In this document: positions 1-11,245 of the stretch, one piece after another
Position numbering within the stretch: position 1 is the first letter of the stretch
How the letters are laid out: each line of letters begins with the position of its first letter
IMG/VR virus record: IMGVR_UViG_2740892230_000007
Reading direction: 5' to 3' (one strand)
DNA length: 11,245 bases
DNA from: a virus
Lineage: Duplodnaviria; Heunggongvirae; Uroviricota; Caudoviricetes
Notes under the pieces: generated by a model
Told to the model about the DNA's origin: nothing
What the model saw: only the letters and a program-made list of their open reading frames with translations
Databases searched by the model: none
Program-made: the position numbers and the translations under genes

Positions 1-38
1 CGCTGAACGGGATTATTTCATCCTCAGAGAACGGTTGA
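1..38 (+). CDS. Rz1: Rz1 o-spanin, C-terminal fragment embedded in Rz in the +1 frame (copy A)
   Basis: Frame starting at position 3 gives LNGIISSSENG* (stop 36-38), matching the lambda Rz1 C-terminus (...DWQTPLNGIISPSERG). Embedded-gene arrangement is typical of Rz/Rz1. Confidence 0.75.
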   Translation, partial: LNGIISSSENG

Positions 39-127
39 TGACAATGCAGAAGCAGGTGGAAGGGGCACAGGACTATATCCGCACTCAGTGTACTAAGCAG
101 GCTTTTTATTATCCGGAGGATGTATGA
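1..127 (+). CDS. Rz: Rz i-spanin, C-terminal fragment (copy A; 5' end lies outside the window)
   Basis: Reading from position 2 gives ...AERDYFILRERLMTMQKQVEGAQDYIRTQCTKQAFYYPEDV*, matching my recollection of the lambda Rz C-terminus (...ADTAERDYFTLRERLITMQKQLEGTQKYINEQCR). Stop TGA at 125-127. Confidence 0.8.
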   Translation, partial: AERDYFILRERLMTMQKQVEGAQDYIRTQCTKQAFYYPEDV

Positions 128-348
128 AGAAATTACAGGTAACGGTAAAACCTTTTCAGGGAACAATTCCGTTCCGTGTTTTGCAACATGGCCGTGTTCT
201 GCTTGAAGAGGTGTTCAGAGGTAAATGCACTGAATGTTATTCACGAACATATGAAGTGAATGCCACGCATGAAGAATTCACCGTTGAGTGTGTGATGAAT
301 ACTGATAAATGCCGAATGGTATCCGCTGAATTACAGCCAGTGTGTTGA
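124..348 (+). CDS. Hypothetical small protein, 74 aa, five Cys (CTEC...C...C...C); cargo ORF downstream of Rz
   Basis: ORF 124..348. ATG at 124-126 overlaps the Rz stop (ATGA); GGAGG at 115-119. Lies in a ~270-bp segment absent from the paralogous copy B, where Rz is followed directly by the conserved block. No family recognised. Confidence 0.45.
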   Translation: MKKLQVTVKPFQGTIPFRVLQHGRVLLEEVFRGKCTECYSRTYEVNATHEEFTVECVMNTDKCRMVSAELQPVC

Positions 349-390
349 GCGACCTTATTATCCATGCGCGGTATTGTCGCCGTATTCCTG

Positions 391-479
391 CATTAACAGA
401 GACCGCAGCCCGACAGGGAGACTCCTCTGCGCGAGTGTGCGGGGATAATCAAAAACGATACACACCGGGGTTTACCGCG
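391..479. repeat. Conserved apparently non-coding block, copy A (89-bp core identical to 1107-1195; wider homology ~364-539)
   Basis: Letter-by-letter comparison of 391-479 with 1107-1195 shows identity; flanks are more diverged. No convincing ORF with a start codon and RBS on either strand. Confidence 0.6.
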
Positions 480-540
480 TAAACGGAGCGCGGCGTTCTC
501 CCCTCATGGTCGCCCGTCCGGTGCGATGGTGGAAGAAACT

Positions 541-716
541 GGAATCTGTTCAATAAAAAAACTGCCGTGTTGGAGTCACAGCAGTAATGTACTGATTGGG
601 TAGAAGATTATTATTGTTATGCTTTATTTTTATTCTATATGGCTGATTATTTCAATTCGGAATTAATACAGCTAATGTCTGTGATTTTTTATAAATTCAG
701 CAATATAAAGAAATAG
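541..716. other. AT-rich island (~176 bp) between the conserved block and the YlcI-like gene of copy A; absent from copy B
   Basis: Visibly AT-rich against GC-rich surroundings. In copy B the conserved block (ends ~1255) abuts the YlcI-like stop (1263) with no such insert. Confidence 0.5.
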
Positions 717-875
717 TTATATGAACAGCCATCGCAGAGCATACTGTGTATCATTCTTTTTTATAGTCAACTGACGGGCATATTTTATGTCTGCTGCCAG
801 CTCCCGGCGGCAAGATTCAATGACCCACGCAGAAAAATTTTCTGAACCTTTCTGGTCAAGAGCGATGTTAATTTG
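717..875 (-). CDS. YlcI/YnfO-like small prophage protein, C-terminal portion (copy 1; N-terminus lost in the N gap)
   Basis: Minus-strand translation after the gap: QINIALDQKGSENFSAWVIESCRRELAADIKYARQLTIKKNDTQYALRWLFI*. Paralogous to the complete 66-aa ORF at 1263-1463 (shared QINIAL..KGS.NFSAWVIE.CRR.L core) but with a different C-terminus. Confidence 0.55.
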   Translation of the reverse strand, partial: QINIALDQKGSENFSAWVIESCRRELAADIKYARQLTIKKNDTQYALRWLFI

Positions 876-885
876 NNNNNNNNNN
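876..885. other. Assembly gap (10 N), joining a YlcI-like gene to the middle of an Rz gene
   Basis: Run of N; flanks are unrelated gene fragments on opposite strands. Confidence 0.95.
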
Positions 886-1008
886 TCAACGCCACCTGCT
901 CCGGTACCGTGCGTGAAGCCACCGGCACCTCCGGCGTGGATAATGCAACCGGCCCCCGACTGGCAGACACCGCTGAACGGGATTATTTCATCCTCAGAGA
1001 ACGGTTGA
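886..1008 (+). CDS. Rz1: Rz1 o-spanin, C-terminal fragment embedded in Rz (copy B)
   Basis: +1-frame translation ...CVKPPAPPAWIMQPAPDWQTPLNGIISSSENG* matches lambda Rz1 (...CVKPPPPPAWIMQPPPDWQTPLNGIISPSERG). Confidence 0.8.
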   Translation, partial: STPPAPVPCVKPPAPPAWIMQPAPDWQTPLNGIISSSENG

Positions 1009-1070
1009 TGACAATGCAGAAGCAGCTGGAAGGGGCACAGGACTATATCCGCACTCAGTGCCTGAACTAA
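886..1070 (+). CDS. Rz: Rz i-spanin, C-terminal fragment (copy B; 5' end lost in the N gap)
   Basis: ...VREATGTSGVDNATGPRLADTAERDYFILRERLMTMQKQLEGAQDYIRTQCLN*. Positions 971-1060 match 1-90 with one mismatch; C-terminus differs from copy A. Confidence 0.8.
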
Positions 1071-1106
1071 GTTTTGCTGATGCGCCGTATCGTCGCTGTA
1101 TTCCCT

Positions 1107-1195
1107 CATTAACAGAGACCGCAGCCCGACAGGGAGACTCCTCTGCGCGAGTGTGCGGGGATAATCAAAAACGATACACACCGGGGTTTACCGCG
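1107..1195. repeat. Conserved apparently non-coding block, copy B (wider homology ~1080-1255)
   Basis: Identical to 391-479. Confidence 0.6.
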
Positions 1196-1262
1196 TTAAC
1201 GGAGCGCGGCGTTGTCCCCTCATAGTCGCCTGTCCGGTGCGATGGTGGAAGAAACCGAACGT

Positions 1263-1463
1263 TCATTTCTCGTTATTTGTCATGCTGGCCGGGCGCAGAT
1301 GCGTTGCATCTGTTGCCAGCCTTCTCCTGCAGGCTTCAATAACCCACGCTGAAAAGTTACCGGACCCTTTATGCTCAAGGGCGATGTTGATCTGTTCAAT
1401 TATGTGATTGGGGAAACGGATATTGCGGGTTGTGGTTCTGCGGGTCCGGTTTTTCGATGACAT
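1263..1463 (-). CDS. YlcI/YnfO family (DUF3950-like) small prophage protein, 66 aa
   Basis: Complete minus-strand ORF MSSKNRTRRTTTRNIRFPNHIIEQINIALEHKGSGNFSAWVIEACRRRLATDATHLRPASMTNNEK. Resembles, from memory, the small YlcI/YnfO proteins found between Rz and the terminase small subunit homolog in E. coli prophages DLP12 and Qin. Family name is recalled, not computed. Confidence 0.6.
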   Translation of the reverse strand: MSSKNRTRRTTTRNIRFPNHIIEQINIALEHKGSGNFSAWVIEACRRRLATDATHLRPASMTNNEK

Positions 1464-1491
1464 TTTCTTTCCTCTGGTGACAAGTTATATG

Positions 1492-1563
1492 ACGGGGATT
1501 TTACATGGCTGAGCTTCGTACACTCCAGAGCAGAATCAAAACTCTGAATACCCGGCGGGTGAA
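1492..1563. repeat. Left copy of a diverged direct repeat flanking the N gap (pairs with 1574-1645); holds an alternative 5' end of the HNH gene (ATG 1505, MAELRTLQSRIKTLNTRRV)
   Basis: 1492-1563 aligns to 1574-1645 at offset 82 with about 8 mismatches. Confidence 0.8.
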
Positions 1564-1573
1564 NNNNNNNNNN
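1564..1573. other. Assembly gap (10 N) between overlapping, non-identical segments
   Basis: Run of N flanked by ~72-bp near-identical direct repeats. Confidence 0.95.
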
Positions 1574-1586
1574 GCGAGGATTTTAC

Positions 1587-1818
1587 ATGGCTGTGCTTCG
1601 TACGTTACCGGGCAGAATCAAAACTCTGAATACCCGGCGGGTGAATGTCCTGAAGGGTGAACAGCGTCGGGTCAGTGGCAGTGCCCGGGTTTCCCTCAAG
1701 CGTCGTATCTGGCTGAGGGATGCCGGGCAGTGCTGTCTCTGTGGTCGTGTGGTTGACCTCTGTGACAGTGAACTCGATCACCGAATTGCACTTCAGTTCG
1801 GTGGTGGTAATGAGGAGA
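1587..1818 (+). CDS. HNH endonuclease, N-terminal ~77 codons (3' end lost in the N gap at 1819)
   Basis: MAVLRTLPGRIKTLNTRRV...CCLCGRVVDLCDSELDHRIALQFGGGNEE: a Cys pair followed by DH and GG-N, as in HNH nucleases. GAGGA at 1576-1580 before ATG 1587. Position beside cos and the terminase genes fits the known terminase-associated HNH proteins. Confidence 0.7.
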
Positions 1819-1828
1819 NNNNNNNNNN
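1819..1828. other. Assembly gap (10 N) truncating the HNH gene
   Basis: Run of N; downstream sequence is non-coding and runs into the cos region. Confidence 0.95.
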
Positions 1829-1879
1829 GACTACATTGAAAATGATAACCATTATCATTTTTGCGGGTCCTCCTGGTGG

Positions 1880-2093
1880 GGTGGGCCTGAACACGGGGCG
1901 GACGGCGCGGGAAAAGGCGCATTTTTGTGATTTTATCGTCATCATCATCATTAGCGTAACTTGTTGTTTTTAATGTGTTTAGCATTAAAAAGATGATGAT
2001 TGTGGTTGATTTTTGTTCGACATCTTTATATGGCGGCATTTCTTTACAAAAAAAGAGCCACTTTTGTTCAGCGGTTTATGTGGAGGGATGTGA
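1880..2093. other. Candidate cos region (cosN-like core ~1893-1911, then repeat-rich cosB-like region)
   Basis: acggggcggacggcgcggg at 1893-1911 resembles lambda cosN as I recall it (ACGGGGCGGCGACCTCGCGGG). Downstream cgtcat...aactt...tgttttta also recalls the lambda cosB side. CAT/ATG triplet repeats at 1935-1947 (atcatcatcatca) and 1992-2000 (gatgatgat, inverted); A-tract at 2049-2055. Sits directly upstream of the terminase small subunit. Confidence 0.5.
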
Positions 2094-2570
2094 ATGGACG
2101 GCGAGCTGAAAAATATGAAGTTAAATATTAATCAACTGGCAGCCATTTCAGGTCTGCACCGGCAGACTGTTGCCGCCAGAATGGCGGATGTTCCTCTTGC
2201 ACCAGGTAGTAATGAAAAGAAAAAAATGTATCTCCTGACGGATTTGATTATTTCGTTGCTGGAAAAACCACCGGCTTCCGAAGATGAAGAGATGAACCCA
2301 CATGATCGGAAGGCATGGTATCAGTCCGAGCGCGAGCGTCTTAAATTTCAGCATGAAACTGTTCAGCTTGTGCCAGTCAGTGATGTCAGGCGGTCCTTTT
2401 CTGTCGTGGTGAAAGCGATAGTTCAGGTACTGGAAACCTGGCCTGACCGGCTGGAGAGGGACAGGGGGTGGACCGCATCACAACTGAATGAAGTACAGAT
2501 TGTGGTTGATGAGATCCGCGATACACTGGAAAAGGCAGTCATTGACTGTTGTGATGAGGCCGATATGTGA
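2094..2570 (+). CDS. Terminase small subunit (helix-turn-helix DNA-binding N-terminus)
   Basis: ORF 2094..2570, 158 aa. N-terminal LNINQLAAISGLHRQTVAARM looks like an HTH. GGAGGG at 2080-2085. Stop overlaps the GTG start of the large subunit (ATGTGA). Alternative start ATG 2115. Confidence 0.7.
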   Translation: MDGELKNMKLNINQLAAISGLHRQTVAARMADVPLAPGSNEKKKMYLLTDLIISLLEKPPASEDEEMNPHDRKAWYQSERERLKFQHETVQLVPVSDVRRSFSVVVKAIVQVLETWPDRLERDRGWTASQLNEVQIVVDEIRDTLEKAVIDCCDEADM

Positions 2571-4690
2571 ATCAGGTGAACGAGAGCCATAGCCGCGCAT
2601 CCGATATCTGGCGCGAAGTGGCCTCGCTGTTTCGCCCACCCAGCCGGTTACCAGTAGCGGAAGCCATCAGGCGTTATATGCGGGTACCACGGGGAGCCAA
2701 TACTTCCGGTCCGTGGGAGTCATCGCTGACGCCCTATATGATTGACCCCATTAATACATTATCAGCCCGTGAATATGACGCGGTGGTGTTTGTGGGACCT
2801 GCGCGAACCGGGAAAACCGAAGGGCTGATTGATGGCTGGATTGTGTACGGCATCATCTGTGATCCGGCGGATATGCTGGTGGTGCAGATGACTGAGACGA
2901 AGGCGCGTGAGCATTCCAGAACGCGTCTTTCCAGAACGTTTCGCCACAGTCCGGAGGTCAGCAAGCGCCTCAGTCCTTCCCGTAATGACAACAACGTCCA
3001 CGATAAAATGTTTCTTGACGGCTCCTTCCTGAAGATTGGCTGGCCGTCGATCACTGTATTTTCTTCTTCGGATTACCGTCGTGTGGCGCTGACGGATTAT
3101 GACCGTTTCCCTGAAAACGTGGACGGGGAAGGGGATGCCTTCACCCTGGCATCAAAGCGTACCACCACCTTTATGTCCTCGGGGATGACCTTGGTCGAGA
3201 GTTCGCCGGGGCGGGATATCACTGACACCAAATGGCGCTGTGGCGGCGCACATGAGGCACCGCCAACAACGGGGATCCTGTCACTGTATAACCGGGGAGA
3301 CCGCCGCCGGTGGTACTGGCCGTGTCCGCACTGCGGGGAATATTTTCAGCCGGTGATGGATAACATGACCGGATACCGGAATAACCCGGATTTTGTGGCT
3401 GCCGGTCAGGCTGCCCGTCTGATGTGTCCGCATTGTCGCGGGCTGATTGCCCCTGAGCAGAAACGCGAACTGAATAACAAAGGGATCTGGCTTCGTGAAG
3501 GTGAACGGGCGGTGGCGGACGGCAGTATCACCGGAACACCACGAAATTCCAGGATTGCGTCATTCTGGATGGAGGGGCCGGCTGCGGCGTTTCAGACCTG
3601 GGAACAACTGATTTTTAAACTGCTGGCGGCAGAAGAAGAGTATGAGCGAACCGGCAGTGAAGAGACCCTGAAAGCGGTGGTGAACACCGATATCGGACGC
3701 CCCTATCTGCCCCGTTCAGCCACGGAACAGCGTAAAAGTGAACTGCTTGAACAGCGTGCCGAGCCGTTTCCCCGGCGATCTGTGCCGGATGGTGTGCGTT
3801 TTATTGAGGCAACGGTTGACGTACAGGGCGGTAAAAATCGCCGTTTTGTTGTGCAGATCACCGGATACGGAGAGCAGGGGGAACGCTGGATTGTTGATCG
3901 CTATAACATCCGGCATTCACTGCGCTGCAGTCCCAACGGTGAAAGTCTGCCGGTTGATCCGGCGGCATATCCGGAGGACTGGGATTTGTTGCTGACGGAT
4001 GTGTTCCATAAAACATGGCCGCTGGCTTCTGATCCGGATGTGCGCATGCGTCTGATGGCCATGGCGGTGGATACGGGAGGGGAAGCCGGGGTGACAGATA
4101 ACGCCTATCGTTTCTGGCGTCGTTGCCGGAGTGACGGACTGGGCAACAGGGTGTTTCTGTTCAAGGGGGATGGACTTCGCCGTGACAGGCTGATTAACCG
4201 TACCTTCCCGGATAATACCGGCAGAAGTGCCCGCCGTGCCAGAGCCAGTGGCGATGTCGCGCTGTGGCTGGTTCAGACGGATGCGTTTAAGGACCGTGTA
4301 AATAATGCCCTGTGGCGTGACACACCAGGGCCGAACTATATCCACTTTCCCGACTGGCTGGGGCGATGGTTTTACGATGAGCTGACCTATGAAGAGCGCG
4401 GCAGTGACGGAAAATGGCGAAAACCGGGCAGGGGAGCTAACGAGGCGTTTGACCTGCTGGTTTATGCGGATGCGCTTGCCGTTCTGCATGGTTACGAAAA
4501 GATCCGCTGGCCCTCCGCACCGGACTGGGCACAGCGGGAAACGTGGCTCGTCTTCCCGCAGGAGCGTTCTGGTGAAACGGTATCCCCGGAACTGACGGCC
4601 GGGGCAGAAAAACGCCGTCGCCGGAAGAAAAAACTGCGGACGGAGCGTGCGGAAGATAATCCATGGATAACATCAGGAGGCTGGTTGTGA
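2567..4690 (+). CDS. Terminase large subunit, lambda gpA family
   Basis: 707 aa, GTG start at 2567 overlapping the small subunit stop. Walker A-like VFVGPARTGKTE; CPHCGEY and CPHCRG Cys pairs and NKGIWLREG mirror lambda gpA (ACPHCGEEQYLKF, EKTGIWTRDG) as recalled. Confidence 0.9.
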   Translation: MNQVNESHSRASDIWREVASLFRPPSRLPVAEAIRRYMRVPRGANTSGPWESSLTPYMIDPINTLSAREYDAVVFVGPARTGKTEGLIDGWIVYGIICDPADMLVVQMTETKAREHSRTRLSRTFRHSPEVSKRLSPSRNDNNVHDKMFLDGSFLKIGWPSITVFSSSDYRRVALTDYDRFPENVDGEGDAFTLASKRTTTFMSSGMTLVESSPGRDITDTKWRCGGAHEAPPTTGILSLYNRGDRRRWYWPCPHCGEYFQPVMDNMTGYRNNPDFVAAGQAARLMCPHCRGLIAPEQKRELNNKGIWLREGERAVADGSITGTPRNSRIASFWMEGPAAAFQTWEQLIFKLLAAEEEYERTGSEETLKAVVNTDIGRPYLPRSATEQRKSELLEQRAEPFPRRSVPDGVRFIEATVDVQGGKNRRFVVQITGYGEQGERWIVDRYNIRHSLRCSPNGESLPVDPAAYPEDWDLLLTDVFHKTWPLASDPDVRMRLMAMAVDTGGEAGVTDNAYRFWRRCRSDGLGNRVFLFKGDGLRRDRLINRTFPDNTGRSARRARASGDVALWLVQTDAFKDRVNNALWRDTPGPNYIHFPDWLGRWFYDELTYEERGSDGKWRKPGRGANEAFDLLVYADALAVLHGYEKIRWPSAPDWAQRETWLVFPQERSGETVSPELTAGAEKRRRRKKKLRTERAEDNPWITSGGWL

Positions 4691-4899
4691 GCACAGAAGA
4701 AGCCAGAGAAATGATACAGCGGTACCGTGAAGCGGAAATGGCCGTACTGGAGGGGAAGTCTGTCACCTTCAACGGACAGCAACTGACGCTGGAAAGCCTT
4801 TCTCAGATCCGCGCCGGACGTCAGGAGTGGGAACGCAGGCTTGCCGCGATGGTGAGCCGCAGGCGGGGAAAACCAGGATTTAAACTGGCGAGGTTTTAA
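4687..4899 (+). CDS. W: Head completion / head-tail joining protein, gpW family
   Basis: Ends ...RRRGKPGFKLARF, like lambda gpW (...RRRGPAGFYV). Preferred start GTG 4687 (AGGAGG at 4674-4679, overlaps the terminase stop as GTGA); the ORF track's ATG 4663 is an alternative. Confidence 0.75.
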   Translation: MSTEEAREMIQRYREAEMAVLEGKSVTFNGQQLTLESLSQIRAGRQEWERRLAAMVSRRRGKPGFKLARF

Positions 4900-6401
4900 T
4901 GGCAATTATTGATGATGTGATAGGCGTGTTTTCCCCCGGCTGGAAAGCAGCCAGACTGCGTTCAAGGGCGTTAATCATGGCCTATGAGGCGGTGAAACCG
5001 ACCCGGACACATAAAGCCCGGCGGGAAAATCGCTCTGCTGATCAGCTCAGTAAATACGGTGCGGTTTCCCTGCGGGAGCAGGCCCGTTTTCTGGATATCA
5101 ATCATGACCTGGTGATTGGTGTGTTTGACAAGCTGGAAGAGCGGGTGATTGGTGCCAGGGGAATTATTGTGGAGCCTCAGCCATTACGAAAAAACGGGGA
5201 AATGGCGGCAGAGCTGGCTGCGGATATCCGCCGGTTGTGGGCTGAGTGGTCCGTGAGTCCGGATGTGACAGGGCAGTATACCCGTCCCGTGCTTGAACGT
5301 TTACTGCTGCGGACCTGGCTGCGGGATGGTGAAGTGTTTGCGCAGATGGTCAGTGGTGCGGGAAACGGTCTGGAACGGACGGCGGGAGTGCCATTCTGGC
5401 TTGAGGCGATGGAGCCGGATTTTGTTCCCATGCGCACTGATGAATCCGCCGGACTGAATCAGGGGGTTTTTCTTGATGAGTGGGGAAGACCGAAAAAATA
5501 TCTGGTTTATAAAAATTATCCGGTCAGCGGCCGGCAGAGTGATACGAAAGAAATCGCTGCCGGAAAAATGATCCACCTGAAGTTCACTCGTCGTCTGCAT
5601 CAGACGCGAGGCTCATCCATGTTATCGGGGGTGCTGATACGGATCAGTGCCCTTAAGGAGTATGAGGATGCGGAACTCACTGCGGCGCGTATTGCCGCGG
5701 CGCTGGGACTGTATATCCGTAAAGGTGACGGGCAGGACTATGAAGAGCCGGGGATCAAAGAAACCGACCGGGAAGTCCATATCACCCCGGGTATTATTTA
5801 TGACGATTTGCGCAAGGGCGAGGATATCGGCATGGTCAAATCAGACCGTCCCAATCCCAACCTTGAAACTTTCCGCAACGGCCAGTTGCGTGCAGTGGCA
5901 GCGGGCAGTCGTCTGAGTTTTTCCAGTGCGGCGCGTAACTATAACGGCACCTACAGTGCCCAGCGGCAGGAGCTGGTCGAGTCCACGGATGGTTACCTGA
6001 TCCTGCAGGACTGTTTTATTGGCGCGGTAACCCGTCCGGTGTACCGGACATGGCTGAATATGGTGGTTGCGGCAGGTCTGCTGAAAATTCCGGCGGATGT
6101 GGAGATGAAAACGCTATATAACGCGACGTATTCCGGTCCGGTGATGCCGTGGATCGACCCGGTTAAGGAAGCTGAAGCCTGGAGAATTCAGATCCGGGGT
6201 GGTGCAGCGACAGAATCTGACTGGGTGCGTGCCGGCGGGCGCAATCCGGATGAGGTCAAACGTCGCCGCAAGGCTGAAATTGATGAAAACAGCAGACTGG
6301 GGCTGGTCTTTGATACTGACCCCGTCAACGACAAAGGAGGCAACAGTGCCGGAACTGAACAACAGCGTCAGCAGGCCACCGACAGCCAGCATGAAGAATA
6401 A
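4899..6401 (+). CDS. Portal protein, lambda gpB family
   Basis: 500-aa ORF directly after W (TAATG overlap), in the position and of the size expected for a lambda-type portal, between W and the prohead protease. Confidence 0.85.
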   Translation: MAIIDDVIGVFSPGWKAARLRSRALIMAYEAVKPTRTHKARRENRSADQLSKYGAVSLREQARFLDINHDLVIGVFDKLEERVIGARGIIVEPQPLRKNGEMAAELAADIRRLWAEWSVSPDVTGQYTRPVLERLLLRTWLRDGEVFAQMVSGAGNGLERTAGVPFWLEAMEPDFVPMRTDESAGLNQGVFLDEWGRPKKYLVYKNYPVSGRQSDTKEIAAGKMIHLKFTRRLHQTRGSSMLSGVLIRISALKEYEDAELTAARIAAALGLYIRKGDGQDYEEPGIKETDREVHITPGIIYDDLRKGEDIGMVKSDRPNPNLETFRNGQLRAVAAGSRLSFSSAARNYNGTYSAQRQELVESTDGYLILQDCFIGAVTRPVYRTWLNMVVAAGLLKIPADVEMKTLYNATYSGPVMPWIDPVKEAEAWRIQIRGGAATESDWVRAGGRNPDEVKRRRKAEIDENSRLGLVFDTDPVNDKGGNSAGTEQQRQQATDSQHEE

Positions 6402-8334
6402 ATCCTGGTTCAGGATGCAGGCGGGTGGTCAGGGTGAGGCGGATATTTATATTTATGACGAGATTGGTTTCTGGGGAGTTACCGCGAAGCAGTTTGTCAG
6501 CGATATGAATGCCCTGGGTGATATCACCCACATTAATCTCCACATCAACTCACCGGGTGGCGATGTCTTTGAAGGCATCGCCATTTTTAATGCCCTGAAA
6601 AATCACGGTGCGGCCATTACCGTGTATGTGGATGGCGTTGCCGCCTCGATGGCATCCCTGATTGCGATGGCCGGTGACACGGTCATTATGCCGGAAAATG
6701 CCTTCATGATGATCCATAAACCCTGGGGGATCAGCGGTGGTGATGCGGAGAAAATGCGCACTTATGCCGAACGTCTGGACAAACTTGAGTCGGTTATGGT
6801 GCCGGTATATGCGCAGAAAACCGGAAAAACTACCGATGAAATTGCCGCCATGCTGGCGGATGAGACCTGGATGTCCGGTGCCGAGTGTCTGGCACACGGA
6901 TTTGCAGACCAGGTGACGCCAGCCGTTAAGGCAATGGCATGTANNNNNNNNNNCCGAAATATGATCACGCAGCCATACAACAGTGCCCCGCGTGATACCA
7001 CAGTGACAATCCCTGCACCGGCGGTAACAGAACCATCACCGGTACCGGCAGTGTCTGATGAGGCGACCATTCGCGCCCGCGTTATGGCAGAACAGAAAGC
7101 CCGCATGTCAGGCATTAACGATCTGTTTGCCATGTTCGGCGGTCGCTATCAGACGCTTCAGGCACAGTGCGTGGCTGATCCTGACTGTTCGCTGGAAATG
7201 GCCCGTGAACGTCTGCTGAATGAAATGGGCAAGGAGTCCTCGCCGACCAACAAAAATACACCGGCTCATATTTATGCCGGAAACGGCAATTTTGTGGGGG
7301 ACGGGATCCGCCAGGCGATGCTGGCCCGTGCCGGATTTGAAAATGTCGAGAAGGATAACGCCTATAACGGGATGACCCTGCGTGAATGGGCTCGCATGTC
7401 ACTGACGGAGCGCGGTATTGGGGTGGCCAGTTATAACCCCATGCAGATGGTCGGGCTGGCGCTGACGCACAGCACCTCTGATTTTGGCAATATTCTGCTG
7501 GATGTGTCGAACAAGGGGCTGATCCAGGGCTGGGAGGAATCAGAAGAAACCTTCCAGAAGTGGACCCGTAAGGGACGCCTGTCAGACTTCAAAACAGCGT
7601 ATCGCGTGGGGATGGGCGGTTTTGGTTCTCTGCGCCAGGTTCGTGAGGGGGCGGAGTATAAATACATCACCACCTCAGATCGCAAGGAGACCATTGCACT
7701 GGCCACTTACGGGGAGATTTTCTCCATCACCCGCCAGGCCATTATCAATGATGATCTGAATATGCTGGTGGACGTGCCGATGAAGATGGGGCGTGCGGCG
7801 AAGGCAACGATTGGTGACCTGGTTTACAAGGTGCTGACGGATAACCCGAAACTGTCAGACGGTAAGGCGCTGTTCCATGCCGATCACAAAAATATTGCCA
7901 CCGGTGGGATTTCCGTTTCCGGACTGGATGCGGCCCGTCAGATGATGCGCCTGCAGAAAGAAGGCGATCGCGCCCTGAATATCCGTCCGGCCTTTATGCT
8001 GGTACCGGTGGCACTGGAGACGGTGGCGAACCAGACCATCAAATCGGCCAGTGTGAAAGGGGCGGATGCAAACGCCGGTGTCATTAACCCCATCCAGAAC
8101 TTTGCTGAGGTGATTGCAGAAGCGCGTCTTGATGCGGCAGATCCGAAAACCTGGTATCTGGCGGCGGCACAGGGCACTGACACCATTGAAGTGGCCTGGC
8201 TGGATGGTGTGGACACGCCATACATTGATCAGCAGGAAGGTTTCACCACTGACGGCATTGCCACAAAAATCCGTATTGATGCCGGAGTGGCACCACTTGA
8301 CTGGCGCGGGCTGGTGCGTTCGTCGGTGGCCTGA
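6346..8334 (+). CDS. Prohead protease (ClpP/S14-like) fused to scaffold-like linker and HK97-fold major capsid protein; interrupted by an N gap
   Basis: N-terminal part (ADIYIYDEIG...INSPGGDVFEGIAIFNALKNHGAAITVYVDGVAASMASLIAMAGD...MIHKPWG) is ClpP-like. The C-terminal ~400 aa is capsid-like by position and size. Preferred start GTG 6346 (AAGGAGG at 6334-6340); ATG 6391 and ATG 6415 are alternatives. The ORF track's 6199 start overlaps the portal by 200 nt and is rejected. Frame continuity across the gap is not evidence of a real fusion. Confidence 0.75.
   Translation: MPELNNSVSRPPTASMKNKSWFRMQAGGQGEADIYIYDEIGFWGVTAKQFVSDMNALGDITHINLHINSPGGDVFEGIAIFNALKNHGAAITVYVDGVAASMASLIAMAGDTVIMPENAFMMIHKPWGISGGDAEKMRTYAERLDKLESVMVPVYAQKTGKTTDEIAAMLADETWMSGAECLAHGFADQVTPAVKAMACXXXXRNMITQPYNSAPRDTTVTIPAPAVTEPSPVPAVSDEATIRARVMAEQKARMSGINDLFAMFGGRYQTLQAQCVADPDCSLEMARERLLNEMGKESSPTNKNTPAHIYAGNGNFVGDGIRQAMLARAGFENVEKDNAYNGMTLREWARMSLTERGIGVASYNPMQMVGLALTHSTSDFGNILLDVSNKGLIQGWEESEETFQKWTRKGRLSDFKTAYRVGMGGFGSLRQVREGAEYKYITTSDRKETIALATYGEIFSITRQAIINDDLNMLVDVPMKMGRAAKATIGDLVYKVLTDNPKLSDGKALFHADHKNIATGGISVSGLDAARQMMRLQKEGDRALNIRPAFMLVPVALETVANQTIKSASVKGADANAGVINPIQNFAEVIAEARLDAADPKTWYLAAAQGTDTIEVAWLDGVDTPYIDQQEGFTTDGIATKIRIDAGVAPLDWRGLVRSSVA
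6944..6953. other. Assembly gap (10 N) inside the protease/capsid ORF
   Basis: Run of N between the protease domain and the linker region. Confidence 0.95.
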
Positions 8335-8356
8335 TAACCGAGTTATCACAATCACT

Positions 8357-8375
8357 GCCCGAAAGGGCTTTTTTT
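8357..8375 (+). terminator. Putative intrinsic terminator or attenuator after the capsid gene
   Basis: gccc-gaaa-gggc hairpin (4-bp stem, GNRA-type loop) followed by 7 T at 8369-8375, 23 nt after the capsid stop. Short stem, so probably partial termination at best. Confidence 0.4.
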
Positions 8376-8386
8376 ATGCCTGAAAA

Positions 8387-8405
8387 ACAGCCCCACAGGG
8401 GCTGT
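8387..8405 (+). other. Strong hairpin (8-bp stem acagcccc/ggggctgt, 3-nt loop) between the capsid and next gene; no T-tract
   Basis: Perfect inverted repeat read directly; lies 17 nt before ATG 8422. Confidence 0.4.
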
Positions 8406-8421
8406 CCGGAGAAACAGCATT

Positions 8422-8748
8422 ATGGCGAAAAATTTTGTACAGGACGGTACCACCATTGAACTGGTGAATGCCGGAGATCAGACCATCCTGAGCGGTGCTG
8501 CGGTGGTGGTCGGCAGTATGGTGGCCGTGGCCATTACCGATATTCCTGCCGGTGATGCCGGTGACGGTTTTGCCGAAGGCGTGTTCCTTCTGCCCAAACA
8601 GTCTGCTGACGACATTCAGTCCGGCGCGGTGGTTTATCTGAAGGACGGGGTTGTGCAGCTGGCTGCAGAGGGTGCGGTGGCCGCGGGGGTAGCCTGGGAA
8701 AATGCTCCTGCAAACAGCGCCACTGTGGCGGTAAAAATCAATGTCTGA
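8422..8748 (+). CDS. Small Ala/Gly/Val-rich head protein (possible capsid decoration or cement protein, DUF2190-like)
   Basis: 108-aa ORF just after the capsid gene; GGAGA at 8407-8411. Composition and position resemble small head-decoration proteins of lambdoid prophages. Family call is from memory. Confidence 0.5.
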   Translation: MAKNFVQDGTTIELVNAGDQTILSGAAVVVGSMVAVAITDIPAGDAGDGFAEGVFLLPKQSADDIQSGAVVYLKDGVVQLAAEGAVAAGVAWENAPANSATVAVKINV

Positions 8749-9022
8749 TCTGTTTACGCGAATGTGTTGCCGGATGGACGGGGCGACCGTTCGGGTGATG
8801 GGCAAACAGGCGGAGATTAACGGCGTCGTGTATGACGTGATGCCGGAGGAAGAGTCCGCGGAGATGGGGGCGCTTTCGGGCAGCCAGTTGTCACTGGTGG
8901 TGTTTTCAGCCCGGTACCGTCCGGCCCGTCATGATGTTGTTGTGTTTGCGGGGCGCACACTGACGGTGACCCGTTATGACACGTACAACGGTAAACCCCG
9001 GATTTTTGTCGAACAGGAATGA
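8741..9022 (+). CDS. Head-tail joining protein, FII-like
   Basis: 93 aa; 8-nt overlap with the upstream gene. Motifs GVVYDVMPEEES and SLVVFSARY...RTLTV echo lambda gpFII (GVFDDPEN, SLFVRTDEV...DTLTI) as recalled. Sits directly before Z as FII does in lambda. Confidence 0.55.
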   Translation: MSDLFTRMCCRMDGATVRVMGKQAEINGVVYDVMPEEESAEMGALSGSQLSLVVFSARYRPARHDVVVFAGRTLTVTRYDTYNGKPRIFVEQE

Positions 9023-9648
9023 GTATGGCAATAAAAGGTCTGGCGCAGGCCATGAAAAATCTGGATGCAATTGACCGCCGTGCCGTTCCCCGGGCTGCCG
9101 CCACGACACTTAACCGTGTGGCGGAGTCCATCATCGCGAAAACGGCCTCTTCGGTTGCCAGGGAGCTGGCGGTTCCGCGCCGTCTCATCCGTGAGCGTAT
9201 CCGCCTGCAACGGGCCAGCGCAGACAGGGTTTATGCGAAGGTCATCATCAACACCGGTAATCTGCCCGCCATAAAACTGGGGACGGCCAGCGTGCGGCTT
9301 TCCCGCAGAAAGCGACGAAAGAAAGGCGAGCGTTCGGTCACGAAAGGGGGCGGCAGTGTGCTGATTGTGGGGAAAAGACGGATCCCGGACGCCTTTATCA
9401 CCCGGCTGGCTAACGGACGCTGGCATGTGATGCAGCGTATGCCGTGGGCACCATCGTCCACCGGTGCTGACAGCAAAGGGAGGCCGAAACGCCACCGTCT
9501 GCCGATTGAAGTGGTGAAAATTCCGACTGCCGGACCGCTGGCAGAAACCTTTGAACGTGAACGGGACCGGATGTACCGGGAAAAATTACCGGCGCAGATG
9601 ATGAAAGCCATGACGCATCAGTTACGCCTGGTGCTGAAAAGAAAATGA
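9019..9648 (+). CDS. Z: Minor tail protein Z (tail completion)
   Basis: 209 aa. MAIKGLAQA...AVP.AAA..NRVA...AS.VARE...LP.IKLG...LSRRKRRKKG.RS..KGGGSVL.VG.RRIP.AFI..L.NGRWHVMQR matches lambda gpZ as recalled. ATG 9019 overlaps the upstream stop (ATGA). Confidence 0.9.
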   Translation: MSMAIKGLAQAMKNLDAIDRRAVPRAAATTLNRVAESIIAKTASSVARELAVPRRLIRERIRLQRASADRVYAKVIINTGNLPAIKLGTASVRLSRRKRRKKGERSVTKGGGSVLIVGKRRIPDAFITRLANGRWHVMQRMPWAPSSTGADSKGRPKRHRLPIEVVKIPTAGPLAETFERERDRMYREKLPAQMMKAMTHQLRLVLKRK

Positions 9649-9660
9649 CAGGGAGGGTGT

Positions 9661-10059
9661 ATGAAACACCGTGAAATACGGACGGCAGTTCTGTCTGCCC
9701 TGAAAGACAATATTTCTGAGCGGGTGAGCTGGTTTGACGGCCGCCCGGTTTTTATTGATGAACAGGAACTGCCTGCTGTTGCTGTTTACCTGACTGATGC
9801 GTCTGCTGCTGACGAGTTCGTTGATGAGGGGACCTGGGAGGCGACACTGCATATTGAAGTTTTTCTCAGGGCAAAAGAACCGGACTCGGCACTGGATATG
9901 TGGATGGAAGAGAAAATCCTTCCTGCGCTGGAGGCGGTTCCCGGCCTCAGTGCGTTACTGCTGAAGATGAATCTTCAGGGGTATGACTACCGCCGGGATG
10001 ATGAGTTTATGATGTGGGGATCGGCAGATCTCCTGTGGAAAATTACCTACGAGATGTGA
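9661..10059 (+). CDS. U: Tail terminator protein U
   Basis: 132 aa. [14 protein letters not shown]...PAVAVYLT...LHIEVFL...GYDYRRDD...ITYEM is close to lambda gpU (131 aa, MKHTELRAAVLDAL...ITYEM). GGAGG at 9652-9656. Confidence 0.95.
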
Positions 10060-10066
10060 GGACGAT

Positions 10067-10936
10067 ATGGCAATACCAAATCCTCTTGAGCCGGTGAAAG
10101 GTTCCGGCACCACACTATGGGTGTACACCGGCAAGGATGATGCTTATGCCAACCCGTTGTCAGATGATGGCTGGCAGCGACTGGCTAAGGTGAAGGATCT
10201 GACGCCGGGCGAGATGACGGCAGAACCCTACGATGATAACTACCTGGATGATGAAGACGCGGACTGGACCGCGACCGGGCAGGGGCAGAAGTCTGCAGGA
10301 GATACCAGTTTTACGCTGGCCTGGAAACCGGGAGAAGAAGGTCAGAAAGGGCTTATAGGCTGGTTTGAAAGCGGGGATGTGCGGGCCTATAAAATCCGTT
10401 TTCCGAACGGCACGGTGGATGTGTTTCGTGGCTGGGTCAGCANNNNNNNNNNGGAAGGCCAGAAAGGGCTTATAGGCTGGTTTGAAAGCGGCGATGTCCG
10501 GGCCTATAAAATCCGTTTTCCGAATGGCATGGTGGATGTGTTTCGTGGCTGGGTCAGCAGTATCGGTAAGGCCGTGACGGCGAAAGAAGTGATCACCCGC
10601 ACGGTGAAAGTGACCAACGTGGGCAAACCTTCTGTAGCGGAAGAACGCAGCAAAATTACGCCGGTCACTGCGATTAAGGTGACGCCGACATCCGGTACGG
10701 TGGCAAAAGGGAAAACAACCACCCTGACGGTTTCTTTTGAGCCGGAAAGTGCAACAGACAAGACGTTCAGAGCGGTTTCCGCCGATCCGTCGAAAGCCAC
10801 CATTAGTGTGAAAGATATGACAATTACGGTAAACGGCGTGGCGACAGGTAAGGTGCAGATCCCTGTGGTGAGCGGAAATGGTCAGTTCGCCGCAGTGGCT
10901 GAAGTCACCGTTACTGAAGCGGGCGCTGCAGGGTAA
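10067..10936 (+). CDS. V: Major tail protein V (with C-terminal Ig-like domain); contains an artefactual 39-codon duplication across an N gap
   Basis: Near-identical to lambda gpV as recalled ([10 protein letters not shown]...[19 protein letters not shown]...[26 protein letters not shown]...[42 protein letters not shown]...). ORF is 289 aa against 246 for lambda V; the excess equals the duplicated segment plus the gap. Confidence 0.95.
10337..10442. repeat. Left copy of a diverged direct repeat inside V (pairs with 10454-10559)
   Basis: Aligns to 10454-10559 at offset 117 with 5 mismatches. Encodes [35 protein letters not shown]; the right copy has M for T at one position. Confidence 0.85.
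10443..10452. other. Assembly gap (10 N) between overlapping, non-identical segments inside V
   Basis: Run of N flanked by ~106-bp near-identical direct repeats. Confidence 0.95.
10454..10559. repeat. Right copy of the diverged direct repeat inside V
   Basis: See 10337-10442. Confidence 0.85.
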
Positions 10937-10949
10937 ACGGAGGTCATAC

Positions 10950-11245
10950 ATGTTTCTGAAAACAGAACAATTTGAATATAACGGTGTGTCTGTCACGCTT
11001 TCCGAATTGTCTGCGCTGCAGCGTATCGAGCATCTTGCCCTCCTGAAACGGCGTGCAGAACAGGCAGAATCCAGCGGCAACCTGCAGGTAAGCGTGGAAG
11101 ATCTCGTCAGAACCGGCGCGTTTCTGGTGGCGATGTCCCTGTGGCATAACCATCCACAGAAAACGCAGTCACCGTCAATGAATGAGGCCGTGATGAAGAT
11201 AGAGCAGGAAGTGCTCACCACCTGGCCTGCCGATGCCATTGCCCG
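10950..11245 (+). CDS. G: Tail assembly chaperone G, N-terminal ~98 codons (runs off the window end)
   Basis: MFLKTEQFEYNGVSVTLSELSALQRIEHLALLKRRAEQAESSGNLQVSVEDLVRTGAFLVAMSLWHNHPQKTQSPSMNEAVMKIEQEVLTTWPADAIA closely matches lambda gpG as recalled. ACGGAGG at 10937-10943 before ATG 10950. Not in the ORF track because no stop falls in the window; the G/GT frameshift site would lie beyond the window. Confidence 0.9.
   Translation, partial: MFLKTEQFEYNGVSVTLSELSALQRIEHLALLKRRAEQAESSGNLQVSVEDLVRTGAFLVAMSLWHNHPQKTQSPSMNEAVMKIEQEVLTTWPADAIA

Follow-up and report, generated by a model that had tools for sequence, protein, structure and literature searches.

An apparent Rz to HNH duplication in a viral record, very probably made by serial joining of prophage contigs

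The stretch of DNA that we analysed (the window, 11,245 nt in all; virus record IMGVR_UViG_2740892230_000007) is very probably a draft-genome scaffold in which short contigs from several similar Escherichia coli prophages were joined one after another with 10-N spacers. The duplication that it appears to carry would, in all likelihood, be two alleles of one locus placed in series and not two copies on one DNA molecule. The source is most likely an E. coli with several lambdoid prophages (STEC-like). Taken singly and judged by sequence comparison, the segments consist of mosaic lambdoid prophage sequence that is ordinary and well represented; their arrangement is not a biological feature.

N runs and contig ends

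We found five N runs in the window, each exactly 10 long (Table 1), so the window consists of six contigs (segments 1 to 6). Comparison with homologous loci put the true offsets across gaps 1, 2, 4 and 5 at about -960, -72, +46 and -107 nt, and the two sides of gap 3 had no relation to each other. Since the runs are always 10 long while the true offsets differ widely, they are placeholders and not size estimates.

Every repeat or duplication boundary in the window falls on one of these fixed 10-N runs, and the genes at the junctions are all cut: YlcI-A is without its 5' end, HNH-B ends after 19 codons and HNH-A ends after 77. Late-operon order and orientation are kept across all six segments. 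Hence, the segments appear to have been ordered by the scaffolder, by read pairs or by a reference, and not concatenated at random.

Table 1. Segments, N gaps and genes of the window, with the evidence or remark for each.
Feature	Position	Strand	Evidence or remark
Segment 1, contig of prophage type A	1-875	+	99.9% to 2013C-3264 prophage
Rz C-terminus, segment 1	2-127	+ (segment)	Pfam PF03245
Rz1 end, segment 1	3-38	+ (segment)	
74-aa ORF cassette, segment 1	124-348	+ (segment)	
Conserved block copy 1, segment 1	364-543	+ (segment)	
AT-rich island, segment 1	540-789	+ (segment)	
YlcI-A, 3' 52 codons only, cut by gap 1	717-875	minus	Pfam PF13132
N gap 1	876-885	none	In homologous coordinates, segment 2 starts ~960 nt upstream of where segment 1 ends
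Segment 2, contig of prophage type B (stands between segment 1 and segment 3)	886-1563	+	Mosaic identity matches
Rz1 end, segment 2	886-1008	+ (segment)	
Rz end, segment 2	888-1070	+ (segment)	Pfam PF03245
Conserved block copy 2, segment 2	1080-1255	+ (segment)	
YlcI-B, complete	1263-1463	minus	Pfam PF13132
HNH-B, first 19 codons	1505-1563	+ (segment)	
N gap 2	1564-1573	none	Ends of segments 2 and 3 overlap by 71-72 nt, 90% identity
Segment 3, contig of prophage type A	1574-1818	+	Intergenic end and HNH-A start
HNH-A, first 77 codons, cut by gap 3	1587-1818	+ (segment)	RefSeq annotation of 100%-identical DNA
N gap 3	1819-1828	none	HNH fragment joined to unrelated lambda-type packaging module
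Segment 4, contig of prophage type C	1829-6943	+	Cos-proximal region to start of ClpP-protease/capsid fusion; Pfam
DUF1441 gene, segment 4	2094-2570	+ (segment)	Pfam
gpA-type large terminase, segment 4	2567-4690	+ (segment)	Pfam
Lambda-family portal, segment 4	4899-6401	+ (segment)	Pfam
N gap 4	6944-6953	none	Replaces 46 nt of the protease/capsid fusion gene
Segment 5, contig of prophage type C	6954-10442	+	Capsid remainder, head-tail genes, 5' part of tail tube gene
N gap 5	10443-10452	none	Segments 5 and 6 overlap by ~106 nt, 95% identity
Segment 6, contig of another prophage	10453-11245	+	Tail tube gene and gpG chaperone region

Alleles of the Rz to HNH region

The preliminary description of this DNA had reported two versions of one region in the same orientation, at 1-875 and 886-1563, and a third segment that begins again at the HNH start (1574). 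We found both. Segments 1 and 2 share direct repeats of 75.6-98.9% identity, depending on the block: the Rz/Rz1 end (1-90 and 971-1060, 98.9%), a conserved block of ~176 nt (364-539 and 1080-1255, 94.9%) and the 3' part of YlcI (790-875 and 1309-1394, 75.6%). Segments 2 and 3 share the HNH start (1493-1563 and 1575-1645, 90%), with complete identity between the last 34 nt of the former and 1612-1645 of the latter.

Besides this block-wise identity of 76-99%, segments 1 and 2 differ by two large indels. The cassette with the 74-aa ORF (91-363) is exclusive to segment 1, with 19 nt corresponding to it in segment 2, and so is the AT-rich stretch at 540-789 (29-31% GC), to which 53 nt correspond. 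The two insertions that had been ascribed to the first version alone are therefore real; the accompanying statement that the versions otherwise differ by point mutations does not extend to the YlcI copies, which are divergent alleles (76%).

Pfam searches returned Rz (PF03245, E 6e-22 and 5e-10) and Rz1 (PF06085, E 5e-20) where segments 1 and 2 begin, and DUF3950/YlcI (PF13132) on the minus strand of the two (E 3e-19 and 7e-15), in agreement with the gene calls made earlier. The call of YlcI in both versions needs one amendment, in that the segment 1 copy comprises only the 3' part of the gene. For the truncated 77-aa HNH-A fragment, the Pfam search gave no match, and the HNH call is backed by the RefSeq annotation of identical DNA.

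We found that segment 1, over its full length, is 99.9% identical (1 mismatch, 0 gaps) to a prophage of E. coli 2013C-3264 (NZ_CP027544; positions 6086-6960 of the fetched locus, L001), and that segment 3 is 100% identical to positions 7058-7302 of the same locus, annotated there as HNH endonuclease WP_000279810.1. In this one prophage, which lies at 4.98 Mb, the two segments are colinear with 97 nt between them, and the gene order is lysis protein, 74-aa hypothetical protein, YlcI, HNH, small terminase, large terminase and HK97-type capsid. Segments 1 and 3 are evidently parts of a single prophage whose packaging module is of the HK97/Stx type.

Segment 2 covers the same ground. In the coordinates of L001, it begins 85 nt upstream of the start of the window and ends 72 nt into segment 3; its YlcI is only ~76-85% identical to the type A version, and both insertions of segment 1 are absent. 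The copies in segments 1 and 2 are not each other's closest relatives but are 99.9-100% identical to different prophages of another strain (for segment 2, in its 3' part). Specifically, the 3' ~420 nt of segment 2 (1143-1563) are 100% identical to a second 2013C-3264 prophage (L004), at 0.999 Mb of NZ_CP027544 and ~4 Mb from L001, and 886-1230 is identical to the EcPF7 prophage (L003). The whole architecture of segment 2 is colinear and single-copy in the IMG/VR contigs L040, L025, L022 and L013 and in FDAARGOS_1283 (L061).

Since segment 2 had no complete-genome match of 99% or more over its full length, its home prophage has to be read from these mosaic matches, from which we infer that segment 2 is the equivalent stretch from a second HK97/Stx-type prophage, allelic to segments 1 and 3. 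The explanation favoured earlier, that overlapping contigs of different lambdoid prophages were mis-joined, is supported by this result: segments 1 and 3 come from one prophage, and the allele of another stands between them. We also considered whether segment 2 is a bridge over the 97 nt that separate segment 1 from segment 3 in L001 and rejected this, as 10 of the 97 positions differ from type A.

The central junction of segment 2 (1080-1300) occurs at 100% and in one piece in FDAARGOS_1283. For the mosaic make-up of this segment, an assembly chimera and ordinary lambdoid mosaicism fit equally well, and the choice between them is of minor importance.

Lambda-type packaging and tail segments

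Segment 4 matches E. coli 55989 (L002 10001-15115) at 99.88% and the gap-free draft contig FUBW01000084.1 (L050) at 100%. Segment 5 is 99.66% identical to 55989 (L002 15162-18650), with 11 of its 12 mismatches within the last 220 nt, and its first 1,701 nt, the stretch of the contig that was compared, are 100% identical to FUBW01000084.1. The 46 nt replaced by gap 4 are present in both gap-free versions (L002 15116-15161 and L050 8378-8423). Segments 4 and 5 evidently belong to a third prophage, one with lambda-type packaging genes.

The lambda-type layout of 55989 is Rz, conserved block, cos region, DUF1441, gpA terminase, portal and ClpP/capsid fusion, and segments 4 and 5 follow it at 99.7-99.9% identity. 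Unlike 55989, the window has a truncated HNH fragment ahead of this module, instead of Rz and the block, and 10 N in place of the 46 nt. In 55989, the conserved block (L002 9823-10002) has its 3' edge at the first base of segment 4 (L002 10001), with a 2-nt overlap, and an artificial query that links the Rz-block part of segment 2 to segment 4 matched without a break in 390 complete genomes. Hence, what natively lies upstream of segment 4 is Rz with the block, not HNH. Upstream of its equivalent of segment 4, FUBW01000084.1 has its own third version of the Rz-block region. The join of segment 3 to segment 4, which sets an HNH fragment before a lambda-type cos/DUF1441 terminase module, is evidently artificial.

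At the far end of the window, 10337-10442 of segment 5 and 10454-10559 of segment 6 overlap across gap 5 at 95%. The tail of segment 5 differs from the head of segment 6 in five places, all of them exactly where segment 5 departs from 55989. Hence, the two segments hold different copies of the tail gene. With 55989, segment 6 shares only 89% identity, but prophages of other STEC genomes match it at 99.4-99.5%, among them one at a third 2013C-3264 site (0.931 Mb of NZ_CP027544). The join at 10443 is evidently artificial as well, with segment 6 from yet another prophage.

The best matches differ by segment: 2013C-3264 for segments 1 and 3; EcPF7, FDAARGOS_1283 and 2013C-3264 for segment 2; and 55989 and FUBW01 for segments 4 and 5. 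At 99% or more, no complete genome matched every segment. Such a pattern would suit an artefact that combines alleles from different strains or genomes, through a mixed culture, a metagenome bin or a reference-ordered pseudomolecule. We regard this origin as very unlikely, however, given that 2013C-3264 alone holds sequences of type A, type B and the segment 6 type in three separate prophages and that genomes with matches carry a median of 2 copies of the region, and up to 13-17. Hence, a single multi-lysogen suffices as the source.

Mis-joining in the window is wider than first noted. Of the five gaps, the first three had been noted earlier; besides the Rz to HNH segments, the joins at gap 3 and at 10443 would be artificial too.

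The arrangement in other genomes and its origin

We searched 5,426 complete E. coli genomes with 1-2400 of the window, which matched 4,584 records, and found 80% or more of this query in one place in 0 of the 4,584. The best matches put 1-1818 on a single record interval of 1,302 bp, which is used more than once. A second copy was likewise absent from phage records, as the 409 that matched segment 2 did so in 409 places, one in each. We also fetched 60 comparison loci (635 kb in total; 40 IMG/VR loci matched a 45-mer from segment 2). Their layouts were Rz end, block, YlcI and HNH in 37, Rz end, block and cos/DUF1441 in 14, block, YlcI and HNH in 6 and cos/DUF1441 alone in 3. In 0 of the 60 did any element occur twice, and in 0 of the 60 did HNH adjoin cos/DUF1441.

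The late region of HK97/Stx-type lambdoid phages, as in 2013C-3264 at 4.98 Mb and FDAARGOS_1283 at 1.758 Mb, runs Rz/Rz1, a variable cassette in some, YlcI/DUF3950, HNH, TerS and TerL. Segments 1 and 3 together, and segment 2 by itself, each have this normal single-copy layout. The window differs in that two instances stand in series, both cut and neither followed by an HK97-type terminase. An HNH gene beside cos and terminase is common among phages (PMC3592412).

These searches bear on the possibility of a real local tandem duplication, from Rz to HNH, in one prophage, with N runs that are small unsequenced gaps lying at the repeat boundaries by chance. The copies do share orientation and register, and lambdoid prophages recombine extensively. 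Against this, three of three duplication boundaries lie exactly on N runs; what look like copies are divergent alleles (YlcI 76%) with different indels in each; the 99.9-100% match of each lies in a different prophage of a single complete genome (2013C-3264); and segments 1 and 3 are contiguous in a real prophage, 97 nt apart and with nothing inserted. Moreover, the duplication would yield no intact HNH gene and is followed by no matching HK97-type terminase, and no such duplication was found in the 5,426 complete genomes, the 409 phage records or the 60 loci. A tandem duplication is hence extremely improbable. We give scarcely any credence, too, to a real serial order in the form of a heterogeneous tandem array, in which recombination between co-resident prophages would have fused two Rz-YlcI-HNH alleles to a lambda-type terminase.

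Serial joining of contigs from paralogous prophages would account for the window as follows. In 2013C-3264, the sequences of the two HK97-type prophages agree exactly over at least 5.8 kb, starting just past the HNH gene. Since short reads cannot span such exact repeats, contigs would end at the edges of the variable stretch. An assembler would break contigs wherever near-identical prophage copies diverge or converge, and the scaffolder would then line up the short allelic contigs in series with a fixed 10-N placeholder between them. Contig ends that overlap imperfectly could not have been merged, so N runs would be inserted there.

Short-read assemblies of EHEC are reported to fragment within lambdoid and Stx prophages (PMC7175801). 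The window resembles the known mis-assembly of such EHEC/STEC prophages in having the same breaks at the edges of near-identical modules, with many short phage contigs, and in having alleles of one locus in series with placeholder N runs; we found no essential difference from it.

The earlier caution that gene adjacency here may not reflect any real phage is well founded, since the arrangement occurs in 0 of the complete genomes, phage records and fetched loci and its boundaries lie on 10-N runs. The result serves as a quality warning only: adjacency is unreliable across all five N runs, and this applies also to the HNH-DUF1441 junction and to the part of the tail tube gene that is present twice. 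A duplicated lysis/packaging region, a chimeric system of HNH and lambda-type terminase, or a phage architecture would be spurious if drawn from this scaffold.

The conserved block is common to three downstream contexts at ~94-96% identity, namely the AT-rich island with YlcI-A, YlcI-B directly, and cos/DUF1441, and the Rz end is likewise common upstream. We rejected the block (364-543 and 1080-1255) as a structured RNA, since an Rfam search at gathering thresholds gave no match and its predicted fold was no better than those of shuffled sequences (z = -0.13). The block behaves as a shared linker between mosaic modules.

Junctions at the N gaps

The coordinates of the features are collected in the table. 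Across the gap that follows the HNH fragment, we compared gene order with that of other loci and found HK97-type terminases downstream of HNH in the comparison loci (n = 60); HNH adjoins DUF1441 in 0 of the 60. The adjacency of HNH and a lambda terminase in the window is spurious.

Features at the segment junctions and mosaic boundaries (nt, coordinates of the window)
Feature	Coordinates	Position or context
74-aa ORF cassette	91-363 (ORF 124-348)	insertion site in the last codons of Rz
Conserved block (~176-180 nt)	364-543 and 1080-1255
AT-rich island (29-31% GC)	540-789	between conserved block and YlcI-A
HNH fragment (77 codons) joined to lambda-type cos/DUF1441/gpA module	1574-2100	gap 1819-1828
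N gap	6944-6953	within ClpP-protease/major-capsid fusion gene; ORF split, out of frame
Overlap of segments 5 and 6	10337-10559	within tail tube gene; gap 10443-10452

In the capsid fusion gene, the ten N occupy the place of a genuine 46-nt sequence, which reads TTCAGTCAAAACGTACAGAGGAATTTAAAAAGATGCCGGAATCCAT in the prophage of E. coli 55989, and the draft contig FUBW01000084.1, which has no gap, is 100% identical on either flank.

For the tail tube gene, we found that the end of segment 5 (6954-10442) and the start of segment 6 (10453-11245) overlap by ~106 nt at 95% identity. Segment 6 has only 89% identity to the 55989 prophage, which is matched by segments 4-5, and 99.4-99.5% identity to prophages of other STEC genomes. 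The junction at 10443-10452, outside the duplicated region that the preliminary description had attributed to concatenated contigs, is a further case of the same assembly artefact.

Variable sites around the conserved block

The conserved block retains 94-96% identity across three downstream contexts, YlcI-A and YlcI-B (the divergent DUF3950 alleles of segments 1 and 2) and cos/DUF1441, and its 3' edge is a breakpoint of the assembly contigs. It has no Rfam match, and its fold shows no advantage over shuffled versions (z = -0.13). The block probably acts as a homologous linker where mosaic modules meet.

At the Rz end, the cassette replaces the C-terminal 'LN' of Rz with 'TKQAFYYPEDV', and the Rz stop overlaps the ATG of the 74-aa ORF (ATGA), which has no Pfam match. 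Since a 74-aa gene also occupies the equivalent position 5' of DUF1441-type terminases in other genomes, where loci L047 and L049 match 1-543 at 89% identity, the cassette looks mobile and moron-like, with two packaging contexts.

We found no RefSeq gene annotation in the interval matching the AT-rich island (6434-6801) in L001, a prophage locus of the complete genome 2013C-3264. The EcPF7 prophage carries a TonB-family protein gene at the island site or just 5' of it, and KilA-N genes are located 5' of the conserved block in L004, another prophage of 2013C-3264. From these sequence comparisons, the island site looks like an insertion hotspot.

Two prophages of 2013C-3264 that share an identical stretch

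In this closed genome (NZ_CP027544), L001 and L004 (at 4.98 Mb and 0.999 Mb, respectively) are identical over at least 5.8 kb, a stretch that starts just past the HNH gene and spans terminase, capsid and portal. One of the two copies has frameshifts in several of its annotated portal and head genes, which are pseudogenes there.

Follow-up and report, generated by a model that had tools for sequence, protein, structure and literature searches.

A dispensable accessory gene beside Rz in lambdoid prophages and its relatives in a two-gene cassette

The region between the lysis and packaging genes is already known as a variable slot for accessory genes. A close described counterpart of the gene considered here is bor of phage lambda, a lipoprotein gene with expression signals of its own. 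Both genes lie 3' of Rz/Rz1, between the lysis genes and cos, but bor is on the opposite strand, whereas the present one lies on the late strand and overlaps the stop of Rz; we could find no promoter or terminator for it, and its product is predicted to be cytoplasmic. With lambda-type morons it shares dispensability, presence or absence between near-identical phages, and a base composition unlike that of its flanks. A further likeness, of architecture only, is to anti-CRISPR/Aca operons, since the pair that relatives of this gene form with a second gene (phrog_4280, see below) also combines a fast-evolving small first gene with a conserved small second one, and the unrelated ORFs found upstream of that partner in Pseudomonas phages recall the same layout of variable gene plus anchor. 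Unlike those operons, however, the partner has neither a helix-turn-helix nor an Aca match, no upstream promoter with operators is found, and the allele described here has no partner altogether. The locus adds one more accessory gene to a known slot and leaves views of lysis and prophage biology unchanged; the gene itself is already catalogued as hypothetical, and of the new results the pairing of its relatives with phrog_4280 in a two-gene cassette offers the most useful lead.

The window, that is, the whole stretch of DNA analysed (11,245 nucleotides of a Caudoviricetes record, IMGVR_UViG_2740892230_000007), is made up of contigs scaffolded across 10-N gaps at 876-885, 1564-1573, 1819-1828, 6944-6953 and 10443-10452. 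Two of its contigs carry an end of Rz, here called copy A and copy B, and the features needed to follow the comparison are these, in window positions:

2-127, plus strand: 3' end of Rz (i-spanin), copy A, from translation; in frame from nucleotide 2, stop TGA at 125-127
3-38, plus strand: 3' end of Rz1 (o-spanin), inside Rz in the +1 frame; ends LNGIISSSENG, against LNGIISPSERG in lambda Rz1
91-363, no strand: accessory cassette of 273 bp, missing from copy B and from phage BP-4795
115-120, plus strand: ribosome-binding site (RBS) GGAGGA, 3 nt 5' of the ATG, inside the Rz read-through and conserved in diverged alleles
124-348, plus strand: 74-aa ORF of PHROG 2571, with a product identical to RefSeq WP_000736096.1 ('hypothetical protein')
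364-539, no strand: GC-rich (59% GC) non-coding block, the right flank of the slot, corresponding to 1080-1255 in copy B
561-585, minus strand: intrinsic-terminator-like hairpin with T-run, 3' of the minus-strand YlcI/YnfO gene
717-875, minus strand: YlcI/YnfO (DUF3950) family gene, 3' part only, truncated at the gap 876-885
886-1070, plus strand: 3' end of Rz, copy B, the empty-slot allele, on a separate contig; stop TAA at 1068-1070, Rz1 end at 1008
1061-1079, no strand: 19-bp slot filler of copy B (last Rz codons, stop and 9 nt)

Positions 1-90 and 971-1060 are the same sequence bar one mismatch, 364-539 and 1080-1255 agree at 94.9% identity, and the stretch between these matching flanks is 273 bp long in copy A (91-363) and 19 bp long in copy B (1061-1079). 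A sequence-only reading of the window had described two Rz ends that agree up to 90 and 1060 and then diverge, some 270 bp in copy A holding a 74-aa ORF, and a copy B whose Rz stop runs straight into the conserved block, and all of this holds. Its statement that the insert is present in one copy only is right in that copy B lacks it, but the two copies are no duplication: they lie on different contigs of an N-gapped scaffold and therefore represent two prophages and not a tandem repeat, for which reason a tandem duplication was rejected. Copies A and B are alternative paths from Rz to YlcI/YnfO, belonging to two prophages of one genome and juxtaposed by the assembler. The 875 bp of copy A are contiguous, at 99.9% identity, in 147 of 5426 complete genomes and occur also in complete Stx phage genomes, and downstream of copy A the complete genomes have a terminase and capsid (packaging) module unlike that of the window. 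At several gaps sequence is repeated on both sides with small differences, as with the start of the HNH gene (1505-1563 and 1587-1645) and with (T/M)VDVFRGWVS on both sides of the gap at 10443-10452, within a 289-aa ORF (10067-10936), and the window appears to mix contigs of more than one prophage. Draft scaffolding of repeated prophage DNA yields the look of a duplication with insertion, a caution for other gapped windows.

The left boundary of the cassette falls on the third position of the codon for the conserved C-terminal Cys of Rz (89-91 in copy A; lambda Rz ends NEQCR), and its right boundary lies just 5' of ATGCGCGGTAT. Phages BP-4795, YYZ-2008 and Stx2a_WGPS2 have the copy A flanks at 99.2% identity without the 273 bp, and the alignment shows the junction of BP-4795 to be exactly that of copy B, and that of EDL933 to be the filled one. 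As judged from these junctions, the 273-bp indel is a natural cassette polymorphism and not a product of chance. The composition of the insert is foreign to its flanks (41.8% GC against 53.3% in Rz, 59.1% in the downstream block and 54-58% in the packaging genes). Surveyed for presence or absence, the Rz-proximal slot is thus filled in EDL933 and copy A and empty in BP-4795 and copy B, and this presence and absence between near-identical flanks bears out the suggestion of a variable slot, 3' of the lysis cassette, that holds an accessory gene. Alleles also differ in how Rz ends. In those of EDL933, E400634 and Salmonella a TAA or TAG stops Rz about 20 nt 5' of the ORF, and the spacer between the two is conserved and carries a GGAG(G/A)A RBS; in the window allele and in E2348/69 this upstream stop is gone, and Rz reads through spacer and RBS. 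Copy A gains in this way an 11-codon extension (TKQAFYYPEDV, 92-124), so that its Rz ends in RTQCTKQAFYYPEDV, against RTQCLN in copy B, and the RefSeq 'lysis protein' WP_044683506.1 has the same stop as copy A. The altered Rz C-terminus that had been remarked on is therefore real in copy A, but it is altered because the stop kept in other alleles has been lost and the cassette's spacer and RBS are read through.

The overlap of the ORF's ATG (124-126) with the Rz TGA (125-127) as ATGA, noticed from the letters, is confirmed by translation. Conservation as coding sequence, named beforehand as the property whose absence would speak against a gene, is present: against three diverged alleles dN/dS is 0.21-0.37 at dS of 0.43-1.10, with third-position changes dominant, a pattern which indicates that the ORF is under purifying selection. 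Homologs of the insert are found in 1245 of 5426 complete E. coli genomes, about a quarter, including EDL933 and E2348/69, and also in Stx1, Stx2a and Stx2c converting phages and in the partial H-19B record. In E. coli they are nearly always labelled 'hypothetical protein', beside an Rz labelled 'lysis protein'; the exact protein occurs on about 1000 or more public contigs and is named hypothetical or uncharacterised in every source. The gene lies 3' of Rz in two lysis-cassette types, with the ATGA overlap or with a 23-nt spacer (E. coli, Salmonella), is followed either by HNH and TerS or by a lambda-like Nu1 and A packaging module, and in E. coli and Salmonella almost always adjoins Rz. These observations show that positions 124-348 are a real, dispensable accessory gene of lambdoid prophages. 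The gapped scaffold, with its overlapping contig ends, could have pointed to a spurious ORF or an assembly artefact, a reading that is refuted by the contiguous copy A sequence in complete genomes and complete Stx phages, by purifying selection and by the confident structural model described below.

A consensus-only scan, which weak or non-sigma-70 promoters could escape, found no plus-strand sigma-70-like site in window positions 1-875 or in the whole Rz gene of locus L001, and a terminator scan found no plus-strand terminator 3' of the ORF. The only good terminator is the hairpin at 585-561, which serves the convergent YlcI/YnfO gene. Since no promoter was found and the ATG overlaps the Rz stop, the gene would be expressed from the late transcript with translational coupling to Rz, and from these consensus scans we infer that the ORF is read as part of the late lysis operon; the promoter scan being of this kind, expression from the prophage state may also occur. 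The earlier description of the gene as moron-type is apt as to its presence or absence between flanks and its distinct GC content, but not as to transcription, in that a promoter and terminator of its own were not found and its start overlaps the Rz stop.

The window protein matches PHROG 2571 along residues 1-73 (E = 1.2e-28, 101 bits). That profile, of 291 positions, is modelled on a long form (P0046; PhiR46_1, 286 aa), of which the window protein represents only the central beta-sandwich domain (profile positions 100-172); the distant members P0049 and P0038 and the 280-aa P0046 match the profile too. The long form, of 280-286 aa, itself sits in a post-Rz slot (phage PhiR46_1, L017 3201-4061; P0046), with the beta-sandwich in the middle; its N- and C-terminal regions have no counterpart in Pfam or NCBIfam. 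Scans of the window protein and of 18 family members against Pfam, NCBIfam and PADLOC gave nothing above threshold, the window protein itself drawing no Pfam hit at all, and the anti-defence families Tad2-like and Acb2/Tad1 gave no match among the 18 at E up to 1; a literature search returned nothing relevant on the protein, PHROG 2571 or the slot, and no annotated homolog with a function. That no family had been recognised from the letters agrees with these scans, which reveal none of known function, PHROG 2571 itself having no function assigned. An exhaustive profile search recovered only 42 relatives among 1.84 billion representatives, from Enterobacterales including Salmonella, Klebsiella, Yersinia and Xenorhabdus, and a scan of genome contigs with an alignment of the divergent clade gave a single locus.

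AlphaFold2 returned an all-beta model with mean pLDDT of 87.8, and the 8.6-kDa protein has no signal peptide and no membrane segment (maximum Kyte-Doolittle value of 0.64 over 15 residues); it is predicted to be a soluble cytoplasmic small beta-sandwich. Foldseek searches of PDB and BFVD gave a best E of about 0.07, and a profile search of PDB sequences only chance-level matches, so that the structure prediction and sensitive profile searches that had been proposed for this protein yield a confident beta-sandwich with no close structural relative. Small beta-sandwich modules (CBM6/35/36, PA-IIL-type lectins, the hemocyanin C-terminal domain and FN3-like domains of J proteins) resemble it at 7-15% identity and Foldseek E of 0.07 or worse, but there is no profile similarity to them and no conserved ligand-binding residues can be identified, and the resemblance is generic. 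Weak Pfam matches to FNIII-A_GpJ in 3 of the 18 members (E of about 0.02), and of P0043 to Phage_Tail_Tip (E = 0.0017), would suit a virion or assembly accessory, an Ig/FN3-like beta-sandwich aiding a structural protein and possibly kin to a tail-tip J domain. We regard this as very improbable: all Pfam matches fall under the curated cut-offs (27 bits listed for PF24801, tip attachment protein J FNIII-A, with the best family member, at E = 0.02, far below), hhalign against lambda J gives a probability of 0.2%, Foldseek finds nothing better in PDB or BFVD than the value given above, and the gene accompanies head and tail modules of different kinds and is missing from phages that are otherwise nearly identical.

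The sequence-only reading had taken the Cys residues as a sign of metal binding or disulfides. The window allele does have five, including C35-x-x-C38, and among close alleles C35 is invariant, C56 nearly so and C38 mostly kept, which speaks for a Cys-dependent metal-binding or disulfide protein. But C38 is absent from the EDL933 and E2348/69 alleles and C63 and C74 vary; in the wider family G33 is the sole invariant residue and conservation extends to none of the Cys columns, with 19 of the 49 unique relatives free of Cys; four conserved Cys/His ligands of the zinc-ribbon or CxxC kind are not found across the close alleles and the wider family; and the predicted cytoplasmic location argues against structural disulfides. 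As a property of the family, Cys dependence is largely refuted, and we give it hardly any weight for the window allele either.

Relatives of the gene have a companion. In E. coli E400634, Salmonella, mEp237, two Xenorhabdus species, a Yersinia-type prophage and four metagenomic contigs, a family member (gp60 in mEp237, with an hhalign probability of 99.5%) is followed after 40-75 nt by a gene for a phrog_4280 protein of 68-73 aa, typically 71 aa, which has no functional assignment in PHROG. Among IMG/VR viral contigs, the gene directly 5' of the partner is a family member at 76 of 79 loci; at two partner loci the o-spanin gene lies directly upstream, with no family member there. The two genes diverge at different rates, median identity over 49 unique pairs being 39% (minimum 21%) for the family member against 63% (minimum 52%) for the partner, which is the better conserved of the two in 97% of 1176 comparisons. 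On its 5' side the cassette has varied neighbours, among them genes for spanins, endolysins, Q-type regulators, a DNA methylase, terS and DUF6246; lysis genes are the commonest of these, and the cassette is also found beside tail genes. In Yersinia the gene lies in an early-left region between a kinase gene and ParDE, ERF and Int, and in Xenorhabdus beside PixA and a Tad2-like gene, 5' of a holin gene; in Pseudomonas phages the partner follows two small ORFs that are unrelated to the family and proved on testing to have no membership in it. Judged by gene order and divergence, these loci show a family member usually to be the fast-evolving first gene of a mobile two-gene cassette, which is new here.

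The window allele departs from this arrangement. Among IMG/VR loci at 99-100% identity to it, all 14 lack the partner, of which tblastn finds no trace in the window, and of the 19 loci at 66-71% identity 15 have the pair; E. coli genomes with the partner number 139, against 1245 with a family member. Such a distribution shows the window allele as a solo derivative that would have lost its partner, a state typical of Stx-phage-type prophages.

Two small genes, of which the first is variable and the second conserved, invite comparison with a toxin-antitoxin-like or addiction module, in which the variable family member would neutralise the conserved partner and the window allele would be an orphan neutraliser; that the partner follows unrelated small ORFs in Pseudomonas phages, and that the Yersinia pair adjoins ParDE, would fit such a remnant. 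We consider it improbable nonetheless, because neither protein matches a toxin, antitoxin or defence model (the partner was also run against Aca and helix-turn-helix models, with no match), the first gene lacks a DNA-binding fold, a 40-75-nt spacer takes the place of an overlap, no promoter of its own was found, and at the two loci mentioned above an o-spanin gene, and not a family member, directly precedes the partner.

The spacer 5' of the partner has in E. coli, Salmonella and Xenorhabdus one sequence that is the same in all three, TCTCCGGGTACCCAA with the palindrome GGGTACCC (L006 2746-2785; L014 5226-5264; L010 1661-1735), and this element may be a regulatory site; the gene 5' of this spacer is only about 31-35% identical between genera, and Pseudomonas homologs lack the spacer element. 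Separately, an 80-aa ORF in the post-Rz slot of X. budapestensis (L010 3699-3941) gives a weak match to the Acb2/Tad1-hairpin family of Pfam, and X. bovienii (L011 1153-1935) has a Tad2-like/DUF7823 gene directly 5' of the family member, which suggests that such slots collect counter-defence genes.

How might such a gene serve a phage? In the scheme that we favour, the low-GC cassette of 273 bp has entered by recombination directly 3' of the codon for the conserved C-terminal Cys of Rz, and its protein would be made late, from the lysis/late transcript and in translational coupling to Rz, would stay in the cytoplasm as a small beta-sandwich, and would act there as a binding module that titrates or blocks a variable component of the host or of a competitor phage (counter-defence, exclusion or host takeover). 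A late cytoplasmic binding protein in conflict with host or competitor, and not a part of the lysis machinery, is the best explanation that we can offer; we hold it tentatively, as quite possible and still short of probable. It is favoured over a lysis component because the family diverges faster than its partner, hops between slots, is dispensable, and occasionally has anti-defence-like neighbours (in two related Xenorhabdus loci, genes that are Tad2-like or weakly Acb2/Tad1-like). Counter-defence proteins mostly act early, however, and the case for conflict is weak because late expression is atypical for them and because there is no homolog of known function.

The near-constant adjacency to Rz in E. 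coli and Salmonella would also be explained by a role linked to lysis. The protein might tune the timing or efficiency of lysis through the co-translated spanin, the endolysin or the holin, as its place directly 3' of Rz in these two hosts and in two lysis-cassette types, and the prevalence of lysis genes among the 5' neighbours of the cassette, would allow. Yet the functional parts of Rz/Rz1 are periplasmic, whereas this protein has no signal peptide or membrane segment, and of the features looked for in spanins and lysis proteins (membrane anchor, lipobox, signal sequence, Pfam Phage_lysis or holin match) none was found in it; the cassette also occurs far from lysis genes, near-identical phages do without the gene, and it travels with different packaging and lysis modules in a mosaic-like manner. 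A modulator of lysis we accordingly judge unlikely. A more sweeping form of the conflict reading, which we put forward as doubtful, would make PHROG 2571 and phrog_4280 an unrecognised mobile cassette for counter-defence or inter-phage competition in temperate Enterobacterales phages, with the beta-sandwich protein as effector, the partner as cofactor or regulator, and the solo Stx-type allele as a streamlined late effector. Purifying selection, a confident fold and an ancestral conserved partner make the gene a tractable candidate for screens of phage-host conflict.

The rest of the interval between Rz and YlcI/YnfO also varies. The 176-nt block that flanks the slot is found in EDL933 and BP-4795 as well; a stop codon differs between copies, and there is no consistent ORF. 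No folding signal was detected in 364-545 on either strand (z of about 0), and Rfam gave no match in window positions 1-2100. Next to the block, 540-716 is very AT-rich (28.8% GC) and present in copy A only, a second difference between the prophage alleles; on its minus strand it holds the terminator (585-561) and a site resembling a promoter (655-626). Different cargo is seen in E. coli EcPF7, where a gene for a 108-aa 'TonB family protein' has been inserted between the conserved block and the YlcI/YnfO gene (L081 1724-2050), and as this cargo lies past the block, there are at least two cargo positions in the Rz-to-YlcI interval. EDL933 has an annotated ORF for a strongly hydrophobic 46-aa protein between the flanking block and YlcI/YnfO (L003 3103-3243). 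At another locus a divergent family member of 146 aa with a C-terminal extension (L061 4986-5426) is directly followed by a 322-aa minus-strand ORF (L061 5452-6420) that by inspection resembles an IS5-type transposase.

Follow-up and report, generated by a model that had tools for sequence, protein, structure and literature searches.

The packaging genes and the scaffold around them

The window, by which is meant the whole stretch of 11,245 bp analysed here, is a scaffold in which two runs of 10 N, at 1564–1573 and 1819–1828, connect at least three pieces of contig. From 1829 rightward it carries the head module of a lambdoid prophage, in which the genes for the small and large terminase subunits (TerS and TerL) are followed by a portal gene of the lambda family and then by a fused ClpP protease-capsid gene. 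All four are full-length in the window. TerS is of the DUF1441 type and TerL of the gpA family; the latter covers its ATPase and endonuclease profiles (PF05876 and PF20454) essentially end to end and would presumably be both the ATPase and the endonuclease that nicks cosN. The features discussed below are as follows (carets mark the borders of the cosN core, where the nicks are predicted).

1819–1828, no strand: scaffold join of 10 N, outside cos; the pieces to its left and right differ in origin
1838–1856, no strand: conserved palindrome GAAAATGATAACCATTATC, 8 bp left of cosQ; Fur-box-like, no defined cos subsite
1865–1871, plus: cosQ GGGTCCT, predicted packaging-termination signal; 7/7 identical to lambda cosQ
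1893–1911, plus: cosN, predicted terminase nicking site, ACG^GGGCGGACGG^CGCGGG; flanks and left half identical to lambda
1896–1905, plus: likely 5' cohesive end GGGCGGACGG, 10 nt, from the spacing of the conserved CG flanks; alternative of 12 nt at 1896–1907
1912–1935, plus: cosN-cosB spacer AAAAGGCGCATTTTTGTGATTTTA; position comparable to lambda I2
1936–1951, plus: R3-like predicted TerS site TCGTCATCATCATCAT, +41 to +56 from the left nick
1957–1969, minus: IHF-like site AAACAACAAGTTA between R3 and R2; counterpart of lambda I1
1989–2002, minus: R2-like site, inverted relative to R3, AAAGATGATGATTG on the plus strand; minus-strand copies in relatives
2016–2027, plus: R1-like site TTCGACATCTTT; plus-strand copies in Fels-1 and Chris1
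2094–2570, plus: TerS, 158 aa, Pfam DUF1441 (PF07278, E = 5e-49; PHROG 141 'terminase small subunit', E = 2e-64)
2567–4690, plus: TerL, 707 aa, gpA family (PF05876, E = 2e-81; PF20454, E = 6e-84)

A distant kinship between TerS and lambda gpNu1 was sought in several ways. BLASTP gave no alignment between the two, and searches of solved structures (PDB), with the single sequence as well as with a 13-sequence profile, did not find gpNu1 and returned chance-level matches only. A direct comparison by hhalign gave a weak, collinear match (E = 1.2e-3, probability 19%), in which the N-terminus is set against the winged helix-turn-helix. The AlphaFold2 single-sequence model of TerS (mean pLDDT 66) matched only generic helical bundles when compared with the PDB by Foldseek (E > 0.8) and was discarded.

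The stretch between the second join and TerS (1829–2093) is 100% identical in E. coli 55989, where it has no annotation and is flanked by the Rz lysis gene on one side and by the genes for DUF1441 and TerL on the other. Of 5,426 complete E. coli genomes, 760 contain DNA matching the cos region, 401 of them over at least 80% of its length. The DNA of 1829–2600 is 95–98% identical to VT1-Sakai (Sp15) and to several long-tailed Stx2 prophages; for Sp15/VT1-Sakai and the long-tailed Stx phages Stx2_14040, CP-1639 and 1720a-02 together, identity in the region ranges from 92 to 98%.

The join at 1819–1828 deserves separate mention. A previous reading of the window from its sequence alone (the sequence-only reading) had noted this gap about 70 bp upstream of the presumed packaging site and had speculated that it arose from reads ending at cos. 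The position is correct, the gap being 67 bp left of the predicted nick, but the proposed link is not, since the piece to the left is part of an HK97-type module. That piece (1574–1818) holds the 5' part of an HNH endonuclease gene (PHROG 589), with a YlcI gene beside it; where the HNH gene occurs in complete genomes, another TerS and TerL, of the HK97 type, come after it, and no complete E. coli genome has the HNH piece joined to the cos piece. Right of the gap, the true leftward continuation, seen in E. coli 55989 and in six identical IMG/VR contigs, reads ...CCGGTGCGATGGTGGAAGAAACCG on the Rz side. Among related IMG/VR contigs the nearest contig end lies 193 bp upstream of cosQ, and none ends at cos. 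Because no related contig ends within 193 bp of cosQ and the flanking piece is foreign, a contig break caused by reads ending at cos was rejected. Judged from these comparisons, 1819–1828 is an artificial join to a fragment of a different, HK97-type prophage and is unrelated to cos.

The same holds for the wider left side. The stretch 1263–1818, with a YlcI/YnfO-family gene on the minus strand and the 5' part of the HNH endonuclease gene, has a pair of genes characteristic of packaging modules of the HK97 type. The cos and terminase genes of that module are outside the window, and the stretch comes from another prophage than the right side. Across the other run of N (1564–1573), the segments 1500–1563 and 1584–1647 are near-duplicate HNH gene starts (tttacatggctgAgcttcgtac... 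and tttacatggctgTgcttcgtac...). These overlapping, slightly different copies indicate that the run joins paralogous pieces and spans no missing sequence, and that the scaffold is a concatenation of repeat-broken contigs.

Subsites of the predicted cos compared with lambda

The sequence-only reading had placed a candidate cos site at 1880–2093, just upstream of TerS. The site itself held up, but its left limit has to be moved, with cosQ at 1865–1871 and the conserved palindrome at 1838–1856 lying further left. The resemblance of 1893–1911 to the lambda cosN core was borne out letter by letter: the exact string there is acggggcggacggcgcggg (that is, ACGGGGCGGACGGCGCGGG), lambda has ACG^GGGCGGCGACCT^CGCGGG, and the two have in common ACGGGGCGG (9/9), which includes ACG and the left half GGGCGG, and CGCGGG (6/6). 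Where the likeness stops is in the length of the core, as there are 10 bp between the flanks and not 12.

The 7-bp cosQ is a conserved element that acts in termination (PMC4669245). As a composite, the pattern GGGTCCT-N15-30-ACGGGGCGG-N0-6-CGCGG has one match in the 11,245-bp window and none in 200 dinucleotide-preserving shuffles. Alignment to lambda cos had been named by the sequence-only reading as a check of its proposal, and the block directly left of cosN, ATGATAACCATTATCA...GCGGGTCCT, does align locally to the lambda right end ATGATAATCATTATCA.CTTTACGGGTCCT. The score is 38, whereas 500 shuffles reached at most 31 and 138 segments from elsewhere in the window at most 28. The left nick is 31 bp from the start of cosQ here, 30 in lambda and 29 in the relatives with 12-nt cores. 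Lambda-like cos sites have been defined, among other features, by the cosN left half GGGCGG with CG dinucleotides at both nicks, by a 7-bp cosQ about 30 bp upstream of the nick, and by three R sites (R2 inverted) with an IHF site between R3 and R2 (PMC4669245). The first of these is found at 1893–1911, the second at 1865–1871, 31 bp from the predicted nick, and the third is matched by R-like and IHF-like sequences. The definition also includes a gpA-family TerL and a Nu1-like winged-helix TerS, both encoded directly downstream; here TerL is of that family, and TerS is assigned as a small terminase from PHROG 141 and from its position.

What is the palindrome to the left of cosQ? Its inverted arms are at 1839–1848 and 1852–1861, and the same palindromic element adjoins cosQ in lambda, mEp043 and Kp4865-4. 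Compared with GATAATGATAATCATTATC, the Fur-box consensus of E. coli, GAAAATGATAACCATTATC has two mismatches, with 0.01 matches of this quality expected by chance. The palindrome is absent in LLS, in PhiR40_1 and in about 17 IMG/VR loci, and from these absences the element at 1838–1856 is probably dispensable for cos.

In lambda, cosB has the plan R3-I1-R2-R1, in which R2 is inverted and IHF bends the DNA between it and R3 (PMC9026076, PMC4669245), and this plan has also been described for phi80, 21 and Gifsy-1 (PMC9026076). In the window, cosN is followed by a spacer whose GGC and TTTTT are conserved out to a cyanophage, and then by the R-like and IHF-like sequences in the lambda order. The earlier suggestion that the downstream sequence resembles lambda cosB thus stands for the architecture but not for the sequence, as the R sites themselves differ from those of lambda. 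Other observations of that reading were sound. The CAT/ATG repeats in both orientations that it described are present as a 12-nt inverted pair, ATCATCATCATT (1941–1952) and AAAGATGATGAT (1989–2000), which is 92% complementary. (An inverted pair as good as this turns up in 3.7% of dinucleotide shuffles, so that the pair alone is weak evidence, yet it is conserved in relatives.) Likewise, the A-tracts that it saw in the following 150 bp or so correspond to six A/T tracts, at 1912–15, 1922–26, 1931–34, 1967–71, 1987–91 and 2010–14, the first three of them about 10 bp apart.

The R-like sites share the motif TCRWCATCWT, which has five matches in the whole window, all in 1936–2026 and in the order forward, reverse, forward: three overlapping forward copies constitute R3 (1936–1951), one reverse copy R2 (1990–1999) and one forward copy R1 (2017–2026). 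Since the motif was derived from the window itself, its enrichment there is circular, and it is the recurrence in relatives, described below, that constitutes the independent evidence. The IHF-like site has one mismatch to WATCAANNNNTTR and is not significant alone (8 matches were found in comparison to 6.9 expected). It was retained because its position is conserved: an IHF-like match on the same strand, at +59 to +64 from the left nick, occurs in 13 of 15 cos regions, those of the window and of 12 of the 14 relatives, and five of these matches are perfect.

Between R1 and the start of TerS, at 2051–2069, there is a second, weaker copy of the cosN-proximal spacer (AAAAGAGCCACTTTTGT compared to AAAAGGCGCATTTTTGT, 76% identity) and of TTTTGTTC. 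The surrounding stretch of about 40 bp is missing from the shorter cosB of the CP-1639 type.

Related cos regions and their TerS proteins

A tblastn search with TerS yielded 58 phage records, and the cos regions of 14 relatives and of lambda were assembled. The TerS proteins of the relatives have 33–57% amino-acid identity to that of the window. All assembled cos regions share a cosQ-like heptamer, a CG-GGG left junction and, to the right, the block CGCGG(G/A)A with GGC and TTTTT after it, and the IHF-like site at +59 to +64 is common to them as well, with the strand and the exceptions given above.

For four of the relatives, the ends of the deposited records coincide with the homologous cosN junctions. 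The cdtI record starts with GGGCGGGAGCGT and ends with ...CCACG. In the LLS record a 12-nt 5' end, GGGCGGCGCGCT, is annotated, the cohesive end having been inferred by its authors (PMC12315714). In yong2 the first letters of the record are CGCGGG and the last are the 12-nt core. Cyanophage Cr-LKS3, for which a 9-nt 5' cohesive end has been reported (PMC9303873), has a record that starts GGGCTCGCG^CGCGGAA and ends ...GACGCG. These deposited ends, together with the homology to lambda cos, support the proposal of a lambda-like cos just upstream of TerS. The records closest to the window are all in prophage order, and those of Sp15/VT1-Sakai, Stx2_14040, CP-1639 and 1720a-02 contain no cos annotation. 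In the literature no physical mapping of the cos of this clade was found, and the only matches to the exact core strings were unrelated ones, to G-quadruplexes and primers.

The R motif follows the type of TerS. Six relatives whose TerS has the wing APGSN carry TCRWCATCWT, with a forward copy at +45 to +49 from the left nick; a minus-strand copy is found at +93 to +97 in LLS, yong2, Fels-1, mEp043 and Kp4865-4, and a plus-strand copy at +119 to +123 in Fels-1 and Chris1. In six relatives that have TerS proteins of other types, lambda among them, the cos region lacks the motif. The same linkage is seen at closer range, among 46 IMG/VR loci that have an identical cosQ-cosN 37-mer and a recognisable TerS. 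In these, cosB type and TerS type are perfectly linked, with no mixed cases: 28 combine a TCGTCATCATCAT-type cosB with the wing APGSNEKKK, and 18 a GGCACCATCACC-type cosB with the wing AGGHESNLK. Such pairing is what recognition of cosB by TerS predicts, and the tracking of TerS type by the R motif and the conserved position of the IHF-like site lend substance to the view that these are plausible TerS and bending-protein sites, as the sequence-only reading had put it.

How does the site compare with known systems? With the cos of lambda, which is served by gpNu1 and gpA, it shares cosQ (GGGTCCT), the order R3, IHF site, inverted R2, R1 and TerS gene, a TerL of the gpA family and a similar palindrome just left of cosQ. 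It differs in having 10 bp between the nick flanks instead of 12, in R sequences that are unrelated (TCRWCATCWT here, CGTTTCC-type in lambda), in a DUF1441 TerS that has no BLASTP similarity to gpNu1, and in a head module with a fused ClpP protease-capsid gene. The putative cos sites of Salmonella Fels-1 and Gifsy and of E. coli mEp213, mEp043 and LLS are closer. Their TerS is also of the DUF1441 type (36–57% identity). At offsets equal to those in the window they carry the same flanks around cosN, a spacer with GGC..TTTTT, an R3 with the motif CATCATCAT, an IHF-like site and an R2 in inverted orientation, but there are 12 bp between their flanks and 29 bp between cosQ and the nick, whereas the clade of the window has 10 (or 11) and 31 bp. 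The cos of Cr-LKS3, from a very distant host, is accompanied by a homologous TerS (35% identity). Its cosQ-like heptamer is GGGTCCC, its nick flanks are CG^GGGC and ^CGCGGAA, the reported overhang is shorter than 12 nt (9 nt, PMC9303873), and cosQ is 42 bp from the right nick; its cosB is different, and its 9-nt overhang contrasts with the likely 10 nt here. Closest of all are Sp15/VT1-Sakai, Stx2_14040, CP-1639 and 1720a-02, which share the cosQ-cosN block, except that VT1-Sakai has an 11-bp core and that CP-1639 has another cosB (CACCATCACCACC), paired with another TerS wing.

Gifsy-like and mEp213-like cos sites have been discussed by Feiss and colleagues, and Gifsy-1 is counted as lambda-like (PMC4669245, PMC9026076). 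The kind of site is therefore already known. A cosN survey by Vahanian et al. (2017) reportedly also treats the Gifsy-like and mEp213-like sites. The site in the window is an ordinary member of this well-known kind, save for a cut-site core that is 2 bp shorter than that of lambda. Its unusual points are the 10- or 11-bp core and the apparent compensation between cosQ and cosN; they are modest and would not surprise a specialist.

Interpretation of the site and length of the cohesive end

Taken together, the stretch from about 1865 to 2027 is very probably the cos of a lambdoid E. coli prophage with a head module of the Gifsy/Fels-1/Sp15 type, consisting of cosQ, cosN, the spacer and cosB (R3, IHF site, inverted R2 and R1) and situated directly before the genes for the DUF1441 TerS and the gpA-family TerL. 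The basis for this is sequence homology, the layout of the subsites, the gene context and the link between R motif and TerS; protein binding, the exact nicks and activity of the prophage we infer. By analogy with lambda, TerS dimers would bind the R repeats (TCRWCATCWT) through an N-terminal helix-turn-helix and wing, and IHF would bend the DNA between R3 and R2. This arrangement would anchor TerL, which would introduce staggered nicks at ACG^GGGCGGACGG^CGCGGG and leave a 5' overhang, most likely of 10 nt (GGGCGGACGG, 1896–1905). Packaging would then proceed rightward, and at the next cos on the concatemer cosQ (GGGTCCT) and cosN would trigger the terminating cut. Two other modes of packaging were considered and rejected. 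An HK97-type cos, with a 3' overhang and HNH-assisted cutting, does not fit, as TerL belongs to the gpA family and the HNH fragment (1587–1818) is on a different contig piece. Nor does headful (pac) packaging, as the whole of the gpA ATPase and endonuclease domains is matched by TerL and no part of cosQ-cosN-cosB is missing.

That there is no packaging site here, only an intergenic regulatory region (promoter, operator or terminator) of the late or terminase genes with a chance likeness to cosN, is scarcely credible. The region is AT-rich, intergenic and palindromic, one of its palindromes resembles a Fur-box, and there is one weak terminator-like hairpin on the minus strand (2058–2074). Against this, the promoter and terminator scan found no sigma-70-like promoter in 1400–2600, an Rfam scan of 1–3000 gave no match, the composite cosQ-cosN pattern has a chance expectation of zero (0/200 shuffles), and the homology spans cosQ, cosN and the spacer and reaches both the experimentally studied lambda and a cyanophage with reported ends. 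It is more conceivable, but still improbable, that the site is a relic in a defective prophage, homologous to a functional cos and no longer cut or used, for example because it was inactivated by the shortening of its core. Many of the lambdoid prophages in pathogenic E. coli are defective. The same cos is found beside a 5'-truncated gpA gene in about 21 IMG/VR loci, and between flanks that are otherwise identical the core may measure 7, 10 or 11 bp. Sp15, whose core is the 11-bp one, is listed with a defect in head formation or packaging; its DNA is nevertheless found DNase-protected in particles after induction, at a low level (PMC2669165). In the window, moreover, TerS, TerL, the portal and the protease-capsid fusion are intact in length, and the close relatives 1720a-02 and ASU11 were deposited as phages. 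The 10-bp form is also the majority form (55/69) and is associated with each of two cosB/TerS pairs, both perfectly matched, a pattern that speaks for continuing selection.

How long, then, is the cohesive end? The conserved nick flanks ACG and CGCGG are 10 bp apart in the window, compared with 12 in lambda, and among the 14 relatives the distance from the left CG to the right CGCGG is exactly 12 bp in 10. It is 10 bp in Stx2_14040 and CP-1639, as in the window, and 11 bp in VT1-Sakai; of 69 IMG/VR contigs that contain the upstream 37-mer, 55 show a distance of 10 bp, 13 one of 11 bp and a single contig one of 7 bp. In the clade of the window, cosQ is 31 bp from the left junction, in contrast to 29 bp in the 12-bp group, so that 41 bp separate cosQ from CGCGG in either group; the figure is 42 bp in lambda, VT1-Sakai and Cr-LKS3. 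The loss of 2 bp from the core is thus offset by 2 extra bp between cosQ and cosN, which makes a 10-nt 5' overhang likely. On these comparisons the nicks likely follow the conserved flanks and would give the end GGGCGGACGG, a reading that is favoured over a 12-bp stagger and has a precedent in the 9-nt end reported for Cr-LKS3, which lies between the same flanks. More broadly, and a little short of an even chance, the cohesive end of the clade may really be 10 nt (11 in the Sp15-like copies and 7 in the rare ones) and not the 12 nt of lambda, so that related gpA-type terminases would nick by the sequence of the flanks and have no fixed 12-bp dimer geometry. On such a flank-reading view, and with the same tentativeness, the 2 bp lost from the overhang would be compensated by the 2 bp gained between cosQ and cosN, with the distance from cosQ to cosB held at 41–42 bp.

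Ends of 12 bases belong to the definition of a lambda-like cos (PMC4669245), and here the flanks are 10 bp apart; the sequence can also be read with a 12-nt end and CG on either side. In that case the cos would be the same and the terminase would retain its 12-nt stagger, leaving the overhang GGGCGGACGGCG (1896–1907) or CGGGGCGGACGG (1894–1905), and the 2-bp difference would reside in a flank and not in the cohesive end. We regard this as rather unlikely, even though several observations agree with it. CG dinucleotides are kept beside both nicks (CG^GGGCGGACGGCG^CG), and 10 of 16 positions are rotationally symmetric, the same as in lambda (PMC9026076), compared to 6 of 14 if the end is 10 nt. 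The sequence specificity of TerL nucleases is low, their position being set by TerS-cosB (PMC9026076), and a distance from cosQ to CGCGG that is constant at 41–42 bp, whatever the apparent length of the overhang, is what would be expected if anchored proteins set the nick positions by distance. On the other hand, the 9-nt end reported for Cr-LKS3 spans exactly from CG^GGGC to ^CGCGGAA (PMC9303873), and the nicks there therefore follow the conserved flanks and not a fixed 12-bp stagger. The start of the yong2 record, exactly at CGCGGG, likewise tells against the 12-nt stagger, as does CGCGG(G/A)A being the best-conserved part of the right side across the family.

Variation in length is not restricted to cosN. 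Besides the G/C core of cosN, with its 7, 10 or 11 bp, the CAT units in R3 (1939–1951) vary in number, being four in the window and in most contigs and three in a few (L060, L061 and L065 were compared). From their sequences, both look like slippage-prone repeats inside a functional site.

With the site read as a cos, it would mark the start and end of the packaged genome for a widespread family of E. coli prophages, including relatives of Stx1 and long-tailed Stx2 phages. The region is unannotated in the public records inspected, and its coordinates are thus of use for annotation, for orienting phage genomes and for predicting which terminase packages which satellites or defective prophages. 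The pairing of cosB with TerS predicts two distinct packaging specificities on an identical cosQ-cosN. A 10-bp core, if physically confirmed, would provide the lambda terminase model with a natural example of variable cohesive-end length. If ends of 10 and 11 nt are real, the genome ends of co-resident prophages cannot anneal with one another, which would create a small barrier to recombinant or helper-packaged chromosomes.

A variant arrangement of the locus is seen in positions 2955–4959 of the record IMGVR_UViG_2534681835_000014 (L023) and in about 20 similar loci. These have the same cosQ-cosN and a CATCAT-type cosB in another gene context: a ClpP-capsid fusion gene, cos, a 93-aa ORF, a 5'-truncated gpA gene, the portal and a second ClpP-capsid gene, with the 93-aa ORF and the truncated gpA taking the place of TerS and the full TerL. 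Loci of this type look like packaging modules that have been rearranged or degraded around an intact cos, which might allow a co-resident helper to package them.

Follow-up and report, generated by a model that had tools for sequence, protein, structure and literature searches.

The reading frame at positions 6346-8334 of the window, by which we mean the whole 11,245-nt stretch of viral DNA analyzed here, is with high probability the sole head-shell gene of an E. coli lambdoid prophage of the Gifsy-2 type, encoding a ClpP-like prohead protease, a linker of about 170–180 residues and an HK97-type capsid protein in one polypeptide (Table 1). Read directly from the window, the plus-strand frame opens at 6199, crosses the N run at 6944-6953 and closes with the TGA at 8332-8334, which confirmed the single long ORF that had been proposed from the sequence alone. 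An open frame of about 660–710 codons is far above chance expectation, and its product matched curated families with E = 1e-299. As written from GTG 6346, the gene comprises 1989 nt; with the 46-bp fill described below, it extends to 2025 nt and encodes 674 amino acids, or 659 when counted from ATG 6391, and the protein is found in RefSeq as WP_122986669.1. The three start candidates, GTG 6346, ATG 6391 and ATG 6415, all share the fusion frame. A promoter and terminator scan of positions 6100-8800 gave nothing gene-relevant above shuffle expectation.

Table 1. Features of the fusion gene and its surroundings (positions refer to the window).
Feature	Positions	Strand	Remarks
Lambda-family portal gene	4899..6401	+	Pfam Phage_portal_2, E = 6.4e-80; annotated as portal in L001 and L007
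Shine-Dalgarno AAGGAGG	6334..6340	+	5 nt upstream of GTG 6346, within the 3' end of the portal gene
Tripartite head gene: ClpP-like prohead protease, linker (putative scaffold), major capsid protein	6346..8334	+
ClpP-family (S14) serine protease domain	6478..6918	+	residues 30-176 (ATG 6391 numbering)
Predicted catalytic residues	Ser86 6646-6648; His109 6715-6717; Asp157/Glu158 6859-6864	+	ATG 6391 numbering
10-N placeholder	6944..6953	.	46 bp here in complete genomes with identical flanks, TTCAGTCAAAACGTACAGAGGAATTTAAAAAGATGCCGGAATCCAT
Linker, putative scaffold	6954..7458	+	about residues 201-368
Major capsid protein domain, Phage_capsid_4 / Mu gpT type	7459..8334	+	stop codon included
Head cement/decoration protein gene (DUF2190 / Phage_cement_2)	8422..8748	+	Pfam Phage_cement_2, E = 5.2e-19

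The gene is one that already bears a name, the 'ClpP-like prohead protease/major capsid protein fusion' of Gifsy-2-type lambdoid prophages. With the gap-filled protein from L001 (100% identical to the window on the flanks) as query, the family model NF045540 gave 995.8 bits, its cut-off being 475, and residues 17-657 aligned with profile positions 2-651 of 652; phrog_133 was matched at 1143.6 bits. Of 5426 complete E. coli genomes, 2070 (~38%) contain the gene, in up to 6 copies per genome and each time between the lambda-type portal and the cement protein gene, and all 39 sampled records with a match on the gene itself carry the fusion annotation of PGAP. Among phages, 82 records contained at least 80% of the fusion protein in one place (tblastn), and it was recovered as a single tblastn piece in LLS (76% identity) and in the Pseudomonas phage BR133a (57.5%). 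The statement in the sequence-only reading that such fusions are annotated in some enterobacterial prophages was correct, given that NF045540 is a curated, named family and that the PGAP label appears in the sampled genomes. There is little biological news in this, as an NCBIfam model and a PGAP product name already exist for the fusion; a protease-scaffold-capsid fusion was reportedly described for Gifsy-2 by Effantin et al. in 2010 (Virology 402:355).

The complete E. coli genomes L001 and L002, in which both flanks of the N run are 100% identical to the window, permitted us to read the fill: its 46 bp complete codons 185-200 (ATG 6391 numbering), encode IQSKRTEEFKKMPESI and contain no stop. 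The frame is kept across the gap because 46 − 10 = 36, the two lengths leaving an equal remainder on division by 3. In line with this, the record span was 2137 bases versus 2101 bases of query in 19 of the 20 best genome matches, and the fusion ORF measures 1980 nt in the complete genomes L001, L002, L007 and L008. One best match, H8, with a span of 2129 rather than 2137, was considered as a frame-changing variant and rejected, its difference lying in a frameshifted portal gene and its fusion CDS also amounting to 1980 nt. The fill peptide is conserved, Gifsy-2 having IHSKRVEEFEHMPQSI at this place and the alignment of 24 homologues retaining it. Protease and capsid domains lie in one frame in all complete genomes examined that have identical flanks, from which we infer the same for the window copy. 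Comparison with complete homologous prophages, recommended earlier as a check, revealed the same single ORF in Gifsy-2, LLS, cdtI and a Pseudomonas phage. As judged from these genomes, the fusion is real and the 10-N run stands in for 46 bases that the assembly lacks. The practical value of the result is that the apparent fusion, earlier suspected to be a possible product of the gap, is no gap artefact, a real fusion being favored by the in-frame, stop-free 46 bp of genomes with 100% identical flanks.

The window contains five 10-N runs (at 876, 1564, 1819, 6944 and 10443), all of them fixed-length placeholders of arbitrary length, since the flanks at 10443 overlap by 106 bp and the run at 6944 misses 46 bp. 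At 10443, contigs of different origin meet: identity to the references falls to 89.5% in the right part, and a segment of 106 bp appears twice. One of the spacers gives the major tail gene a false duplication of 36 residues. The window as a whole has been pieced together from contigs of repeated prophage DNA, and the 10443 junction is demonstrably a mis-join or overlap.

This raises the issue of whether the flanks of the 6944 gap stem from two prophage copies joined by reference-guided scaffolding, in which case the ORF would be a chimera of two genuine fusions. We regard this as very unlikely: the 10443 junction does unite contigs of different origin, as just described, and many E. coli harbor several copies of the gene, but across 6300-8400 the same three complete genomes (H1-H3) match the window at 100% on either side of the gap, and each parent gene would be a fusion anyway. 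A second scenario, which we consider highly improbable, is that an insertion sequence or a rearrangement has disrupted the copy of the source strain at the gap and caused the contig break, leaving a pseudogene in a defective prophage while the family would still be a true fusion. IS elements do strike the head module, as IS629 splits the VT1-Sakai homologue and ISEc22 the terminase gene of L001, and repeats are a common reason for contig ends; however, a simple insertion would be expected to leave abutting flanks with a short target duplication, not 46 missing bp, the IS629 site of VT1-Sakai is located about 280 nt downstream of the gap position, and the presence of up to six gene copies per genome provides a simpler cause, a short shared segment being lost between diverging copies. 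Finally, a stop codon or frame change concealed in the gap, with protease and capsid encoded separately as in lambda and the long ORF owed to a placeholder whose length is arbitrary (as the replaced 106-bp overlap at 10443 attests), is scarcely credible even though the gap sits exactly on the protease domain boundary (the CLP_protease match ends at residue 176, the gap begins at codon 185; ATG 6391 numbering), since every complete genome examined with identical or nearly identical flanks has the in-frame fill devoid of stops, the junction peptide is kept in Gifsy-2 at 61% overall identity and in the 24 homologues from several genera, and the fusion is still a single tblastn piece in a Pseudomonas phage.

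Turning to the fusion protein itself, both the ClpP-like protease and the capsid-sized C-terminal region that had been recognized in the ORF were borne out by Pfam matches, to CLP_protease (E = 1.5e-36, residues 30-176) and Phage_capsid_4 (E = 7.2e-56, profile positions 7-262 of 262, residues 369-656). The protease part also scored 220.8 bits, against a cut-off of 120, with NF045542 ('head maturation protease, ClpP-related'), and a search of solved structures with the whole protein returned ClpP only, with E-values down to 4e-17. Ser86 and His109 align with the catalytic Ser and His of ClpP and are invariant in the 24 homologues; Asp157/Glu158 occupy the position of the ClpP Asp, with a register uncertain by one residue. 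Assignment to the cellular ATP-dependent ClpP was rejected, TIGR00493 being matched at 64.6 bits versus 308.6 and other ClpP models also scoring well under their cut-offs. Going by these profile scores, the fusion protease is ClpP-like in fold family only.

In the alignment of homologues, the linker consists of a hypervariable spacer rich in Pro, Thr and Ala, followed by a conserved, predicted-helical block (DEATIRARVMAEQKARMSGINDLFAMFGG...). It further matches families (phrog_94, phrog_53 and phrog_2976) in which a 'head maturation protease' stands alone and carries a long C-terminal extension. Only in the linker does the AF2 model reach pLDDT values of 62–82, and there it is helical, which is weak evidence at a mean pLDDT of 35.8 for the whole model; this model, built on an alignment of 24 sequences that are all at least 74% identical, had a pTM of 0.23 and lends no support to the three-domain layout. 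By analogy with the delta domain of HK97 or Nu3 of lambda, its most likely role is that of an internal scaffold. For the capsid domain, Pfam additionally returned Mu-like_gpT (E = 6.4e-10), and the C-terminal part alone gave weak capsid matches among solved structures (9jod_A, E = 2e-5) as well as distant matches to Mu GpT-domain proteins (8rkx/8rkc, E = 0.002).

The surroundings are those of a head module. Gene order in the window is DUF1441, gpA-type terminase, gpW-like adaptor, lambda-type portal, fusion, cement protein, gpZ and gpU, and the same head-gene order is seen in Gifsy-2, LLS, cdtI and BR133a. The cement protein also matched the 'head decoration' family phrog_122 (E = 3e-39). Within the head module of the window, neither the ORF list nor Pfam and PHROG searches revealed a separate protease, scaffold or capsid gene.

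The start codon had been called uncertain among the three candidates; we now favor the first-listed, GTG 6346, on account of the conserved Shine-Dalgarno sequence and GTG. The AAAGGAGGCANCA-GTG arrangement is also found in phages LLS and cdtI, which are devoid of an equivalent of ATG 6391, and Pseudomonas phage BR133a has GGAGG followed by 5 nt and an ATG. With translation from GTG 6346, the portal and fusion genes overlap by 56 nt; with translation from ATG 6391, by 11 nt. PGAP places the start at ATG 6391, and the upstream start is used in the P0001 cluster (674 aa, 3481 members). ATG 6415 was rejected as a general start: the upstream peptide NSWFRMQA, past the portal stop codon, is kept in different genera, and Met is missing from this position in Gifsy-2 and BR133a. 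On comparative grounds, GTG 6346 is the best supported of the three starts, and it is favored over the ATG 6391 of PGAP for the sub-lineage.

An internal in-frame start at Met196 (ATG 6391 numbering) might give rise to a protease-less scaffold-capsid protein beside the full-length fusion, an idea that we consider unlikely. The Met196 codon falls within the 46 bp absent from the window. In the E. coli gene, cdtI, LLS, Gifsy-2 and Pseudomonas BR133a, it follows an SD-like core (GAGGA or GGAG) at a distance of about 9–10 nt; it is the sole in-frame start in the fusion gene with a 5-base SD-like core, and its position coincides with the start of the NF045541 and phrog_4523 alignments. Speaking against initiation here, the SD-like bases double as conserved Glu-Glu/Gln-Glu codons and the spacing is long. 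In lambda, Nu3 is made from inside gene C, which would provide a parallel. If true, initiation at Met196 would set the ratio of protease to coat in the procapsid.

For the assembly of this head, we infer the scaffold role, self-cleavage, T number and cement binding from work on Gifsy-2 and from general knowledge of HK97 and lambda. On the likely pathway, the fusion proteins would build a T=7 procapsid on the portal, enclosing the protease and scaffold parts; the protease would then remove itself and the linker, leaving the capsid domain of about 300 residues; the shell would expand on DNA packaging; and trimers of the cement protein encoded downstream would bind to and stabilize the expanded shell.

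Among the well-studied systems, HK97 fuses a scaffold function, the delta domain of gp5, to the N-terminus of the coat protein, from which it is removed by the prohead protease. Its protease, gp4, is encoded by a separate gene and belongs to a different family, and its capsid is held by covalent crosslinks, with no cement protein. Lambda, like the window, has lambda-type terminase, portal and tail genes around the head genes, and its C, Nu3, D and E products fulfil the same roles of prohead protease, scaffold, trimeric cement protein and HK97-fold coat. Protease and scaffold share one reading frame in lambda (C/Nu3), whereas the coat is encoded by a separate gene, E, and is fused to the protease in the window. 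The lambda C protease is of the S49/SppA type, while the window protease best matches ClpP (S14) models, and the window cement protein belongs to the Phage_cement_2 family, not to the gpD type as in lambda. In PMC12315714, LLS-type head proteins are said to differ strongly from those of lambda.

With the type 2 fusions (NF045541, scaf_prot_MCP2) and phrog_4523, the gene shares a homologous linker and capsid module from about residue 196–202 onward. Membership in NF045541 was rejected, its 417.5 bits being below the cut-off of 525, with only residues 202-656 aligning and the protease part left out; phrog_4523 scored 391.5 bits. Members of NF045540 (scaf_prot_MCP1) include E. coli prophages, CP-1639, Stx2a/Stx2d-converting phages, ASU11, 1720a-02, cdtI and LLS; with many of them, the window gene shares 96–100% DNA identity, without substantive difference. 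Older records of this family are named 'protease/scaffold protein', 'Clp protease ClpP' or 'head maturation protease', names that hide the capsid part.

Capsid structure and processing of Gifsy-2 are said to have been studied by Effantin et al., and autoproteolytic maturation releasing the capsid domain is reportedly known for Gifsy-2 only. The Gifsy-2 protein (STM1034.3n, NC_010393 22471-24561) has the same order of ClpP-like protease, linker and capsid, with 61% identity end to end. It differs in its host lineage, in a diverged and shorter Pro/Thr/Ala-rich spacer and in a start annotated further upstream (696 aa). Gifsy-2 also shares the order of terminase, gpW-like adaptor, portal, fusion, a cement protein of about 107 aa and the gpZ/gpU/gpV tail genes. 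The 107-aa protein encoded after its fusion gene is 54% identical to the window cement protein, and PMC8538268 describes cement protein trimers on the 3-fold axes of the Gifsy-2 capsid.

On the + strand, GTG 6346, ATG 6391 and ATG 6415 share one frame, which stays open between 6199 and the TGA stop at 8332–8334. As the sequence-only reading had noticed, this frame spans exactly ten consecutive N, at 6944–6953. That reading held that the fusion might be an artefact of the placeholder length. Judged by comparison with relatives that close the gap, however, the fusion across 6944–6953 is very probably real in this copy of the gene too. Megablast of the 2101 bases at 6300–8400 against complete E. 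coli genomes matched 2073 records, 49 of them with at least 99% identity, and several genomes were 100% identical to both gap flanks. The matched span was 2137 bases in 19 of the 20 best matches, i.e., 36 bases beyond the window; in the sole length outlier (H8) the difference sits in a frameshifted portal gene, and the fusion CDS is still 1980 nt. E. coli FDAARGOS_1059 (L001) and 55989, both identical to the window over the 40 bases that flank the N run on each side, fill it with 46 bases, TTCAGTCAAAACGTACAGAGGAATTTAAAAAGATGCCGGAATCCAT, that carry no stop and complete codons 185–200 as IQSKRTEEFKKMPESI. Since 46 − 10 = 36 is a multiple of three, the placeholder happens to preserve the true frame. 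Comparison with complete homologous prophages, the check originally proposed, revealed no stop or frame change at the gap in any of the complete E. coli genomes compared.

In principle, an insertion sequence might have occupied the gap, given that IS629 splits the fusion gene homologue of VT1-Sakai and ISEc22 the terminase gene of FDAARGOS_1059; yet a loss of 46 bp between colinear flanks 100% identical to the references is better explained by a short shared segment having been dropped between repeated prophage copies. The split VT1-Sakai gene (L009 1267–2576) is annotated as ‘scaffolding protein’ plus ‘hypothetical protein’, and the interrupted large terminase gene of FDAARGOS_1059 lies at L001 1355–3689.

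The window is a patchwork of contigs, with five 10-N runs (at 876, 1564, 1819, 6944 and 10443). At 10443–10452 the flanks overlap, with 106 bp present twice (95% identity); the contig to the right (10453–11245), which reaches no more than 89.5% identity to references, probably derives from another prophage copy. The gpV-like major tail ORF (10067–10936) has 289 aa versus 248 aa in the reference gene and contains a false 36-residue duplication ending in (T/M)VDVFRGWVS. In window 1–1828, which contains the 10-N runs at 876, 1564 and 1819, the order of the small contigs departs from that of a complete reference, E. coli genome L007: 1–543 corresponds to L007 586–1128 at 89%, 886–1060 to L007 501–675 and 1080–1267 to L007 949–1135. 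The left end is thus not a faithful contiguous sequence.

The gap-repaired protein (659 aa from ATG 6391) bears out the proposed protease-to-capsid fusion: it matched NCBIfam NF045540 with 995.8 bits (cut-off, 475 bits) over profile positions 2–651 of 652, both Pfam domains were found (table), with a weaker match to Mu-like gpT, and phrog_133 was matched at full length (1143.6 bits). The N-terminal part matched solved ClpP structures (E down to 4e-17); the C-terminal part, searched alone, weakly matched the solved capsid protein 9jod_A (E = 2e-5) and the Mu GpT-domain proteins 8rkx and 8rkc (E = 0.002). In an alignment with E. coli ClpP, Ser86 and His109 coincide with the catalytic Ser and His, and the ClpP Asp aligns with Glu158, adjoining Asp157. 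Across 24 homologues none of the four residues varies, and all are encoded 5’ of the gap.

Features of the window and domains of the fusion protein (residues numbered from ATG 6391)
Feature	Location	Remark
DUF1441 protein	2094–2570	
Large terminase, gpA-type	2567–4690	
gpW-like adaptor	4663–4899	
Portal, lambda-family	4899–6401	directly before fusion gene
CLP_protease (Pfam)	residues 30–176	E = 1.5e-36
Phage_capsid_4 (Pfam)	residues 369–656	E = 7.2e-56, whole profile
Phage_cement_2/DUF2190 protein	8422–8748	next after fusion gene
Head-tail joining protein (Gifsy-2-family), then gpZ, gpU, gpV-like tail protein		3’ of cement gene

As for the start codon, sequence comparison favours GTG 6346, the first of the three listed in the sequence-only reading, over ATG 6391 as chosen by PGAP. 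A perfect AAGGAGG lies 5 nt 5’ of the GTG, and AAAGGAGGCANCA-GTG is also present in phages LLS and cdtI, which lack an ATG at the 6391 position; Met at 6391 is limited to the window’s own sub-lineage in the homologue alignment. The start of Pseudomonas phage vB_Pae_BR133a reads GGAGG, 5 nt and ATG, and in Gifsy-2 the nearest start is at least 30 codons 5’ of the YDEIG motif. The peptide NSWFRMQA, encoded between the portal stop codon and ATG 6415, is conserved across genera, so translation must start 5’ of 6415. Proteins of P0001, with 3481 members the largest cluster, are 674 aa long, the length from the GTG. This start gives a 56-nt overlap with the portal gene in a different frame (6346–6401), versus 11 nt for ATG 6391, and the AAGGAGG Shine-Dalgarno sequence doubles as portal C-terminal codons Lys-Gly-Gly.

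Within the linker (about residues 201–368), a conserved block comes after a hypervariable spacer rich in Pro, Thr and Ala. The linker also aligns with stand-alone head maturation proteases bearing long C-terminal extensions (phrog_94, phrog_53, phrog_2976). Together with the capsid module (from about residue 196–202) it aligns with NF045541 (417.5 bits, below the cut-off of 525) and phrog_4523, a second fusion family whose protease differs from that of the window gene. Likeness to the HK97 delta domain and lambda Nu3 makes a scaffold role of the linker a reasonable inference. The AF2 model of the fusion protein was unusable as a whole, at a mean pLDDT of 35.8; the conserved linker block alone reached 62–82 and is helical there. 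At the protease/linker boundary, within the 46 bp absent from the window, lies an in-frame Met196 (L001 7677–7679) with GAGGA 10 nt 5’. Met196 and an SD-like core are kept in cdtI, LLS, Gifsy-2 and a Pseudomonas phage, and could, in the style of lambda C/Nu3, constitute a nested start, but the SD-like bases also code for conserved Glu residues.

The gene set of the window is that of a standard lambdoid late region. As it lacks a stand-alone gene for a protease, a scaffold or a capsid protein, the fusion gene must provide all three roles. In the capsid-cement intergenic region (8335–8421), the hairpin GCCCGAAAGGGC precedes T7 on the + strand, and a second hairpin, CAGCCCCTGTGGGGCTG, precedes T5 when read on the − strand; a terminator scan flagged neither. 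The cement protein shows 54% identity to the protein after the Gifsy-2 fusion gene. Behind the cement gene, 8741–9022 encodes a 93-aa protein with a match to Pfam PF13856 ‘Gifsy-2’, described as ‘ATP-binding sugar transporter from pro-phage’; it is named ‘DNA breaking-rejoining protein’ by PGAP, minor tail protein by PHROGs and head-tail joining protein in the record of LLS. Amid these conflicting names, gene position suggests a head-tail connector.

Domain content, conservation of the catalytic residues, an ORF that is intact in relatives and a conserved gene order are direct observations; the course of head assembly we infer from Gifsy-2 and general knowledge of tailed phages. A T=7 procapsid would form from fusion proteins assembling on the portal, its interior holding the protease and linker parts, both of which the protease would cut away. 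The shell would expand as DNA is packaged, and after that cement trimers would attach at 3-fold positions.

The fusion gene is well known and very common. PGAP names the identical protein WP_122986669.1 a fusion protein, an annotation shared by all 39 records, from an evenly spaced sample, in which the match fell on this gene itself; this agrees with the sequence-only reading, according to which such fusions are annotated in some enterobacterial prophages. Of 5426 complete E. coli genomes, 2070 contain the gene, with up to 6 copies per genome. By tblastn, at least 80% of the protein is encoded at a single location in 82 of 50,697 phage records. Escherichia phage LLS is among them, with 76% identity, and so is vB_Pae_BR133a, with 57.5%; in either phage the match forms one alignment. 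Gifsy-2, the studied example of a protease-capsid fusion (2010; PMC12315714), has a gene (NC_010393 22471–24561) whose product is 61% identical end to end with the window fusion protein.
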